64,000 nt of DNA, taken from contig JAFUTO010000015.1 of NCBI GenBank assembly GCA_017484205.1, positions 1,836-65,835 of the forward strand. Reading direction: 5' to 3'. The position numbers were made by a program, and so were the translations under genes. Each line of letters begins with the position of its first letter. Positions within the stretch are counted from its first letter, which is position 1. Source of the DNA: Bacilli bacterium (GTDB lineage: Bacteria > Bacillota_I > Bacilli_A > RF39 > UBA660). The notes under the pieces are model-generated. The model searched no databases, had not been told where the DNA came from, and saw nothing but the letters and a program-made list of their open reading frames with translations. This document shows positions 1 to 64,000 of the stretch, in pieces.

Positions 1-395
<395 letters not shown>

Positions 396-420
396 TCTGA
401 TATGAAAGAAAAAGGATTCT

Positions 421-1365
421 TTAGATAGAATCCTTTATTTTGTCTACATTTTTAAAATTCATTTTAGCTATTTCATTCAATTTATCAAACCCATATTTAT
501 TTACAATTTGTATTCCTACTTTATCAACAGCATCTGATGCTCCTTTAGGTAATACCATACCTAGTTCGCTACTTAATTTATCCATCTCTTTAATAAATAG
601 GTATCTACTTATTAAAGAAGAACAAGCAACAGATAAACATTTATCTTCACCCTTAGTCATAAAAGTGATATCTTTGCAAACATTATTACTTTTAGCTAAG
701 TATCCAAAATATGTTTTAGGTTTAGCAAATTCATCAACAACGATATAGTCATATTTTTCAGTTTTATTTTTCATATCCATTAATACTTTATTATGTAGTA
801 TTGCTTTTAAGGCATTCATATTATTTCCACTTTGATACCTTTCGTTATATTCTTTATTGGATAGAACAACACTACTATATGGAATGAATTTGATAAGCTC
901 TGGAATAACTTCTAATATTTTTTCATCAGTCATTTTTTTAGAGTCTTTGACACCTAATTTCTCTAATTTAGATATATTAGACTTATCTACATAACTAGCT
1001 GTAACAACCATTGGTCCAAAGAAATCACCAGTACCAACTTCATCAGATCCTATTGATGAACTATTGTATATTTTAGGATCTACATAAATATCTGATTTTT
1101 TAGTATTGGTAGAACTATCCTTAACTTCCAAATTCTTATTGTTTAGTTTTTCAGTCGCTATCCAAAAGTCACTTGCTATATCAGCATCTTTACCTTGAAA
1201 TACTACTTTACCAGATTCATATAAAGTAATAACGGTATCTCCATCTTTAGCTTGAAACCTCGCATATTGAGGAGTAGTTGGACGCATACACCAGCTAAGT
1301 TCTTCTTCCATCATTTTAGCAGTATTTTCTGATACTTTAAAAGATATAACACTTGGTTTATTCAT
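421..1365 (-). CDS. rnhC: ribonuclease HIII
   Basis: 314-aa ORF with an N-terminal TBP-like domain and the RNase H catalytic motif GSDEVGTGDFFGP. Size and architecture fit RNase HIII. Confidence 0.8.
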   Translation of the reverse strand: MNKPSVISFKVSENTAKMMEEELSWCMRPTTPQYARFQAKDGDTVITLYESGKVVFQGKDADIASDFWIATEKLNNKNLEVKDSSTNTKKSDIYVDPKIYNSSSIGSDEVGTGDFFGPMVVTASYVDKSNISKLEKLGVKDSKKMTDEKILEVIPELIKFIPYSSVVLSNKEYNERYQSGNNMNALKAILHNKVLMDMKNKTEKYDYIVVDEFAKPKTYFGYLAKSNNVCKDITFMTKGEDKCLSVACSSLISRYLFIKEMDKLSSELGMVLPKGASDAVDKVGIQIVNKYGFDKLNEIAKMNFKNVDKIKDSI

Positions 1366-1447
1366 AAAACCACCTCTAGTACCATTTTATCATACTTTCT
1401 TTATTTTTTGTAAAATTTATAATATAATTATAGTGGTGATAATAATT

Positions 1448-2164
1448 ATGGTAGATTTAGGAATCATTATTTTAATTATTCTAGGTGCCTTTATAGGTAT
1501 GAAAAGAGGATTCATAAAAGAACTTGTGAATGCAGTAGGATTTATTGTATGTGTTATATTTGCTTTTTTCTTAAAAAATCCAATCGCGTCAGTAATGTAT
1601 GATACATTACCATTCTTTAGCTTTGGTGGAATACTTAAAGGTGTTACAGCTTTAAATATATTAGTATATGAAGTTATTGCATTTTTACTTACATTATCTA
1701 TATTATTAGTTATCCTAAGGTTAGTAAAAGTTGCTACTGGGTTATTTGAAAAAATATTAAACGCGACAATAATTTTAGGAGTTCCATCTAAGATATTAGG
1801 CGCGATTGTAGGTGGTATAGAATGGTTAATAATTTCATTTATAGTGTTATTTGTTTTATCATTGCCTATATTTAATAATAAATATGTATATAATTCATTT
1901 ATATATGATAAGATGTATGCTATGACACCATACTTTAGCAAACAAATTAATGAAACAATGACCGTATTTAAAGAATTTGAGGAGTTAAAAAATAAATATG
2001 CTGAAAAGGGTGACGTTAATCAATTTAACCTAGATTCATTAGATTTATTACTAAAATATCATATTATAGATGCTGAATCAGCAAACAAATTATATGAAAA
2101 GGGAAAATTTAAAACAATTAAGAATATTGAAAGTGTATTAGATAAATATAGGGAAGAAAATTAA
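1448..2164 (+). CDS. CvpA family membrane protein
   Basis: Multi-TM protein. The MVDLGIIILI..GMKRGFIKEL N-terminus is typical of colicin V production protein family. GGTGAT RBS 7 nt upstream of the ATG at 1448; the track's GTG at 1433 is less likely. Confidence 0.65.
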   Translation: MVDLGIIILIILGAFIGMKRGFIKELVNAVGFIVCVIFAFFLKNPIASVMYDTLPFFSFGGILKGVTALNILVYEVIAFLLTLSILLVILRLVKVATGLFEKILNATIILGVPSKILGAIVGGIEWLIISFIVLFVLSLPIFNNKYVYNSFIYDKMYAMTPYFSKQINETMTVFKEFEELKNKYAEKGDVNQFNLDSLDLLLKYHIIDAESANKLYEKGKFKTIKNIESVLDKYREEN

Positions 2165-2339
2165 TTTTCTTCTCTTTTTCAATGGAATGTAAACTAAATT
2201 GACAAATATTTACATTTTTTAAGTGTAAAGTTATTCAATTGTATAATATTTAATAGACTTCTATAATTAAATTTGCTACAATTAACTTGAATGGAATAAT
2301 ATGTATTTGAATACATAAATTGTAATAAGGAGTGATTAC

Positions 2340-3218
2340 ATGTTTAATTTATTAGAGATGGCACTTAATAATAATTTTGTATATTTGGCTATAATTATTA
2401 TTTTAGTTATAGTAATTATTTTAACTATACTATCTATTAAAAAAGATAGAGATAAAATGTTGAATATGGCAAAAATGAATTTTGAACCACCAAAAAATGA
2501 AGAAGAAAAAGAAAAGGCTAAATTAGAACTTGAAAAGATAGTTGACGAAATGCAAAAAAATATTGATAAGAAAGAAACTATTAAAGATAAAATAACTAAA
2601 TATGAACAAGAACAAGAAGAGGATGCAATTATCAGTTATCAAGATTTAGTTGAAGCTGTTAAAAATAATGGTGGAGATAGTAAACCTCGTGGTGAAGTAG
2701 GTATGGAAGTTGCTGACACTACATTTATAGAAGAACCAGAGGAATTTAAAACAGCTGTTGATAAACTAGTTGAGGAAATCAACAAAAATGAAGAAGAAGA
2801 TATTACGAATGCTGAAGAGGAAATTAAAATAGAAGAAACTACTGAAGATGAAATAAAAGATACAATGGAAGATAAACACATTATATCTGATAATTTAGAT
2901 GATCTTGAAAAAATGATAGAAAACCCTGCCCAAGAGGATGATGAAGAGTTAGATAGGACTATAAAGATTCCTGTTATAGAAAAACATGCTTCAGAACCAA
3001 AAGTATATGAGGAAAAGAATTTTCAATCTAGTGAGTTTATATCGCCTATATTTGGCACAGGCCCACAAAGTGAAATGAAAGTAAAAGAGAAAAAAGAAGT
3101 ATCTGATGAAGAACTTGGTGATACTAAGGTTGTTAATATGGATGAAATTATTGATGAAAAGTTTGATGATGTTGATGATTTTCTAGACACATTAAAAGAA
3201 TTTAGAAAAAATTTATAA
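2340..3218 (+). CDS. hypothetical membrane-anchored acidic low-complexity protein
   Basis: AGGAGTGA RBS. One N-terminal TM helix followed by a long E/D/K-rich region. No recognisable catalytic motifs. Confidence 0.5.
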   Translation: MFNLLEMALNNNFVYLAIIIILVIVIILTILSIKKDRDKMLNMAKMNFEPPKNEEEKEKAKLELEKIVDEMQKNIDKKETIKDKITKYEQEQEEDAIISYQDLVEAVKNNGGDSKPRGEVGMEVADTTFIEEPEEFKTAVDKLVEEINKNEEEDITNAEEEIKIEETTEDEIKDTMEDKHIISDNLDDLEKMIENPAQEDDEELDRTIKIPVIEKHASEPKVYEEKNFQSSEFISPIFGTGPQSEMKVKEKKEVSDEELGDTKVVNMDEIIDEKFDDVDDFLDTLKEFRKNL

Positions 3219-3241
3219 GTACGAAATATCGTACTTTTTTT
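3218..3241 (+). terminator. rho-independent terminator
   Basis: Stem agtacga/tcgtact with a 4-nt loop, followed by a T7 run, immediately after the stop at 3218. Confidence 0.5.
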
Positions 3242-3304
3242 CGTATGTTCGCTTTTATATTTATGTAAATAATGGTATAATCTTTATGTTTAGGTGGTGA
3301 TATT

Positions 3305-4570
3305 ATGAAATTTTATATATATACTTTAGGATGTAAGGTTAATACTTATGAATCACAAGTAGTACATGATATGTTAATTAATAATAATTATGTGGAAGAT
3401 GAAGATGCTGATATATATATTATAAATACTTGTACTGTTACTAATACATCAGATAGTAAATCATTAAAGATAGTTAGAAGATGTATTAGAAATAATCCTG
3501 ATGCTATTGTAATAGTAATGGGTTGTATGGTTCAAGCTAATCCTGATATATTAAAAGGTATAGATGGTGTAAGTATTATTATAGGTAATAAATACAAAGC
3601 CAATATTCCTGAATTAATTGAAGAATATAGAATGACAAAAACACCAATAATAAAAGTAGAAGATATTTCCAATACTACATTTGAAGAAATGAAATTAAAT
3701 AATTTTGATAGAACAAGAGCTTTTGTAAAAATAGAAGATGGTTGTAATAATTTTTGTACTTTTTGTATTATCCCATATTCTAGAGGTAATGTTAGGAGTA
3801 GAAATCCTAAAGATGTTATAGATGAAGTAAAATTATTAGTAAACACTGGTCACAAAGAAGTAGTATTAACTGGTATTCATACAGGCCATTATGGTGCGGA
3901 TATAGACTATAGTTTTAGTGACTTATTAAATGATTTAATTAAAATAGATGGTTTAGAAAGACTTAGAATATCATCTATTGAAATTACGGAGTTAACTGAA
4001 TCATTTATGAATGTATTAAAGAAAAGCAAAATAATAGTAGATCACTTACATATTCCACTTCAATCTGGAAGTGATACTATATTAAAATCTATGAATAGAA
4101 AATATGATAAAGAGTATTTTATTAATAAAGTAAATGAAATAAGAAACATTAGACCTAATATTTCTATCACAACAGATGTAATTGTAGGATTTCCTGGTGA
4201 GACAGAAGAATTATTTGAAGAGACTATTGATACAATTAAAAAAGTTAAATTTAGTAAGCTTCATGTATTTCCTTTTTCACTAAGGAAAGGAACTAAGGCA
4301 GAGGAACTTGAAAATCATATAGATGAAGTAACTAAAAAAGAAAGATGCCATAGATTAATTGAATTATCTAAAGAGTTAGAAACAGAATATATGTGCAAAT
4401 TTGTAGGTAGTGAAGTTACATTTATACCTGAAGTCTATAAAGAAGGATATCTAATAGGCCATACAGGTAATTACTTATTAGTTAAATATAAAGGTTGTGA
4501 AGAGTTATTGCATAAAGATATTAATGTAGTAATTAAAGAAGTTAAATATCCATATGTTATAGGTGAATAG
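3305..4570 (+). CDS. mtaB: MiaB-like tRNA methylthiotransferase (MtaB family radical SAM)
   Basis: N-terminal MTTase domain LGCKVN.YES. Radical SAM CNNFCTFC motif. C-terminal TRAM-like region. 421 aa. Confidence 0.75.
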   Translation: MKFYIYTLGCKVNTYESQVVHDMLINNNYVEDEDADIYIINTCTVTNTSDSKSLKIVRRCIRNNPDAIVIVMGCMVQANPDILKGIDGVSIIIGNKYKANIPELIEEYRMTKTPIIKVEDISNTTFEEMKLNNFDRTRAFVKIEDGCNNFCTFCIIPYSRGNVRSRNPKDVIDEVKLLVNTGHKEVVLTGIHTGHYGADIDYSFSDLLNDLIKIDGLERLRISSIEITELTESFMNVLKKSKIIVDHLHIPLQSGSDTILKSMNRKYDKEYFINKVNEIRNIRPNISITTDVIVGFPGETEELFEETIDTIKKVKFSKLHVFPFSLRKGTKAEELENHIDEVTKKERCHRLIELSKELETEYMCKFVGSEVTFIPEVYKEGYLIGHTGNYLLVKYKGCEELLHKDINVVIKEVKYPYVIGE

Positions 4571-6789
4571 TGGATCATAAATATATAAAGGGGAGTTTTT
4601 CAAGAAGTTTTTTTGAAGGAAATAATGGATATTTAATAGGTATAATGAAACTTAAAGAAACAAATATAGAAGTATTTGAAGATTATTTAAATAAAACTAT
4701 TACATTTACTGGATATTTTGATAGTTTAAATACAAGTGATACATATATATTTTATGGTGAAGAAGTAGAACATCCAAGATTTGGTTTACAATTTGCAGTA
4801 TCATCTTATGAAAAAGTAAAACCAACTGATAAATTAGGTGTTATATCATTTTTATCAAGTGATTTATTTCCTGGTATAGGTGAAGCTATAGCTACATCTA
4901 TAGTTGATACAATTGGTGAAAATGCCCTTGATTTAATACTTGAAAATCCTAATATACTAAACACTGTACCTAAACTAAATGATAAGAAAAAGAATACTAT
5001 TATTACTAATTTGGAAAAATATGATGAATCTCATAAGATAATAGTATACTTATCTGAATTAGGTTTTAGCATGAAAGAAGCATTAAGTATATATAACTTA
5101 TATAAAGAATATACTATGGATAAAATAGGTGAAGATATATATGATATTATAGAAAATATAGATATACCATTTACTAAGGTAGATAGAATAGCTTTAAATA
5201 TGGGTTATAGTGAAGACGATACTAATAGAATAAAAGCATGTATTATATATAGTATGATAAATACTATATATACTAAAGGAGATACTTATTTAGATAAAAA
5301 AGATATATATAGTGATACGATGCGTTATCTAAATATAGATAATTATGTATATGATTTTGATACTTATTTAAGTGAATTAGAAAAATCAAATAAAATAGTT
5401 ATAGATAATGGTAAATATTATTTAAAAAGTATGTGGGATGATGAAGACTATATTATAGATAAAATTAAAAAGTTATCCAATATAGATAAATCTAATTATA
5501 AGTTAGATAAATACATAGATGAATTAGAAAAAGTATCAGGTATTATATATAATGATAATCAAAAGAAGGCAATTACTGATGCTTTAACAAATAATATATT
5601 ACTTATTACAGGAGGACCAGGTACAGGTAAAACAACTATTATTAAAGCTATTGTAGATTTATATAGTGAGATAAATAGTTATAAAACAAAAGATTTATTA
5701 TCTCGTGTAGCTTTACTCGCACCTACAGGAAGAGCGGCTAAAAGAATGAGTGAATCTTGTTTATTAGGTGCATCTACAATACATAGATTTTTAAAATGGA
5801 ATAAAGAATCTGAATCATTCGCGATTAATGAATTTAATAAAGATGATCATGATTTAATTATCGTAGATGAAGTTAGTATGATAGATATACCTTTATTCGC
5901 ATCATTGTTAAAAGGTCTTAAAGATAATATTAAATTAATATTAGTTGGAGATTATAATCAATTACCAAGTGTAGGACCTGGAGAATTATTAAAGGATTTA
6001 ATAGATAGTAATATGATAAATACCATATATTTGGATAAGCTATATAGACAAGATGAAAATTCATATATTGTATCTTTAGCTAGTGAAATAAAAGATAATA
6101 ATATAAGTGAAAACTTTCTAGAACCAAGAAGTGATTATATATTTTTAGAATGTAACAGCTTTATGATAAAAGAAAGTTTGAAAAATATTATTAATAGAAT
6201 GATTGAAAAAGATATTAATATGAAAAATGTACAAATAATGGCACCTATGTATAAAGGTGAGAATGGTATAGATAGTTTAAATAAAACTTTACAGAGTGTT
6301 ATTAATCCATCAAGCAATGATAAAAGGGAACTTGTAACAGGTGATATAACATATCGTGAGGGTGACAAAATATTACAACTTGTTAATATGCCTGATGATA
6401 ATGTATATAATGGTGATATTGGTATAATTACTAGAATAGAAAAAAATAAAGGCAAGGATGAAATATATATATCTTTTGATGGAAATATTGTTAAATATAC
6501 TCCTAAAGATTTTAGTAAAATAACACATGGGTATATTATAAGTATTCATAAATCACAAGGTAGTGAATTTGATACTATAATACTTCCTATGTCACATAGT
6601 TATAATAGAATGTTATATAGAAAACTTATATATACAGGTGTTACTAGGGCCAAAAGGAAATTGATATTTATAGGTGAAGCAAGTGCTTTCTTATATGGCG
6701 TTTCAAATAATAAGGAAGATCTTAGAAAAACTGATTTAAAAAATAAACTAGAAAATATGTATAAAATATATTTAGATAGTCCACAATAA
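4570..6789 (+). CDS. recD2: ATP-dependent RecD-like DNA helicase (RecD2)
   Basis: 739 aa. Walker A GGPGTGKTT, helicase motifs and a C-terminal SH3/UvrD-like region. GTG start overlaps the mtaB stop (TAGTG). Confidence 0.8.
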   Translation: MDHKYIKGSFSRSFFEGNNGYLIGIMKLKETNIEVFEDYLNKTITFTGYFDSLNTSDTYIFYGEEVEHPRFGLQFAVSSYEKVKPTDKLGVISFLSSDLFPGIGEAIATSIVDTIGENALDLILENPNILNTVPKLNDKKKNTIITNLEKYDESHKIIVYLSELGFSMKEALSIYNLYKEYTMDKIGEDIYDIIENIDIPFTKVDRIALNMGYSEDDTNRIKACIIYSMINTIYTKGDTYLDKKDIYSDTMRYLNIDNYVYDFDTYLSELEKSNKIVIDNGKYYLKSMWDDEDYIIDKIKKLSNIDKSNYKLDKYIDELEKVSGIIYNDNQKKAITDALTNNILLITGGPGTGKTTIIKAIVDLYSEINSYKTKDLLSRVALLAPTGRAAKRMSESCLLGASTIHRFLKWNKESESFAINEFNKDDHDLIIVDEVSMIDIPLFASLLKGLKDNIKLILVGDYNQLPSVGPGELLKDLIDSNMINTIYLDKLYRQDENSYIVSLASEIKDNNISENFLEPRSDYIFLECNSFMIKESLKNIINRMIEKDINMKNVQIMAPMYKGENGIDSLNKTLQSVINPSSNDKRELVTGDITYREGDKILQLVNMPDDNVYNGDIGIITRIEKNKGKDEIYISFDGNIVKYTPKDFSKITHGYIISIHKSQGSEFDTIILPMSHSYNRMLYRKLIYTGVTRAKRKLIFIGEASAFLYGVSNNKEDLRKTDLKNKLENMYKIYLDSPQ

Positions 6790-6824
6790 TAATGTAGTGC
6801 TACCATCATTTGTGAGGTGATATT

Positions 6825-6974
6825 ATGAAAATGAAGAATATGGCTTTATTAGGTATGGGAATGCTTAGTACTTTGGCATTTGAAAAATACGGCGTTCCAA
6901 TGATGCGAAAAGCTAAAAAAGCTATGAACAAAAAGATGAAGACAATTAATAACAAAATTGATCAAATGATGTAA
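6825..6974 (+). CDS. small basic protein (49 aa), hypothetical
   Basis: Not in the ORF track. GAGGTGA RBS 4-5 nt upstream of the ATG. Sequence MKMKNMALLGMGMLSTLAFEKYGVPMMRKAKKAMNKKMKTINNKIDQMM. Followed directly by a strong terminator. Confidence 0.4.
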   Translation: MKMKNMALLGMGMLSTLAFEKYGVPMMRKAKKAMNKKMKTINNKIDQMM

Positions 6975-6977
6975 TTA

Positions 6978-7003
6978 AATCCTCCATTAAGGAGGATTTT
7001 TTT
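6978..7003 (+). terminator. rho-independent terminator
   Basis: Stem aatcctcc/ggaggatt with loop attaa, followed by a T6 run. Confidence 0.6.
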
Positions 7004-7025
7004 GAATGTAGATTTATGTAAAAAA

Positions 7026-7053
7026 ATATTGTATAATTAATATAGGTGATAAA
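7026..7053 (+). promoter_or_regulatory. sigma-A type promoter with extended -10 (TGTATAAT) plus GGTGAT RBS
   Basis: TGTATAAT at 7030-7037. The 30-mer ATATTGTATAATTAATATA..GGTGATAAnATG is nearly identical to the sequence upstream of rnfC (55981-56014). Confidence 0.45.
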
Positions 7054-7425
7054 ATGAAAAATAACAAAGGATTTACATTGATAGAATTACTTACTATTAT
7101 TATAGTATTAGGTATTATTATTGTAATTGCATTCCCATTACTTGCAGATACAGTAAAACTTAATCGTGAAAAAGCTTATAATAAGCAAGTTGATTTTGCC
7201 GAATCAGCTGCAAAACAATGGAGCGCTAACAATGATTATAAAATATCATATAATGAGGATTACTATGTATCTATTGCTGAACTTATAGAAAATGGATATA
7301 TAGATCAAGATGAACTAATTAATCCTATAACTAATGAACCAATGACAGGTTGTGTAAAAATATCTTATGATAATATTTATAATTCTTTTGAATATAAGTA
7401 TGGGGAATATGCTGAATGCAATTAA
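7054..7425 (+). CDS. prepilin-type N-terminal cleavage/methylation domain protein (type IV pilin or competence pseudopilin-like)
   Basis: Class III signal KG|FTLIELL plus a hydrophobic helix. C-terminal Cys pair (C...C), a typical pilin disulfide. Confidence 0.7.
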   Translation: MKNNKGFTLIELLTIIIVLGIIIVIAFPLLADTVKLNREKAYNKQVDFAESAAKQWSANNDYKISYNEDYYVSIAELIENGYIDQDELINPITNEPMTGCVKISYDNIYNSFEYKYGEYAECN

Positions 7426-7426
7426 A

Positions 7427-7450
7427 AAGAGAACTATGTTCTCTTTTTTT
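7427..7450 (+). terminator. rho-independent terminator
   Basis: Stem aagagaac/gttctctt with loop tat, followed by a T7 run. Confidence 0.55.
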
Positions 7451-7625
7451 TCTATGAATACTTTGCGGAAATATTCATTTATATAATGGTATATTTTCTT
7501 TTAAAATATACAAAAATAATGTATAATTAAAGATAGTTAAAAAAGTTTTAATCTCTAGTACTAGTAGATTATGGTAAAAAAAAGTTTAAGAATAAAATAT
7601 ATTAGATATATTTGGAGGTGAATTT

Positions 7626-8816
7626 ATGAATAGAGAAGATTTTAATATGCTTAGTAATAATATTATATATTTAGATAATGGTGCCACTACTTTGAAACCT
7701 AAATTATTATCAGAGGTTACATCTGATTATTATAATAATTATTCGGTTAATGCACATCGTGGAGATTATGACCTTAGTTTAAAAGTAGATGCAGCTATAG
7801 AACATACAAGAGAGTTAGTCAAAGAACTTATAAATGCTGATTCTATAAAAGAGATAGTTTTTACAAGTGGAACTACAGCTTCTATGAATCAAATTGTATT
7901 TGGTTATTGTAACTACTTTTTAGAATTAAATGATGAAGTTTTGATTACAGAGGCAGAACATGCATCTAATGCACTTCCATGGTTTGAATTGCAAAGTACT
8001 AAGCATATAATTGTAAAATCTATTCCTTTAGAAAATAATAAAGTAACATTAGAGAATGTTAAAAGAATGGTTAATGAAAAGACTAAAGTAATTTCTCTTG
8101 CGATGGTTACTAATGTATTAGGTGATATAAGACCTATAAAGGAAATAATAGAATTTGCTCATGAAAGAGGTATTATTGTTATTATTGATGGTGCCCAAGC
8201 AGTACCACATATGAAAGTTGATGTACAAGATTTAGATGCTGACTTTTTAGTTTTCTCCGCACATAAAATGTGTGGACCTACTGGTGTAGGTGTATTATAT
8301 GCTAAATATCAGTATATGAATAATATGTATCCTACTGTATTTGGTGGTGGTATGAATTCATATTTTGAAAGTGATGGAACAAGAAAATATAGTAATGTAC
8401 CAACAAGATTTGAACCAGGTACACCAAATGTAGAAGGTATAATAGGTTTTGGATATATTATAGAATATCTTAATAAAATAGGTATGGATAATATTCATAA
8501 ATATGAGTTAGAATTAAAGGATTATGCTTTAAAGAAATTAAAAGGAATAAAAAATATTAAAATATATAATGAAAATACAGATAGTGGAATTATTGTATTT
8601 AATTTAGATGATATTTTTGCTCAAGATTTAGCTGTATATTTAAATAAATATAATATATGTGTTAGAGCAGGTAATCATTGCGCTAAGATGGTACATGATA
8701 TTATTGATGTCAATAATACTGTAAGAGTATCATTATATTTCTATAATAATAAGGAAGATATAGATGCATTAGTAGATGCATTAAATAATCCTAATATAAA
8801 AAATGAAATTATATAG
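7626..8816 (+). CDS. cysteine desulfurase (class V aminotransferase, SufS/CsdA family)
   Basis: GGAGGTGA RBS. PLP-lysine region SAHKMCGPTGVGVLY. Catalytic Cys in the HCA context near the C-terminus. Confidence 0.8.
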   Translation: MNREDFNMLSNNIIYLDNGATTLKPKLLSEVTSDYYNNYSVNAHRGDYDLSLKVDAAIEHTRELVKELINADSIKEIVFTSGTTASMNQIVFGYCNYFLELNDEVLITEAEHASNALPWFELQSTKHIIVKSIPLENNKVTLENVKRMVNEKTKVISLAMVTNVLGDIRPIKEIIEFAHERGIIVIIDGAQAVPHMKVDVQDLDADFLVFSAHKMCGPTGVGVLYAKYQYMNNMYPTVFGGGMNSYFESDGTRKYSNVPTRFEPGTPNVEGIIGFGYIIEYLNKIGMDNIHKYELELKDYALKKLKGIKNIKIYNENTDSGIIVFNLDDIFAQDLAVYLNKYNICVRAGNHCAKMVHDIIDVNNTVRVSLYFYNNKEDIDALVDALNNPNIKNEII

Positions 8817-8847
8817 ACTAGTTTTATACTAGTCTTTTTGATATAAT
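8815..8847 (+). repeat. 33-bp direct repeat, copy 1 (terminator hairpin plus GATATAAT)
   Basis: agactagttttatactagtctttttgatataat is identical to 9558-9590. It contains the hairpin agactagt/actagtct plus a T-run. Confidence 0.8.
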
Positions 8848-8922
8848 AAATTTAAGAAGATTATAAATCTTCCTAATAGTTGTAAGATGTATGTTATATG
8901 TTTTAACTATAAAGGAGGATTT

Positions 8923-9426
8923 ATGAAGTTAGAAGAATATTATCCAGAGATTATTGTGAATACATCAAATATTTCAAAATTTGGTATAAATAATATTAAT
9001 AATATAAAAGAAGTTAAGTCTAAAATCTACGATTATTTTGATGATAAATATATATCCAATGAAAATATTACTAAACCAATTACAAATGTTGATACGGGAA
9101 TAAACATAGAAATATGGAAAAGTGGTGTAAATGAAACTTTTGGTAATGCAAAATATTATAAAAACTTATCATTAAAAGAAAAGAAATTGAAGTTAGCTAC
9201 AATGGATAATCTAGCCAAAATGATTAAATATGGTAAGATTAGGTCTAAAACTAGACCTAATGATCATAATCCTAAAAGTACTATACAATATTATTATTTA
9301 GAACATCCAATAATTGTAGATGGAATAAAATATATGGTAAATATAGATATAAGAAGAGTTCCAAATACTAATGGAAGATTTTATATTCATTCAATAAGTA
9401 CAAAAAAATGGAATTATTACAAATAA
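8923..9426 (+). CDS. hypothetical protein (167 aa) lying between the two 33-bp direct repeats
   Basis: AGGAGG RBS before the ATG at 8923; the track's start at 8887 lacks an RBS. No recognisable motifs. Confidence 0.5.
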   Translation: MKLEEYYPEIIVNTSNISKFGINNINNIKEVKSKIYDYFDDKYISNENITKPITNVDTGINIEIWKSGVNETFGNAKYYKNLSLKEKKLKLATMDNLAKMIKYGKIRSKTRPNDHNPKSTIQYYYLEHPIIVDGIKYMVNIDIRRVPNTNGRFYIHSISTKKWNYYK

Positions 9427-9557
9427 TTCCATTTTTAAAGGTTGTAGTCACCAGGAAATTTTAAAATCGCCTGTCAAAACTACAACCATTGGATATAATA
9501 TACCACTAATTAACTATATTGTCAATTGTGATATATCAATAATATTATATGCAATAA

Positions 9558-9590
9558 AGACTAGTTTTATACTAGTCTTTTTGATATAAT
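9558..9590 (+). repeat. 33-bp direct repeat, copy 2
   Basis: Perfect copy of 8815-8847. Confidence 0.8.
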
Positions 9591-9605
9591 TAATATGTGA
9601 TATTT

Positions 9606-10010
9606 ATGAAAAAACTAAGTATAATATTTGTTATAATTTGGATGATAATTATATTTTTATTTTCAAATACTCCATCATCTATATCAAGTAACGAGAGTCA
9701 TTTGGTTTTGTCAATATTTATAAAAGTATTTCATTATACTGGTAATGTAGATTTGTTACATACAATTATAAGAAAAATTGCTCATTTTGTAGAGTATTTG
9801 ATACTAGGAATATTTGTGTTGAACGCTTGTAAATACAATGGAGTAAAAGATATATTAAAATTATCAATTCTAATATGTATGTTATATGCATGTAGTGATG
9901 AAATACATCAATTATTTGTTTCTGGAAGAAGTGGAAAAGTATTGGATGTGTGTATAGATACATTTGGTAGTTTAATGGGAATATTTATATATAATAAATT
10001 AAGGAAGTGA
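9606..10010 (+). CDS. VanZ family protein
   Basis: Small 4-TM protein with the conserved KIAHFVEYLILG and SDEIHQ.FV.GR motifs of the VanZ-like family. Confidence 0.7.
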   Translation: MKKLSIIFVIIWMIIIFLFSNTPSSISSNESHLVLSIFIKVFHYTGNVDLLHTIIRKIAHFVEYLILGIFVLNACKYNGVKDILKLSILICMLYACSDEIHQLFVSGRSGKVLDVCIDTFGSLMGIFIYNKLRK

Positions 10011-10014
10011 GTTT

Positions 10015-11781
10015 ATGACTGTTATAAAGCAAATGGATGAAATACTTGCTAATAAAATAGCAGCAGGCGAAGTAGTTGAAAGATGTGCTTCAGTAGTAAA
10101 AGAATTAGTTGAAAATGCTATAGATGCTAAGGCAACTGAAATTATCGTTGAAGTTAGTAATGCAGGTACTAGTGAAATCAAAGTAACTGATAATGGTATA
10201 GGTATGGTAAAAGATGACGCTTTGATGGCATTTAATAGGCATGCCACATCTAAATTAATAGATGAGGAAGATCTGTATCATATTAATACATTAGGTTTTA
10301 GAGGTGAAGCTTTAGCCTCTATTGCGTCTGTAGCTAAAGTTAATTTAAAAACTAGTCAGGGTGATGTAGGTACAATCGTTCAAATTGAAGGTGGCAAAGT
10401 AATTGATGTTTCAAATGGAGATGCAAGACGCGGTACTATTATTACAGTAAAAGATTTATTTTATAATACACCAGCTAGACTTAAATATATGAAAAGTATG
10501 TATACAGAACTTGCAAGTATAACTGAATATTTAGATAAGATAGCTTTATCATATCCTGGTATTAGAATAACTTTAATAAATGATGGCAATACTATTTTAA
10601 AAACAGACGGTTCAGGTGACTTACTTAAAACAATTAAAGAAATCTATGGTATAGAAGTTGCTAAAAAAATGATTCATATTAATGGTAGTAATGACGACTA
10701 TGAAATAGATGGTTATATAAGTATGCCAGAAATTCATAGAAGTAATAAAAATAATATGAGTACATTAGTAAATGGTAGGGTTATAAGGAATGCTTCCATA
10801 AATAGAATTATAAATGATAGTTATAGTAATTATAAACCTGATACTAGGTTTCCGATAACTGTGATCAATATTAATGTGGATCCATCATTAGTAGATGTAA
10901 ATATTCATCCAACTAAAATGGATGTTAAATTTTCAAAAATGGAAGAATTAGAAGAATTATTATCAAAAATAATTATAGACTCAATTAAAAATAAAACATT
11001 AATACCTGAAAGAGAAGTTGTTAAGGTAAAAACTCAACCTATATATCCATCACTATATACTAAAAAAGAACAACAAAGCCTAGATTTAGAAAGAGAAGAA
11101 TCTATTGTTAGTGAGGATACTGAATATGTTATAAATGATGATTTAGTAGTAGATGAAGAAATTACTGAGATAGAAGATAAACTAGAAGAAGAAAAAATAC
11201 CTGAGTTATATCCTATAGGATTAGTATGGGGCACATTTATAATATGTCAAAATGAGTTAGGAATGTATTTGATAGACGAACATGCAGCTAAAGAAAGAGT
11301 TAATTATGAAATATTTAAAGAAAAAATAAATCATCCAGATCATAAGATGACATCTTTATTAATACCAATAACAATTGAATATACAAATAATGAATTTATA
11401 ATATTGAAAGAACATTTTGATATTATAAGAAATTTAGGATATGAAATAGAAGAATTTGGTGGTAATACAGTTATAATTAAAGCTACCCCAGCGTGGATTA
11501 AAACAGGTGATGAAGAAACTATAATTAGAAGTATTATTGATATTTTGATTGAAGAAGAAAAACACTTTGATATTGAAAAGTTCAATGAACATGTATGTGC
11601 CACTACAGCATGTAAAGCTTCTATAAGAGCAAATACTAATATAACAATAGAAGAGATGGAACACTTAATTAGTGATTTAAGAAAATGCAAAAATCCATTT
11701 CATTGTCCTCATGGTAGGCCAACAATAATATGTTATACTAAAGAGGATTTAGAAAGACAATTTAAAAGAAGTGGTTTTTAA
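10015..11781 (+). CDS. mutL: DNA mismatch repair protein MutL
   Basis: GHKL ATPase N-terminus (IAAGEVVERCASVVKELVENAIDA, DNGIGM, GFRGEAL). C-terminal dimerisation/endonuclease domain. 588 aa. Confidence 0.9.
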   Translation: MTVIKQMDEILANKIAAGEVVERCASVVKELVENAIDAKATEIIVEVSNAGTSEIKVTDNGIGMVKDDALMAFNRHATSKLIDEEDLYHINTLGFRGEALASIASVAKVNLKTSQGDVGTIVQIEGGKVIDVSNGDARRGTIITVKDLFYNTPARLKYMKSMYTELASITEYLDKIALSYPGIRITLINDGNTILKTDGSGDLLKTIKEIYGIEVAKKMIHINGSNDDYEIDGYISMPEIHRSNKNNMSTLVNGRVIRNASINRIINDSYSNYKPDTRFPITVININVDPSLVDVNIHPTKMDVKFSKMEELEELLSKIIIDSIKNKTLIPEREVVKVKTQPIYPSLYTKKEQQSLDLEREESIVSEDTEYVINDDLVVDEEITEIEDKLEEEKIPELYPIGLVWGTFIICQNELGMYLIDEHAAKERVNYEIFKEKINHPDHKMTSLLIPITIEYTNNEFIILKEHFDIIRNLGYEIEEFGGNTVIIKATPAWIKTGDEETIIRSIIDILIEEEKHFDIEKFNEHVCATTACKASIRANTNITIEEMEHLISDLRKCKNPFHCPHGRPTIICYTKEDLERQFKRSGF

Positions 11782-11889
11782 ATAATTTACAATATAAATA
11801 AAATATGATATATTTATATTAGTAAAGAATATATTGAAGGAAGTAGTATAGATATAGATGTCTACTTCTTTTTTGTTATGAGTATATAA

Positions 11890-12120
11890 CTAAATTATCA
11901 AAACATAAAACATGTAGATGAAAATGGTAATGAATTTTGGTATGCAAGAGAGTTGATGTCAATACTTGAGTATAGTAAATGGCAAAATTTTAATAATGTA
12001 ATTCAAAAAGTGGTGATAGCTGCTAATACAAGTAATCATAATCAAAATCTTTGGGCTGTTGAAGTCACTACCTCAATAAATCGTGGTAAAGGTAAAATTG
12101 AGAAAAGACTGTTTAGCTAG
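11890..12120 (+). pseudogene. remnant of a DinD/Bro-N family (DNA-damage-inducible protein D-like) gene
   Basis: Frame opens after a TAA with no start codon. The 76-aa translation ...ENGNEFWYARELMSILEYSKWQNFNNVIQKV... matches the conserved DinD/Bro-N core (EFWSARELAPLLGYRDWRNFQKV). It terminates well short of full length. Confidence 0.55.
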
Positions 12121-12240
12121 TAATTATAATCAATATGAACATTTTGTTGGCGCCTACAAGTTGTCATAATTAATTTATAATACCTTCATAATTCGACAAA
12201 TTATGACATGTATATATAGTACACTATAGTTGGTGATTAT

Positions 12241-12678
12241 ATGAAAAAGTATTTTATTTTAACAGTTTTATCATTGGTGTTAGGCTTTCTAATGGCAAGA
12301 TTAATATTTATAGAGTACAAGAGTGATAAGGTAATAGCTTTAGCTGATTATGGTGATAAGTACTATTTTCTGCAATTGGGAGTATATAGTAGTTATGATA
12401 ATATGTTAGATAATACTACTAAATTAGGTAATTATATTTATATGAAGGAAGACGAAAATTATTATGTGTTTACTTGTATTACTAAAGATGTGAATAATAC
12501 AAATAAAATTGAAAGTTATTTTCAAAGTTTAGGATATGAAACTTATATAAAAGAATTTACATTAACAGACGATGAATTAAGTAGTAGTATTGATGCAGTG
12601 GATACTGTAATGAGTAATACTAATGAAGGAATGAAAGAATTATGCAAGCAAAGTTTATCAAAATATAAGGAGGGATAA
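12241..12678 (+). CDS. hypothetical protein with N-terminal TM anchor
   Basis: GGTGAT RBS. Signal/anchor MKKYFILTVLSLVLGFLMARLIF. No identifiable domain. Confidence 0.5.
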   Translation: MKKYFILTVLSLVLGFLMARLIFIEYKSDKVIALADYGDKYYFLQLGVYSSYDNMLDNTTKLGNYIYMKEDENYYVFTCITKDVNNTNKIESYFQSLGYETYIKEFTLTDDELSSSIDAVDTVMSNTNEGMKELCKQSLSKYKEG

Positions 12679-12679
12679 T

Positions 12680-13357
12680 ATAAAAATAAAAGATATTAAG
12701 GTAAGTGAGAGACCTAGGGAAAGGCTTATAAGTAATGGTGTTAATAGTTTAAGTAATGAAGAACTACTCGCATGTATATTAAAAGATGGTACAAAAGGCA
12801 TTAATGTTAAAGAAATATCTAATTTAATTTTAAATAGTATTGATAGTATTCAAGAATTAAGATATATAACATATGAAGATTTAACTAAGATAAATGGTAT
12901 AGGGTCATCTAAAGCATGTACTTTACTTGCTGCAATAGAATTAGGAAATCGTGTTAATGCCAAAGTATTAACTTTAAACAGCGTTAGATTTACAGATACA
13001 GATGTCGTATATGAATATTTTAAAAATAAAATAGGATATAGTAAACAGGAAATATTTTGTTGTGTTTATTTGGATGCTAAAAATATGATTATTAAAGAGA
13101 AGGAATTATTTAGAGGTACTTTAAATTATAGTATGGTTCATCCAAGGGAAGTATTTAAAGAAGCGTATATATTAGGAGCAGTATCTATTATTTGTATACA
13201 TAATCATCCAAGTGGTAAAGTTGAACCTAGTAAAGATGATATAAATTTAACAAAAAGACTAATATCAGTAGGAGATTTGATGGGTATAAAGGTAATAGAT
13301 CATTTGATAATAGGTAGTAACTCGTATTATAGTTTTTTAAAAAATGGTGATATTTAG
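12680..13357 (+). CDS. radC: RadC-like JAB/MPN domain protein (UPF0758)
   Basis: Full-length RadC homology starts at 12680 (IKIKDIKVSERPRERL... HHH-like region ... HNHPSG JAMM motif). There is no ATG/GTG/TTG at the conserved N-terminus, only ATA codons after a GGAGGG RBS. The first ATG is 130 codons in. Confidence 0.65.
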   Translation: MKIKDIKVSERPRERLISNGVNSLSNEELLACILKDGTKGINVKEISNLILNSIDSIQELRYITYEDLTKINGIGSSKACTLLAAIELGNRVNAKVLTLNSVRFTDTDVVYEYFKNKIGYSKQEIFCCVYLDAKNMIIKEKELFRGTLNYSMVHPREVFKEAYILGAVSIICIHNHPSGKVEPSKDDINLTKRLISVGDLMGIKVIDHLIIGSNSYYSFLKNGDI

Positions 13358-13368
13358 GGGATGATTTC

Positions 13369-14067
13369 ATGAGAAAAAAAGTATTATTTATTGTGTTTGT
13401 TCTTTTTATTCTTTTTAACTTTGCATTTAGCTATAGAATGTTTTTAGTTAAGGCGAGTAGTGATCTTTTGGTATTTCTTCAGGATATTTTTATAATTGAT
13501 GATAAAGATTATAGTGATTATGAATTAATTAAAGATGAAAATGTTGAGTTAAAAAATGAAATTGAGGAATTAAAAAATACACTTGATTTAAATAATACAT
13601 TAGTAGATAAAAAAATAGTAAATGCGACTATTATGAGCAGAAATGTAACATATTTTTATGATACATTTGTAGTAGATAAAGGTTCAATTGCATCTGTAGA
13701 AGAAAATATGGGTGCTTTATCTAATGGATATTTAGTAGGTTTAGTTACAGAAGTAAACTTTTATAGTTCTAAAATTAAATTACTTACTGATAACAAAACT
13801 AAGTTGTCAGTTAAAGTCAATGATTCATATGGTTTACTTACGGGATATAGTGACAGTCATTATATTGTAGAATATGTATCAGGTGAAATAAAAGTGGGTG
13901 ATATGGTAATGACTTCAGGTTTAAGCGATAATATTCCTTCTGGTATTGTTATAGGTGAAGTAGAGGACATTGAAAAAGATAATTATGCCTTAACTAATAA
14001 ATTGTATGTTAAACCTCTAACTAATTTAGATAATATTAGATATGTAACATTAGTAGGTAAAAAATGA
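13369..14067 (+). CDS. mreC: rod shape-determining protein MreC
   Basis: N-terminal TM, coiled-coil segment, C-terminal beta domain with the VMTSGLSDNIPSGIVIGEV motif. Position directly before mreD. Confidence 0.7.
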   Translation: MRKKVLFIVFVLFILFNFAFSYRMFLVKASSDLLVFLQDIFIIDDKDYSDYELIKDENVELKNEIEELKNTLDLNNTLVDKKIVNATIMSRNVTYFYDTFVVDKGSIASVEENMGALSNGYLVGLVTEVNFYSSKIKLLTDNKTKLSVKVNDSYGLLTGYSDSHYIVEYVSGEIKVGDMVMTSGLSDNIPSGIVIGEVEDIEKDNYALTNKLYVKPLTNLDNIRYVTLVGKK

Positions 14068-14516
14068 TATATATAATAATAAGTATTATGTTAGATGGAT
14101 TATTATCGAAAATAATACCAGTAAATATACTTTCACCAACATTAACAGTAATAACACTTTTACTTATGTATCCTAAATGTAAAAATAATTTTTTTAAATA
14201 TATATTTATAACAGGAATTATATATGACTTATTGTATAGTGATATTTTATTCTTAAATTTACTTATATTTATATTGTTATATTATATAATTGAATATTTA
14301 TATATAGATATATTAGATAATACTTTATCTTTAATATATAGGGTTTCGATAATAACATTATTGTACAGGTTATTATCTTATATATTGGCAATCTTTTTAG
14401 GTAGCAGTTTCAATTTGCTTGACTTATATATGAGTATTATAAATAGTGCATTTATTAATATTATATATGGATATATTTGGTATAATCTAATAAAGAAGAA
14501 TTATCTAAAAGTATAA
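14064..14516 (+). CDS. mreD: rod shape-determining protein MreD
   Basis: 150-aa polytopic membrane protein. ATGA overlaps the mreC stop. Conserved mreC-mreD order. Confidence 0.55.
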   Translation: MIYIIISIMLDGLLSKIIPVNILSPTLTVITLLLMYPKCKNNFFKYIFITGIIYDLLYSDILFLNLLIFILLYYIIEYLYIDILDNTLSLIYRVSIITLLYRLLSYILAIFLGSSFNLLDLYMSIINSAFINIIYGYIWYNLIKKNYLKV

Positions 14517-14552
14517 TTCTTCTTTTCTTTCATATACTTAATTGGTGATGAT

Positions 14553-15083
14553 ATGAAATTAAAAAGTTTTATTAGTAAAATATTAATATCGTTGATTATA
14601 GTATTAGTCATTTTAATTGGTAGTAAGAAAAGTACAAGTTTTAAGCAATTTATATATAAAAACGTATATGATAATACCATATCATTCGCATATTTAAATA
14701 CACTTTATAATAAATATCTAGGCAGTATTTTACCTTTTAAATTAGATATTGGAGTAACTCCTGTTTTTAGTGAAACATTAAAATATAAGAATAAAGCTAC
14801 ATATTTAGATGGTGTGATGTTAGAAGTAGATTCTAATTATCTAGTACCAGCTATAAATAGTGGATTAGTAATATTTGTAGGAGAAAAGGAAGGATATGGA
14901 AATACTATTGTTGTACTTGGTGAAGATGGCGTTGAAGTATGGTATAGCAATATTAATAATACTGTTACATTATATGATTATATTACATCAGGTACTTATA
15001 TAGGAGATACCATAGGAGATAAATTGTATTTAACTTTTAAACAGGATGGGAATATATTAAATTATGAAGAATATATTAGCTAA
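14553..15083 (+). CDS. degenerate M23/LytM-domain membrane protein (SpoIVFA-like)
   Basis: N-terminal TM. The C-terminal LytM-like fold (GVMLEV..GLVIFVG.KEGYGNTIVV) lacks the HxH zinc ligands. It overlaps the downstream site-2 protease, as in spoIVFA-spoIVFB. Confidence 0.5.
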   Translation: MKLKSFISKILISLIIVLVILIGSKKSTSFKQFIYKNVYDNTISFAYLNTLYNKYLGSILPFKLDIGVTPVFSETLKYKNKATYLDGVMLEVDSNYLVPAINSGLVIFVGEKEGYGNTIVVLGEDGVEVWYSNINNTVTLYDYITSGTYIGDTIGDKLYLTFKQDGNILNYEEYIS

Positions 15084-15774
15084 AATATATATACATCCAT
15101 TTACATATATAGTTTTATTTTTAGCTTTAATAACAGGTTTATTTAAAGAATTATGTGTTTTTCTATTTATTATAATTGTTCATGAATTAGGGCATATCAT
15201 AGGTGGAATTATATATAAATGGAAGATAGAAAAAGTTGTAATCATGCCTTTTGGAGGTATAACAATATTTCATGAATTAATCAATAGACCAATGAAAGAA
15301 GAGTTTATGATACTTATAATGGGTCCACTATTTCAATTTATAAACTATTTAATATTTAAAGATATGACACCATATTTTAATTATTATAATTATGGATTAT
15401 TTATATTTAATTTTTTACCTATATATCCTTTAGATGGTTATAAACTATGGAGTATTTTTTTAAATAAATTTATTCCTTTCAAAAAGACAATGAGAATAAT
15501 GCTTATTATATCAATGTTATCTTTAACAATATTCATAAAAAAAGATGTTATATATTTAGTGATACTATTATTACTATTTAATGGTATTATTAGTGAATTT
15601 AAAAATATAGATAATATTTATAATCGTTTTTTATTAGAAAGACATCTTTTTAGTTTCCATTTTAGGAAAAGAAAAAGAATAAATAATGTAAATAATATGT
15701 ATAAAGATTGCCTTCATATTATAGGAAATAAAACAGAGAAAGAAGTTTTAAATGATAAATTTAAAAAACATTGA
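15064..15774 (+). CDS. site-2 metalloprotease, M50 family (SpoIVFB-like)
   Basis: HELGH zinc motif in a TM helix. Second motif region FNFLPIYPLDG. Polytopic. Confidence 0.65.
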   Translation: MKNILAKIYIHPFTYIVLFLALITGLFKELCVFLFIIIVHELGHIIGGIIYKWKIEKVVIMPFGGITIFHELINRPMKEEFMILIMGPLFQFINYLIFKDMTPYFNYYNYGLFIFNFLPIYPLDGYKLWSIFLNKFIPFKKTMRIMLIISMLSLTIFIKKDVIYLVILLLLFNGIISEFKNIDNIYNRFLLERHLFSFHFRKRKRINNVNNMYKDCLHIIGNKTEKEVLNDKFKKH

Positions 15775-15817
15775 AAATTCTAAATAATAAGTATATACTT
15801 ATGTTTAGGAGGGTTTT

Positions 15818-16363
15818 ATGAAAGTAATAGAAACAAAATTAAGAGATTGTTATATAATTGAACCAGATGTATTTGGTGATAATAGGGGTTATTTTATGGA
15901 AACACATAATCTTCAAAGGCTTAAAGATGTAGGTATAAATGTTAATTTTGTTCAAGCGAATGAATCATTTACTGAAAGAAAAAATACTATTAGAGGTTTA
16001 CACTTTCAAGCTATGCCTCATACACAAGCTAAATTAGTAAGATGTCCTGAAGGTGCGATATATGATGTTGCAGTAGATTTAAGAAAATCTTCACCAACAT
16101 ATAAAGAATGGATTAAAGTTGAGTTATCAAAAGATAATAAAAGACAGTTATATTTACCAAGAGGATTTGCACATGGATTTTTAACTTTAACTGATAATGT
16201 TAGATTTTGTTATGAAGTAGACAACTATTATAATAAAGAATCTGATGGTGGTATACTATGGAGTGATCCTGAAATAGGTGTTGATTGGGGCGTGGAAGAT
16301 CCTATTTTATCTCATAAAGATAAATTACAACCTGTTTTATCAAAAAGTAAAGCTAACTTTTAA
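15818..16363 (+). CDS. rfbC: dTDP-4-dehydrorhamnose 3,5-epimerase
   Basis: 181-aa cupin with the RmlC signature (DNRGYFMETH, RGLHFQ, LYLPRGFAHGF). AGGAGGG RBS. Confidence 0.85.
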   Translation: MKVIETKLRDCYIIEPDVFGDNRGYFMETHNLQRLKDVGINVNFVQANESFTERKNTIRGLHFQAMPHTQAKLVRCPEGAIYDVAVDLRKSSPTYKEWIKVELSKDNKRQLYLPRGFAHGFLTLTDNVRFCYEVDNYYNKESDGGILWSDPEIGVDWGVEDPILSHKDKLQPVLSKSKANF

Positions 16364-16388
16364 GAAATGATTATTCATTTCTTTTTTT
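16363..16388 (+). terminator. rho-independent terminator
   Basis: Stem agaaatga/tcatttct followed by a T7 run. Confidence 0.55.
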
Positions 16389-16431
16389 ATATAATTTTAA
16401 AAAAATATAGTATAATAATAATGGTGATTAT

Positions 16432-17628
16432 ATGGAAGAAAAATATATAGATTTATTACTTCAAAGATGTCTTAATTTTGATAATAGTAAGATATTATTT
16501 ATTAATTATGATGTAGTGAATAAAGGTTTTGTAGACAAAGTCATTAAAAGAGCTAAAGAACTTGGAGTTGAGGAAATAGTCCTTGATGAAAGTGACATTA
16601 ATGTAACGCGTGATAAATTATTAAATGAGAGTGACGAAAAAATTAAAAATGATCCATATTTTGATAAAAGTAACTGGGATGTTTATGCAAAGAAACATGC
16701 ATCTTTCATGATGTTAGATACAGAATTTCCAAACGCGTTAGATGATATAGATTCTGATAAAATAGCTTTGGCCTCTAAAATTAGAAGAGAATCAAGACCT
16801 GTATTTAGAAGAATGGAAACAACTTATGAAATTCCCTGGGTAATAGCTGCTTTACCAAATGAAAAATGGGCAGAGGATATATATGGGAAAGATTCGTATG
16901 AAAAGTTAGAATCTGCTATATATAAAATGTGTATGGTAGATACAAATAATCCTATTGAATCATGGAATAATTATGTTAAAGAATTAAAGAAAAAGTCTGA
17001 TTATTTAAATGGTTTGAATATTCAAAAAATACATTATACAAACGATTTAGGAACTGATTTAACATTAACTATGCCAAAAGATAATATATGGACTAGTGTA
17101 GCTGATGATATAGATCACAATATGTTAGTTAATATGCCTAGTTATGAGGTATTTACATCTCCTGATTATAGATATAGTGAAGGAATTGTATATAGTTCTA
17201 AACCATTAATGTATGGTGGTGGCATTGTAGATGAATTCTATCTTAAATTTAAAGATGGTAAAGTAATAGATTATGATGCAAAAAGAGGAAAAGATATATT
17301 GAAAGGTATTATTGAAAGTGATAGTAATTCTTGCTATTTAGGTGAATGTGCCTTAGTTGATTATGATTCTCCTATATCAAATACCGGTAAAGTATTTAAA
17401 ACAACATTAATAGATGAAAATGCTGCTTGTCATCTTGCTTTAGGAGATGGATTTAGTACAACAATACCTAATGGAGAAAAGATGAAAAAAGAAGAGTTGT
17501 TAGAAAAAGGTATTAATCAGTCTTTCAACCATGTTGATTTTATGATAGGGACTAAGGATTTGAAAATAGAAGCAGAAACTAATAATGGGAATGTTATTAT
17601 ATTTGAAAATGGAAATTTTGTTATGTGA
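16432..17628 (+). CDS. aminopeptidase, M29 family (PepS/AmpS-like)
   Basis: 398 aa. Conserved M29 region around ENAACHLALG plus metal-binding E/H/D residues. Confidence 0.7.
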   Translation: MEEKYIDLLLQRCLNFDNSKILFINYDVVNKGFVDKVIKRAKELGVEEIVLDESDINVTRDKLLNESDEKIKNDPYFDKSNWDVYAKKHASFMMLDTEFPNALDDIDSDKIALASKIRRESRPVFRRMETTYEIPWVIAALPNEKWAEDIYGKDSYEKLESAIYKMCMVDTNNPIESWNNYVKELKKKSDYLNGLNIQKIHYTNDLGTDLTLTMPKDNIWTSVADDIDHNMLVNMPSYEVFTSPDYRYSEGIVYSSKPLMYGGGIVDEFYLKFKDGKVIDYDAKRGKDILKGIIESDSNSCYLGECALVDYDSPISNTGKVFKTTLIDENAACHLALGDGFSTTIPNGEKMKKEELLEKGINQSFNHVDFMIGTKDLKIEAETNNGNVIIFENGNFVM

Positions 17629-17649
17629 AACGACTTTAGTCGTTTTTTT
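17629..17649 (+). terminator. rho-independent terminator
   Basis: Stem aacgact/agtcgtt followed by a T7 run. Confidence 0.55.
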
Positions 17650-17696
17650 CTTTATAATATGAAAATATTATGTTATAATTTTTATGGTGAAGTATC

Positions 17697-18395
17697 GTGA
17701 AAAAATACAGAAATGAATGGAAGTATGAATGTAATGATATGCAACTTGCTTTACTAAATAGTAAACTCAAGGTTGTTTTAGAAAATGATATACATTCTAA
17801 TAGTAAAGACATGTATGTTGTTCATAGTTTATACTTTGATGACTATAAGGATATATGTGCGAAAACTACAGAATCCGGTGATTCGCATAGATTTAAATGG
17901 AGAATCAGATATTATAATGATGATATAGAAACACTTAGATTAGAGTATAAAGAAAAACAAAGTGGTAGGGGGGCTAAGAAAATATGTCCTTTAACTAAAG
18001 ATGAATATGATGATATAATAAGTGGTAATGTAGAGACACTAATATGGAAGACAAAAAATAATTTACTTAAGAGATTTTGTTCAGACATAATGACGAGATA
18101 CTTTACACCAAAAGTAATCATTGATTATGAAAGAATTGCTTATGTTGAAACGATTACTAATATAAGAGTGACGTTTGATAAAAATATAAGTTCTTCTTAT
18201 GAAATAGATAAATTTTTAACTAGAGATTATACAAACTATCCTTTACAAGAAAGTGGTATGCATATTGTGGAAGTTAAGTTTGATGATATTCTCCCTGGTT
18301 ATTTAAAAAATATTTTAAATGTTGAATGTGGAAATAGAATATCATTTTCTAAGTATTATAATGGTAGAAAGAAAATAGAAGAGGTAGTAAGATGA
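17697..18395 (+). CDS. VTC-domain (CYTH-like polyphosphate polymerase domain) protein
   Basis: GTG start with a GGTGA RBS. N-terminal R.EWKY motif typical of VTC/CYTH triphosphate tunnel proteins. 232 aa. Confidence 0.6.
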   Translation: MKKYRNEWKYECNDMQLALLNSKLKVVLENDIHSNSKDMYVVHSLYFDDYKDICAKTTESGDSHRFKWRIRYYNDDIETLRLEYKEKQSGRGAKKICPLTKDEYDDIISGNVETLIWKTKNNLLKRFCSDIMTRYFTPKVIIDYERIAYVETITNIRVTFDKNISSSYEIDKFLTRDYTNYPLQESGMHIVEVKFDDILPGYLKNILNVECGNRISFSKYYNGRKKIEEVVR

Positions 18396-19060
18396 AAGTA
18401 GTAGAAATATTTCAAAGTATAGGAGATAATTATCAAAATGTATCAGTTGATACAACAACAATATTATCAGTGTTGTTAGTAGTTTTATTGTTATCAATTT
18501 ATGAGTTTATAGTGTATAGATATGTGTCACATAGATCGTTTTATAATAGATCATTTAATATAACTATAACAATATTGCCGTTTTTTATATCGACAATAAT
18601 ATTATGTTTGCAATCTAATATTGTAATCACACTAGGAACAATTGGTGCTTTAGCGATTATTAGATTTAGAACTGCAGTTAAAGATCCTGTTGATATGCTA
18701 TATATACTATGGTCAATTTATATCGGAATAATATGTGGATGTCAATTGTATGAAGTTGCAGTATTAACATCTTTAATTGTCACAGTATTATTAATAATTT
18801 TACAAAATATATCATTTGGAAAAGCACCTTTTATTTTGATAATACACACAAAAGATAGTGGAGAAGATAAAATTGAAAGTATTATTCAAAAGAATAGCAA
18901 AGATTATCGTATTAAAAGTAGAAGTTATACATCTAATGGTGTAGACTTTGCTATTGAATTATCAACTAAAGATATTAAAAAACTAAAGAATGAATTAAAA
19001 CAATCTAAAGATGTTGAGAAGTTTTCTATCATTAAATATGATGCAGAAGATATTATATAA
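18392..19060 (+). CDS. DUF4956-like membrane protein (partner of VTC-domain proteins)
   Basis: 4-TM protein. ATGA overlap with the upstream VTC gene. The characteristic gene pairing is the evidence. Confidence 0.5.
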   Translation: MKVVEIFQSIGDNYQNVSVDTTTILSVLLVVLLLSIYEFIVYRYVSHRSFYNRSFNITITILPFFISTIILCLQSNIVITLGTIGALAIIRFRTAVKDPVDMLYILWSIYIGIICGCQLYEVAVLTSLIVTVLLIILQNISFGKAPFILIIHTKDSGEDKIESIIQKNSKDYRIKSRSYTSNGVDFAIELSTKDIKKLKNELKQSKDVEKFSIIKYDAEDII

Positions 19061-19070
19061 GGTGTTATAA

Positions 19071-20657
19071 ATGGATAGAAAAATAATTACAATAACAATC
19101 TTTATATTTACACTTTTACTTTTATCTATTGCTATTGTATTTGGTCATAAACTTGAAAATAGGTTAAGTAGTATTCAAATTTCAAACACAAAGTGGAATG
19201 ATATTATATCAAGTAGGGAAGAATCTGAATATGATCTAATTGATGGTTTAAAATTCAATGGATATGATTTGTTTAAAGATAAAGTAAATAATAAATATTA
19301 TTATTCATTAGTTAAAAATGATAGAAACACATATAATCCAATGATACGTTATATTTCTTCTATTAATGGTTTAAGCATAGCCAGTATAAGTGAAATTACA
19401 GATATGGCAGTAGCTAATAATGAAGAATTACAACTAATTATTTATACAGATACAAAGTATCAAATAGTGAATGTCGTTTGTACATCATTACCAATAATGA
19501 GTATAAATTATAATGCTGCAGGTATAGATAATTCAGAAGCTATAGATATGAAGCTTAATTTGTTTGATAATAGGGAAGATATTAAAGAAAAAAATATAAG
19601 TATAAATGGTAAGATAAGATATAGAGGTGCGACATCTTTAACTTATCCTAAAAAATCTTATAGGATGTATATGGATGACAATATATCATTATTAGGTATG
19701 CGAGAAGATGATGATTGGATTTTATATTCTCCTTATAATGATAGTGAAAAAATTAGAAATGTTTTTGCGTCTAATTTATGGTATGAATGTTGTTCTAAAA
19801 GTAATGAATTTAATGTAAATAATGGATATGAATATAGATATATTGAATTAATAGTTAATGATGAATATTATGGGTTGTATGCATTAGGTTATCATGTTGA
19901 TGAAAAGCAGTTGGGTTTACTTAAAGACGCGAATGGTTATTATGACGAATATCTTTTTAAAAAACAAGGATGGAGTTATGATGAAACTGATGTAATTAAA
20001 TCTAATAATATTGATTCATACGAACTTAAGAATAATGTCTTAAATGAAAAAGAAGCATATGAAAAGCTTAAACAATATTATATTGATTTATTGTATCGCA
20101 ATGATATTAATCTTATAAAAGATCAAAATGATATAAAGAATTCAATAGATACATATTTATTTTTTAATTTTGTTCAGGGTGTAGATAATGTAGGTAATAC
20201 TTCAATAAGCAATATGTATATTACATTCAAAAAATATAATAATGGGTATAAAACAATATATACTCCATGGGATTTAGATCAAACATTTGGCAATGTATGG
20301 GATGAATCAAAAAAGAACTTAATAAGTCAATATAAAAATACTGTTGATTCAAATATAGTTATGGAAATTAATCCAATGTATATTATTTATAATTTAGGTG
20401 ATACTAATATAAGTGATATGGTTTTAAAACGTTATATGGAATTAAGAAATACATATTGGTCTTCAGAATCTTTAACTAAAATAATTAATGAATATGAAAA
20501 TCAAATATATAATTCAGGGGCATTTTTAAGAGATGAAATTAGATGGCCTGATGGTAATTATAATAAATCAGAAGAAAAGTTAAATAGATTCAAGAATTAT
20601 GTTCTAGAAAGATTAAAATATATGGATACATATATGGAAGAAACATTTAGTAAATAG
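19071..20657 (+). CDS. CotH-family atypical kinase-like protein
   Basis: 528 aa, N-terminal TM. CotH-like core (RYRGATSL..KKSYRMYMDD..WILYSPYND...). Confidence 0.6.
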   Translation: MDRKIITITIFIFTLLLLSIAIVFGHKLENRLSSIQISNTKWNDIISSREESEYDLIDGLKFNGYDLFKDKVNNKYYYSLVKNDRNTYNPMIRYISSINGLSIASISEITDMAVANNEELQLIIYTDTKYQIVNVVCTSLPIMSINYNAAGIDNSEAIDMKLNLFDNREDIKEKNISINGKIRYRGATSLTYPKKSYRMYMDDNISLLGMREDDDWILYSPYNDSEKIRNVFASNLWYECCSKSNEFNVNNGYEYRYIELIVNDEYYGLYALGYHVDEKQLGLLKDANGYYDEYLFKKQGWSYDETDVIKSNNIDSYELKNNVLNEKEAYEKLKQYYIDLLYRNDINLIKDQNDIKNSIDTYLFFNFVQGVDNVGNTSISNMYITFKKYNNGYKTIYTPWDLDQTFGNVWDESKKNLISQYKNTVDSNIVMEINPMYIIYNLGDTNISDMVLKRYMELRNTYWSSESLTKIINEYENQIYNSGAFLRDEIRWPDGNYNKSEEKLNRFKNYVLERLKYMDTYMEETFSK

Positions 20658-20746
20658 AAAATCTCTGTAAAGGATTTTCTTTTATTATATAAAATTGTTT
20701 AAAATGCGTTTAAAATATGGTACAATTAAAGAGTTAGAGGTGTGAT

Positions 20747-21481
20747 ATGAATAATAATGATGTGATTATAAGAGTAAGAAATATGACAAAAAATTTCAAA
20801 TTGTATTATGATAAACCTAACACTTTAAAAGAAAGATTAGTATTTTGGAATAAAAAGAGTGAAGAAAGAACGGTTTTAAAAAACATAAATCTAGATATAA
20901 AAAAAGGTGAAACTGTTGCTTTAATAGGTGTAAATGGTAGTGGTAAATCTACTTTACTTAAGCTAATGACAAAAATTATATATCCTACTAAAGGTAAAAT
21001 TACTATTAAAGGAAAACTTACATCATTACTGGAACTTGGTGCAGGTTTTCATCCTGATTTCACAGGTAGAGAAAATATATATTTTAACGCGTCTATCTTT
21101 GGATTAACAAAAAAAGAAATAAATAATAGATTAAATGATATTATTGAGTTCTCTGAGTTAGGCGAATTAATTGATAGTCCTGTTAGAACATATTCATCAG
21201 GTATGTATATGAGACTTGCTTTTTCGGTAGCAATTAATGTAGATGCTGAAATTTTGTTAATTGATGAAATATTAGCGGTTGGTGATCAACACTTTCAAGA
21301 TAAGTGTTTTGAAAAATTAGAAGAACTTAAAAATAGTGACAAGACTATTGTAATAGTAACACATGATTTAAATGCAGTAAAAAAATTATGTACAAGGGCT
21401 GTTTGGATAAATCAAGGTGAAGTAAGAATGGATGGTAATCCAAAAGAAGTTATTGAAGAGTATTTGAAGGTGTGTGATTAA
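20747..21481 (+). CDS. polysaccharide/teichoic-acid ABC exporter ATP-binding protein (TagH/RgpD-like)
   Basis: Walker A GVNGSGKST, ABC signature SSGMYMRL, Walker B LLIDE. Confidence 0.8.
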   Translation: MNNNDVIIRVRNMTKNFKLYYDKPNTLKERLVFWNKKSEERTVLKNINLDIKKGETVALIGVNGSGKSTLLKLMTKIIYPTKGKITIKGKLTSLLELGAGFHPDFTGRENIYFNASIFGLTKKEINNRLNDIIEFSELGELIDSPVRTYSSGMYMRLAFSVAINVDAEILLIDEILAVGDQHFQDKCFEKLEELKNSDKTIVIVTHDLNAVKKLCTRAVWINQGEVRMDGNPKEVIEEYLKVCD

Positions 21482-22247
21482 AATGTTTAAGGAATTATTT
21501 ACATATAGGGAACTATTAAAAACGAGTGTAAGTAAAGAAATAAGGGGAAAGTATAAAGGATCATTTTTAGGTGTATTATGGTCATTTGTAAATCCATTAT
21601 TACAAACAATTATTTATTCAATAGTTTTTTCAATCTTATTAAAAAATGATATGGAACATTATACTACATTTATAGTTATTGGTGTTTTATCATGGACTTG
21701 GTTTACAACATCAATATCAGGTGGAACTAATTGTATTATTGTAAATGGGGGAATTATTAAAAAAGTATATTTTCCTAGAGAAATATTACCTATATCAATA
21801 GTTACATCTGGTATGATAAATTATTTGATATCATGTTTAATTATTTTAATATTTTTAGCCGTAACAGGTATTGGATATAGTCTAAATATGTTATATTTAC
21901 CTTTAATTATGATTGTTCAATATGTATTACAATTAGGCATATTATTTATGACATCATCAGTAAATGCCTACATAAGAGATGCAGAGTATATTGTTAATTT
22001 TTTTGTTAATATGTTATTTTATGCAACACCAATATTATATGCATCTAGTATGTTTGGTAGATTTGCAAATATATTGAAATTAAATCCAATGACAACAATC
22101 ATAGATTCATATAGAAATATATTTTATTATCAAACTAGTCCAAATTTTACTTCATTAGCTATTGTTTTCATAGTAAGTTTATTAGTACTTGTATTGGGGT
22201 ATGCAATATTTAAAAAATTAGAAAAAGGATTTGCAGAGGAAGTGTAA
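21474..22247 (+). CDS. ABC-2 type exporter permease (TagG/RgpC-like)
   Basis: 6-TM ABC-2 permease. Overlaps the ATPase gene by 8 nt. Confidence 0.75.
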   Translation: MIKMFKELFTYRELLKTSVSKEIRGKYKGSFLGVLWSFVNPLLQTIIYSIVFSILLKNDMEHYTTFIVIGVLSWTWFTTSISGGTNCIIVNGGIIKKVYFPREILPISIVTSGMINYLISCLIILIFLAVTGIGYSLNMLYLPLIMIVQYVLQLGILFMTSSVNAYIRDAEYIVNFFVNMLFYATPILYASSMFGRFANILKLNPMTTIIDSYRNIFYYQTSPNFTSLAIVFIVSLLVLVLGYAIFKKLEKGFAEEV

Positions 22248-22248
22248 C

Positions 22249-23112
22249 ATGGAAAAAAAGTCAAAAAAAGAACTTAAAATAGCTGGTATTGTAACTTTAT
22301 ATAATCCGACAAATGAAGATATCAAAAATATTGATACATATATAGATGATATTGATAAATTATATGTAATTGATAACACTGAAGGTAAAGATAATAAAAG
22401 TAGACTTCCAAAAAATAAAAAAATAAAATATATCTTTAAAAATGAAAATGTAGGTGTAGCAACAGCTTTGAATATGGGTGCTCAAATGGCTATAGAAGAC
22501 CATTACGAATGGCTTTTAACTATGGATCAAGATACAACTTTTAAAAAGGGTGTCTTGGATAAAATGAAAGAAGTAGTTTTATCAAAAGATATGAAAAAAA
22601 TAGGCATAGTTACACCATGGCATCATACAAAATTACTTGATAAAAAACCAGAAACAGAGTTTGACGATCCTCATGATGTAATGACTTCAGGTAATTTACT
22701 TAATTTAAGTATTTGGAAAAAATTAGGAGGATTTAAAGATTGGTTTTTTATTGATGGTATTGATATAGAATACTGTATGAATTTACATAAAAATGGATAT
22801 CATATTTTAAGAATTAATACTATAGAAATAGATCATAATCTTGGCGATATTTTATATAGAAAATTAGCAGGTCGACTATTTTTATGTACTAATCACGCGC
22901 CAATAAGAAGATATTATATAATGAGAAATTATCATTATATAAAAGATATGTATGTAGACTATGATCCAGGATATTGTTATAGTTTAGTAAGACAAAGACA
23001 TAATATTATTGGTGTAATACTATATGAAAAAGAAAAAATTAAAAAATTTAATATGTATATGAGGGGTATGAAAGATTATAAAAAAGGAATCAAAGGGAAA
23101 TATCCTTATTAA
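22249..23112 (+). CDS. glycosyltransferase family 2
   Basis: GT-A fold with DxD-type motifs (YVIDN, WLLTMDQD). GAGGA RBS before the ATG at 22249. Confidence 0.7.
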   Translation: MEKKSKKELKIAGIVTLYNPTNEDIKNIDTYIDDIDKLYVIDNTEGKDNKSRLPKNKKIKYIFKNENVGVATALNMGAQMAIEDHYEWLLTMDQDTTFKKGVLDKMKEVVLSKDMKKIGIVTPWHHTKLLDKKPETEFDDPHDVMTSGNLLNLSIWKKLGGFKDWFFIDGIDIEYCMNLHKNGYHILRINTIEIDHNLGDILYRKLAGRLFLCTNHAPIRRYYIMRNYHYIKDMYVDYDPGYCYSLVRQRHNIIGVILYEKEKIKKFNMYMRGMKDYKKGIKGKYPY

Positions 23113-23169
23113 AAAATAATTATTTTTCCCTTTATTTATGCATAGTATATAGATATGTGGAGGCAAAAT

Positions 23170-25356
23170 ATGAATAAAGCAAGAATCAGAGAATTAATGG
23201 GAAAGACAAAATCAACATTAAAAAATGAGGGCGTAGTAAGTCTTACGAAGAAAACATTGAAGTTTACTGGTTACAAAGTAGCTTCTATGAATAGTAAATA
23301 TGATAGAGGATTTAAAGATATATTGTTTATAAATGGGTGTAGTTTGCCTCATCCTCAAAGATATAGAGTAACTCATCAAATGGAACAATTAGAAGCTTAT
23401 GGTGTAAGCTGTGATAAAGTAGATTATGATAAATTGACATTAGATTATTTAAAAAGATATAGAGGGTTTGTGTTTTATAGATGCCCTGTTTTGCCAATAA
23501 TAGAAGAGTTTATAAAACTAGCAAAAGAAAATAATAAGACATGTTTTTATGATATAGATGACCTTGTTTATGATACAAAATATACAGACACTATAAAATA
23601 TTTAGATGAGATGAGTAAAGAAGAAAGAGAACTATATGACGATGGAGTAAGAAGAATGGGCCGTACTCTTGATTTATGTGAATATGGAATTACAACTACT
23701 AAAAGATTACAAAATGAAATGAGTAAAAGACTAAAAGAAGTTTATATTAATAGAAATGTAATGTCAGATGAAATGCTTAAGTATTCTATGATGGCATTAA
23801 AAAATGTTCAAAAAGATGAAAATAAAATAGTTATGGGCTATTTATCAGGAAGTATAACGCATAATGATGATTTCAAATTAATAATGCCTGATATAGTAAA
23901 AATATTAAAGGAATATAATAATGTGTATTTACAAATAGTTGGTCTTTTAGATTTACCAAAAGAAATGGAAGAAGTAAAAGATAAGGTACTTACATCTCCA
24001 TTTATAGATTATAGAGAATTGCCAAGACTTATAAGGTCAATTGATATTAATCTAGCTCCATTAGAAACTAGTGTGTTTAATGAAGCTAAATCAGAAAACA
24101 AATGGACAGAAGCAGCTTTGGTAAAGATTCCTACAATAGCTTCCAATACAGGTGCCTTTAAAGAAATAATCAAAAATGGAGAAACAGGTATTTTATGTAA
24201 TGACAATGAATGGTATAAAAATTTAAAAAAGTTAATTGATAATAAGAAACTTCGCGAAGAAATAGCTAATAATGCTTATGAAGATGTTATTAATAGTAAA
24301 TTAACTATCAATAGTGGAAAAGGTATAGCAGATTTTATAAAAAGTAAACTTAGAAAAAATGTTGTATTTGTATTGCCATCAACTAATATAAGTGGTGGAG
24401 TTACGGTTGCAATTAAACATGGCATGATATTGAAAAAGTATGGCTATGATGTAACTGCTATAAATATTAATAAAGAAACTAGAAAAGTAGATACTATAAA
24501 AGAAGGTAATGACTATTTATATGTTGTGCCAAAAAAGAAGACAGAATTTTTACAAGAAGTGGATACAATAGTTGCGACGATGTGGTTAACTTTAAAATTT
24601 GCGCGTAAATACTATAATGCTAAGAAAATTAAGTATCTAGTTCAAAATATGGAAACTCAGTTTTACAAACCAAGTGTTTATGAGAGAAAGTCTGCTAATG
24701 CTACTTATAATAATGTATTAGGTATAGAATATATAACTATATCTAAATGGTGCCAAGAATGGTTGAAAACTAATTTTAAAACAGAATCAAAATATGCTCC
24801 TAATGGCATTGATTTGAGTTTATTTCCATATAAAAAGCGTAACTTTAAGGGAAAGATTAAAATATTAATTGAAGGAAATAGTAAAGATTATTATAAAAAT
24901 GTGGATGAATCATTTAAAATAGTTGAAAAACTTGATAAATCCAAATATGAGATAAGTTATTTATCATATGAGAAAGAGCCAAAGAAATGGTATTATGTAG
25001 ATAAATTTTATCATAAACTTCCTCATGATGAGGTTGGAAAACTTTATCAAGAGTGTGATATATTAATTAAAACGAGTATTTTAGAAAGTTTTTCATATCC
25101 TCCTCTTGAGATGATGGCGACTGGAGGAATATCTTTAGTAGTACCAAATGGTGGTAATATAGAATATTTAAAAGATAATTATAATTGCGTATTCTATGAA
25201 CAAGGTAATATTGAAGAAGCAGTAGAAAAGATAAATGAAATAGTAAAGAATAAAGAATTAAGAGAAACTCTAATTAAGAATGGTTTAGAAACTGCAAAAA
25301 GTAGAGATTGGAGTAATATTGAGAAAGATATATTAAATTTATATATTGATGATTAA
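23170..25356 (+). CDS. large tandem glycosyltransferase (two GT4-like modules)
   Basis: GGAGG RBS before the ATG at 23170. Two GT-B C-terminal-type signatures (IPTIASNTGAFKEII.NGETG and ESFSYPPLEMMATGGISLV). Confidence 0.55.
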   Translation: MNKARIRELMGKTKSTLKNEGVVSLTKKTLKFTGYKVASMNSKYDRGFKDILFINGCSLPHPQRYRVTHQMEQLEAYGVSCDKVDYDKLTLDYLKRYRGFVFYRCPVLPIIEEFIKLAKENNKTCFYDIDDLVYDTKYTDTIKYLDEMSKEERELYDDGVRRMGRTLDLCEYGITTTKRLQNEMSKRLKEVYINRNVMSDEMLKYSMMALKNVQKDENKIVMGYLSGSITHNDDFKLIMPDIVKILKEYNNVYLQIVGLLDLPKEMEEVKDKVLTSPFIDYRELPRLIRSIDINLAPLETSVFNEAKSENKWTEAALVKIPTIASNTGAFKEIIKNGETGILCNDNEWYKNLKKLIDNKKLREEIANNAYEDVINSKLTINSGKGIADFIKSKLRKNVVFVLPSTNISGGVTVAIKHGMILKKYGYDVTAININKETRKVDTIKEGNDYLYVVPKKKTEFLQEVDTIVATMWLTLKFARKYYNAKKIKYLVQNMETQFYKPSVYERKSANATYNNVLGIEYITISKWCQEWLKTNFKTESKYAPNGIDLSLFPYKKRNFKGKIKILIEGNSKDYYKNVDESFKIVEKLDKSKYEISYLSYEKEPKKWYYVDKFYHKLPHDEVGKLYQECDILIKTSILESFSYPPLEMMATGGISLVVPNGGNIEYLKDNYNCVFYEQGNIEEAVEKINEIVKNKELRETLIKNGLETAKSRDWSNIEKDILNLYIDD

Positions 25357-25384
25357 GATGTTTAATAATATTAAGGAGTAATTT

Positions 25385-27475
25385 ATGAAGAAAAAACACA
25401 TAACTATTTTTGTTATATTAATGTTAATAACAATTCTAATAATAGGTGTCAGTGCATTAAAAAAGTTTCCTTATCCTAAAAAATATATTTATAATCAATT
25501 TGGTAAAGTTATAGGATATATAAATGAAGATAGTACTTTTACACAAAAATTTGAATCAAAATTAGATTATTTAGATGGTATTTCTATAAAGTATGCCAAT
25601 TATACTGAAGAAATAACTTCAGGTACTATGTTAGTTCATATATATGATGATACTAATAAACTTATATATTTAAATCAATTTGATTTGTCAAAGATATTAG
25701 ATAATGAAACAGTACGTTTTAATTTTGATATTCAAAAAAATGCTGCTGGTAAAACATATACATTAGATTTAGAATTAAAAGATTTGGATGCAGAAAAAAA
25801 TATTACTTTTTATGGGGATGAAGAGGGAGAAAAGTTTTCATCAACTGGAGAAAATGATATATCTGGGTCAATTGCTATAGGTCAGTATGGCCAAAAGAAA
25901 GGATATTTTTATACTATAATATTTGCCATGATATTTATGCTTGAGATATGTGCATTTATATTTATGTGGTATAAAAATAAAAAATATGTTATAAAAAATA
26001 AAAAACTAAACAATGTAATAATTGCAATTTCATCTTTATTATTTAGTTTATTATTTTTAAATACTATTACTAATTACTATTATGCAGGTAGAATATCTTA
26101 TATAAGCGCTATTTTATGTTTTCCATTATTTGTATTGATTGTTAGAAATTTTGCTATTAATGTTTGCTATGGTAAACCAGAAGATGTATTTTTAGCGTTG
26201 GCCATTCCATTAGGAACGTTGTATTGTATTACATTAGTTCCAGGAATAATTCCTGATGAACCATATCACTATAATGAAATTTTTCAATTTTTAAATGGTA
26301 ATTTCTTGAAAACTAAATTTGAAGTGTATGATATACCAATTATAAGTAGTTACAATGTAGCTAAACAAGCAATTTTAAGTGAAAACTTTTTGCCACTTAG
26401 ATTTGTTGAATATAGGGTAGGTGGATATTCATATTTACTATATCTTCCAGCTACTATTGGTGTATTTGTAGGTAGAATATTTAATTTAACAACATTAACT
26501 ACTTTGTATTTTGGTTGTTACTTTAATCTTGTTTTATTCTTAGTAACGGGTTACTTTACAGTTAAATATATGCCATTTTGTAAAAAATTAGCAATTGTAT
26601 ATTTATTGAATCCAATGAATCTTCATCAGGTTACATCTTTATCATGTGATGCAGTGATTATAACTACATGTTTATTGTTTATAGCATATGTTTTACATAT
26701 TAAATATGACAAAGATAAAGTTGATATCAAGGATACTATAATTCTATCTGTGTTATCAATATTTGTAATAGTTAGTAAAAATGCATATTTTCCATTAATA
26801 TTAATGCTGATATTAATTAAAGATAAATTCAAAATAAATAATAAGATAAATAAAAAGACATTAATGCCGATACTAGGATGCATTTTATTAGCTATTTGTA
26901 TTTCAACTTTTATAAGATTCTTTGCATCCGGTAGTGATGAACTTGTTGTAGACGAACTTATAAATGGTATGACATTGCCTCAATCGAATATTTCAAAAAT
27001 TAGCTATTTACTTTCTAATCCTTTAAATGTAATTTATTTGGTATTAACTACTTTATATGTTCATTTACCATTTTATGTAACTACATTTGCTGGTAATAGT
27101 TTAGGTTGGTTCAGCATAGGTGTTCCAATATATGTTACTATAGCTTATTATGTTCTATTATTTTTATCTATATTTATGGATAAAGAAAAGTATGAGATTC
27201 AATTAAAAGATAAAATAATTATTTTATTAATATGGTTGCTTAATGTAGCAGTAATCTTTGGAGGACTATATATAAGTTGGGGATATGCAAGGGATATAAT
27301 AGTTGAAGGAGTACAAGGAAGATATTTTATTCCGATTAATTTATTAATTTTATTGATTATTTATAATAAGAAAAGTATATTAAGTTTCAAAAATAATACT
27401 TTGATTATATCATTATTAATGTTATTAATAAATTTATTAACAATTGGTCGTATTATATATTATTTTATTGGATAA
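25385..27475 (+). CDS. large polytopic membrane protein, putative polysaccharide polymerase/GT-C-like (DUF2142-like)
   Basis: AAGGAG RBS. N-terminal TM, then a ~150-aa extracytoplasmic domain, then at least 12 TM helices. Confidence 0.45.
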   Translation: MKKKHITIFVILMLITILIIGVSALKKFPYPKKYIYNQFGKVIGYINEDSTFTQKFESKLDYLDGISIKYANYTEEITSGTMLVHIYDDTNKLIYLNQFDLSKILDNETVRFNFDIQKNAAGKTYTLDLELKDLDAEKNITFYGDEEGEKFSSTGENDISGSIAIGQYGQKKGYFYTIIFAMIFMLEICAFIFMWYKNKKYVIKNKKLNNVIIAISSLLFSLLFLNTITNYYYAGRISYISAILCFPLFVLIVRNFAINVCYGKPEDVFLALAIPLGTLYCITLVPGIIPDEPYHYNEIFQFLNGNFLKTKFEVYDIPIISSYNVAKQAILSENFLPLRFVEYRVGGYSYLLYLPATIGVFVGRIFNLTTLTTLYFGCYFNLVLFLVTGYFTVKYMPFCKKLAIVYLLNPMNLHQVTSLSCDAVIITTCLLFIAYVLHIKYDKDKVDIKDTIILSVLSIFVIVSKNAYFPLILMLILIKDKFKINNKINKKTLMPILGCILLAICISTFIRFFASGSDELVVDELINGMTLPQSNISKISYLLSNPLNVIYLVLTTLYVHLPFYVTTFAGNSLGWFSIGVPIYVTIAYYVLLFLSIFMDKEKYEIQLKDKIIILLIWLLNVAVIFGGLYISWGYARDIIVEGVQGRYFIPINLLILLIIYNKKSILSFKNNTLIISLLMLLINLLTIGRIIYYFIG

Positions 27476-27485
27476 TTGTTAGTTA

Positions 27486-27508
27486 AAAGGTATTTTATAC
27501 CTTTTTTT
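27486..27508 (+). terminator. rho-independent terminator inside the glycan locus
   Basis: Stem aaaggtat/atacctttt followed by a T-run. Confidence 0.45.
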
Positions 27509-27554
27509 AATTAGTGTAATTTGTTATAATGGATATAGATATGGAAGTGAAAAA

Positions 27555-28502
27555 ATGGCTAAAGATAAGATTAGTGTAATTGTTTCATGCTATAATGAAC
27601 AAGATTCTATTCCACTATTTTATGGTGAAATAGATAAAATATCCAAAGAAATGAGTAAAGTAGATTTTGAGTTTCTATTTATAAATGATGGAAGTATAGA
27701 TAATACTTTAAAACTTGTAAAAGAACTATCTCAAAAAGATAAAAGAGTTAAATATATATCATTTTCTAGAAATTTTGGTAAAGAAGCAGCAATGCTTGCA
27801 GGTTTAGAACATGCTACAGGTGATTATATAACACTTATGGATGCAGATCTACAAGATCCCCCTGAATTATTGCCTGAAATGTATCGTATTATTAAAGAAG
27901 ATAATTATGATCAAGTAGGTACTAGAAGAGTGTCTAGAAGAGGAGAACCATTAATTAGAAGTTTTTTTGCTAGAAAATTTTACAAGATAATTAATAAAAT
28001 GTCTAAGATAGAGATGGTTGATGGTGCTAGAGACTATAGACTAATGAAGAGAAAAGTAGTGGATGCTATAATATCATTATCTGAATATAATAGATATTCT
28101 AAGGGATTATTTAGTTTTGTTGGTTTTAAAACAAAATGGTTAGAATATGAGAATGTTGAAAGAGTAGCAGGAGAAACAAAATGGAGTTTTTGGAAATTAT
28201 TTAAATATGCTATAGAAGGAATTGTTGCCTTTTCAACAGCACCTTTATCAATTGCAACTGTATTTGGACTTATAATGTGTATGATTGCATTTGTAGCTAT
28301 TGTGTTTATAATTGTAAAAACATTAATATATGGTGATCCTGTTAGTGGTTGGCCAAGTATAGCTTGTATAATATTATTTGTAAGTGGCGTTCAATTATTC
28401 TGTATGGGTATAATAGGTATGTATTTGTCTAAAACTTATTTAGAAGTAAAGAAAAGACCTATATATATAATAAGTGAGAGTACAGGCGACAAAAATGAAT
28501 AA
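27555..28502 (+). CDS. undecaprenyl-phosphate glycosyltransferase (GtrB/CsbB family GT2)
   Basis: GT2 catalytic domain (VIVSCYNE, DAD) with two C-terminal TM helices, the GtrB/CsbB architecture. Confidence 0.75.
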   Translation: MAKDKISVIVSCYNEQDSIPLFYGEIDKISKEMSKVDFEFLFINDGSIDNTLKLVKELSQKDKRVKYISFSRNFGKEAAMLAGLEHATGDYITLMDADLQDPPELLPEMYRIIKEDNYDQVGTRRVSRRGEPLIRSFFARKFYKIINKMSKIEMVDGARDYRLMKRKVVDAIISLSEYNRYSKGLFSFVGFKTKWLEYENVERVAGETKWSFWKLFKYAIEGIVAFSTAPLSIATVFGLIMCMIAFVAIVFIIVKTLIYGDPVSGWPSIACIILFVSGVQLFCMGIIGMYLSKTYLEVKKRPIYIISESTGDKNE

Positions 28503-30288
28503 AATTATAAAAAATATATTACTATTTATATTAAGTTATTTTACTTTGACTAGTGTTATATATATTGGTGATTTAGAAAACAATAAATTTGCATATATAA
28601 TTCTATTTATAATATTTATATTGTTTATATTCTTATTTAGAAAGTTTTTAAATTTGAATATTTTGAAAAAAGATAAAAATCTATTTATATTATTTATGCT
28701 ATTTAGTATATTTGTAGCAATTACATTTGTGATAGGGTATAATTTAACAAAATATGATGACTCATATATAAATAGATTTATTACGTATTACCATATCTTT
28801 AATATAAGTAATTTAGCTTATGCATTATTGAACTTAATTTATGAAAAAAAGAAATATTTAAACATATTAGAAAATAAAAATGTAGAATGGATAAATAAAA
28901 TTTTATTTGAAAAACACACTTTTATCAAAGTTATGATTTTAATTTTAGTAGCATGGATACCGATTTTATTAGCATTTTATCCAGGTATATTTAGTTATGA
29001 TTCATCTGCCCAAATAAAAGAATATTTTACTAATAATTTAAGCAACGCTAATCCATTAATTCACACTTTAATTATAGGCAAATTTTTATTTATAGGGCAT
29101 GATATATTTAAATCATATAATATAGGTGTATTAATATATAGTATATTTCAAATGCTAGTATTATCATCAACATTGTCATATGTTATTACATATATAAATA
29201 AACGAAAATTACCTTTTATATATAAGATGATATGTCTACTTATATTTATGTTTCTACCAACACATAGCGTAATGTCATTGGTTGCTACAAAAGATATTAT
29301 TTTTTCTTGTTTAGTTGTATTAACTTCAGTTATGGTTTATGATATGATTATTTACCAAAATGAATTTTTCGGAAAATATAAAATAAGGAATATAGTTTTA
29401 TATATTATTTGCGCTACTTTAATGATGATGTTTAAACATAATGGATTATATGGGTATGTGTTTATGGGAATCTTTTTAATTGTTTTGTTAAGAAAAAGAT
29501 TGCTTTTAGTACTTATTTGTTTCGTAGTTCCAATTATTATCTATTTAGGTTACATAAAGGGAATAAATAATTATGTGTTATCAAGTAGCGATTCAATTAG
29601 TACATCAACTGCTAGCGCGACATTATTTGTTCCGGTACAACAATTATCAAGGGTATATAATTATGCTCCTTTAACTGTAGATGAACAAGAAGAACTAGCG
29701 TATTTTGGTAGAGAAAATGGTCTAAGTATCTATGAAGTTAGAAAGTCAGATGGAGCATTATTTAATTTTAATATGCGCAAAGTTAACGAAAATAAGATTT
29801 TATTTGTTAAAACATATTTCAAATATTTAGGAAAATACCCTAAATTATATATAGATGCTTTTTTACAAAATATTTTAGGATTTTTCTATATAGATGATAT
29901 ATTGCCCGATAATACTACTTATAGGACTTATATAGAAATAAGAAGTAGAGATGATTATAATAATACAAATGATGAAATTAAGTTTGAAAGCAAACTACCT
30001 AGTATATACACCAAATATTATAATATGCTAGAAGAAGGAGAGTATCAGTATTATCCAATATTACATCTTTTGATGTCTAATGCTTTTTATAATATATTAA
30101 TGATATTCGTTATTTGCTTACTTTTATTAAGAAAACAATATAAAGAAATGGTACCTTATATGTTATTAGTAGGTATAATGATTACCTATATATTAGGACC
30201 AGTCGCCTTGCTAAGATATTGTTATTATTTATATATCATTTTTCCTATTATGATATTATCATTATATAGTGTAAGAAAAAAATACTAA
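28495..30288 (+). CDS. polytopic membrane protein, putative GT-C glycosyltransferase partner of GtrB
   Basis: ~600 aa with many TM helices. ATG at 28495 overlaps the GtrB stop (ATGAATAA). Confidence 0.45.
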   Translation: MNKIIKNILLFILSYFTLTSVIYIGDLENNKFAYIILFIIFILFIFLFRKFLNLNILKKDKNLFILFMLFSIFVAITFVIGYNLTKYDDSYINRFITYYHIFNISNLAYALLNLIYEKKKYLNILENKNVEWINKILFEKHTFIKVMILILVAWIPILLAFYPGIFSYDSSAQIKEYFTNNLSNANPLIHTLIIGKFLFIGHDIFKSYNIGVLIYSIFQMLVLSSTLSYVITYINKRKLPFIYKMICLLIFMFLPTHSVMSLVATKDIIFSCLVVLTSVMVYDMIIYQNEFFGKYKIRNIVLYIICATLMMMFKHNGLYGYVFMGIFLIVLLRKRLLLVLICFVVPIIIYLGYIKGINNYVLSSSDSISTSTASATLFVPVQQLSRVYNYAPLTVDEQEELAYFGRENGLSIYEVRKSDGALFNFNMRKVNENKILFVKTYFKYLGKYPKLYIDAFLQNILGFFYIDDILPDNTTYRTYIEIRSRDDYNNTNDEIKFESKLPSIYTKYYNMLEEGEYQYYPILHLLMSNAFYNILMIFVICLLLLRKQYKEMVPYMLLVGIMITYILGPVALLRYCYYLYIIFPIMILSLYSVRKKY

Positions 30289-30367
30289 TTTTAATTAGTA
30301 TTTTTAATTACTAATTAATTTACTTACGTAGTTAAAAATGTTATAATTATAAAGAATGGTGATGGGT

Positions 30368-31081
30368 ATGAAAATATTATTAATTATTCCTGCTTATAAT
30401 GAGGAACAAAACATATTGAAAACATATAATTCAATAATTAATTATAATAAGAAAAATAAGGCTAATTATGATGTTGTAGTAATCAATGATGGATCGACAG
30501 ATAGAACAGAAGAAATACTTATTGAAAATAAGATTAATCATATTAAACTTATAAATAATCTAGGCATAGGTGGGGCTGTGCAAACAGGGTATAAATATGC
30601 TTATAAAAATAATTATGATATAGCTGTCCAATTTGATGGTGATGGCCAACACAATGTTGAGTATGTTAAAAAAATAGTAAATCCAATTATAGAAGGAAAA
30701 GTGAATTTTGTTATTGGATCTAGATTTATTGAAAAAGATAAAAATAATTTTAATTCAACACTTGCAAGAAGAATAGGTATAAATATAATTTCATTTTTTA
30801 TAAGATTAGTATCAAAGAAAAAAATATATGATACAACTTCAGGATTTAGGGCTTGTGATAGAAAAATAATAGAAGAATTCCAACAAGATTATCCTTTAGA
30901 ATATCCGGAACCAATAACTACGGTAGAAGTAATAAAAAAAGGATATGAAGTTTCTGAAGTATCAGTTAAAATGAATGAAAGAGTTGGTGGTAAATCATCA
31001 ATCCATTCATGGAAAAACTTATATTATATGATAAATGTTATCGTATCTATTATAATTGTTGGAAACAGGAGGTATAAATAA
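30368..31081 (+). CDS. glycosyltransferase family 2 (soluble GtrB-like catalytic domain)
   Basis: LLIIPAYNEE, DDGSTD, FDGDGQH motifs. GGTGATGGG RBS before the ATG at 30368. Confidence 0.7.
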   Translation: MKILLIIPAYNEEQNILKTYNSIINYNKKNKANYDVVVINDGSTDRTEEILIENKINHIKLINNLGIGGAVQTGYKYAYKNNYDIAVQFDGDGQHNVEYVKKIVNPIIEGKVNFVIGSRFIEKDKNNFNSTLARRIGINIISFFIRLVSKKKIYDTTSGFRACDRKIIEEFQQDYPLEYPEPITTVEVIKKGYEVSEVSVKMNERVGGKSSIHSWKNLYYMINVIVSIIIVGNRRYK

Positions 31082-31413
31082 TGTCAATTAATTTAAGATT
31101 AGGGTTAGTAGCAGTTTCTCTTATTCTTCTAGTTATTACTCTTTTGATATTAAAAAAAGGTAACATGCCAGTAAAATATTCATTAGTATGGATTTTCTCT
31201 AGTTTGTTAATATTGTTAATTGCACTTATACCTAATGTATTTTCATGGCTTTCCACAATACTTGGTTTTATGACTATGTCTAATATGGTTATTGGAATAT
31301 TTATATTTATTCTTTTAATGATTACTATAGTATTAACAGTAATTGTGTCAGGTCAAAGAAAAAAGATAACTTTACTTATTCAAGAAGTTTCAATTTTAAA
31401 GAAAAGAGATTAG
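31081..31413 (+). CDS. small 3-TM membrane protein (DUF2304-like GT2 partner)
   Basis: GGAGG RBS. Overlaps the GT2 stop. 110 aa. Confidence 0.5.
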   Translation: MSINLRLGLVAVSLILLVITLLILKKGNMPVKYSLVWIFSSLLILLIALIPNVFSWLSTILGFMTMSNMVIGIFIFILLMITIVLTVIVSGQRKKITLLIQEVSILKKRD

Positions 31414-31420
31414 TAATTTT

Positions 31421-32551
31421 ATGAAAACAGTAGCGATATTCAGTGGTTATTTTTTACCTCATTTAGGAGGTATAGAAAAGTATACAGATAATTTAGCAAA
31501 AGAATTAAGTAAAAATGGATATAGGATAATTAATGTAAGTTCTAATTATCAATTTAAAAAACAATATAAAATAGAAAAAGATAATATTCTGTATTTACTT
31601 CTTCCAGTGAAAAAAATATTTATAGGGCGTTATCCAATACCCAAAAAGAATAGGGAATATAAGGAAATAATCAAATGCTTAGATAACGAAACAATAGATG
31701 CGATTATTGTTAATACTAGGTTTCATTTAACTTCATTTATAGGTGCAAGATATGGGAAAAAACATAATATACCAGTATTTTTGATTGACCATAGTTCTTC
31801 ATATATTACATTAAATAGTAAATTTATTGACTTTTTTGCTAATATTTATGAAAGATTTTTAACTAGAAAGATTAAGAAAATGGTTAATGGATTTTATGGT
31901 GTATCTGCTAGAAGTAATCAATGGTTGAAAGAACTAAATATTCAAGCTAATGGTGTTTTTTATAACGCTATAGATGAAAGCATATATGAAAAAAATAAAA
32001 AGTACATTAAGAAAAGTGATAAAATTGTAATAACATATGCTGGAAGGATTTTAGTTGAAAAAGGTGTTGTTAATTTATTAGAAGCTTTCTTAAAAATAAA
32101 AAATAATAAAAAGTGTATTTTAAATATAGCAGGAGATGGCCCGATTTTAGAAAATTTAAAAGAAAAATATCAATATAAAAATATTCAATTCTTAGGTAAA
32201 TTAGATCATGAAAATGTTATTAAGTTATGTGCTAAGACAGATATATTTGTTTATCCTTCAATGTATCCAGAAGGTCTTCCAACATCTATATTAGAGGCGG
32301 GGATTATGAAATGCGCTATTCTTGCTACTGATAGAGGTGGAACGAAGGAAGTAATTAATGATGAAAAATATGGAATTATAATTGAAGAAAATGTGGAAGA
32401 TTTAGTAAAGCAACTTGACTATTTAATTGACCATCCATCTATAATGGATGCAATGAAAGAAAATATCAATGCTAGAATAATGAATAATTTTGTATGGAGT
32501 GAAACTGCCAAAACAGTTATAAAAGAAATAAAAAAATATAAAGATAATTAA
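31421..32551 (+). CDS. glycosyltransferase family 4 (GT-B)
   Basis: E-X7-E region (PEGLPTSILEAGIMKCAILATDRGGTKEVI). Confidence 0.75.
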   Translation: MKTVAIFSGYFLPHLGGIEKYTDNLAKELSKNGYRIINVSSNYQFKKQYKIEKDNILYLLLPVKKIFIGRYPIPKKNREYKEIIKCLDNETIDAIIVNTRFHLTSFIGARYGKKHNIPVFLIDHSSSYITLNSKFIDFFANIYERFLTRKIKKMVNGFYGVSARSNQWLKELNIQANGVFYNAIDESIYEKNKKYIKKSDKIVITYAGRILVEKGVVNLLEAFLKIKNNKKCILNIAGDGPILENLKEKYQYKNIQFLGKLDHENVIKLCAKTDIFVYPSMYPEGLPTSILEAGIMKCAILATDRGGTKEVINDEKYGIIIEENVEDLVKQLDYLIDHPSIMDAMKENINARIMNNFVWSETAKTVIKEIKKYKDN

Positions 32552-32575
32552 TATGTAGAGAGGAAAATTTCAAAT

Positions 32576-34948
32576 ATGAAGGATCAAGATGTTAAGACAA
32601 ATGGTAAAGTAGCTAAAAGTATTATATATAACACAATAGGCGCTGGAATCTTTTTGTTTTGCCAGTGGTTGATGACTTTTGTAGTTGTATGGATTTCTGG
32701 TTATGGTATTGCGGGTATTTTATCACTTGCAATGTCAATTTCAAATACTTTTAATGTTATTGCTACTTTCAATATGAGAAATTTCCAATCCTCAGATATA
32801 ACGGGAGAATATAGTGAAAAAACATATTTATATACAAGAATATTTACTTGTATAATTGCTCTTATTTTGACTATAATATATTCTTTAACTAAAGATATTT
32901 CTATTTATGAATTATTATGTATAGTTTTTTATATGATATATAAAATAAGTGAGTCTTTCGTTGATATGATTCAAGGCTCAATTCAAAAAAAATGGAGATT
33001 TGATGTAATTGGTATATCATTTATTGTAAGAGGATTATTAACTATTGGTATTTTTTCTATTGGGTTATTAATTACTAAGGATTTATTATTTACAATTATT
33101 ATAATGGCAGCAGCTATGTATATATTTATATTTTTATACGATATTAGAAAATATAAAAGTATTGTTAATTTAGATGGTAAATTCTATATAAAGAAAATGT
33201 TTGCATTATTAATAAATTGTTTACCACTTGTTATTTATGGATTATGCATTAATTATATTGCGATGATTCCAAAAGTTTATGTTGAAACTAATTTGGGCAA
33301 TGAATTATTAGGATATTATTCTTCTGTCGCAACACCAGCTTTAATGATCCAGGTTGCATCATCATTTATATTTACACCTTTATTACCATTACTTACAGAA
33401 TATTATAATAATAGAGATTATAAAAAATTTAGTACCTCTGTTTTTAAAGTGTTAGGTTATATTTTTGTGTTTGGAATAATGGTATATATATTAGGGTATT
33501 TCTTTGGTGATTTTGGTTTAAAATTAATATATGGTGAAGGAATATTGAACTATTCTTATTTATTTACTAATGTTATTATAGTATCAACATTGACTGCTTT
33601 AGTTTGGTTTTTAAATATGTTATTAACAATAATGCGAAAATATTTTTCAATTATATTGGGTGGTGTAGTTGCTCTTATTGTTGCTATTATAATTACCCCT
33701 AATTTTATTAATACATATAGTTTAAGTGGTATTAACTATATTTTGATAATCACTTATTTAATAATTACTTTTATTTATTTATTAGGAATATTTATAGGTA
33801 TTCGTAAAATGAAAAGAACAGAATACGATGTTGTTTATATTCGAAGTACATCTATAATAAATGATTCTAGAGCTTCAAAAGAAATAACAACATTATGTAA
33901 TGAAGGTTATAAAGTTTTAGTTTTAGGATGGGATAGAGACTCTAGAATAACAGATTATAATAATGTTAGTATAAATGGTAACAATATAAATTGTGATTTC
34001 TTCAAGTACAAAACTCCTTATGGTGGATCAATTAAAACTATATTTGGTTTATTGTTTTTTCAAATTTGGTTATTAAAAAAATTAAATCAATATAATTTTA
34101 AAATAATTCATGCATGTGATTTTGATTGTGGATATGTTTCTTACTTATATGCAAAATCTTCTAAAGCTAAATTAGTTTATGATATGTATGATTATTATTC
34201 GGATTCAAGAGAAATGCCTAAGATGATGAGTGACTGTGTAATGAAAGCAGAAAATAGGGTAATTAATTTTGCAGATGTATCTATTATATGTGGAGAGTGG
34301 AGAGAAAAACAAATTTCTTTAACAAAACCAAAAGAACTTGTAGTTATTCATAACTCACCTAGCATTGATAATGTTAGAAAAAATAAATTATTAAAATCAA
34401 ATTCTAAAAAGAAAAAAATTGTATATGTTGGAATATTACAAGAAAATAGACTTATATTAGAAATTGTAAAAGAATTAGCAAATAATAAAAACTATGAACT
34501 TCATATTGGGGGATTTGGACCTTTAGAGGCTGAAATAAATAAGATAGCAGAAAATAGTAATAATATATATTATTATGGTTCTATGAATTATGAGGATGTT
34601 TTGGCATTAGAAAAAGATTGTGATTATTTATTTGCTATATATAATCCAATTATCAGAAACCATAAATATTCAGCCCCAAATAAAGTGTATGAAGCTATGG
34701 CCTTAGGAAAACCAATTGTTGTATGTAAAGATACTGGTATTGATGATTTTGTAGTGAAAAATAAAATTGGTTTTGCTGTTAAATATGATGCTAAAGATTT
34801 TGTTGCAAAATTAGATGAAATTAATTCAAATACGAAAATTCAAAAGCAAATTCATGATAATGGTATAAAATTATATAAGCAAAAATATAGTTGGAATATA
34901 ATGGAACAAAAGTTAAGCAAATTATATGATAAATTATTACAAAAATAG
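32576..34948 (+). CDS. fusion protein: Wzx-like MOP-family flippase (N-terminal, ~410 aa) fused to a GT4 glycosyltransferase (C-terminal, ~380 aa)
   Basis: A continuous 790-aa ORF. About 12-14 TM helices, then a soluble GT-B domain (GFGPLE, KVYEAMALGKPIVV). Confidence 0.6.
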   Translation: MKDQDVKTNGKVAKSIIYNTIGAGIFLFCQWLMTFVVVWISGYGIAGILSLAMSISNTFNVIATFNMRNFQSSDITGEYSEKTYLYTRIFTCIIALILTIIYSLTKDISIYELLCIVFYMIYKISESFVDMIQGSIQKKWRFDVIGISFIVRGLLTIGIFSIGLLITKDLLFTIIIMAAAMYIFIFLYDIRKYKSIVNLDGKFYIKKMFALLINCLPLVIYGLCINYIAMIPKVYVETNLGNELLGYYSSVATPALMIQVASSFIFTPLLPLLTEYYNNRDYKKFSTSVFKVLGYIFVFGIMVYILGYFFGDFGLKLIYGEGILNYSYLFTNVIIVSTLTALVWFLNMLLTIMRKYFSIILGGVVALIVAIIITPNFINTYSLSGINYILIITYLIITFIYLLGIFIGIRKMKRTEYDVVYIRSTSIINDSRASKEITTLCNEGYKVLVLGWDRDSRITDYNNVSINGNNINCDFFKYKTPYGGSIKTIFGLLFFQIWLLKKLNQYNFKIIHACDFDCGYVSYLYAKSSKAKLVYDMYDYYSDSREMPKMMSDCVMKAENRVINFADVSIICGEWREKQISLTKPKELVVIHNSPSIDNVRKNKLLKSNSKKKKIVYVGILQENRLILEIVKELANNKNYELHIGGFGPLEAEINKIAENSNNIYYYGSMNYEDVLALEKDCDYLFAIYNPIIRNHKYSAPNKVYEAMALGKPIVVCKDTGIDDFVVKNKIGFAVKYDAKDFVAKLDEINSNTKIQKQIHDNGIKLYKQKYSWNIMEQKLSKLYDKLLQK

Positions 34949-34959
34949 GAGATGATATA

Positions 34960-36072
34960 ATGAAAAAGATAAAGGTAATGACTGTGTTTGGAACAAGACC
35001 GGAAGCTATAAAAATGGCACCACTTGTAAAAGAATTAGAAAGAAGAAAGGAAATAGAGTCAATTGTATGCGTGACTGCTCAACATAGGGAAATGCTAGAT
35101 CAAGTTTTAGAAACATTTGCTATAAAACCAGATTATGATTTGAATATAATGAAACCTGGTCAAACATTGAGTGAAATTACATGTAATGCACTATTAGGTT
35201 TGGAAAAAGTAATAAATGAAGTTAAACCAGATATAGTTTTAGTACATGGTGATACAACAACGACATTTGCAGGAGCTTTAGCAGCATTTTATTCCCAAGT
35301 TTCAATTGGTCATGTTGAAGCTGGACTTAGAACATGGAATAAATATTCACCATTTCCAGAAGAAATGAATAGACAAATGGTTGATAGAATGACTGATATG
35401 TTTTTCGCACCTACGGAACTTAGTAAAAAGAACTTACTTGATGAAGGTGTAGAAGAAAATAAAATATATGTTACTGGTAATACTGCGATAGATGCTATGA
35501 GTACAACTGTAGATGAAAATTATTCTAATGAGATATTTGATTGGGTAGGAAATAATAGAATGATTTTATTAACCGCACACAGAAGAGAAAATTTAGGTGA
35601 TCCTATGTATAACATCTTTAGAGCTGTAAGAAGAATTGTTGAAGAGTTTGATGATGTTAAAGTAGTATATCCGATTCATTTAAATCCAAAAGTTAGACAA
35701 ATAGCTAATGAAGTATTAGATGGATGTGATAAGGTAAAATTAATTGAACCATTAGAAGTATTTGATTTTCACAATTTTCAAAATAAATCATATATAATTT
35801 TATCTGATAGTGGCGGAATTCAAGAAGAAGCTCCATCATTAGGTAAACCAGTATTAGTTTTAAGAGATACAACAGAAAGACCTGAGGGCATAGATGCAGG
35901 TACATTAAAACTAGCTGGTACTGATGAAGAAAATATATATAGATTAACAAAGGAACTTTTAGTAAATCAAAGTGAATATGAGAAAATGAGTAAGGCCTCT
36001 AATCCATATGGCGATGGTCATGCTAGTGAATATATTGTAAATGCTATTATAGAAAAGTTTAAAAATAATTAG
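34960..36072 (+). CDS. mnaA: UDP-N-acetylglucosamine 2-epimerase (non-hydrolysing)
   Basis: MKKIKVMTVFGTRPEAIKMAPL... HVEAGLRT... Classic WecB/MnaA. Confidence 0.85.
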   Translation: MKKIKVMTVFGTRPEAIKMAPLVKELERRKEIESIVCVTAQHREMLDQVLETFAIKPDYDLNIMKPGQTLSEITCNALLGLEKVINEVKPDIVLVHGDTTTTFAGALAAFYSQVSIGHVEAGLRTWNKYSPFPEEMNRQMVDRMTDMFFAPTELSKKNLLDEGVEENKIYVTGNTAIDAMSTTVDENYSNEIFDWVGNNRMILLTAHRRENLGDPMYNIFRAVRRIVEEFDDVKVVYPIHLNPKVRQIANEVLDGCDKVKLIEPLEVFDFHNFQNKSYIILSDSGGIQEEAPSLGKPVLVLRDTTERPEGIDAGTLKLAGTDEENIYRLTKELLVNQSEYEKMSKASNPYGDGHASEYIVNAIIEKFKNN

Positions 36073-36076
36073 TACT

Positions 36077-36105
36077 AAAGACTTTTAATAAAGTCTTTTT
36101 TTTAG
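36077..36105 (+). terminator. rho-independent terminator
   Basis: Stem aaagactt/aagtcttt followed by a T8 run. Confidence 0.55.
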
Positions 36106-36142
36106 TATAATTTATATAAGATATCAAAGGAATGAATTAATT

Positions 36143-36595
36143 ATGAGAAAAAGGTTTTTAGATATTTATAAAAAGTATGAAGAGATAATAGTATATTTAA
36201 TAATGGGTGTATTTACTACTTTAGTAAATTTAGTATCAAAATATGCATTATTATTTACTATACTTGATGCAACTAATGGTTTCCAACTACAAGTTGCTGT
36301 GATCATATCTTGGATAATCGCAGTCATATTTGCTTATTTTACTAATAAAAAGTGGGTATTTAAAAGTAAAAATACTGATATATTAAAGGAATTTACTAGT
36401 TTTGTAATAGCTAGAATATCAACATTACTTATGGAAATGTTTATTATGTGGTTCTTTGTTACATTATTAAAACTTGATAGTGATTTATGGGTTATCATAT
36501 GGACTATTATATCCCAAGTAATTGTTATAGTAGTTAATTATATACTTAGTAAACTATTTATATTTAGGGATGGGAAAAATGAAAAAAGTAAGTAA
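36143..36595 (+). CDS. GtrA family protein
   Basis: 150-aa 4-TM protein with GtrA-like topology and a conserved N-terminal region. Confidence 0.65.
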   Translation: MRKRFLDIYKKYEEIIVYLIMGVFTTLVNLVSKYALLFTILDATNGFQLQVAVIISWIIAVIFAYFTNKKWVFKSKNTDILKEFTSFVIARISTLLMEMFIMWFFVTLLKLDSDLWVIIWTIISQVIVIVVNYILSKLFIFRDGKNEKSK

Positions 36596-37976
36596 AGAGT
36601 ATGTTATTTTATTTGTTATAGTATTAGTATTTAGTTTGTATAAAATTATAAATATAAGTTTTAGTTATGATACTGATATATTTATATTAAATCATAAAAT
36701 TATGATGAATAGTTGGATAGGTATATCTAGATTTGGATTAGTATTTTTAAAATATATATTCCATTTATATGGTGATATAAATATTAGAACATTAAATATA
36801 TTAACTTATATAAATATATTTATATATAGTTCATTGTTTTTAAAATTCATGAAAGCAGATAGAAAAGATAATAATCTATTGAGAAATATATTATCTATAG
36901 TACTGATAATAACTTCTCCAATTTTATTAGAACAATATAATTTTACATTACAATCAGTGGAAGTTTCTTTTGCTATGATATTAATGGTTATAAGCTTTAT
37001 TACTACATATAAGTATTTGAAAGATGATATGATCGTTTATGGTATTATAACAATACCACTACTAGTAATATGTTTTGGTACATATCAATCATTTGTTAAT
37101 TTATATATTGTAGGTGCACTTATATCATTATATAAATTATCTAATAAAGATAATAAAAAGAACATAATAAAATGTATTGTTATGTTTATAGTTAGTTTTA
37201 TTTTATATTATGTGATAAGTAAATTATGTATTAATATAATGAATATTGATAGTAGTAATTATATTGCAGATAAAATAGGATGGTTTTTTAATATAAAAGT
37301 TACTCTATATGGCATTATTAAAGATATAATTAAAGTATTAGTAGGTTATGGACATGTATTAAATTTAGGATATATATTATGTCTATTTATAGCTATATTA
37401 TATTTGATTAAAGAAGGAAAAATAAACTATAAAAGTGGATATTTAATACTTCTTATTATAAGTCCATTTTTTCTAAATGTTATTACAGGATCTAGAATGG
37501 TTTTGAGAAGTATGTTTGTGATACCATTCTTATATAGTTTTATTTTCTTTGAATTTTATGATATTAATAAATATATAAAATATTTATTGATAATATTAGT
37601 ATCATCTCAAATAATAAATTGTTATTTACTATTGATAAGTGATTATCAAAGATATAAAAATGATATTGAAATTGGTTATAAAATATATAAAGATTGTGGA
37701 AATAATCAAGATAATTATATATATTTATATGGCATAGAAAAGACAGAAGAAAATATTGATGTAGTTAAAGGTGAGGTAATGGGTTATTCTTATTATGAAT
37801 GGGATAATGGTTTGAATACTGTAGCGTATGATAGAGTATATCTTTTTCTACAAATTCACAATATTAACTATAAAATTGATGATGATTTTATTGATTTAGA
37901 TTTTACCGAAGAATATCCAAATGAAGGGTATATAATTAAAGTAGATAATAAATGTTATGTTAATTTAGGAGATTAA
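36570..37976 (+). CDS. polytopic membrane protein, putative serotype-specific glycosyltransferase (GtrII-like position)
   Basis: Overlaps the gtrA 3' end. At least 10 TM helices. Confidence 0.4.
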   Translation: MGKMKKVSKEYVILFVIVLVFSLYKIINISFSYDTDIFILNHKIMMNSWIGISRFGLVFLKYIFHLYGDINIRTLNILTYINIFIYSSLFLKFMKADRKDNNLLRNILSIVLIITSPILLEQYNFTLQSVEVSFAMILMVISFITTYKYLKDDMIVYGIITIPLLVICFGTYQSFVNLYIVGALISLYKLSNKDNKKNIIKCIVMFIVSFILYYVISKLCINIMNIDSSNYIADKIGWFFNIKVTLYGIIKDIIKVLVGYGHVLNLGYILCLFIAILYLIKEGKINYKSGYLILLIISPFFLNVITGSRMVLRSMFVIPFLYSFIFFEFYDINKYIKYLLIILVSSQIINCYLLLISDYQRYKNDIEIGYKIYKDCGNNQDNYIYLYGIEKTEENIDVVKGEVMGYSYYEWDNGLNTVAYDRVYLFLQIHNINYKIDDDFIDLDFTEEYPNEGYIIKVDNKCYVNLGD

Positions 37977-38039
37977 TTGACTTATATAAATATTTATGAT
38001 AAATTATATTTATAAATCAGTGATATAGGACATAATTAT

Positions 38040-38205
38040 TAAATACTTATATATAGAAAGTTAGTGGTTGATGGAAACTAATTATAAGTTTAATAATTCC
38101 TACCTATTAGAGGAGCTAATCACTCCCGGTAAAAGCCGTTATGCAATTAAGTGAAACAAAGGATGGTACAGTCTTAGGACTCCTTGGAACCATCTTTTTT
38201 TGTTT
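38040..38205 (+). ncRNA. putative T-box riboswitch leader for proS
   Basis: Possible Pro specifier CCU in aattCCTAcc. T-box-like AAAGGAUGGUACAG sequence forms the 5' strand of the terminator helix gatggt...accatc, followed by a T7 run at 38194-38200. Confidence 0.45.
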
Positions 38206-38220
38206 AAAAGGAGGATTATT

Positions 38221-39639
38221 ATGCAAAATAAAGCAATTACAAGTAGAGATGTTGATTTTGGTAAATGGTATACTGATGTTGTAAGAGCAGCTAAACTAGC
38301 TAATTATTCAAATGTTAAAGGATGTATTACAATAGAACCTAATGGATATGCGATTTGGGAACGTATTCAAAGTGTTTTAGATGCTAAATTTAAAGAATTA
38401 GGTCACAAAAATGTATATATGCCAGTATTAATTCCAGAAAATTTAATGAAAAAAGAAGGTGAATTAATAAATGGTTTTGCACCTGAAGTAGCATGGGTTA
38501 CACAAGGTGGAGAAAAAGAATTAGAAGAACGTATGTGCATCAGACCTACAAGTGAAACATTATTTAGTGATTATTATAGCAGTGTTGTTAGATCATATAA
38601 GGATCTACCTATGAAATATAATCAATGGTGTAATGTAATGAGATGGGAAAAGGAAACTAGACCATTTTTAAGAAGTAGAGAATTTTTATGGCAAGAAGGT
38701 CATACAATTCATGCAACTGAAGCAGAAGCTATAGAGGAAGTAAATCAAATGCTAGAAGTATATAAATGGTTCTTTGAAGAATATTTGGCTATACCAGTTA
38801 TTACGGGTAAGAAAACAGATAAAGAGAAATTTGCTGGTGCTGAATATACTTTAACAGTAGAAGCATTAATGTATAATGGTGTATGTTTGCAATCAGGAAC
38901 TTCACATTATTTTGGTCAAAAATTTTCTAAAGCATATGATATAACATTCGCGAATAAAGATAATAAATTAGAACATGTATATCAAACAAGTTGGGGCGTT
39001 AGTACAAGAATGATTGGTGGATTAATTATGGTTCATAGTGATGATGCTGGATTAGTATTACCACCTAAAATAGCACCTACACAAGTTGTAATTATTCCAA
39101 TAGGTAATAGTTCAAAAGTTAATTATTTAGTAGAAAAATATTCAGAAGAATTAAAGGGTAAATATTCTATTACAATTGATGATTCTGATAAATCTCCAGG
39201 ATTTAAGTTTGCTGAAGCTGAGGTAAATGGTATACCAGTTCGTATTGAAATAGGGGAAAGAGATTTAGAAAATGATCATATTACATTAGTTAGAAGAGAT
39301 ACTAGAGAAAGAATAACAGTATCTAAAAATTGTGATATAGTAGCTGAAGTAACTAATTTACTAAATACTATCCAAAAAGATATGTATAATAGAGCTTTAG
39401 CAAGAAATAATGCATATACTTTTGAAGCACATAATTTAGATGAAGTTAAAAAAATTATGGATGTTCATCCAGGATTTATTAAAGGTATGTGGTGTGGTTC
39501 TAGAGAATGTGAAGATAAGATGAAAGAAATAAAAGGTCTTAAATCTAGATGTATTGTTAATGATGGTAAAATTGATGATAAATGTATTGTGTGTGGTCGT
39601 GATGCTAAAGACTTAGTATATTGGGGTATACAATATTGA
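38221..39639 (+). CDS. proS: prolyl-tRNA synthetase, archaeal/eukaryote-like type
   Basis: AAGGAGGA RBS. Class II aaRS motifs and a C-terminal zinc-binding Cys cluster. 472 aa, with no bacterial-type editing insertion. Confidence 0.85.
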   Translation: MQNKAITSRDVDFGKWYTDVVRAAKLANYSNVKGCITIEPNGYAIWERIQSVLDAKFKELGHKNVYMPVLIPENLMKKEGELINGFAPEVAWVTQGGEKELEERMCIRPTSETLFSDYYSSVVRSYKDLPMKYNQWCNVMRWEKETRPFLRSREFLWQEGHTIHATEAEAIEEVNQMLEVYKWFFEEYLAIPVITGKKTDKEKFAGAEYTLTVEALMYNGVCLQSGTSHYFGQKFSKAYDITFANKDNKLEHVYQTSWGVSTRMIGGLIMVHSDDAGLVLPPKIAPTQVVIIPIGNSSKVNYLVEKYSEELKGKYSITIDDSDKSPGFKFAEAEVNGIPVRIEIGERDLENDHITLVRRDTRERITVSKNCDIVAEVTNLLNTIQKDMYNRALARNNAYTFEAHNLDEVKKIMDVHPGFIKGMWCGSRECEDKMKEIKGLKSRCIVNDGKIDDKCIVCGRDAKDLVYWGIQY

Positions 39640-39748
39640 CGTTATAAAAGTGTTATGTTAAACTTGATTTGTGGTGAATAAATTCATCATGTACGTGGAA
39701 TAGCATAGAGAAAGGGCAACCTGAGGAATTTATAAGTCTATTCAATTA

Positions 39749-39776
39749 AGGGAAGTATTTGATACTTCCTTTTTTT
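39749..39776 (+). terminator. rho-independent terminator
   Basis: Stem ggaagtat/atacttcc followed by a T7 run. Confidence 0.6.
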
Positions 39777-39823
39777 AATAATAGTCTTTTTATTTTTATT
39801 AAAATATTATATAATATTGTTGT

Positions 39824-39863
39824 GTCCTCGTAGCTCAGTAGGATAGAGCGATCGCCTCCTAAG
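39824..39863 (+). pseudogene. 5' half of a split tRNA-Arg(CCU) gene, ending in the anticodon loop (attL side)
   Basis: gtcctcg acceptor 5' strand, D-arm gctc/gagc, anticodon stem atcgc, loop ctcctaa. No T-arm follows. Its partners are at 47551-47596. Confidence 0.7.
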
Positions 39864-39918
39864 TAAGTGGCTATGAGGAAAACATAAAAATAATTCCTTG
39901 CAAAGCAAGGAAATACCT

Positions 39919-39995
39919 GTCCTTGTAACTCAGTTGGATAGAGTATCCCTCTCCTAAAGGGAAAGTCGGAGGTTCAAATCCTCTCAAGGACACCA
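39919..39995 (+). tRNA. tRNA-Arg(CCU), intact, encoded inside the islet
   Basis: Complete cloverleaf: acceptor gtccttg/caaggac, D-arm actc/gagt, anticodon arm tccct-ctCCTaa-aggga, T-arm ggagg-ttcaaat-cctct, encoded CCA. Confidence 0.8.
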
Positions 39996-40263
39996 TTTTT
40001 GATTATAAAAGTCTTGAAATTAAGGGGTTTCAAGACTTTTTTACATATTTAAAAAAGTGTTATAAACTATCACAACTTGATACAAGGTACCTTCTAGTTT
40101 GGCACTTTTAATGGCACTCGTTGAATATTCAATAATTATCTATCAAAGTATTATAAATAAAGGGCAAAATACTTATGAGTGTTTTAAAAGTTGTTTGAAA
40201 TGGCACTTTTTTACTAAAAAAAGATAAAAATGTATTAAAATTATTAATAGTAAAGGTGGAAAA

Positions 40264-40494
40264 ATGAAAGATAAGCAATTTAAAGATTTAAGATTTAACA
40301 TAACTCAAGATATGAATAATATGATTATTGAAATAATAGTTATAAGACAATTATTAAAAGAAAATAAGGTTAGTAAGAAAGATAGAAAACTTGTTGAAAA
40401 AGAGTTGAAAGAATTAACCGATTTATTTGTATTAGAGTTTAGAAAAAATAATGTTGAAGAAAGAAAATTGTATAATGATTTAATGAATAAGTAA
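40264..40494 (+). CDS. hypothetical protein (76 aa)
   Basis: AAAGGTGGA RBS. Followed by a bidirectional terminator. Confidence 0.4.
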   Translation: MKDKQFKDLRFNITQDMNNMIIEIIVIRQLLKENKVSKKDRKLVEKELKELTDLFVLEFRKNNVEERKLYNDLMNK

Positions 40495-40501
40495 AAAAAA
40501 T

Positions 40502-40537
40502 AAGAGAGATAAGCAATTTAAAACTTATCTCTCTTTT
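40502..40537. terminator. bidirectional rho-independent terminator between convergent genes
   Basis: 12-bp stem aagagagataag/cttatctctctt, flanked by an A8 run and a T-run. Confidence 0.55.
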
Positions 40538-40889
40538 ACTTACAATGATTATGATTTTTGTATGTTTCTATTGGTCGCCCATATTGATTAGATACATCTA
40601 AACAAAAAGGACAACGATATATAAAACCATCTCTTATTAAAGTGTCTTTAATTTTACCATATACAAAAGTATCTTTAAACATATCAATATATTTTTTCTT
40701 TTCTTTAAAGTTCTCGTATTCTTGTTTATAGGTATCAATTCTTTTTTGCTTTTCTCTTTTTTCATCAAGTTTTTTTAGGTAGTCATCAATTTTCTTTTCA
40801 AGTGTTATTTGTAAGTATTCATCATCAAGACCTAGTGTAATTGTTCTATCAGTTAAACCTAACATATTTAATATATCTTTATCTTTCAT
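40536..40889 (-). CDS. hypothetical protein with C-terminal Cys/His zinc-finger-like motif
   Basis: CPFC...H.HC at the C-terminus. Overlaps the upstream HTH gene. Confidence 0.45.
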   Translation of the reverse strand: MKDKDILNMLGLTDRTITLGLDDEYLQITLEKKIDDYLKKLDEKREKQKRIDTYKQEYENFKEKKKYIDMFKDTFVYGKIKDTLIRDGFIYRCPFCLDVSNQYGRPIETYKNHNHCK

Positions 40890-41061
40890 TTTTAACCCCT
40901 AAATTATCTAAACACTTTTTTAAATCTTCTTGACTAACAATATATTGTCTTCCTATAAAATGTGCTTTTAAAGTATGTTCTTTAATCATTTTTCTTAAAT
41001 ATGGTATTGGTGTCTTTAATAGACAACTTATCTCTTTTAATGTGTAATATTGATTACTCAT
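40879..41061 (-). CDS. excisionase-family helix-turn-helix DNA-binding protein
   Basis: 60 aa. YTLKEISCLLKTPIPYLRKMIKE resembles the MerR/Xis-type HTH. A palindromic operator lies just upstream. Confidence 0.5.
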   Translation of the reverse strand: MSNQYYTLKEISCLLKTPIPYLRKMIKEHTLKAHFIGRQYIVSQEDLKKCLDNLGVKNER

Positions 41062-41073
41062 CTTTTTATCATC

Positions 41074-41096
41074 TCCTTACTATTTAGTAGTAAGAT
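41074..41096. promoter_or_regulatory. palindromic putative operator (TTACTATTTAGTAGTAA) at the promoter of the HTH gene
   Basis: Perfect 6-bp arms ttacta/tagtaa separated by a 5-bp spacer (ttact-a-TTTAG-tagtaa), 13 bp upstream of the start codon. Confidence 0.4.
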
Positions 41097-41426
41097 GATA
41101 CTTAAAATCAAAAAGTTATTAATAGTATATATATAGTATATAAATAGTGAAATACCCTATAAAATCAAAGATTAATTCAAAATTAAACACCTCAAAAAAT
41201 ACCAAATTCCGCTATCTAAAATCGTTGAAAATATCTTTATAGTGCAATTATATTACTAGGGGCTAAAAAGTGTCTTAAATCGGCTTAAAATGGTGGTGTT
41301 TTAATTTAAGGGTACGGGTGGGGTTAAGTTAGAAAAGGTATTATAATCTCAAAATGGGGTATTTGCCCTAAATTAAATCTAGTTAAATAAAAAAAGCATA
41401 TAGCAATTACTATATACTTATTTACA

Positions 41427-41828
41427 TTACTTTAATATTTCGTTTTCGTATAATCTATCAATATTTTTTTCATACCATATTTTTGACTCATTATGAGAAC
41501 TTGCTGAAAAAATCCCACCAACTAATATAATAGCAATTCCTATAAACATAATAGTTACATTAAATCCTAGTATACAACTAAAAAATAGAAAAAGCATACC
41601 AAAGATAAGAATAAATATACCAAAAAATCTACTTGGGACATTCCACCATTCTTTGTTTAATTTTCTATATGCTACTATCTTATATCTTTCTTCTTGTGTT
41701 AATTCTTCCCATTTTTTCTTATTCATTGTTTTAATTTTTTCTTGAAAAATTGGGTTGCCACAATGAATACAAGTTGTTGCTTTATCACTTATTTCTTTTC
41801 CACATTCACTACATTTAATTAAAGCCAT
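41427..41828 (-). CDS. zinc-ribbon domain membrane protein
   Basis: N-terminal CSECGK...CIHCGNP zinc ribbon, then two TM helices. Confidence 0.5.
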   Translation of the reverse strand: MALIKCSECGKEISDKATTCIHCGNPIFQEKIKTMNKKKWEELTQEERYKIVAYRKLNKEWWNVPSRFFGIFILIFGMLFLFFSCILGFNVTIMFIGIAIILVGGIFSASSHNESKIWYEKNIDRLYENEILK

Positions 41829-41829
41829 T

Positions 41830-42162
41830 TTATTTACTCCTTTTATTTTTATTTATTTCATATAGATTTTTAAGTGTATATGCTTTCCACTCTAAAAATG
41901 GTGTGCTTAATATAGCACCAATTACAAATAAAGCACTAGATATTAAGCAAGTAATAAAAACTCCTGTATTTTCACTTAAATTGCCTAGACCAACAAAGAA
42001 TAATATAATTGCAACAATAAAAGATATTATTCTAATAACCTTTGAAAGTTTTAAAAAGTAATTAATATTTTTCTCTGTACCATTTAATATATTATCGTAT
42101 GTTTCGTTAAACAAGTTGCTTGTATCGTTTTTATCTAATTCATCAAAAAAATTATCTTTCAT
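41830..42162 (-). CDS. small membrane protein (2 TM), hypothetical
   Basis: Translationally coupled to the flanking genes. Confidence 0.4.
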   Translation of the reverse strand: MKDNFFDELDKNDTSNLFNETYDNILNGTEKNINYFLKLSKVIRIISFIVAIILFFVGLGNLSENTGVFITCLISSALFVIGAILSTPFLEWKAYTLKNLYEINKNKRSK

Positions 42163-42829
42163 TTTTTAAACTCCTTTCATTTATACTTTTTCCATACAAG
42201 TATAAGAATAGAACAAAAGAACAAGATTTAATTATTCCGTTAATTGTGCCTAAAAAATTAAATGTAATTAGTACATAAGGGTTATAAGTTATGTATTCAT
42301 TATATTTTAGATATGAATATGAAGATATAACAAAAGGTATCAAACTTATTAAGGTTAAAATGATTAACAATATCATTAAGAACTTATAAGGCATTTTCTT
42401 TTTGTTTAATATTCCATAAACCATTATTATTTCTAAAACCATAAATAAAGCATTTGATATTAAATTAAACCACATTTGAAACTTGCCTAAACTACTTACA
42501 CTTATTGAAATAGAATGTATTTGATTGATGTAATTTACTTGCCCGACAATATAAATTATTAATGATACTATTAACCAAATAAATAAGATAAGATTTAATG
42601 TTCTCATATTCTTTTCTTTTTTCTTTAAAATTATTAGTAAATAAATAATTATATATAAATTAACATTTGTGAAAAAACCGACAATAGTTGTAAGTGTTCT
42701 AGTTGTTTTAATTGAATTAGGCATATCACTAACAAAAACAATATTAGAAATAGTTGAAATAGCAAAACCAATAATAATTGTTGCTATTGTAATTATTGCT
42801 AGTGTTTTAGGTTTTAAAATCTTCTTCAT
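42152..42829 (-). CDS. polytopic membrane protein (6 TM), hypothetical
   Basis: 225 aa. First gene of the three-gene minus-strand membrane-protein operon, divergent from the XRE gene. Confidence 0.45.
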   Translation of the reverse strand: MKKILKPKTLAIITIATIIIGFAISTISNIVFVSDMPNSIKTTRTLTTIVGFFTNVNLYIIIYLLIILKKKEKNMRTLNLILFIWLIVSLIIYIVGQVNYINQIHSISISVSSLGKFQMWFNLISNALFMVLEIIMVYGILNKKKMPYKFLMILLIILTLISLIPFVISSYSYLKYNEYITYNPYVLITFNFLGTINGIIKSCSFVLFLYLYGKSINERSLKNER

Positions 42830-42946
42830 TTAATCACTCCTTTCTATTCTATTATAGCATAACTTACTCGAATAGAGTAAGTATATTTAGGGCTATTAGT
42901 GAGAAAATTATATATAGAGTTAGTATATAGAGTTAGGTGGTGAATT

Positions 42947-43207
42947 ATGTTTGATAGAAATAATGAGAATTATGTTTATGAGTTAGTATCTAAAAATATT
43001 AAAAAACAAAGACAATTAAAAGGGCTAACACAAGAACAATTAGCAGATAAAATGAATTATTCAACACAATTTATATCTAATATTGAAAGTAAAAATCATC
43101 AAACATTTTCACTTGGTACAATATGGAGATTAGCACTTGTCCTTGATATAAGTATTAAAGATTTATTTGATGAAGAAGAACAAAAAAATAAGAGTGATGA
43201 AGACTAA
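42947..43207 (+). CDS. XRE-family helix-turn-helix transcriptional regulator
   Basis: LKGLTQEQLADKMNYSTQFISNIE is a classic Cro/C1-type HTH. RBS present. Confidence 0.7.
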   Translation: MFDRNNENYVYELVSKNIKKQRQLKGLTQEQLADKMNYSTQFISNIESKNHQTFSLGTIWRLALVLDISIKDLFDEEEQKNKSDED

Positions 43208-43527
43208 AAAATCTTTATCACTCTTTTAATATATATAAACACCTTATAGGGTGGTATTTTTTTATTTATATTTATCTTTACAAAAGGTATTTAATATATT
43301 TTATAATAATTATATCTTATGGAAGATAATTTATATTATTATATATTTAACTTAATATATATTATTTTAGTAAATATATTTATATATATTATTTTTATTA
43401 ATTTACTTAATAGTATCTAACTTAATATAAAAATATAAAAATTAATTACTCTATATATAATTATATGTATAAATATAATTAATCAAATAAAAAGGAATAG
43501 ACTTAATATAAGTCCACTCCATAGAGA
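43208..43527. repeat. extremely AT-rich (~90% AT) intergenic region with four copies of an ACTTAATA(T/G) motif
   Basis: Motif copies near 43349, 43405, 43421 and 43501. Confidence 0.4.
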
Positions 43528-43980
43528 TTATATATTATTTAATATATTATAAAACTTATCTAACATATCTTTCATTTCATTAGGTATAGTATTTAATTTA
43601 TTTAATGATTTCTTTATATCTAGTATATTTCCTATTAGTACCCTTAATGTTATTTCTTCATAAGCTGTTTTAATATCATATTTATTTTTATAAGCATTAA
43701 ATAAATTAGAGTTAGTAGATATTAAGTCTATTGTTCCATTAGTAATAAGTAATAGTAATAATAAACTTTTATATTTTTCTATTTCATCATTAGAATTAAT
43801 ATTAAAATTAAAATCTAAATCAAATAATTTATATGTATTTTCTAAATAAGGTATTATATATAACTTAACATTTTTATCAGTATTCTCAATATTAATACTA
43901 TTTGTTAAATAGTCTTGTTCTAAATTATGTTGTTTAATAAAATCATCACATAATAAATCTAATATATTTTGTTTTCTCAT
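43528..43980 (-). CDS. hypothetical protein (150 aa)
   Basis: Last gene of the minus-strand cargo operon. Lys/Asn/Ile-rich. No known motifs. Confidence 0.45.
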   Translation of the reverse strand: MRKQNILDLLCDDFIKQHNLEQDYLTNSINIENTDKNVKLYIIPYLENTYKLFDLDFNFNINSNDEIEKYKSLLLLLLITNGTIDLISTNSNLFNAYKNKYDIKTAYEEITLRVLIGNILDIKKSLNKLNTIPNEMKDMLDKFYNILNNI

Positions 43981-43981
43981 A

Positions 43982-44896
43982 TTAACTATTCCTTTCGTAT
44001 AAGTCTTTAAATTGTTCTATAAGTTCTTTAATATTTGAAAATGCTAAATCAATATTATCATTATCAATTAAATTACTAATATCTTTTAATTTATTAAATA
44101 CATTTATATAAGTTATATCTTTTACAAAGGAAATATCTTGATTTAAAAACTCTTTTAAGAAATAATTAAATAAGTTTACAAGGCATTTATCATTGTATAT
44201 GTAATAATCTACCATTGAATTATTTAAGTCTTTAATTTTATTTAAAATATCAAATATGAAATATCTTTGCTCTGTATCTTCATTAAGATTAATACCTGTT
44301 CTTTTTTCATAAGATATTATAAAATCATTGTTTAATTTTTTTTGCTTATCACTATCAAATAGAGTTGATGATTTTATATCTAAATCATTTATTATTTTTA
44401 AATTAACTTTTTTGGGTAGTTTATCATTTGGCTTTTTGATATATGGCATATCTTTACTATCAATTAATTTATCAAAATTAAGACTATCAAGTATATTCAT
44501 AAAATACTCGGTATCTTTTTCAAGATTTTTAAGATTATATTTAGTCTTTTTAGTTGTATATAATTCTTTCATCTCATTTAATTCATCAAGTGTATTTTCT
44601 AAACTATCATATATCAAGATACACTCACTATCATAACACTTTTTAATCTTGTTTTTATATTTGTTTAAATAAGCATTTATTAAGTGCATTATATTATCTA
44701 CTTTTTGATTAATAGGTATATAGTTTAAAGAAAATAAGATATTATTTAAACTAATATAAGTGTTATATGTTTCAAATATCAATTCATATTGTAAGGGGTA
44801 GTCTTTAATTTTTATATTAAAAGCACTTTCAAACTTTTTAATATAAATAGATTTATTAAAATATTTCTTATCAAGTTTATTATGATATTTTCCCAT
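43982..44896 (-). CDS. hypothetical protein (304 aa)
   Basis: Translationally coupled to the 150-aa gene. No recognisable domain. Confidence 0.5.
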   Translation of the reverse strand: MGKYHNKLDKKYFNKSIYIKKFESAFNIKIKDYPLQYELIFETYNTYISLNNILFSLNYIPINQKVDNIMHLINAYLNKYKNKIKKCYDSECILIYDSLENTLDELNEMKELYTTKKTKYNLKNLEKDTEYFMNILDSLNFDKLIDSKDMPYIKKPNDKLPKKVNLKIINDLDIKSSTLFDSDKQKKLNNDFIISYEKRTGINLNEDTEQRYFIFDILNKIKDLNNSMVDYYIYNDKCLVNLFNYFLKEFLNQDISFVKDITYINVFNKLKDISNLIDNDNIDLAFSNIKELIEQFKDLYERNS

Positions 44897-44940
44897 AGTA
44901 CCAACTCCATATATAAATTATAACACAAAAAAAGAATAGT

Positions 44941-45150
44941 TTATGCTATTCCAAGTCTTAATAATTCTTTTTTTATTAATTCATCATAAGTTGTTTTAAC
45001 ATTATTTATCATTAATTCTAAATAATCAGTAAATACATTGTTAAATATCTCATTAAAAGTATTCATATCATTTTCATAAGGTGTATTTTTTAAACCATTT
45101 TCTATTATTTCACAAACATAATTTTCATCATACATTTTATAATCTTTCAT
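44941..45150 (-). CDS. hypothetical protein (69 aa)
   Basis: Small ORF in the cargo operon. Confidence 0.4.
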   Translation of the reverse strand: MKDYKMYDENYVCEIIENGLKNTPYENDMNTFNEIFNNVFTDYLELMINNVKTTYDELIKKELLRLGIA

Positions 45151-45166
45151 ATTATCAATTCCTTTC

Positions 45167-45355
45167 TTAATTTATTCTATATAATGTAAAATTGCTAAAA
45201 TCGTTATTTTTAATGGCTCTTTTTAACAATTCTCCTTTATAATCAATTCTTTCATAAGCAATTAAAGATTTATCATTTTCAATAATGAACTTTAATTCCT
45301 CATCAGTCATATTTTTAATACCTTTCTTTTTTAATTCTTCAATTCTATTTTTCAT
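45167..45355 (-). CDS. hypothetical protein (62 aa)
   Basis: Small ORF in the cargo operon. Confidence 0.4.
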   Translation of the reverse strand: MKNRIEELKKKGIKNMTDEELKFIIENDKSLIAYERIDYKGELLKRAIKNNDFSNFTLYRIN

Positions 45356-45469
45356 AATATCAAATCCTTTCTTTCTATATATTTTTAATTACCTTTACAA
45401 GCAAGATTAAACTTTATAAGTCTAAAATTGCTTGTATAGGGTTTTAAATCGTTTTAACTAACTTTTAGA

Positions 45470-45706
45470 TTAGTCTAATTGAGTTATAATATCGTTTAGT
45501 TTTATAAAATCATCATATTGTTTTTGAATAATCTTATAAAAACTATTTAATCTATTATCAAGATTATTTTTTGAATTATTGTTTTTAAACTCAAGATTAA
45601 GATATTTATAAAACTTATTTAATTCTTTAGTGCTTAACTCTTTACCAGCATACTTATTAACCATAAGTTTTATCATTTCTTGTCTTATGTCTAAAATATC
45701 TATCAT
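45470..45706 (-). CDS. hypothetical protein (78 aa)
   Basis: First gene of the cargo operon. AGGAG RBS. Confidence 0.4.
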   Translation of the reverse strand: MIDILDIRQEMIKLMVNKYAGKELSTKELNKFYKYLNLEFKNNNSKNNLDNRLNSFYKIIQKQYDDFIKLNDIITQLD

Positions 45707-45984
45707 TTTAACAACTCCTTTCGTGATTTTACAAAACTCGTCGACTTGCTTTGTGATTTCATCATACTAGGTTTTTGAGTAAAAAAAAATAGTTTTTCAT
45801 CAACTTTTTTGGGTTATATTTTACTTATTTTTGTCCGAAATAATTAATTTTTTTGCTCTTTTTTTCTTTATTTTCAATACCCCATATTTTAAAAATGGGG
45901 CTTTTTTGGTTGCTCGTTTTGGTACCTCTTTTTAGGTATAGTGTAGTTGTTCGAACAAGAAATATTTTGAAAGGAGCAACTTTT

Positions 45985-46182
45985 ATGACAAAGAAAATAT
46001 GTGATATTCAAGAATTATCAAGTTATTTAAAAATATCAGTATCAGAGATTAGAAAATTAGTAAGAAGTAAAAGAATACCACATTTTAGAATTGGTAATAG
46101 ATTAAAATTTGATTTAGTAAAAATTAATTCTTGGGTTGAAGATTTAGAGGCACAAGAGGGAAAAAATCTATTATTTTTCTAG
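45985..46182 (+). CDS. excisionase/AlpA-like HTH DNA-binding protein
   Basis: AAAGGAG RBS before the ATG at 45985. LSSYLKISVSEIRKLVRSKRIPHFRIGNRLKF matches the excisionase-family HTH. The track's N-terminal extension from 45853 is probably not coding. Confidence 0.6.
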   Translation: MTKKICDIQELSSYLKISVSEIRKLVRSKRIPHFRIGNRLKFDLVKINSWVEDLEAQEGKNLLFF

Positions 46183-46270
46183 GAAAAAAGGGCAAAATAT
46201 GGTATAATTATATTAGATAATTATTGAAGTATTTTGCTCGTAAGATTATTGAAAGGAGTTAAAAATCTTA

Positions 46271-47400
46271 TGAGTATAACAAGATTATCAAATAATAAAT
46301 ATAAAATAATTATTGAACTAGGTTATGACATTTTAGGTAATAGAAAAAGATTAACAAAGACTGTCAATGGCACTAAAAATGAGGCAATTAAAATTGAAGC
46401 CGATTTAAAAAGCAAATATTATCATATAGGAAAAGCAAACAATATAAGTGATTTAACATTTGAAGAATATAGCCAAATATTCCTATCAAAATATTGTGAT
46501 AAAATCAGTTTAGTTACAAAAGATGGCTACGAAAAATCACTTAAAAGAATATTGCCGATAATAGGAAAGATTAAACTTAATAAGATAACTCCACTTGTAT
46601 TAGATAATATGTATCAAAAATTAAAGATAGGAAAAAATAGTCAAGTGTTAGGTTATCACTCTATGTATGGTTATTATAAACTTATTAATGTAATGTTTAA
46701 TCAAGCCATTAAATGGGAAGTATTAGATAAAAACCCTAATTTAAAAGCCAATAAACCTAAAAGAGAAAAAGCCGAAAGAAAGTATTATGATTTAGAACAA
46801 GTACAAAAGTTATTATCTTGTTTAGAGTATGAAAATATTAAATATAGAACTCTTATAACTCTTGCATTAGATAGTGGAGCAAGAAGAAGTGAAATATGTG
46901 CTTTAAGGTGGAGTGATATTGATTTTGATACTAACTTAATGAGAATTGATAAATCTTTAAAGGTTATTAGAGGTGTTGTTGATGAGGCAACAACTAAAAC
47001 TGAAAGTTCTAAAAGAGAAATAATGTTAAGTAATTCAACCATTGACTTATTAAAGGAGTATAAAGAGTGGCAAGATAATTATATTAAATGGGTTGGCAAG
47101 AAATGGAAAGGTACTAATAGAGTATTTATATCTCAATATGGAGATTATATGCACCCTAGCACTTGCGACCATATAATGAGAAAAATAGTTAAAAAATATG
47201 AGTTAGCCCCTATATGCTTTCACGAATTAAGACATACTTCGGCTAGTATCTTAATACATAAAGGTATAAACCCTAAAGCAGTAAGTCAAAGATTAGGTCA
47301 TGCCGATACAAGTATCACAATGGAAATATATTCACATACTTTTGATATAACCAAAAAAGAAAGTGCTATGGCTTTTGATGAAGTATTAAAAAAAGCATAA
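46271..47400 (+). CDS. tyrosine-type site-specific integrase
   Basis: AAAGGAG RBS. N-terminal arm-binding-like region. Catalytic R...HELRHT...Y motifs (GHADTSITMEIYSH). Confidence 0.85.
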
Positions 47401-47550
47401 ATTGGCACTAAAAAAATTGAAATGGCACCAATTTTCGGCACTCGGTTAAAAAATAAAGTTCAATAATTTAAGAAAAATGATAGAAAAACCCTTTTAAAAA
47501 AAGGAGTTTCAAGATATAATAATGGTGTTCTTGTGAGGGGAAGCAAGTCC

Positions 47551-47596
47551 CCTCCTAAGCGATAGGTCGTTGGTTCGATTCCAATCGAGGACGCCA
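47551..47596 (+). pseudogene. 3' half of the split tRNA-Arg(CCU) (attR side)
   Basis: Anticodon-stem 3' strand gcgat, T-arm gttgg-ttcgatt-ccaat, acceptor cgaggac, then gCCA. These pair perfectly with the 5' half at 39824-39863. Confidence 0.7.
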
Positions 47597-47615
47597 TTTA
47601 TTATGGAGGGTTTTT

Positions 47616-48467
47616 ATGAAAATAATGATAACAGGTGTTACCGGTCAATTAGGCTATGATATTTATAGAGAATTAATTAGTAGAGGTTATGATAAAAATG
47701 ATATATATGCACCTGCACATAGTGATTTAGATATAGTTAATAAGGAAGATGTTTTAACTAAAGTAAAAGCATTTAATCCAGATATAATTTTTCATTGCGC
47801 GGCCTATACAGCTGTAGACAAAGCAGAGGAAGAAAAAGATTTATGTAACGCGATTAATGCTGTAGGTACAGAAAATATTGTTGATGCTGCTTCCATTACT
47901 AATGCTAAAGTAGTTTATATAAGTACTGACTATATATTTGATGGAAAAAAAGAAGGACTTTATGAAACATATGATGAATCTAATCCAGTTAATGTATATG
48001 GTTTAAGCAAGCTAAATGGTGAAAATATAGTTAAAGGATATGATAAACACTTCATTGTTAGAATATCATGGGTATTTGGTGAAAATGGTAAAAATTTTAT
48101 AAAGACTATGTTAAAGCTAAGTGAAACACATGATGAATTAAATGTTGTAAGTGATCAAGAGGGAAGTCCTACATATACTGCTGATTTAGCGCCTTTACTT
48201 GTTAATATGGCAAATACTTCATTATATGGAACTTATCATGCAACTAATAGAGGATTTATTACTTGGTATGAACTTGCTAAAATGACATTTAAAATAGCAG
48301 GTAAAGAAGTAAAAGTAAATCCAATATTAACTAAAGATTATAAGACTTTAGCTAAAAGACCACTTAATTCTAAATTAAGTAAAACATCATTAGTAGAAGC
48401 AGGATTTGAATTATTACCTGAAGTAGAAGACGCAGTTAAAAGATATGTTAAAATAATAAATAAGTGA
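47616..48467 (+). CDS. rfbD: dTDP-4-dehydrorhamnose reductase
   Basis: GVTGQLG Rossmann fold. RmlD-family motifs. 283 aa. Confidence 0.85.
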   Translation: MKIMITGVTGQLGYDIYRELISRGYDKNDIYAPAHSDLDIVNKEDVLTKVKAFNPDIIFHCAAYTAVDKAEEEKDLCNAINAVGTENIVDAASITNAKVVYISTDYIFDGKKEGLYETYDESNPVNVYGLSKLNGENIVKGYDKHFIVRISWVFGENGKNFIKTMLKLSETHDELNVVSDQEGSPTYTADLAPLLVNMANTSLYGTYHATNRGFITWYELAKMTFKIAGKEVKVNPILTKDYKTLAKRPLNSKLSKTSLVEAGFELLPEVEDAVKRYVKIINK

Positions 48468-48482
48468 GTAATCACTTTTTTT
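48463..48482 (+). terminator. rho-independent terminator
   Basis: Stem agtga/tcact with loop gtaa, followed by a T7 run, overlapping the rfbD stop. Confidence 0.45.
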
Positions 48483-48578
48483 AATAAAATAGAAGTAAAA
48501 ATAGTGTATAATTAAAATTATATAACTTGACTTTTTACTTAATAAATATTACTATATTTATAGTAGGAGGTTATTGAT

Positions 48579-48986
48579 ATGGGTGAGATATTAGATAAAG
48601 CAACTGCTTGCGAGCAAATGAAAGAAGCAATAATGAATGCTACTAATATGGTAAAATATGAAAGAGATGAAGAAGGTAAAGGCGTACCAGTACAAATTGA
48701 TTTGGTTGAAGGTATTAAAGAGGAAGCAATTGGTTATGTTGAAGGATTAAAAAATTATGTAGATAATTCAATTATGATCTATCATGGAAAAGATGATATT
48801 GCTGAATTTATGTCAATTATACAATATAATGCGGTAGGTCAAATAGAAATTATTATAGATGTAAATATGGATCAAGTACATCGTGGATATTATAAAACAC
48901 CAGAAGAAATATTATATGCATCATCTATAATACATGCGATGAAAGATAATACTGAAGAAATAAAAGAAGAACCAAAAGTAATGTAA
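48579..48986 (+). CDS. hypothetical protein (135 aa)
   Basis: GGAGG RBS. Acidic. No known motifs. Confidence 0.45.
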   Translation: MGEILDKATACEQMKEAIMNATNMVKYERDEEGKGVPVQIDLVEGIKEEAIGYVEGLKNYVDNSIMIYHGKDDIAEFMSIIQYNAVGQIEIIIDVNMDQVHRGYYKTPEEILYASSIIHAMKDNTEEIKEEPKVM

Positions 48987-49003
48987 AAAGGGAAAGTGAT
49001 ATT

Positions 49004-49750
49004 ATGAATTTTGAAAATGCTGTTAAAGAATATATTAGTTATGCAAAAACATATGATTTAACAAATCCAGAATTGATGTCCGAGTTTCATCATACACATA
49101 GAGTTGTAGATTACGCTAAAGATATAGCTATAAGCGAAGGATTAAGCAATGAAGATGTAGATTTAGCAAAATTATGTGCTTTATTACATGATATAGCTAG
49201 ATATAAACAACAAACTGATTATAAGACATATCTTGATATTAGGTCTTTTGATCATGGTGATGAAGCAGTTAATATATTAAAGAAAAATAATTATATTGAT
49301 AAATATACAACTGATAAAGAGAGTCAAAATATAATATTTAAAGCTATCAAAAATCATAATAAATTAAAAATAGAAAATGGTTTATCTGAGAGGGAAGAAT
49401 TATTTGCTAAAATACTTAGAGATGCAGATAAACTTGATAAAATGAAAGAAAAAGGTAATACTATTAATGGTGTTATCGTATTGAATGTAGATTATATTAA
49501 ACCTTTTAAAGAAAGAAGATTATATCAAAATCATGGTGTAACTGGTGAGTATGAAGTTACTTTAAGATTACTTGCATTTGTTTATGATATGAACTTTAAA
49601 TATTCTTATGAATTTGTATTGAATAATAATATAATCCAAGATAAGATAAGACTTATTATGGGTCATAGTAATAGTATTGCTATACTTGAATATGTTGAAA
49701 AACTATTATTAGAATATGTTAATGAAAGAATAGAGGAATTATCTAAGTAA
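49004..49750 (+). CDS. HD-domain phosphohydrolase
   Basis: H..H...LHDIAR...D pattern of the HD superfamily. Confidence 0.65.
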   Translation: MNFENAVKEYISYAKTYDLTNPELMSEFHHTHRVVDYAKDIAISEGLSNEDVDLAKLCALLHDIARYKQQTDYKTYLDIRSFDHGDEAVNILKKNNYIDKYTTDKESQNIIFKAIKNHNKLKIENGLSEREELFAKILRDADKLDKMKEKGNTINGVIVLNVDYIKPFKERRLYQNHGVTGEYEVTLRLLAFVYDMNFKYSYEFVLNNNIIQDKIRLIMGHSNSIAILEYVEKLLLEYVNERIEELSK

Positions 49751-49930
49751 TTCTTCTTTTTTATATATTGCTTTTTAAAAAAAGTTATTGTATAATTAAA
49801 AAGACGTTTTGCAAAGAATCTACAATTTATTATTACACCTGGTACCTACATGAAAATGTAGTTTTTTGCGTTATATCTTAACTAAATTTATGATAAATTG
49901 TCGATTCTTTGGTGGAGAGGAGTTGATAAA

Positions 49931-50911
49931 ATGTCATTCATCGAAGTTAAGCACATAAATAAAACTTTTAAAGTTCCAATAAGAGAAGATGGTAAATTTG
50001 GGGCGATGAAATCTTTCTTTAATAGAAAGTATAGGTATATCAATGCAATTCAAGATATATCATTTTCTATAAAAAAAGGTGAGATAGTAGGATATATTGG
50101 TCCTAATGGTGCAGGGAAAAGTACTACTATAAAAATATTATCTGGGATATTAACGCCAGATAGTGGAAGTGTTTGTATTGATAAGATGACACCATGGATT
50201 GATAGAAAAAAATATGTATCAGAAATAGGCGTAGTTTTTGGTCAAAGAAGTCAGTTATGGTGGGACATTCCAGCAATAGACTCGTTTAACTTGTTAAAGG
50301 ATATCTATAAAATATCTGATGAGGAATATGAAAAAACATTAAATGAATTAATTGAACTATTGAATTTAAAGGATATTATGAATATTCCAGTTCGACAGCT
50401 CAGTTTAGGTAATCGTATGAAATGTGAAATTGCTGCTTCACTTATACATAAACCTAAGATTTTATTTTTGGATGAACCGACTATAGGGTTAGATGCCGTA
50501 TCTAAAAAAGCAGTTAGAGATTTTATAAAAAGGATTAATAAGACAAATAATGTCACAGTTATATTAACTACACATGATATGTCGGATATAGAAGCTTTAG
50601 CTAAACGCATAATACTTATTGGTAAAGGTAGTATTTTGTATGATGGCACAATAGGTAAACTTAAAAAGAATTATGACTATTTGAGAAAAGTGAAGATAAC
50701 TACTAAGGATAATATAGAAATAAAAAGGGATTATATAATAAACCAAGTAAAAATAAAAGATGAAATTGAATTTGTTATAGATATAAGAAAAGTTGAATTA
50801 AGTGATTTCATAAAAGCGATATCATCTAAAATTTCTATTATTGATATAGAAATTATAAGTAATGATATAGATGATTTAATTGTTAGACTGTATGAGGAAT
50901 ATAAAATATGA
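49931..50911 (+). CDS. ABC transporter ATP-binding protein
   Basis: GGTGGAGAGGAG RBS. Walker A GPNGAGKST, signature LSLGNRMK, Walker B LFLDEPT. Extra C-terminal domain. Confidence 0.75.
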   Translation: MSFIEVKHINKTFKVPIREDGKFGAMKSFFNRKYRYINAIQDISFSIKKGEIVGYIGPNGAGKSTTIKILSGILTPDSGSVCIDKMTPWIDRKKYVSEIGVVFGQRSQLWWDIPAIDSFNLLKDIYKISDEEYEKTLNELIELLNLKDIMNIPVRQLSLGNRMKCEIAASLIHKPKILFLDEPTIGLDAVSKKAVRDFIKRINKTNNVTVILTTHDMSDIEALAKRIILIGKGSILYDGTIGKLKKNYDYLRKVKITTKDNIEIKRDYIINQVKIKDEIEFVIDIRKVELSDFIKAISSKISIIDIEIISNDIDDLIVRLYEEYKI

Positions 50912-51711
50912 AATCATATTTGTCATATTTTAACTTAAAATTTAAAACAGGCTTACAGTATAGAGCAGCTGCATATGCTGGAATAGCAACTCAACTTTTC
51001 TTTGGTATTATATATACATCTGTTTATATTGCATTTTATGAATCGAATGCATCGAATTACCCAATGGAATTAAATAAATTAATTAGTTTTTTATGGCTAA
51101 ATCAAGCTTTCTTTTCATTAATGTATTTATGGCATAAAGATAAAGACATATTAGCTATAATAAAAAATGGTAATATTGCTTATGAACTTTGTAGACCACA
51201 AGATTTATATTTGATGTGGGCATCTAAAATATTAGGTGAAAGATTATCGATGGTTACTTTAAGATTTTTACCTGTATTAATCTTTGCTCTTTTATTGCCA
51301 TTTCCGTATAAATTGATATTAAAAACATCTATACCATTTTTCTTATTATCAATAATTGCTTTAGTATTATCAACATTTTTATCAACGTTTTTAATTTTAT
51401 TATGTCATATTATATGTATGTTTACTTTAGATGAAAAAGGTATTGTAAATATATTTATGGTTACAGCTGATATTTTATCAGGATTGGTAATTCCAATACC
51501 ATTTTTTCCATCATTTTTACAAAAAATATCAAACATTTTACCATTTAGATATGTATCAGATTTTCCTTTCAGATTGTATGTTGGTGATATTAATATAAGG
51601 GAAGGTATAATAGGTATAATAATTCAATTAATATGGATAATAATTCTTGTTATTATTGGAAGAATACTTTCAAAGAGAGCTTTAAGAAAGGCTGTTATAC
51701 AAGGAGGTTAA
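50908..51711 (+). CDS. ABC-2 family permease
   Basis: 6-TM protein. ATGA overlap with the ATPase gene. Confidence 0.6.
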   Translation: MKSYLSYFNLKFKTGLQYRAAAYAGIATQLFFGIIYTSVYIAFYESNASNYPMELNKLISFLWLNQAFFSLMYLWHKDKDILAIIKNGNIAYELCRPQDLYLMWASKILGERLSMVTLRFLPVLIFALLLPFPYKLILKTSIPFFLLSIIALVLSTFLSTFLILLCHIICMFTLDEKGIVNIFMVTADILSGLVIPIPFFPSFLQKISNILPFRYVSDFPFRLYVGDINIREGIIGIIIQLIWIIILVIIGRILSKRALRKAVIQGG

Positions 51712-51712
51712 T

Positions 51713-52489
51713 ATGAGTTTATATTTAAAATATTTATCTATGCATCTAAAAAGTGAATTACAATATAAAATGTCTTTTATCTTATCTTTTATATCTCAAT
51801 TTTTCACTTTCTTTGGTTACTATTTTACGATATTATGTTTATTTAATAAATTTTCAAATATTAAAGGATTTACAGTGTATGAAGTTTTATTAACATTTTC
51901 TATAGTAACATTTGGTTGTTCATTTTGTGAGGTATTTTTTAGAGGGATGGATCAATTTGATAAATTAATAGTTGAAGGTAATTTTGATAGGTTACTTTTG
52001 AGACCTAGAAATATAATATTACAGGTATTTGGAGAAGAAATTAATTATGTAAAACTATCAAGAGTACTTCAATCTTTAGTTATATTAGTAATAGCTTTAC
52101 TAAATTTAAATGTAGAATGGAATATATATAAAGTATTAACTTTATTATTAATGATGTTAGGTTCAATTACTTTATTCTTATCGCTATTTACAATTGCAGC
52201 TACATATTGCTTTATTACTGTCAAAGGATTAGAAATAAGACATGTGTTGACAGATGGTGGAAAACATTTGGCACAGTATCCAATAGGAATATTTAGAAAA
52301 GGATTTGTATTAGTGCTTACATATATAGTACCATTTGGTTTTGTAAATTATTATCCATTATTATATATTTTAGGTAGAGTAGAAAAGAAAGTATATATAT
52401 TTTCCCCAATAACAACAATATTATATTTAATAGTATCTTTATTATTATTTTATAAAGGAGTTAAAAAATACTCTAGTGTTGGTAGTTAA
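51713..52489 (+). CDS. ABC-2 family permease (second)
   Basis: AAGGAGG RBS. 6 TM. Confidence 0.6.
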   Translation: MSLYLKYLSMHLKSELQYKMSFILSFISQFFTFFGYYFTILCLFNKFSNIKGFTVYEVLLTFSIVTFGCSFCEVFFRGMDQFDKLIVEGNFDRLLLRPRNIILQVFGEEINYVKLSRVLQSLVILVIALLNLNVEWNIYKVLTLLLMMLGSITLFLSLFTIAATYCFITVKGLEIRHVLTDGGKHLAQYPIGIFRKGFVLVLTYIVPFGFVNYYPLLYILGRVEKKVYIFSPITTILYLIVSLLLFYKGVKKYSSVGS

Positions 52490-52493
52490 TTAC

Positions 52494-52522
52494 AAAAGAA
52501 GAATTCATCTTCTTTTTTTGTT
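52494..52522 (+). terminator. rho-independent terminator
   Basis: Stem aagaaga/tcttctt with loop attca, followed by a T7 run. Followed by an extended -10 TGGTATAAT. Confidence 0.5.
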
Positions 52523-52538
52523 TTATAAATGGTATAAT

Positions 52539-53162
52539 TATATTGTGATGAATATGGTAGATTTATATAAATATGAGAATGAATTATATAGTGATGGTAT
52601 TGAATATATAGGTGGTGTAGATGAAGTAGGAAGAGGCCCTTTAATAGGACCTGTAGTTGCCGCATGTGCAGTATTACCTAAAGGTTTTAAATTAGAAGGA
52701 TTAAATGACTCTAAAAAACTTACTGAAAAGAAAAGAGAAGAGTATTATGAGTATTTAGTTAAAAATGCTATTTATGGTATAGGAATAGTAGATGCGGATA
52801 TAATAGATGATATAAATATATATGAAGCAACTAAGGTAGCAATGTATAAGGCTATAGAAGAAGTTAGAAAACAAGTTAATTTAGAATATGTTTTAATAGA
52901 TGCGATGCCTCTTAATTTGGATATTCCTACTAATTCTATAATTAAAGGTGATGCTAAAAGTATTAGTATTGCAGCTGCTTCTGTTATAGCTAAAGTAACA
53001 AGAGATAGAATGATGATAGAATTAGATAAAAAATATCCTATGTATGGATATGCGAAACATAAAGGATATCCAACTAAAAAACATATAGAAGCAATGCATG
53101 AGTATGGTCTTATAGAAGGATATAGAAAGACATATGGACCAGTAAAGGAGATGTTAAAATGA
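52539..53162 (+). CDS. rnhB: ribonuclease HII
   Basis: GVDEVGRGPLIGPVV catalytic motif. The track's start at 52476 runs through the upstream terminator and promoter, so the ATG at 52539 or 52545 is more likely. Confidence 0.8.
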   Translation, partial: YIVMNMVDLYKYENELYSDGIEYIGGVDEVGRGPLIGPVVAACAVLPKGFKLEGLNDSKKLTEKKREEYYEYLVKNAIYGIGIVDADIIDDINIYEATKVAMYKAIEEVRKQVNLEYVLIDAMPLNLDIPTNSIIKGDAKSISIAAASVIAKVTRDRMMIELDKKYPMYGYAKHKGYPTKKHIEAMHEYGLIEGYRKTYGPVKEMLK

Positions 53163-53443
53163 ATAATCCATTTAAACCACAAGAAGTAAAATTATATAAT
53201 TATAATAAACAAGATTTAGAAAAAAATAAAATAAATGATATAACTGATAGAATGCATAAACTTAATGGAAAGAATCATGAATATCAAGCTGGATATCACG
53301 AAAAAAGTTATGGTGATATGATTAAAAGACCGCAAAGTTATGGTGATGTTATAAAAAGACCAGATAATTCATATAGTAATCACTTGCCTAATGAATCACA
53401 TTATAGTGATGCAGGAAATAACAATGGATTTAAAAGTAATTAA
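53159..53443 (+). CDS. hypothetical protein (94 aa) with an internal tandem repeat
   Basis: ATGA overlap with the rnhB stop. Internal repeat SYGDMIKRPQ / SYGDVIKRPD. Confidence 0.35.
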   Translation: MNNPFKPQEVKLYNYNKQDLEKNKINDITDRMHKLNGKNHEYQAGYHEKSYGDMIKRPQSYGDVIKRPDNSYSNHLPNESHYSDAGNNNGFKSN

Positions 53444-53963
53444 AGTAGGTTATTTAGAAGAAAATTGTTATATCATAACTAAAGATAAAGCTATTGTTAT
53501 AGATCCTGGTGATGAAGGAAATAAGATTATAGATTATATTAGAAATAACAATTTAGAAATGGATGCTATATTAATCACACATCATCATGATGATCATGTA
53601 GGTGCATTAAATTCTTTACTTGATTATAAAAAAGTAAAAGTATATGATATATACAATTTAAATGAAGGAATACACGATATATCCGGATTTAATATAGAAG
53701 TAATTTATACTAAAGGTCATACTAATGACTCTGTAACTTACTATTTTAAAGATGAAAATATTATGTTTGTAGGAGATTTTATTTTTGAAGGTTCTATTGG
53801 TAGAATGGATTTACCAACTGGTAGTATCAATGAAATGAAGGAAAGTATTAATAAGATTAAAAAATATGATAAAGACATAATTATATACCCAGGGCATGGA
53901 AATAAAACAACTTTAGGTAAGGAAATTAAGGATAATTATTATTTCACATATTTTTCACAATAA
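53424..53963 (+). CDS. MBL-fold metallo-hydrolase
   Basis: HHHDDH zinc motif plus downstream His/Asp ligands. The start at 53424 (MDLKVIKVG) is preferred over 53391. Confidence 0.7.
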   Translation: MDLKVIKVGYLEENCYIITKDKAIVIDPGDEGNKIIDYIRNNNLEMDAILITHHHDDHVGALNSLLDYKKVKVYDIYNLNEGIHDISGFNIEVIYTKGHTNDSVTYYFKDENIMFVGDFIFEGSIGRMDLPTGSINEMKESINKIKKYDKDIIIYPGHGNKTTLGKEIKDNYYFTYFSQ

Positions 53964-54282
53964 TAACAAATATAAAACACATACCAAATATATAATGTAT
54001 ATAGTTGGAGGTGATAAGATAGAAAGATAAATTAAAACATACACAAATTACTAAAAATAATAAATAAAATAATATATATAAAATAAACCCTATAAATAAT
54101 GTAAATCTTAAAATAGTTAGATAGCAAACACTCCTTACTTTATCTATCTAACGAATATAAAAAATAAAAAACGGGAAAAAGAAGGTAAATACCTTCTTTT
54201 TTGTGTAAACTAATTTAAAAAATTACTTGATTAATATATTTTGGAAGAGATATAATAAATATATAGAATAGAGGAGTGTAAT

Positions 54283-55905
54283 ATGAAGAAAAAAGGATTT
54301 ACATTAATAGAGTTACTAGCTGTAATAGTAATATTAGCAATAATAGCATTAATAATAGTACCAGTAGTAGCAAACATAATAGAAAGTGCGAGATTTGGAG
54401 CAGCAAAAGATAGTGTATTAGAATATGTACATGCTGCAAATCAATATGGGGCTTTATCACTAGCAGGAGTAAGTGATGATGGATTAAATATAAATGGTAC
54501 ACTAGAATCAGGAGTTAATGATAGTGAATTAGAAAAGATAAAATATAGTGGAACTAAATTTGACTATATCTATATGGAATTTGATGAATCAAATAATGTA
54601 ACATCAGGAAAATTTTGCATCAATGGATATAGTCTAGATTATAACAATAATGAAGTGACAAAAGGTATGGGTTATTGTGAGACTTTAGATCCAGGATTAT
54701 ACGCAGAAGATGGAACATTAATAAAAACATGGGATGAATTAGTTGCGTTAGGTATGGATATAGAAAAAGACTATACTTCATCTACAATGAGAACTGATGC
54801 ATCAAATCCAACATTAGTATTTAAAAATAATGGTTTAAAAGGTAATTTAATATTACCAAACACTATAACAAAAATAGGTGATTATGCTTTTGTAGCAGGT
54901 ATGGGAATGAATTATAATGCATTAACTGGTGTAAAAATATCTGAAAGTGTTGAAACAATAGGTCTTGCTGCCTTCGATTATCAAAGAGAGTTAACATCAG
55001 TAGATTTTAGTAAAGCTACTAATTTAATAAGTATAGGTTCTTCTTCTTTTACTAATAACAGTCTTAAAAGTGTAAGTATAACAAACTCCCCCAATTTAAC
55101 TATTGTTAAAACATCAGCATTTGATGAAAATCAAATAGAAAAAGTAAGAATAAATGCGGATAGTTATATTATTGAAGATTATGTTTTTTATAGAAATAAA
55201 ATATCAGATTTGAAATTACTTGGTAAAGTCACAGCAATTGGTCAAGAAGCATTTAATGATAATCAACTTTCTGATTCACAAGGTTTCATATATGGAAAAG
55301 ATGAAAATGGTAATAACACAACTACTATAGTAAGTTATGGTGGGGCGAATAGAAATAATGTGACTATTCCTAATGGCGTAATTGCGATAGGAAAAAATGC
55401 TTTTCGTGGCCTTTCATTAACTGGAAAAATAACATTACCAGAAAGTGTATCTACTATTGAAAATAATGCATTTGAAGATAACTCTTTAACTGATTATGAA
55501 TTTAAAGGTGTGATATCATCATTTGGTAATGCGACATTCAATGGTAATTTAGTAGAAGGTGAAAAAGGATTTATAATGGCTCAAGATGCAAATGGTAATC
55601 CTACAACAACTATAGTAAGTTATGCGGGTGTTTCTAATAGAGATGTGACAATGCCTTCTGGAATAACTGAGATAGCTGCACATGCTTTTGAAAACATACA
55701 CTTTAAAAATGGTAATAGCGGTACCTCATTAACAGTCCCATCTACTGTAATGAAAGTAGGAAATAATGGTTTAAGTATTAGAGGAAATGCAGTAGACTCA
55801 AAAGCTAAGTTATATATTCAAGGCAAATCTAGTGAAGCTGATTTTACTGAATTAGATAGTAATTGGGTAAGTGGTCGTATGGTTGAAGTTATATACCAAC
55901 CATAA
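54283..55905 (+). CDS. prepilin-type N-terminal domain fused to a BspA-like leucine-rich-repeat domain (540 aa)
   Basis: GAGGAG RBS. Class III signal KKG|FTLIELLAVIVIL. Multiple ~23-aa LRR units (IPNGVIAIGKNAF.G.SLTG.ITLP). Confidence 0.65.
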   Translation: MKKKGFTLIELLAVIVILAIIALIIVPVVANIIESARFGAAKDSVLEYVHAANQYGALSLAGVSDDGLNINGTLESGVNDSELEKIKYSGTKFDYIYMEFDESNNVTSGKFCINGYSLDYNNNEVTKGMGYCETLDPGLYAEDGTLIKTWDELVALGMDIEKDYTSSTMRTDASNPTLVFKNNGLKGNLILPNTITKIGDYAFVAGMGMNYNALTGVKISESVETIGLAAFDYQRELTSVDFSKATNLISIGSSSFTNNSLKSVSITNSPNLTIVKTSAFDENQIEKVRINADSYIIEDYVFYRNKISDLKLLGKVTAIGQEAFNDNQLSDSQGFIYGKDENGNNTTTIVSYGGANRNNVTIPNGVIAIGKNAFRGLSLTGKITLPESVSTIENNAFEDNSLTDYEFKGVISSFGNATFNGNLVEGEKGFIMAQDANGNPTTTIVSYAGVSNRDVTMPSGITEIAAHAFENIHFKNGNSGTSLTVPSTVMKVGNNGLSIRGNAVDSKAKLYIQGKSSEADFTELDSNWVSGRMVEVIYQP

Positions 55906-55928
55906 AGATAGTTTGAAACTATCTTTTT
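55906..55928 (+). terminator. rho-independent terminator
   Basis: Stem agatagttt/aaactatct with a 1-nt loop, followed by a T5 run. Confidence 0.5.
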
Positions 55929-55980
55929 ACTTTACATATAAATGTAAAAGAATAAAAATAAACTTTTATTATTAAATTAT

Positions 55981-56011
55981 ATATTGTATAATTAATATAA
56001 TAGGTGATAAT
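55981..56011 (+). promoter_or_regulatory. promoter (extended -10 TGTATAAT) plus GGTGAT RBS; near-duplicate of 7026-7053
   Basis: ATATTGTATAATTAATATAATAGGTGATAATATG. Confidence 0.45.
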
Positions 56012-57271
56012 ATGAGGGGTATTAAGCTAGAAGGTCATAAAGACTTAACTAAAGATAAGAAAATATTAATAGTTGATAAACCTAAATATGTTTATATTCC
56101 TTTAATATGCAATAATGAAGAAGATATTGATATTAGAATAAGAAAGGGTAGTATAGTATCAGTAGGTAGTATACTTGCTATGGATAAAAAAAGTAATATG
56201 CCAATACATTCTAGTATCAGTGGTAGAGTAGTTGATTTTGTAGATAAATATTGTTATACGGGTAATGTTGTTAAAACAATTCAAATAGAGAATGATTTTA
56301 AAGATACTAAAGTAAAAGTAACAGATTTAAAAGAAATAGATAAATATACTAAAAAAGAATTCTTAAATATATTAAAAGAATGCGGTATTAAAGGTATGGG
56401 AGGAGCTAATTTTCCTACATACATTAAATATGATACTAAAACACGTATTAAACATTTGATTATAAATGCAGTAGAGTGTGAACCTTATATTACAGCTGAT
56501 TATCGTATAGTTATAGATCATGCTAAAGAGATAATTGAAACGATAGATGCTATTATGACGATTAATAAAATAGAACATGCTTATATAGCTATTAAAAAAA
56601 ATAATAAAGATATTATAAAAGTTTTAGATAATTATTTAAGTATATATCCTAGAATTAAAATAGTTTTAGTACCAAATATTTATCCAATGGGATGGGAAAG
56701 AAAACTGGTTAACTATATTCTTCATAAAGATTATAATATGCTACCTATTGAGTTAGATGCAGTAGTTAATAATGTATCTACTATATATGCTATATACAAT
56801 GCATTAAAATATAAAATGCCTATTACATCTAGACTAGTTACAATTGTAGGTGATGGTCTTAAAAAAGGGACTAATGTTGATGTAAAAATAGGACAAGATA
56901 TTAGTGAAGTGCTAGATATATTGGGACATAAAAAAAGAGATTTATTATTTATCTCAGGTGGTCCTATGATGGGAAAAACTATAGAAGATGAGAATTTTGT
57001 AGTAACTGGTAATGTCAATGCAATTTTATTGATTAAAAATGATGATATAGATTTATCTAGTACTTGTTTAAGATGTGGTAAATGTACTAATATATGCCCA
57101 GCTAAATTAAGCCCAATAATGATTAAAGAAAATATAAATAATGTAGAAGAATTAGAAAAATTAAATACATTAAAATGTATAGAATGTGGTTTATGTTCTT
57201 ATATATGCCCAGCAAAGATATTACTTAGAGAATATGTTATAAGAGCAAAAAAGAATGTGAGGGGTGAATAA
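56012..57271 (+). CDS. rnfC: Rnf electron transport complex subunit C
   Basis: Barrel-sandwich N-terminus, NAD/FMN-binding region, two 4Fe-4S motifs (CLRCGKCTNICP, CIECGLCSYICP). Confidence 0.85.
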   Translation: MRGIKLEGHKDLTKDKKILIVDKPKYVYIPLICNNEEDIDIRIRKGSIVSVGSILAMDKKSNMPIHSSISGRVVDFVDKYCYTGNVVKTIQIENDFKDTKVKVTDLKEIDKYTKKEFLNILKECGIKGMGGANFPTYIKYDTKTRIKHLIINAVECEPYITADYRIVIDHAKEIIETIDAIMTINKIEHAYIAIKKNNKDIIKVLDNYLSIYPRIKIVLVPNIYPMGWERKLVNYILHKDYNMLPIELDAVVNNVSTIYAIYNALKYKMPITSRLVTIVGDGLKKGTNVDVKIGQDISEVLDILGHKKRDLLFISGGPMMGKTIEDENFVVTGNVNAILLIKNDDIDLSSTCLRCGKCTNICPAKLSPIMIKENINNVEELEKLNTLKCIECGLCSYICPAKILLREYVIRAKKNVRGE

Positions 57272-59061
57272 TGGAAATAGAAACTAAATTAGGGCCCTTC
57301 ATGAAAAGTGATGACAGCACATCTAAAATTATGAAAAGATTATTAATTGCACTTCTACCTATAATATTATTTTCAGTTTATAAAAATGGTGTTTTATTAT
57401 ATATAAAGGGATACACTAATTTCTTTGGAATATTTTATCCTCTTATATTTATAATACTAGGTGGTCTTACCTCAATGGTTACAGAAGAAGCATTCTTATT
57501 TATATTTAAAAAACAAAGAGGTAATGATTTAATTAAAAGTGTAATATCTAGTTATGGTTTTATACCAGGACTATTTTTGAGCTTAGTATTACCAATCAAT
57601 ACTCCATTAGCTATTGTATTTATCGGTAGTGTTGTTGCGTCATTGATAGGTAAAATGATATATGGTGGATTTGGATATAACATTTTTAATCCTGCTTTAG
57701 TAGGCGCGATATTTGTAATAACATGTTATGGTGCTTTGATAGGTACTCGTGGTGGATATTTAAATAGGTACGAGATAGATACAATTGCTACAGCTACACC
57801 ACGCACTAATATGCAGTTAGTTGATAGTATAAATTACGACTCTATTATAAAACCTTATGGTAGTATGAAAGATTTCTTTATTGGAAATATTCCAGGTAGT
57901 ATAGGTGAGACTTCTAGTCTACTAATTATCATCGCATTTATCTACTTGACTGTGACAAAAACAATTAAGTGGCGAATACCATTAAGTTATGTTGGAACAT
58001 TTTTCCTAATGACAATCATATTTGATTATATTGTTGGTTATGGAGATTGGTATATCAAATATGAAATATTATCAGGTGGATTATTATTTGGAAGCGTCTT
58101 TATGGCAACAGATCCCGTAACTTCTCCTGTAACTAATAAAGGGCAAATACTATATGGAATGTCTTTAGGATTTATGACATTCTTACTTAGATATTTAACT
58201 AATTATCCTGAGGGAGTAATGACATCTATCTTATTTATGAATGCCTTAGTTTTATTCTTTGATAAGATAGGATCTAGAATAGAATATAATAAATTGTATT
58301 ACATAGCTTTTGCTATATTGAGTATTTGTATAATAGGATTTGGTATTTATGTAGGTAAAATAAATGTAAAAGATGATGAAAAGATAATGTCAAGTGATTT
58401 TGCAATACTTAGTAAGAAGAAAAATGATGGAAATACTGTATACGAAGTAACACAAAAAGGATTTGGAGGAAACATTAAAGCTAGGATAATTTTTGATAGC
58501 AGAAACATAACTTCAATTGAAGTATTAGAACAATATGAATCAGAAGATAGATATGCTTTAATAGAAGAATCTGATTATATTAATAAACTATTAGAAAATC
58601 AACATGATCTTGATTCTGTAGATACAATAAGTTCAGCGACTATTACTAGTTCAGCATTAAAGAAAATGGTTAGTCGCACTATAAATTCTTATGTGGGACA
58701 AACTGGGGTTACAATTACTAATCCACATACAGAAATTATTAGTAAAAATTATGATAGAGATGTTAGGATATATGTTGTTAGGACAGATAGTTTTGGAGGA
58801 AAAATCGATGTACAAGTAGTTATGAAAGGTAATACTATTAGGACAGCAATACCAATCAATTATAACGATACTTGTATAAGTGAATCTAAAAAGAGTGAAT
58901 ATTATATGTGTCCTGAATATTTAGAACAAGGATATATAAATAAACTAATTATTAATCAAGATAGTTTAGATAGTGTTGATACTGTGTCAGGTGCAACGAT
59001 ATCTAGTAAGGCAATTAAAGATGCATTAATTTATATGAAAGAGGAGGGATTAGATGGATAA
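57271..59061 (+). CDS. rnfD: RnfD-RnfG fusion protein with two FMN-binding domains
   Basis: N-terminal polytopic RnfD with the FMATDPVTSP flavinylation motif (residues 1-~350). C-terminal part with two FMN_bind-type repeats (SVDTISSATITS and SVDTVSGATISS). 596 aa. Confidence 0.75.
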   Translation: MEIETKLGPFMKSDDSTSKIMKRLLIALLPIILFSVYKNGVLLYIKGYTNFFGIFYPLIFIILGGLTSMVTEEAFLFIFKKQRGNDLIKSVISSYGFIPGLFLSLVLPINTPLAIVFIGSVVASLIGKMIYGGFGYNIFNPALVGAIFVITCYGALIGTRGGYLNRYEIDTIATATPRTNMQLVDSINYDSIIKPYGSMKDFFIGNIPGSIGETSSLLIIIAFIYLTVTKTIKWRIPLSYVGTFFLMTIIFDYIVGYGDWYIKYEILSGGLLFGSVFMATDPVTSPVTNKGQILYGMSLGFMTFLLRYLTNYPEGVMTSILFMNALVLFFDKIGSRIEYNKLYYIAFAILSICIIGFGIYVGKINVKDDEKIMSSDFAILSKKKNDGNTVYEVTQKGFGGNIKARIIFDSRNITSIEVLEQYESEDRYALIEESDYINKLLENQHDLDSVDTISSATITSSALKKMVSRTINSYVGQTGVTITNPHTEIISKNYDRDVRIYVVRTDSFGGKIDVQVVMKGNTIRTAIPINYNDTCISESKKSEYYMCPEYLEQGYINKLIINQDSLDSVDTVSGATISSKAIKDALIYMKEEGLDG

Positions 59062-59149
59062 GAATATATGGAAATCAATATTAGTATTAGTTATAGTAGT
59101 TATTCTATGTATCTTATCTATCTATATAACTCTTAGATTGATAGGGTGA
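59054..59149 (+). CDS. small single-TM peptide ORF (31 aa) between rnfDG and rnfE
   Basis: Strong GAGGAGGGA RBS 5 nt upstream. MDKNIWKSILVLVIVVILCILSIYITLRLIG. Overlaps the rnfDG stop. Confidence 0.35.
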   Translation: MDKNIWKSILVLVIVVILCILSIYITLRLIG

Positions 59150-59152
59150 TTT

Positions 59153-59725
59153 ATGAATATATATATAAGTATGGCAATATTATATTTGCTATTAATAAAT
59201 ACATTTGAGAATGCTTATTTATTTAGTATATGTTTTCTCATAACTATGCTTCTATCTGATATAATTATTACAGCAATAAAAAGATTTGTATATCCAAATA
59301 TTAGAATACCAGTATCTCTAATGATAACAGGTACAATAATAACTATTATCGAATTAATAATAAAAAAATATATTCCAGGTTTCTATAATGATATTGGGTT
59401 ATATTTACCATTAATGATGCTAATTATCTATAATTATGACAGTAATGATTCGTTAAAGAAAAGTTTAATAAATACATTTAAAAAGGCTATGCAATATGTG
59501 CTGGTATTATTAGGACTTATTTTGGTAAAAGAAATACTAGGAACTAATACAGTTACTTTAATGGATAACATAAGTAATATTACTGGTTATAGGGCAATAT
59601 ATAGAATATTACCAGATAATAACCTTATACCTATGCCATTATTAGTTAGTTCAGGTGGTAGCTTCATCCTTGTAGGTTTAGCCTTGGGTGTAATGAATAA
59701 GATAAAGGGTGGTAATAATGATTGA
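59153..59725 (+). CDS. rnfE: Rnf complex subunit E
   Basis: 190-aa polytopic protein of the RnfA/RnfE family, in rnfE position. AGGGTGA RBS. Confidence 0.8.
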   Translation: MNIYISMAILYLLLINTFENAYLFSICFLITMLLSDIIITAIKRFVYPNIRIPVSLMITGTIITIIELIIKKYIPGFYNDIGLYLPLMMLIIYNYDSNDSLKKSLINTFKKAMQYVLVLLGLILVKEILGTNTVTLMDNISNITGYRAIYRILPDNNLIPMPLLVSSGGSFILVGLALGVMNKIKGGNND

Positions 59726-60239
59726 TTTATTTATTGGAAGTATATTTTTATCTAATGTATTATTAACTAAATATTTAGGAATAAGAATTGATAAAGATAA
59801 ATCACTAACTGTTACTATATTGATTTCTATTATTACAATAATTTCTAGTATAGTTAATTATTTTGTATATAGTCTTTTATTAAAATTAAATGCAATTTAT
59901 TTAAGAAATTTAATATTTATATTGGATATTGTTATTGTAAGCAGTATTGTATTAATGATATATAAATTAATAACTAATAATGAGGATGATATATTACCTG
60001 TAGTAGTGAGTAATAGTTTGATATTAGGTGTAAGTTTATTTGTAACTAGTTCAGGATATGATTTAATTAATACAATAGTATATACAATAGGTAGTAGTGT
60101 AGGTTATATTTTAGTTATGTTCTTGTTTTATTATATGGATAAAGAATTATCTAAAAGGAAAGTATTAGTATCATTTAAAGGATATCCAATTATGCTTATA
60201 ACATTAGGCATATTATGTATGGTATTAGAAAGATTATAA
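59718..60239 (+). CDS. rnfA: Rnf complex subunit A
   Basis: GGGTGG RBS before the ATG at 59718, with an 8-nt overlap with rnfE. 6 TM. RnfA/NqrE family. Confidence 0.8.
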   Translation: MIDLFIGSIFLSNVLLTKYLGIRIDKDKSLTVTILISIITIISSIVNYFVYSLLLKLNAIYLRNLIFILDIVIVSSIVLMIYKLITNNEDDILPVVVSNSLILGVSLFVTSSGYDLINTIVYTIGSSVGYILVMFLFYYMDKELSKRKVLVSFKGYPIMLITLGILCMVLERL

Positions 60240-60245
60240 AATAAA

Positions 60246-60268
60246 AACAGCTTTGTTAAGCTGCTTTT
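60246..60268. terminator. bidirectional terminator between rnfA and rpmB
   Basis: Stem cagctt/aagctg with loop tgtt, flanked by an A5 run and a T6 run. Confidence 0.5.
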
Positions 60269-60426
60269 TTCATTGTTCTATATTCTCTTGCACTCATTTT
60301 AACTTTAGAACCATCTTCTTTAGTTACAGTAACCATATTTAATTTTTGCATATGTTTAGTTGCATGACATGAATGTGTTCTAAGATTTCCAGATAAAGGT
60401 TTTCTACTTGTTGCTTTTTTAGCCAT
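60256..60426 (-). CDS. rpmB: 50S ribosomal protein L28
   Basis: Not in the ORF track. 56 aa: MAKKATSRKPLSGNLRTHSCHATKHMQKLNMVTVTKEDGSKVKMSAREYRTMKKAA. GGAGGAA RBS upstream. Confidence 0.75.
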   Translation of the reverse strand: MAKKATSRKPLSGNLRTHSCHATKHMQKLNMVTVTKEDGSKVKMSAREYRTMKKAA

Positions 60427-60641
60427 ATTAATTCCTCCTTGTTTTCTCCGACTTAATAATTTTACTATATAATTTAAGATAAGTCAATTATTTTAATAAA
60501 ATAATATGTTTAATAATTAAAAAAATATTGTAATTGGTTTAATAAAAATATATAATTGAATTATAAAGATTTATATAAAAAATGCATATTTATACATAAA
60601 ATAGACTTTTAGTTATACTAAAATGCAAGCGAGGTGATAAT

Positions 60642-63488
60642 ATGTATACACCACTTTATGTAAAAACAGATAATAGTCTTCTAACTAGTATGATAAAAGT
60701 AGAAGACCTAATTAGTTTTGCTAAAGAAAATAATATTAAAAGTTTAACCATAACTGATAATAATATGTATGGTGTTATGGATTTTTATCATGCCTGTATT
60801 AATAATGATATAAAACCTATTATTGGTTTAGAAGTTACTTATAAAGATGAGGTAATATTATTGTATGCCAAAAATTATAATGGGTATTTAAAACTTAATA
60901 AAATAGTTAGTAATGAGTTTATACCTGAAAAGGATGATAATCTAGTTGTTATTTTACCTTACGCTAGTAGAAAACTATATAGTGAATTAAAAGATAACTA
61001 TACAATGTTTTTAGGTTATAGTAATTTAGATGAAAAAAACAAAATAAAGGGTAATAATAAAATATATATAAATGAAACATTATGTTTAACAAGTGATGAT
61101 GAAGAATATTTAAAATATTTATATGGAATTAAAAATAATAAGGTATTATTAAGTGTTGATAAAGAATATAGTAATAATTATCTCCATACTTTAGATGAGG
61201 TTATTAAACTATCAGGTAATGATATGGAAAATAACTATAAATTTACTGAAATGTGTAATATAGAATTAAAATTTAATAATGATTTATTACCAAAATATCC
61301 ATGTGAAGATGCATATGCATATTTAAAAAAACTATGTATTGATGGACTTAAAAATATATTTGGTAACACTGTGGATAGAGTTTATCAAGAAAGATTAAAA
61401 TACGAACTTGGTATTATAAAAGAAATGGGTTTTTGTAATTACTTTTTAGTTGTATGGGATTATGTTAAGTTTGCTAAGGAAAATGGTATTTTAGTAGGAC
61501 CAGGAAGAGGTTCTGCGGCGGGTAGCTTAGTCGCATATCTACTTAATATTACAACAGTAGATCCTATAAAATATAATTTATTATTTGAAAGATTTTTAAA
61601 TCCTGAAAGGGTAACTATGCCCGATATAGATGTTGATTTTGAAGCAACAAGAAGAGAAGAAGTAGTTGAATATTGTAGAAAAAAATATGGTGAGAAAAAG
61701 GTAGTACCAATAATTGCTTTTGGAACAATGGCATCTAAACAAGCTGTTCGTGATGTAGCTAGAGTAATGGATATTAATCTTAAAGATGTAGATATGATTT
61801 GCAAAAAGATGGATGCGCGTAAATCATTAAAAGAAAATTTAACTAAAGTAAAAGAAGAATTATATACATCTGAACTTAAACAAATGTATAAAATAGCTAT
61901 GAAATTTGAAAATATCAAAAGACATGCAACTATTCATGCATCAGGAATTGTTATATCTAAAGTAGATTTAGATGAGATTATACCATTAGATAAAGGTCAT
62001 GAATTTTATACAACAGGATATGAGGATGATTATTTAGAAAAAATAGGTTTATATAAAATGGACTTTTTAGCTATTAGAAATCTTACTTTAATAGATAATG
62101 TATTAAAAGATATAAAAGATATAAATTTTGATGATATACCATTGGATGATTCAAAGGCTATTAAAGTATTTCATGATGTTTATACATTAGGCATATTTCA
62201 GTTTGAATCGACTGGTATGATGAACTTTTTAGCTAAATTAAAAGTAAATAATTTTACTGATATATATAATGCTATTGCCTTTTATAGACCAGGTCCTATG
62301 GATTCAATAGATACTTATTTAAAGAGAAGAGAGGGCAAAGAAAAAATCGAATATATAGTTCCTGCTTTAGAACCAATTTTAAAAGAAACTGCAGGTATTA
62401 TGGTATATCAAGAACAAGTTATGAATGTAGCTAGGGTAATTGCGGGATATTCCCTAGGTGAAGCAGATATATTAAGAAGGGCAATGTCTAAAAAGAAAGA
62501 AGAAGTATTGATTAAAGAGAAGGATAAATTTATAACTAGAAGTGTTGAAAATGGTTATACTAAAGATGTTGCAACTAAAATATATGACTTAATTTTAAAA
62601 TTTGCATCTTATGGATTTAATAAATCACATTCAGTTGTATATGCCTTGATATCATATCGTATGGCTTATTTAAAGGCACATTATCCTAATATATTCTTAA
62701 AACATTTACTAAATTCTGTTATAGGTGATGATACTAAAACTAAAAGTTATATTTATGAGTGTAAAAAGTACGCAGTTTTAGTAGTTGGTCCATCTATTAA
62801 TAATTCTTCCATATATTATGAAGTAGTAGATAATAAAATAGTATATCCATTTACTAATATTAAAGGATTTGGTAGGGCAATTGCTGAAGAAATAGTTAAT
62901 CAAAGGGAATCTAAGTATACTGATATATATGATTTCTTTGCTAGATGTCATTTAACTAAAAAAGTAATGGAGACATTAATACTAGTAGGTGCTTTAGATG
63001 AATTTGGATATACTAGAAAAACATTAATTCAAAATTTAGATGTTTTACTTAATTATGGTGAAGTAACAACATATCTAGATAGTGAATACGCGTTAAAACC
63101 AGAAATAGTGGAAATGGATGAATACCCTAGAAAAAAGAAAATGGCAGATGAACACGAATTATTAGGACTATATTTAACGGATCATCCTGTTACTGAATAT
63201 AGGAATAAATATAAAACAATACCTTTGTCTGATATATCTAAATATTTTGATAGATATATCAACATAATAGGGTTGATTGATAGAATAAATATTACTAAAT
63301 CATCAAAACCAACTTGCTTTATAACTATAAGTGATGAAGTAAGTAATATAGATTTGGTTTTATTTAATAAAACTTATGAACAAAATAAACTACTTAATAA
63401 AGGTGATGTAATTGAAGTAAATGGTAAAGTTGAAAAAAGATTTGATAAATATCAAATAATTGTTAGTAGTATAAAAGTATTAGAATGA
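60642..63488 (+). CDS. dnaE: DNA polymerase III alpha subunit (short-form DnaE)
   Basis: PHP domain N-terminus, polymerase core (GPGRGSAAGS, PDIDVDF), beta-binding and HhH regions. Only 948 aa. Confidence 0.85.
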   Translation: MYTPLYVKTDNSLLTSMIKVEDLISFAKENNIKSLTITDNNMYGVMDFYHACINNDIKPIIGLEVTYKDEVILLYAKNYNGYLKLNKIVSNEFIPEKDDNLVVILPYASRKLYSELKDNYTMFLGYSNLDEKNKIKGNNKIYINETLCLTSDDEEYLKYLYGIKNNKVLLSVDKEYSNNYLHTLDEVIKLSGNDMENNYKFTEMCNIELKFNNDLLPKYPCEDAYAYLKKLCIDGLKNIFGNTVDRVYQERLKYELGIIKEMGFCNYFLVVWDYVKFAKENGILVGPGRGSAAGSLVAYLLNITTVDPIKYNLLFERFLNPERVTMPDIDVDFEATRREEVVEYCRKKYGEKKVVPIIAFGTMASKQAVRDVARVMDINLKDVDMICKKMDARKSLKENLTKVKEELYTSELKQMYKIAMKFENIKRHATIHASGIVISKVDLDEIIPLDKGHEFYTTGYEDDYLEKIGLYKMDFLAIRNLTLIDNVLKDIKDINFDDIPLDDSKAIKVFHDVYTLGIFQFESTGMMNFLAKLKVNNFTDIYNAIAFYRPGPMDSIDTYLKRREGKEKIEYIVPALEPILKETAGIMVYQEQVMNVARVIAGYSLGEADILRRAMSKKKEEVLIKEKDKFITRSVENGYTKDVATKIYDLILKFASYGFNKSHSVVYALISYRMAYLKAHYPNIFLKHLLNSVIGDDTKTKSYIYECKKYAVLVVGPSINNSSIYYEVVDNKIVYPFTNIKGFGRAIAEEIVNQRESKYTDIYDFFARCHLTKKVMETLILVGALDEFGYTRKTLIQNLDVLLNYGEVTTYLDSEYALKPEIVEMDEYPRKKKMADEHELLGLYLTDHPVTEYRNKYKTIPLSDISKYFDRYINIIGLIDRINITKSSKPTCFITISDEVSNIDLVLFNKTYEQNKLLNKGDVIEVNGKVEKRFDKYQIIVSSIKVLE

Positions 63489-63499
63489 GAGGTAATTTA

Positions 63500-64000
63500 T
63501 GAGATATATAATTGCATTAATAATATCAAGACTTGCGTATTTTATGATTAAGTTAATAGGAAAAGATGGTACGTATTTTCCTGGTAAATTAGCTATTAAA
63601 ATATGCCCTGATTTTTTAGGTAGAATAAAAAAACCTAAAGTTATAATAGGAGTCACTGGTACAAATGGAAAAACTACAGTATGTAATATGATAATAGATA
63701 TACTAGAAGACAATGGATATAATGTGTTATCTAATAAAAAAGGTGCGAATATAAATTATGGTATAGCGTCTACTTTTTTGGAAGCGAAAGGTAATGAAGA
63801 AATAGCTGTATTAGAAATAGATGAGCGTAGTTCTAAATTGATATATCCTTATATCAAACCAAATTATGTAATAGTTACTAATTTTTTTAGAGATTCGATT
63901 AGACGTAATGCTCATCCAGAATATATTGTTAATTTTATTAATGAAGCTATTCCAAGTACTACAACTATGATATTGAATGGTGATGATTTAATATGTACAG
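63500..64000 (+). CDS. Mur ligase family protein (MurT/CapB-like), 5' part; continues beyond window
   Basis: GAGAGG RBS. ATP-binding motif GVTGTNGKTT at the expected position. Confidence 0.6.

Follow-up and report, generated by a model that had tools for sequence, protein, structure and literature searches.

The tRNA-Arg(CCU) gene that follows proS in the 64-kb stretch of DNA analyzed here (the window) is interrupted by an islet of 7,696 bp, core to core, which carries an intact tRNA-Arg(CCU) gene of its own. Judging from the sequence, it is quite likely that the islet recombined with the host gene and left it as two halves, and that the tRNA carried by the islet takes over. A preliminary description of this DNA had proposed an element that destroys its target tRNA and brings a substitute; this proposal is supported, the layout being reproduced in seven further host contexts. 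However, the novelty it implied was overestimated, since the case matches the published principle of 'tRNA-dependent lysogeny' (Guerrero-Bustamante and Hatfull, mBio 2024, PMC10865867).

The split gene and the islet

The two pieces of the host gene, 39824-39863 (GTCCTCGTAGCTCAGTAGGATAGAGCGATCGCCTCCTAAG) and 47551-47596 (CCTCCTAAGCGATAGGTCGTTGGTTCGATTCCAATCGAGGACGCCA), overlap in CCTCCTAAG and give, when rejoined, a 77-nt tRNA-Arg(CCU) that ARAGORN calls as tRNA-Arg(CCT), so that their earlier assignment to a single gene held. The rejoined 77-mer is identical to the intact tRNA of the Erysipelotrichaceae MAG L013 (77/77) and matches two other intact tRNAs at 76/77 positions. In the closest relative (L147-149), an intact tRNA matching at 75/77 positions lies immediately 3' of proS, and the proS DNA of L147 is 81.7% identical to that of the window. 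An uninterrupted proS-tRNA-Arg-rmlD junction had been suggested as the empty site. The proS-tRNA-Arg(CCU) part is indeed uninterrupted in this nearest related species, but the downstream gene there is not rmlD; no empty site was found within the same species, the only one being that of this relative, whose ProRS is 80% identical. The putative promoter of the host tRNA has a perfect -10 element, but its -35 element is weak, which is why the scanner made no call there; the 'attatataatatt' box also precedes the intact tRNA in L147.

Table 1. Features of the islet and its host flanks (positions in the window)
Feature	Position	Strand	Details and evidence
proS (prolyl-tRNA synthetase), left host flank	38221..39639	+	472 aa; Pfam tRNA-synt_2b, HGTP_anticodon, ProRS-C_1
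proS intrinsic terminator	39748..39772	+	11-pair stem, then T run
Putative host tRNA-Arg(CCU) promoter, TATAAT box	39810..39815	+	8 nt 5' of tRNA; read from sequence
Host tRNA-Arg(CCU) 5' half	39824..39855	+	acceptor 5' strand, D arm, anticodon-stem 5' strand
attL core CTCCTAA	39856..39862	+	anticodon loop; 9-bp repeat at 39855-39863
Element-side spacer	39864..39918	+	55 nt; starts GTAAGTGGCTATGAG; hairpin 39894-39912
Element's own intact tRNA-Arg(CCU)	39919..39995	+	ARAGORN; Rfam 67.5 bits
Hairpin and T run 3' of inner tRNA, likely terminator	40007..40042	+	A+T-rich stem; read by eye
P' arm-type repeats GGCAC	40101..40117	+	at 40101 and 40113; third at 40202
Cargo/backbone genes	40264..45706	.	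Pfam
HTH_17	40879-41061	-	Pfam
Zinc-ribbon membrane protein	41427-41828	-	Pfam
HTH_3 repressor-like	42947-43207	+	Pfam
Conserved 150-aa and 304-aa proteins	43528-44896	-	
Excisionase-family (Xis) gene	45985..46182	+	Pfam HTH_17; TIGR01764 'excise' 33.8 bits, cut-off 28.8
Tyrosine integrase	46270..47400	+	376 aa; Pfam Phage_integrase 5.8e-33, Phage_int_SAM_3
P arm-type repeats GGCAC (three)	47404..47441	+	at 47404, 47424 and 47437
Outward-facing promoter-like site, right end	47493..47520	+	TTTAAA-16-TATAAT; 10/12 matches
Degenerate tRNA 5'-half mimic, element side	47527..47551	+	GUUCUUG, 10 nt replacing D arm, GUCCC; Rfam 26.9 bits, pairing counts
attR core CTCCTAA	47552..47558	+	9-bp repeat at 47551-47559
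Host tRNA-Arg(CCU) 3' half	47559..47596	+	anticodon-stem 3' strand, variable loop, T arm, acceptor 3' strand, GCCA
rmlD, right host flank	47616..48467	+	Pfam RmlD_sub_bind 5.7e-90

The sequence CCTCCTAAG occurs exactly twice in the window, at the two junctions (39855-39863 and 47551-47559; chance expectation 0.12). Both copies of the 9-bp direct repeat described earlier are thus present, but the family-wide core is shorter: the sole segment common to attL and attR across all family members is the 7-nt CTCCTAA (8-9 nt in individual cases). No tRNA was called by ARAGORN at either junction, and the one Rfam match, at attR, stayed below threshold (26.9 bits over 47527-47593, against a gathering score of 29), which agrees with the earlier statement that no intact host tRNA is rebuilt there. 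On these sequence grounds, both junctions are very likely non-functional as tRNAs, with attR keeping some tRNA-like character.

Apart from the tRNA-Arg(CCT) at 39919-39995, 55 nt inside the left junction, no tRNA was called in the window. This tRNA matches the host tRNA at 55/77 positions. The intact but divergent tRNA-Arg(CCU) reported inside the left end was confirmed by both ARAGORN and Rfam. The spacer before it starts with GTAAGTGGCTATGAG, as it also does in L131, L139 and L140, and this conserved start is probably a core-type Int site. A sequence scan found no promoter-like site in the 55-nt spacer; its hairpin, which is terminator-like on the minus strand only, occurs in all members at a conserved position with variable sequence. 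The second hairpin (40007-40042) also keeps its position in relatives and was not called by the scanner, having too few G-C stem pairs.

As first described, the integrase and the Xis-like gene occupy the right end and are oriented toward attR, and both assignments were borne out by the profile matches in Table 1. The integrase has 970 relatives at E<=1e-20, and none of the phage integrases in the phage collection exceeds 36% identity to it. The cargo genes (40264..45706) gave no match in PHROG, PADLOC or NCBIfam. The 304-aa protein is all-helical, with no fold match in PDB. Several further small ORFs also lie within this region.

Recurrence in other hosts and a classical sister clade

The split layout is repeated in seven other host contexts (L131, L139, L140, L141, L145/146, L150 and L152), whose integrases are 66-84% identical to that of the window, a figure that leaves out L139/L140. 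In each of them, a host-specific 5' half is followed by CTCCTAA, a spacer of 55-78 nt and a complete tRNA specific to the element; Xis and Int come next, and a second CTCCTAA leads into the 3' half, which is again host-specific. The rejoined host halves give tRNA-Arg(CCT) in every context, the junctions are never tRNAs, and in the eight contexts that include the left end the anticodon of the carried tRNA is that of the disrupted gene. When 5' and 3' halves from different hosts were combined in silico, at least one stem pair was broken in 52 of the 56 combinations. The ends of the window element are 98% identical to those of L139, L140 and L157, with unrelated flanks, and an identical integrase (P0079) adjoins two different host 3' halves (L150 and L151). 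As judged from such comparisons, the mobility of the element is recent. No circular attP junction was found in IMG/VR or the JGI metagenomes.

The inner tRNAs of L131, L139 and L140 have one common sequence, from which the window copy differs at one position. Across the family, all 126 inner-tRNA stem cells are paired (126/126), and 9 of the 21 stem pairs show compensatory double changes, a result equaled by none of 500 shuffles.

Classical integrases that cross over in the anticodon loop of tRNA genes correspond to the sublocation classes of Williams 2002. Such elements form a sister clade here (L135-137 and L155), with 76% integrase identity, in which a tRNA-Arg(UCU) is rebuilt with a 46-bp repeat and no extra tRNA is carried. 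They resemble the split-type elements in the crossover in the 7-nt anticodon loop with symmetric stem flanking, in the Int gene adjoining attR, in the GGCAC arm repeats on both sides, and in a common backbone of Xis-Int, HTH_3 and HTH_17. However, their attP holds the 3' half of the target (the 46-bp repeat), so that the gene is rebuilt at attL, whereas the window islet has a spacer and a whole tRNA instead. The inner tRNA occupies the place, between the core and the P' arm sites, that the target's 3' half has in the classical relatives. All split-type members have their P' arm repeats at +245/+257 relative to the core, against +163/+175/+187 in the classical relative L135, the sister-clade arm sites being about 82 nt nearer to the core.

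Proposed mechanism and alternative explanations

We propose that a lambda-type tyrosine integrase with arm-type sites would exchange strands inside the 7-nt loop CTCCTAA. Since attP and attB have only this loop in common, the host gene is reduced to its 5' half at attL and its 3' half at attR. After integration, the inner tRNA is probably read from the host tRNA promoter, in a transcript that would start with the dead 5' half, run through the spacer and the tRNA, end at the terminator-like hairpin and T run, and then be processed by RNase P and 3' trimming. The inner tRNA would stand in for the lost AGG decoder. An element that carries a whole tRNA would have no need to match the acceptor and anticodon stems of each host, which may be why near-identical element ends occur in hosts with widely differing tRNA-Arg(CCU); the broken stem pairs of the in-silico hybrids favor this view of the host range. 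If Xis and Int excised the element at the loop, the original host gene would be re-formed precisely, so that the element would not be an addiction module in the strict sense.

It is also conceivable, though unlikely, that the insertion is real but that the host has no need of the inner tRNA, which would be cargo, tRNA-Arg(CCU) being dispensable in low-G+C hosts in which tRNA-Arg(UCU) reads AGG. AGG makes up just 15% of Arg codons (4.3 per 1000), and E. coli argW (CCU) is non-essential. The inner tRNA would then have another role, for example in resistance to defences that target tRNAs or in stronger decoding of AGG; relatives carry restriction-modification cargo, which gives a defence context, and counter-defence has been raised as a possible selective force (PMC10865867). 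However, the carried anticodon is that of the destroyed gene in all eight left-end contexts, the position and orientation of the inner tRNA are fixed behind the host promoter, its stems are kept through compensatory changes, and the sister clade that rebuilds its target has no extra tRNA. All of these argue for a replacement.

We also considered whether the attR junction, formed by the element mimic and the host 3' half, is a working D-arm-poor tRNA-like RNA made from the outward promoter. Apart from the Rfam score, its acceptor stem pairs at 7/7 and its anticodon stem at 4/5, and the promoter-like site predicts a start near the first base of the mimic. The motif '(T)ATAAT n3-4 GGTGT' is found in most members, being weaker in L141 (ATAAAA) and absent from L131. 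Nevertheless, the score is under the gathering score, ARAGORN makes no call, the D arm with G18 G19 is absent, the anticodon stem has a C-C mismatch, and in L131, L141, L150 and L152 the acceptor strands are no more complementary than expected by chance (5/7). This makes such an RNA very improbable.

Slightly less probable still is a classical integration followed by rearrangement or tandem remnants, in which the inner tRNA would be a rebuilt hybrid and the outer 5' half older debris. It is true that tRNA-Arg genes are hot spots of repeated integration, with many integrases adjoining tRNA-Arg(CCU) in unrelated genomes, and that about 150 nt separate the inner anticodon loop from the arm sites, which is near the classical core-to-arm distance of 163 nt. 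In the inner tRNA, however, the 5' half is specific to the element, being the same in hosts that differ in their own 5' halves. The two outer halves invariably form a perfect match, the beginning of the spacer is conserved along with the element, and each locus has one integrase and one core pair. Finally, although the window is a metagenome contig and some short-read contigs end inside the tRNA pieces, an assembly artefact or chimeric MAG contig is scarcely credible, given that independent assemblies in ENA, Logan, NCBI and JGI, which cover many samples and hosts, show the same junction types.

Relation to known systems

In mycobacteriophages, both the mechanism of tRNA-dependent lysogeny and the essentiality of the tRNA have been demonstrated by experiment; when the phage tRNA was removed from an attP-int construct of Fionnbharth, no integrants were recovered (PMC10865867). 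Like the islet, the actinobacteriophages described there (Fionnbharth/K4, Cluster L, Gaia, Gordonia CQ2/DL) have a tyrosine integrase with arm-type sites, an attB inside a host tRNA gene, a short common core and a tRNA of the same anticodon. Because their common core is only 8-17 bp, no tRNA is rebuilt, whereas close relatives with a core of 43-52 bp rebuild the tRNA and carry no extra one, which parallels the split CCU and classical UCU clades (PMC10865867). In contrast, the actinobacterial elements are complete temperate phages that target tRNA-Lys, tRNA-Ile2 and tRNA-Leu, whereas the islet, which measures 7-10 kb and comes from uncultured gut Bacilli, targets tRNA-Arg(CCU) and has no recognizable phage genes. 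In K4 and Cluster L the phage tRNA is located at a distance from attP (PMC10865867), whereas the islet tRNA falls within the attP region, 55 nt from the core, and is co-oriented with the host tRNA promoter. An upstream tRNA promoter has been demonstrated in Fionnbharth (PMC10865867).

An earlier hint came from the Lactobacillus johnsonii prophage Lj965 (Ventura et al. 2003/2004, as cited in PMC10865867 and PMC3714127). According to these accounts, it is likewise a Bacillota element that encodes the cognate tRNA and reportedly does not rebuild the tRNA at the junction, but it is a prophage of about 40 kb with four tRNA genes. In Sinorhizobium meliloti, phage-related sequences are described as having inactivated a tRNA gene and brought in a foreign isoacceptor, the element's same-anticodon tRNA being, similarly, closer to the tRNAs of other taxa; that account, however, concerns Alphaproteobacteria and different integrases and is one of descriptive genomics (PMC11476347).

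What is new here is the uncultured gut Bacilli as hosts, the non-phage islet, and the position of the tRNA between the core and the arm sites, where the host tRNA promoter probably serves it. The preliminary description had suggested that the host would depend on the element if this were its only tRNA-Arg(CCU); the replacement tRNA may, however, be non-essential, as AGG is a minority codon that a UCU tRNA might read. A family of small non-phage elements is widespread in gut Bacilli, with a tRNA built into the attachment site.

The split tRNA gene and its empty counterpart

The preliminary description placed two pieces of a tRNA-Arg(CCU) gene on either side of an integrase-bearing islet. The host is an uncultured member of the Bacilli with a G+C content of 20-30%. 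Both pieces lie at those positions, and when joined through their overlap they are called by ARAGORN as a 77-nt tRNA-Arg(CCT), which confirms the split. The rejoined host gene (attB) is GAGCGATCGCCTCCTAAGCGATAGGTCG. The 9-bp direct repeat CCTCCTAAG occurs at the two junctions, as had been described, and nowhere else in the 64-kb window, in which 0.12 occurrences are expected by chance. Among the matches listed, the rejoined 77-mer has a perfect counterpart (77/77) in L013, an Erysipelotrichaceae MAG in which the tRNA is intact, and two further genomes match it at 76/77.

The host tRNA was also said to be regenerated at neither junction, and ARAGORN indeed called no tRNA at attL or attR, nor at any of the 16 junctions of the family that were tested. 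The attR hybrid scored 26.9 bits against the Rfam tRNA model, below the gathering score of 29, and is unlikely to be a functional RNA. The common core measures 7-9 bp across family members, and CTCCTAA is the only sequence common to both junctions in all of them, which places the crossover within the anticodon loop. With so short a core, a functional tRNA is very probably not re-formed at attL or attR. In a classical attP the 3' part of the tRNA is included and an intact gene re-forms at attL, as seen in a relative (L135); here, the attL core is followed by GTAAGTGGCTATGAG and not by a tRNA 3' half. The Xis-like gene and the tyrosine integrase lie at the right end of the islet, in agreement with the earlier account. 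The integrase contains the Pfam Phage_integrase domain and a SAM-like N-terminal domain, and GGCAC repeats flank the reconstructed attP (junction GCAAGTCCCCTCCTAAGTAAGTGGCTATG) on both sides. The junctions suggest that this integrase would recombine attP with attB.

We also looked for an uninterrupted proS-tRNA-Arg junction, the expected empty site. It was found in a related species, and an empty site from the same species was not found. Three independent assemblies of this nearest relative (L147-149) carry an uninterrupted tRNA-Arg(CCT) gene directly after proS, identical to the rejoined gene at 75/77 positions. Even the closest relatives share only 80% identity in ProRS. The flanks of the window align to the relative's locus (proS at 81.7% and an HD-domain gene farther downstream at 70%), the TATAAT-containing sequence upstream of the tRNA is the same in both, and the islet itself does not align. 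The relative's intact tRNA-Arg(CCU) gene (L147 7465-7541) has an acceptor-stem mismatch, C5-A68; the acceptor stem of the rejoined window gene pairs 7/7. A genome-contig scan with a 28-nt anticodon-arm pattern proved too permissive, with at least 120 matches in many phyla, and no proS or rmlD was found near the loci among the matches listed. Exact protein matches to RmlD and ProRS came only from the same contig or from short contigs broken inside the tRNA pieces, and were uninformative on the empty site.

Features of the islet and its flanks, in window coordinates
Feature	Position	Strand or direction	Remarks
proS			Left flank; followed by its terminator
TATAAT upstream of host tRNA	39810-39815		
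Host tRNA-Arg(CCU), 5' half	39824-39863		
9-bp repeat, left copy	39855-39863		
Spacer hairpin	39894-39912		5-10 nt upstream of inner tRNA; T run on minus strand only
Inner tRNA-Arg(CCU)	39919-39995		Left end of islet; then hairpin and T run
P' arm			GGCAC twice, at +245 and +257 relative to core
Interior genes		Mostly leftward	Small, without assigned function; one HTH_3 repressor-like gene
A+T-rich intergenic stretch	43208-43527		G+C about 17%; imperfect direct and inverted repeats
Gene for 304-aa protein	43982-44896	Minus	
Excisionase-family gene			Right end; TIGR01764, above cut-off
Tyrosine integrase gene			Right end; 376 aa
Further arm repeats			Right end; three GGCAC repeats
Promoter-like site	47493-47520	Outward	TTTAAA-16-TATAAT
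attR hybrid	47527-47593		
9-bp repeat, right copy	47551-47559		
Host tRNA-Arg(CCU), 3' half	47551-47596		
rmlD			Right flank; 20 nt beyond attR

The putative replacement tRNA and the islet family

The divergent, intact tRNA-Arg(CCT) reported just inside the left end is the only tRNA in the window according to ARAGORN and Rfam. It is identical to the host tRNA at 55/77 positions, and its D stem (ACUC/GAGU) is specific to the element. This inner tRNA was found in all eight contexts examined; the copies in L131, L139 and L140 are identical, and that of the window differs from them at one position. Across the family, 126/126 stem cells of the inner tRNAs are paired, with changes on both sides in 9 of the 21 stem pairs. 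None of 500 shuffles was as good, and slid registers collapsed. Such a pattern is expected of a functional tRNA under purifying selection. The codon AGG accounts for 15% of Arg codons. A search of IMG/VR with the inner tRNA sequence gave no match.

Next, we examined the relatives of the integrase, which numbered 970 at E<=1e-20; the best 120 of these 970 were at least 65% identical. Genomic contexts were taken for nine integrase relatives and for two loci from a DNA-pattern scan. The same order, namely the host 5' half, CTCCTAA, a spacer, a complete tRNA-Arg(CCT), the body, Xis, Int, CTCCTAA and the host 3' half, was found in seven further unrelated chromosomal contexts (L131-133, L139, L140, L141, L145/146, L150 and L152), whose integrases, leaving out L139 and L140, are 84, 82, 69, 68 and 66% identical to that of the window. 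The spacer between core and inner tRNA measures 55-57 nt, except in L152 (78 nt). All seven sampled tRNA-Arg(CCU)-targeting relatives with a visible left end show the split-and-replace layout, and in 8/8 contexts joining the outer halves yields a tRNA-Arg(CCT), and no single junction is a tRNA. The eight contexts thus support the interpretation, put forward earlier, that the islet halves its target tRNA and brings a substitute. The outer halves vary by host, the host tRNAs being pairwise identical at 50-71 of 77 positions; since the anticodon stem also differs in L140, attL and attR there share only the 7-nt loop.

At its ends, the window islet matches L139, L140 and L157 with 98% identity, with a mosaic middle and unrelated flanks, and an identical integrase (P0079) adjoins two different host 3' halves (L150 and L151). 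The family is a large and recently mobile one of small non-phage islets of uncultured gut Bacilli. Split tRNAs of the Nanoarchaeum type are stable and non-mobile, with halves that are separately transcribed and joined through complementary extensions. We rejected a trans-spliced tRNA of this type, because the halves here flank a mobile element whose near-identical ends occur in other hosts, the gene is intact in the relative (L147-149) and no complementary extensions were seen at the junctions. The attP junction expected of a circular excised form was not found: the pattern CTCCTAAGTAAGTGGCTATGAG gave nothing in IMG/VR and only two attL junctions in JGI metagenomes. Some short-read (Logan) contigs break at or inside the att core or tRNA pieces (the start of L002 and the end of L004), and L157 ends exactly at the end of CCTCCTAAG (L157 6758-6766). 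Such contig ends are consistent with, though no proof of, a branching of the assembly graph where several contexts meet, or the presence of an excised form in those samples.

Searches of PHROGs, PADLOC and NCBIfam matched the islet genes to no phage structural, conjugation or known defence family, the sole PHROG match being a zinc-ribbon protein of unknown function. Pfam detected no capsid or terminase domain, and IMG/VR held no close relative of the islet. For the function of the cargo, PHROGs, PADLOC, NCBIfam and a PDB sequence search gave nothing useful. The 304-aa protein is conserved in the element family, with more than 200 relatives, and has no Pfam domains; its AlphaFold model is all-helical (pLDDT 84, pTM 0.49), and Foldseek found no significant fold match to it in the PDB. 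The A+T-rich stretch separates the repressor-like gene from the leftward operon and may be an origin or operator region.

Putative promoters and the structure of attP

The inner tRNA would be transcribed from the host tRNA promoter. This is suggested by the conservation of the upstream TATAAT in the empty-site relative, by a spacer that has no conserved promoter and whose hairpin is terminator-like on the minus strand only, and by the hairpin and T run that follow the inner tRNA. A promoter for the inner tRNA within the spacer was rejected, since none is conserved. A hairpin is found at the same position of the spacer in L131, L141, L145, L150 and L152, with variable sequence.

Carrying a whole tRNA would avoid hybrid incompatibility. 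When 5' and 3' halves were swapped among the eight host tRNAs, at least one acceptor-stem or anticodon-stem pair was broken in 52 of the 56 combinations, so that a classical attP carrying a 3' half would often yield a defective gene in a new host. As the loops are identical and the exchange occurs within them, the host gene should be restored by precise excision. If the host depends on the islet at all, it would be sensitive to losing the inner tRNA rather than to losing the element as a whole.

A sister clade with integrases 75-76% identical (P0024 and P0040; L135-L137 and L155) targets tRNA-Arg(UCU) in the classical manner, with an intact tRNA at attL, a 46-bp copy of the 3' half at attR and no extra tRNA. 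Counted from the core, this clade has its arm repeats at positions +163, +175 and +187, nearer to it by about 82 nt than those of the split type. Given this offset, the split-type attP looks like a classical attP in which the 3' half has been replaced by a spacer and a whole tRNA. A quick neighbour-joining tree of nine integrases places the classical clade within the split-type members, but with so few sequences it does not settle which way the change went. In the UCU-type element, a Germane-domain host gene lies on opposite sides and strands in L136 (8511-9443) and L135 (1847-2779), which could reflect an inversion, a different host arrangement or misassembly.

The promoter-like site at the right end reads into attR and rmlD. 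The motif '(T)ATAAT n3-4 GGTGT' is present at the right end in most members, weaker in L141 (ATAAAA) and absent in L131. About 6 nt past the promoter-like site, GUUCUUG forms 7/7 pairs, two of them G-U, with the 3' acceptor strand of the host; it is followed by 10 nt where a D arm would be and then by GUCCC, which pairs 4/5 with the host strand. Judging from its sequence, the right end looks like a promoter joined to a decayed tRNA 5' half. Co-adaptation of this mimic to each host's acceptor stem was rejected as a general rule, because the acceptor complementarity is 7/7 in two lineages only and at chance level in four. We take the right end to be a relic, with attP representing a pseudo-tRNA gene that precedes the working copy, and it may retain an outward-promoter role.

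A joint reading, which we hold only tentatively and consider rather doubtful, is that attP is a promoter-bearing pseudo-tRNA gene 56 nt upstream of the working tRNA, that promoters are exchanged on integration and that the cassette has a broad host range. In the circular form, transcription from the element promoter would cross the decayed 5' half and the core and reach the tRNA. In the integrated state, the host tRNA promoter would drive the element tRNA, and the orphaned 3' half of the host tRNA, with the host genes downstream of it, would be under the element promoter. With such a self-contained cassette, the integrase would be independent of the host tRNA sequence outside the 7-nt loop. 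If this reading is true, the element would be a "universal tRNA-Arg(CCU) docking module" of broad host range, spreading defence cargo among gut Bacilli.

Relation to tRNA-dependent lysogeny and implications

Guerrero-Bustamante and Hatfull (mBio 2024) defined tRNA-dependent lysogeny, in which integration through a core of 8-17 bp leaves the host tRNA unrestored and depends on a phage tRNA of the same isotype; close relatives with cores of 43-52 bp rebuild the tRNA (PMC10865867). The system was demonstrated genetically for Fionnbharth and Cluster L phages and inferred for Gaia and Gordonia phages, with prophage Lj965 of Lactobacillus johnsonii cited as a possible case outside Actinobacteria (PMC10865867). 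A Sinorhizobium survey reports the same tRNA substitution (PMC11476347).

The islet shares with that system a tyrosine integrase with flanking arm-type sites, an attB that overlaps a host tRNA gene, a short core (about 10 bp in the phages) that would rebuild no functional tRNA, and an encoded tRNA with the same anticodon. The tRNA may also be required here for integrants to survive, if the host tRNA is essential and single-copy. However, these are islets of 7-10 kb (7.7 kb in the window), and given the lack of recognisable phage genes and of a close IMG/VR relative, the islet operates in the manner of that system without being a prophage. Target and hosts also differ, being tRNA-Arg(CCU) and uncultured gut Bacilli rather than those of Actinobacteria phages, and in the phage collection the integrase has no counterpart above 36% identity. 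The tRNA is also placed differently: here it adjoins the core within the attP region and points the same way as the host promoter, while in K4 and Cluster L phages it lies away from attP and the Fionnbharth tRNA has a demonstrated upstream promoter (PMC10865867). The crossover in the anticodon loop is shared with classical anticodon-loop islands. PICI-like phage satellites combine an int, repressor, xis and primase-replicase module with genes for hijacking the packaging of a helper. The window has Int, Xis and an HTH_3 repressor-like gene but no recognisable gene for a replicase or for packaging, and DnaB_C-like or HTH_36 genes occur in some relatives.

The principle is thus already published, and the novelty lies in a compact, widespread example outside phages and outside Actinobacteria. 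Island finders that seek a displaced 3' fragment beside an intact hybrid tRNA gene would misplace the boundary of such an element, and could mistake its tRNA for the host gene. The core-spacer-tRNA-arm cassette, with integrase and Xis, is a candidate integration vector for hard-to-manipulate gut Bacillota. The prevalence of tRNA-dependent integration beyond actinobacteriophages was left open by its authors (PMC10865867), and the use of this strategy by small non-phage islets bears on how common it is. Some family members carry restriction-modification systems as cargo: a DNA methylase with R.HinP1I (L131 6375-8097), a type I HsdRMS set (L143 1-4789) and an N6_N4 methylase with a ResIII helicase (L152 1765-5954). 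Judged by this gene content, the islet family seems to shuttle defence genes.

Follow-up and report, generated by a model that had tools for sequence, protein, structure and literature searches.

A conserved gene block beside the integrase of small integrative elements in gut Bacilli: a candidate backbone module rather than cargo

Introduction

What does a block of unannotated genes next to an integrase do for the element that carries it? The question is raised by five minus-strand ORFs (o78, o62, o69, o304 and o150, named for their lengths in amino acids) in the stretch of 64 000 nucleotides analysed here (the window). The initial annotation described them as a tightly packed operon of wholly uncharacterised proteins and took them to be the payload of a minimal integrative element. 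Small integrating elements (satellites, IMEs) shape phage resistance and gene flow and, to our knowledge, have been studied almost exclusively in cultured Proteobacteria and cocci. Here we compare the window with related loci and ask which of its genes are backbone and which are cargo.

Loci and searches

The window was compared with some 30 related loci, found in MAGs and metagenome contigs of uncultured gut Bacilli, and gene-content clustering was done on 17 of them. Because all but two of the family loci (26 out of 28) were recovered with o304 as the query, finding o304 in them is built into the sampling, and the conserved neighbourhood is the informative part. The family is frequent in gut metagenomes of humans and animals: for example, the exact o78 sequence is found on 225 contigs and the exact sequence of o76, a gene at the far end of the element, on 167 contigs.

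Five genes in two putative transcription units

The genes of the block and the signals around them, in the direction of transcription, are as follows.

o78, 45470-45706, minus strand: first gene of unit 1, small helical protein, ORF with a ribosome-binding site
o62, 45167-45355, minus strand: small variable ORF of unit 1
o69, 44941-45150, minus strand: small rare ORF of unit 1, with a ribosome-binding site
Internal hairpin and T-run, 44951-44927, minus strand: between o69 and o304, read from the sequence
Predicted extended -10 promoter, minus strand: directly upstream of o304, TG at 44925-44924 and TATAAT at 44922-44917 (TGtTATAAT)
o304, 43982-44896, minus strand: hallmark protein, modelled as two all-helical domains with conserved disordered basic segments
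o150, 43528-43980, minus strand: partner translationally coupled to o304, modelled as a seven-helix protein
Intrinsic terminator after o304-o150, 43494-43520, minus strand: 12-pair stem and T-run, starting 8 nt past the o150 stop

All five ORFs (78, 62, 69, 304 and 150 aa) were found where the initial annotation had placed them, each preceded by a ribosome-binding site of the GGAG/AAAGGA type. Their reported richness in Lys, Asn, Ile and Tyr holds (K+N+I+Y make up 41-46% of residues across the five proteins), as does their AT-richness relative to the surroundings (gene GC of 16-20% versus ∼25% for the window), and nowhere in the element is the AT content higher than in o304-o150. The gap between o304 and o150 is indeed 1 nt, and the ribosome-binding site of o150 lies inside the 3′ end of o304. 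That the genes are real is borne out by three lines of evidence: homologues of conserved length (204 for o304 and 102 for o150), purifying selection on four of the genes (dN/dS of 0.05-0.47 for o78, o62, o304 and o150; 0.05-0.26 for o78, ∼0.35 for o62 and 0.19-0.37 for o304), and the exact sequences of all five, each called independently as a gene in public assemblies.

The claim of a tightly packed five-gene operon stood only in part: there is a minus-strand block, but it is not a tight single operon, as a 114-nt gap follows o78 before o62 and an internal terminator and promoter lie further downstream. The arrangement of hairpin, T-run and TGnTA(T/A)AAT recurs upstream of o304 homologues in 16 out of 17 loci, the most distant ones included. 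Because this conserved hairpin and extended -10 separate o69 from o304, the sequence points to a split of the block into one transcription unit of o78, o62 and o69 and another of o304 and o150.

The small genes of unit 1 differ in how widely they are shared. o78 is present in at least 12 of the 17 loci by clustering (and in further loci by tblastn), and four of its residues are invariant (N43, S45, N47 and R52); we regard it as a candidate DNA-binding regulator. Homologues of o62 occur only in L001-L004 type loci, and its position is taken by unrelated small ORFs in other family members. The o69 cluster has two members; among the loci it is found only in the element of this window and is absent from every other one. 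No family was assigned to o78 in Pfam, PHROGs, PADLOC or NCBIfam (IncFII_repA at 0.0039 is sub-threshold noise), the family libraries gave only sub-threshold noise for o62 (e.g. a holin C-terminus), and the best PADLOC score for o69, to Csn2 (E=0.0028), is not credible.

The surrounding element and its insertion sites

The remaining features of the element, from left to right, are listed below.

5′ half of the split host tRNA-Arg(CCT), 39824-39863, plus strand: attL core CCTCCTAAG at 39855-39863
Intact tRNA-Arg(CCT) inside the element, between the split-tRNA halves, 39919-39995, plus strand: ARAGORN; Rfam, 67.5 bits
o76, 40264-40494, plus strand: terminal backbone gene, transcribed inward, cluster c4 in 14 of 17 loci
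o117, 40536-40889, minus strand: backbone gene for a CxxC protein (C93 and C96 invariant), overlapping o60
o60, 40879-41061, minus strand: backbone gene at the far end of the element, HTH_17 protein (Pfam HTH_17, 3.3e-7)
Variable slot of this copy, 41427-42829, minus strand: o225 (multi-pass membrane), o110 (membrane) and o133 (Zn-ribbon plus TM)
XRE-family HTH repressor-like gene, 42947-43207, plus strand: Pfam HTH_3, 1.9e-13
Hyper-conserved non-coding control block, 45726-45925: between o78 and xis/int
Xis-like HTH_17 protein of 65 aa, 45985-46182, plus strand: Pfam HTH_17, 1.5e-10; PHROG excisionase families
Tyrosine integrase, 46234-47400, plus strand: Pfam Phage_integrase, 5.8e-33; phrog_1, 2.9e-73
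3′ half of the split host tRNA-Arg(CCT), 47551-47596, plus strand: attR core CCTCCTAAG at 47551-47559

The element of this window is 7.7 kb long (∼7.5-10 kb in the family), splits a tRNA-Arg(CCT) gene and brings an intact replacement copy. An integrase at one end and a repeated core inside a tRNA gene are what is expected of an island targeted to tRNA genes by a tyrosine integrase. The joined halves make a tRNA-Arg(CCT) that is found intact in other metagenomes (the Rfam tRNA match at 47527-47593 is sub-threshold, at 26.9 bits), and the layout with an internal tRNA is the same in L012, L013 and L020. Judging by the gene call in L005, the integrase likely starts at the ATG at 46270 (376 aa). 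The TerS family phrog_57 matches only the HTH of the Xis-like protein (6e-4).

The predicted attP junction of the 7.7-kb element reads ...AAGTCCCCTCCTAAGTAAGTGGCT..., and a degenerate att scan of metagenomes gave only intact tRNA (attB-type) sites, and no attP junction, among the matches listed. A search for circular forms found no terminal overlap in any locus; the gene order of L009 could be that of a circular form or merely of a tandem copy. Insertion sites across the family include genes for tRNA-Arg, tRNA-Lys and tRNA-Ser, a Ser-recombinase gene and a collagen-like gene. One and the same 8.87-kb element (99.9% identity) is found in L001 and in L003, but the right flanks differ; its insertion target in L003 is an adjoining Tn4451-like unit with a Ser recombinase, TnpV and a relaxase.

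The block lies, as first described, between the Xis/tyrosine-integrase pair and the XRE gene, inside a minimal integrative element, and no replication, packaging or transfer gene is recognisable in this copy with Pfam, PHROGs or NCBIfam. The XRE gene, present in 14 of the 17 loci, is transcribed towards o150 and away from the membrane-protein genes. An inovirus or plasmavirus was considered and rejected: no Walker-A/Zot-type ATPase motif was seen by eye in the ORF translations, and coat-like genes are lacking.

Backbone and cargo across the family

If integrase islets carry defence genes as cargo, these should differ from one related islet to the next. What varies here is the type of integrase and the XRE-o60 slot, with o78, o304 and o150 staying constant. 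Homologues of o304 are present in all 17 clustered loci, and o150, o78, XRE, o60, o117 and o76 are each present in 12-16 of them, always in the same order (clusters c5 and c1, for o60/o117, are in 14 and 16 loci, respectively). The same backbone adjoins a tyrosine integrase with Xis in six loci and a large serine recombinase in ten, and the synteny of o78, o304 and o150 persists despite this swap and despite protein identities down to 23-30%. Modules are also swapped: L011 and the window share o78, o304 and o150 at 96-100% identity, versus 41% for the integrase. The o76 of the window is 92% identical to the L001 version, although the remainder of the L001 element is 48-80% identical.

The variable slot is on the opposite side of XRE from o304-o150. 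In L020 it holds a Type III R-M system, a real defence system; in L016-18 and L202, a 264-aa protein and a DnaB-like helicase; in L205 and L001, an HTH_36/RepO-like protein; and in other relatives, Zn-ribbon membrane proteins or thioredoxin-, DUF4352- and rotamase-type proteins. Among the slot genes of this copy, only the Zn-ribbon N-terminus is common to other loci. The view of the block as the payload of the islet does not survive this comparison: o78, o304 and o150 form a syntenic conserved backbone, a separate XRE-o60 slot varies, and the block has no PADLOC match.

A conserved control block with two predicted promoters

The DNA between o78 and xis/int is more conserved than the genes beside it: it is 87% identical to that of loci whose flanking proteins are 48-65% identical, which exceeds the synonymous-site level (pS = 0.6-0.75). 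It contains the following elements.

Dyad ACAAAAC-TC-GTCGAC-TT-GCTTTGT, 45731-45754
Predicted -10-like TATGAT for o78, 45766-45761, minus strand: from the sequence
Invariant 16-mer TTTTGTCCGAAATAAT, 45829-45844
Terminator hairpin, 45880-45900, plus strand
Promoter-like TTGCTC-N17-TATAGT ahead of xis: from the sequence

The 16-mer is exact in 23 loci. The centre of the dyad is a different perfect palindrome in each of seven lineages, with the outer arms fixed, and the stem of the terminator shows compensatory changes. A search for a structured RNA gave no Rfam family; RNAalifold found nothing conserved beyond the terminator, and the single-sequence z-score on the plus strand is -0.18. Complementarity scans for sRNA targets gave matches at chance level only. 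A blastn search of the control block against phages and plasmids returned nothing, and we rejected the idea that it mimics a cos, pac or oriT site of a helper, as the 53 matches to the 16-mer in IMG/VR have random flanks.

The proteins o304 and o150

The description of these proteins as wholly uncharacterised proved accurate: Pfam, PHROGs, PADLOC, NCBIfam, PDB sequence profiles and Foldseek against PDB and BFVD all came back empty. For o304, profile searches of 1.84 billion representatives, including a second search seeded with distant members, linked it to no annotated family, and its homologues make up only 53 clusters at 50% identity. Its alignment gave nothing against PDB sequence profiles, Pfam gave only sub-threshold noise on ten distant relatives, and its AF2 model (pLDDT 75.5) has no fold match in PDB or BFVD (Foldseek). 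The o150 model (pLDDT 89.8, pTM 0.81) has no PDB fold match either. Both models are all-helical. A partner gene of 126-424 aa is always found downstream of o304 homologues. Two candidate relationships were rejected: o150 is not a paralogue of an o304 domain (hhalign probability 1%), and the o304 N-terminus is not an HUH/RCR Rep or relaxase, as it has no HUH motif and an all-helical fold.

In PADLOC-DB v2 the five proteins have no significant match, and the three membrane ORFs, o117 and o76 have no credible one. No relative of a backbone gene was found in INPHARED or PLSDB (tblastn) or in IMG/VR (scanned with o304, o150, o78 and o117). The universal core of the family is without a detectable relative in the protein, structure, phage and plasmid libraries searched.

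Possible roles of the block

The reading we prefer, to which we would give about an even chance, is that the block is a conserved backbone module, not cargo, of an undescribed family of satellite- or IME-like elements in gut Bacilli. Unit 1 (o78 and one or two variable small ORFs) would start at the predicted promoter overlapping the dyad, a putative operator, and face the recombinase promoter across the control block; o78 may be a small DNA-binding switch protein, by analogy with Cro, Str or AlpA. Unit 2, with its predicted extended -10 promoter and terminators on both sides, would encode two proteins that form a complex made while the element is integrated. We infer that o304-o150 serve the element itself rather than being a host-defence payload, perhaps in control or immunity of the integrated state, or in dealing with a helper or a rival element.

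A bolder version of the backbone reading, which we put forward tentatively as the less probable of the two, is a new class of minimalist element in uncultured, small-genome gut Bacilli, whose life cycle would be run by parts that known satellites, IMEs and prophages lack. Those parts would be o78, o304, o150, the control block and the dyad operators with their lineage-specific palindromic centres; the control block would possibly encode a small RNA ending at the conserved terminator, and o304-o150 would be a controller of the resident state, or a sensor of a helper, of a novel type. Knowing the roles of o78, o304, o150 and the control block would define how a new lineage of mobile elements is kept and spread in uncultured bacteria.

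With a predicted promoter and a terminator to itself, and with the highest AT content in the element, the o304-o150 pair may have a function in the resident state (immunity, exclusion, toxin or defence); defence or addiction could also be what a hallmark module does. The strongest rival holds that o304-o150 are an anti-phage defence, abortive-infection or toxin-antitoxin pair of the integrated element, which benefits or addicts the host and is conserved because it is the reason the family is kept. The predicted promoter and flanking terminators do make a moron-like autonomous unit of a translationally coupled two-gene pair with the lowest GC of the element; the pair is kept in minimal copies without replication genes, and family members do carry defence cargo. 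We nevertheless consider this unlikely. That cargo sits in a separate slot, whereas the pair is invariant and syntenic; the partner gene ranges from 126 to 424 aa while o304 persists; and the pair matches nothing in PADLOC, lacks enzymatic and membrane-effector motifs, and resembles no known effector in fold. As for type II toxin-antitoxin systems in particular, no Pfam, NCBIfam or PADLOC family was found and the models of o304 and o150 have no PDB fold match.

Somewhat more doubtful is a helper-exploitation module of a phage satellite, in which o304-o150, after induction, would bind proteins of the helper, candidates being its capsid, scaffold, terminase and regulatory proteins, thereby impairing it and getting the element packaged, by analogy with Sid and Psu of P4 or CpmA and CpmB of SaPIs. 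Both proteins are all-helical, and the element has the make-up of a satellite: it is small, with an integrase, HTH_17 (AlpA/Xis-like) proteins, an XRE repressor, an optional replication module, an R-M cargo slot and no structural genes, ingredients also listed in the published definitions of PICMI (PMC10803314) and StCI (PMC13376191). But no helper phage was found; IMG/VR and INPHARED phages contain neither a relative of a backbone gene nor a copy of the control block; the fold search of BFVD was negative; and a late hijack function would not be expected to have a constitutive-looking promoter.

We think it improbable that the block is a replication or maintenance module, with o304 as a novel origin-binding initiator (acting on AT-rich repeats at 43260-43490, downstream of o150, or on the block upstream of o78) and o150 as an accessory, likened to the early operon divergent from int in PICIs and PICMIs (regulator, small ORFs, primase/Rep). 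The gene order does match alpA-up1-prim of PICMI (PMC10803314), with a regulator, small ORFs and the largest protein divergent from int; o304 has conserved basic disordered segments, the AT-rich intergenic region bears repeated ACTTAATAT motifs, and minimal members have no other candidate replication gene. However, many members encode a DnaB-like helicase with the 264-aa protein, or an HTH_36/RepO-like protein, in another operon; o304 has no winged helix, HUH, primase or P-loop and no fold match to any initiator; a constitutive promoter is odd for an initiator in an integrated element; the spacer between o150 and XRE is only 124 nt in L001; and repeats in DNA of 17% GC are weak evidence.

Comparison with known systems

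The phage-inducible chromosomal islands of Gram-positive bacteria (PICIs, such as SaPIs and StCIs) resemble this family in being small and att-bounded, with an integrase, an XRE-type repressor and Xis/HTH proteins and without virion structural genes; some members have a replication module, and a hotspot can carry R-M or Abi genes. The published description of StCIs, with an XRE-type master repressor, has this make-up (PMC13376191). The combination of integrase and regulators used in SatelliteFinder-type definitions is present here (Phage_integrase, HTH_3 and two HTH_17 proteins). The copy in the window differs in having neither a pri-rep module (Pfam, PHROGs, NCBIfam) nor a terminase, Ppi or Cpm match to suggest packaging genes such as terS, ppi, cpm or ccm (Pfam, PHROGs). 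Its genes are also ordered and oriented differently, with the repressor gene and the core unit converging instead of diverging; neither sequence nor fold links o78, o304 or o150 to a PICI protein, and no helper was found.

PICMIs (phage-inducible chromosomal minimalist islands) of Vibrionaceae consist of int, AlpA (PF05930/PF12728) and a DUF3987/DUF5906 primase, beside fis (PMC10803314). The likeness lies in a minimalist gene set, with int divergent from a regulator, variable small ORFs and a larger core gene, and in the HTH_17/AlpA-type proteins and anti-phage accessory genes found in both. The differences are the host phylum and the recombinase, which here can be of the large serine type; the element in the window has int and HTH_17 but no DUF3987/DUF5906 and no fis, and is inserted in tRNA-Arg.

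IMEs and mobilisable transposons of Firmicutes (Tn4451 type, TnpX) are of similar size (6-10 kb), also use tyrosine or large serine recombinases interchangeably, and insert into tRNA or conserved genes. However, no relaxase, oriT-type or coupling-protein gene was detected in the family members examined, and no relaxase family in Pfam, PHROGs or NCBIfam matched the element in the window; the only relaxase seen is that of the neighbouring element in L003.

Prophage morons (rexAB of lambda; the sie and ltp genes between int and repressor) are accessory, sporadic and variable between related prophages, and a promoter and terminator of their own together with extra-low GC are features classically seen in them. 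o304-o150 share the position between integrase and repressor, the promoter and terminator, the GC below that of their neighbours and, with rexAB, the form of a two-gene pair of ∼300 and 150 aa. They differ from RexB in that o150 has no transmembrane segments (and the pair has no PDB fold similarity) and from morons in general in that the pair is universal in the family. An unannotated block beside an integrase is not necessarily payload, and it is the comparison of related islets, not position, that tells cargo from backbone.

Five genes in a tRNA-bordered element

The initial annotation took a block of five minus-strand ORFs, named here by their length in amino acids (a.a.), for the cargo of an integrase islet, of the defence, abortive-infection or toxin type. 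The ORFs lie exactly where they had been placed, with 1 nt between o304 and o150, and the AT-rich, Lys/Asn/Ile/Tyr-rich composition described for them is borne out (16–20% GC, versus ∼25% for the window; K+N+I+Y, 41–46% of residues):

43528–43980, minus strand: o150 (150 a.a.)
43982–44896, minus strand: o304 (304 a.a.)
44941–45150, minus strand: o69 (69 a.a.)
45167–45355, minus strand: o62 (62 a.a.)
45470–45706, minus strand: o78 (78 a.a.)

All five are real genes, as homologues keep their length (n = 204 for o304, n = 102 for o150), dN/dS against relatives is 0.05–0.47 (o78, o62, o304 and o150) and public assemblies hold gene calls with the exact sequence of each (5/5). A GGAG/AAAGGA-type ribosome-binding site precedes every one of them. 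The DNA comes from a MAG named 'Bacilli bacterium', and its relatives carry the labels Candidatus Ventrenecus or Coprovivens.

The island is bordered by the halves of a split tRNA-Arg(CCT) gene (5′ half, 39824–39863; 3′ half, 47551–47596) with the common core CCTCCTAAG, so that the element is ∼7.7 kb long (39864–47550); the same gene is undivided in other metagenomes (e.g. L125 and L083). TGGCAC repeats close to both ends look like candidate integrase arm sites. The block lies between the Xis/integrase genes and an XRE gene, as initially annotated, and the content from left to right is:

39919–39995: intact second tRNA-Arg(CCT)
next: o76
next: o117 and o60 (HTH_17)
41062–41426: non-coding stretch, 365 nt
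next: three membrane ORFs, including o133 with an N-terminal Zn-ribbon
next: XRE gene, the five ORFs, Xis-like gene and Tyr integrase

The insertion cuts the tRNA-Arg(CCT) within its anticodon loop. The target is not rebuilt by a duplicated half; a complete, sequence-divergent tRNA-Arg(CCT) is carried 55 nt inside the left end, and the right junction (47527–47596) forms only a tRNA-like hybrid (Rfam 26.9 bits, below the threshold of 29). In L012, L013 and L020, too, an intact tRNA follows the 5′ half. Across the whole window (1–64000), the plus strand carries nearly all chromosomal genes of at least 120 a.a.; GC skew is strongly positive, turning negative only over the minus-strand genes of the island (40–46 kb).

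Backbone and cargo

About 30 related loci (numbered L) were retrieved through o304 homologues and their ORFs were clustered; the presence of o304 is thus by construction, and what the comparison does show is how constant its neighbours are and how much the other slot varies. The order is constant: a recombinase gene (leftward); o78, variable small ORF(s), o304 and its partner (rightward); XRE (leftward); a variable slot, o60 and o117 (rightward); and o76 (leftward). This architecture is kept in the most distant relatives (23–30% identity), where the partner gene encodes 126–424 a.a. The small ORFs after o78 vary from lineage to lineage, o69 being found in the window element alone among the loci compared. 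Between XRE and o60, the slot holds a Type III R-M system in L020 (PADLOC, 1.9e-22 and 1.4e-64), a 264-a.a. protein with a DnaB-like replicative helicase in L016–18 and L202 (Pfam, 2.4e-43; phrog_19, 2.7e-46), HTH_36 or weakly RepO/Rep3-like proteins in L205 and L001, and elsewhere Zn-ribbon membrane proteins with thioredoxin or DUF4352 domains, rotamase and SHOCT proteins. Since the neighbourhood of the five-ORF block is constant and the variable slot lies elsewhere, the block is backbone rather than the payload that it was taken for; defence genes carried as cargo by an integrase islet should behave in the opposite way.

In the window, the 365-nt stretch, conserved at 72–82% in L011–L014, sits where relatives have replication-type genes (DnaB-like helicase or HTH_36/RepO-like), and this copy looks like a derivative without replication genes.

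Six loci have a Tyr integrase with Xis (inserted in tRNA-Arg, tRNA-Lys or tRNA-Ser) and 10 have a large Ser recombinase (inserted in a collagen-like gene or the 5′ end of another Ser recombinase gene). Modules have been shuffled between elements: L011 is 96–100% identical to the window in o78/o304/o150 and only 41% in the integrase, and L001 and L017 share recombinase and right-end segments at 98–99% identity, versus 84% from o304 to the Zn-ribbon gene. An 8.87-kb element that is 99.9% identical in L001 and L003 has a different right flank in each, a sign of recent mobility.

Insertion into a Ser recombinase 5′ end is seen in L001 (7147–7163 and 16031–16100) and L003 (12914–14678), the target in L003 being part of a Tn4451-like unit with TnpV and a relaxase; the L002 and L021 copies interrupt a collagen-like (BclA-type) repeat gene. 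On the 5.4-kb contig L009 (1–2515), o60, o117 and o76 directly adjoin the serine recombinase, as they would in a circular excised element or a tandem copy. L012 has an additional XRE gene, with its divergent promoter region, just beyond the integrase end of the element (7107–7730). The gene shares 84% identity with that of the window, and another member of the family may have integrated in tandem at this tRNA and left a remnant.

Transcription units and control region

The five genes are adjacent, but the single operon first proposed is better read as two predicted units. The end of o69 falls within a hairpin (44951–44934) followed by a T-run, an extended −10 promoter (TG, 44925–44924; TATAAT, 44922–44917) and the o304 ribosome-binding site; 16 of 17 loci, the most distant included, have this hairpin/T-run/TGnTA(T/A)AAT series ahead of the o304 homologue. 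With an intrinsic terminator 3′ of o150 (43520–43494), o304–o150 would form a self-contained unit, separate from o78 and the variable small ORFs.

The 278-nt spacer between o78 and xis is more conserved than its flanking genes: its DNA is 87% identical to L001, L003 and L017, whereas the flanking proteins are 48–65% identical to those of L001, with synonymous sites near saturation (pS 0.6–0.75). Its features are:

45731–45754: dyad, directly downstream of a conserved −10-like TATGAT for o78
45829–45844: invariant 16-mer TTTTGTCCGAAATAAT, exact in 23/23 family loci scanned, with both recombinase types
45880–45907, plus strand: hairpin and T-run (terminator)
ahead of the recombinase gene, of either type: promoter-like TTGCTC-N17-TATAGT/TATTCT and a second dyad, TTG-CTTAAG-CAA or TTG-TTCGAA-CAA (45953–45966 in the window)

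The first dyad has the form ACAAA-N-[palindrome]-N-TTTGT, with constant outer arms and a centre that differs by lineage and follows the o78 lineage only partly. The centres are perfect palindromes (GTCGAC, GGTACC, GTGCAC, GGGCCC, GTTGCAAC, GAGCTC and ACCGGT), with L018 (GGTTCC) the sole exception; as a random 6-mer is palindromic with a chance of only 1/64 by our calculation, the palindrome is under selection. An RNA hairpin has no need of a self-complementary loop, and such a dyad is more in keeping with the binding of a protein dimer to DNA. The terminator stem likewise differs by lineage with compensatory changes (CCCCAT/ATGGGG, GGTCTAT/ATAGGTC and GGCTTAT/ATAGGCC). The control block (45726–45925) matched no Rfam family, phage or plasmid, and no conserved secondary structure was found in it. 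It is either a dense array of protein-binding sites or also encodes a short plus-strand RNA ending at the conserved terminator; the 16-mer and terminator could represent a small RNA or act in cis.

The two dyads flank divergent promoters and keep their arms (ACAAA...TTTGT and TTG...CAA) across L001–L021 and L202–L206; all palindromic centres resemble restriction sites. IMG/VR matches to the 16-mer were dismissed as chance. The coding strand of proS, a gene next to the element, can pair at 38906–38921 with 15 of the 16 nucleotides of the 16-mer if one G-U pair is allowed; this, too, is probably chance, as five matches with at most three mismatches were observed versus 2.6 expected.

Role of the block

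No significant match was found for the five proteins in Pfam, PHROGs, PADLOC or NCBIfam, in keeping with the initial remark that they lack recognisable motifs, nor for ten distant o304 relatives in Pfam or the o304 profile among PDB sequences. An exhaustive search of 1.84 billion cluster representatives with this profile returned 53 clusters only, so the family is narrow. AlphaFold2 models of o304 and o150 are all-helical: o304 (pLDDT 75.5) has two predicted helical domains (approximately residues 15–138 and 182–300) and an N-terminus and linker that are disordered, yet highly conserved and basic; o150 has seven helices (pLDDT 89.8, pTM 0.81). The three universal proteins of the family (o78, o304 and o150) are orphans in sequence and fold.

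The five-ORF block is a hallmark of this mobile family, a syntenic backbone of two units under purifying selection and tightly linked to the invariant control region; the partner gene adjoins o304 in every case, with translational coupling or something close to it. The first gene after the operator, o78, has a conserved polar N/S/K/N/R/S helix and would thus be a small DNA-binding switch protein. The o304 and o150 proteins may assemble into a complex that would be expressed from a constitutive-type promoter in the integrated state and would serve the element itself; we give an even chance to a role in resident-state control or immunity, or in the handling of a helper or rival. That the pair is instead a conserved defence, Abi or TA system, as its moron-like anatomy and low GC mainly suggest, is unlikely. 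A satellite hijack module, to which the likeness to PICI, StCI and PICMI architectures points (PMC13376191, PMC10803314), is rather improbable, with no helper, phage homologue or packaging gene found. Least credible is that o304 is a new type of replication initiator acting on an origin beside it, as it has no initiator-like feature and many members have separate replication-type genes in the other operon.

Relation to known elements

The family is widespread in gut metagenomes, with defence cargo and an unusual control region, and in its organisation it resembles a phage satellite or an IME. The element in the window, however, differs from PICI in having neither pri-rep nor packaging genes, from PICMI in having neither a DUF3987/DUF5906 primase nor fis, and from an IME in having no relaxase, and its block corresponds to none of the PADLOC defence systems. 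We call the family a small integrative element, familiar in its organisation and orphan in its universal core.
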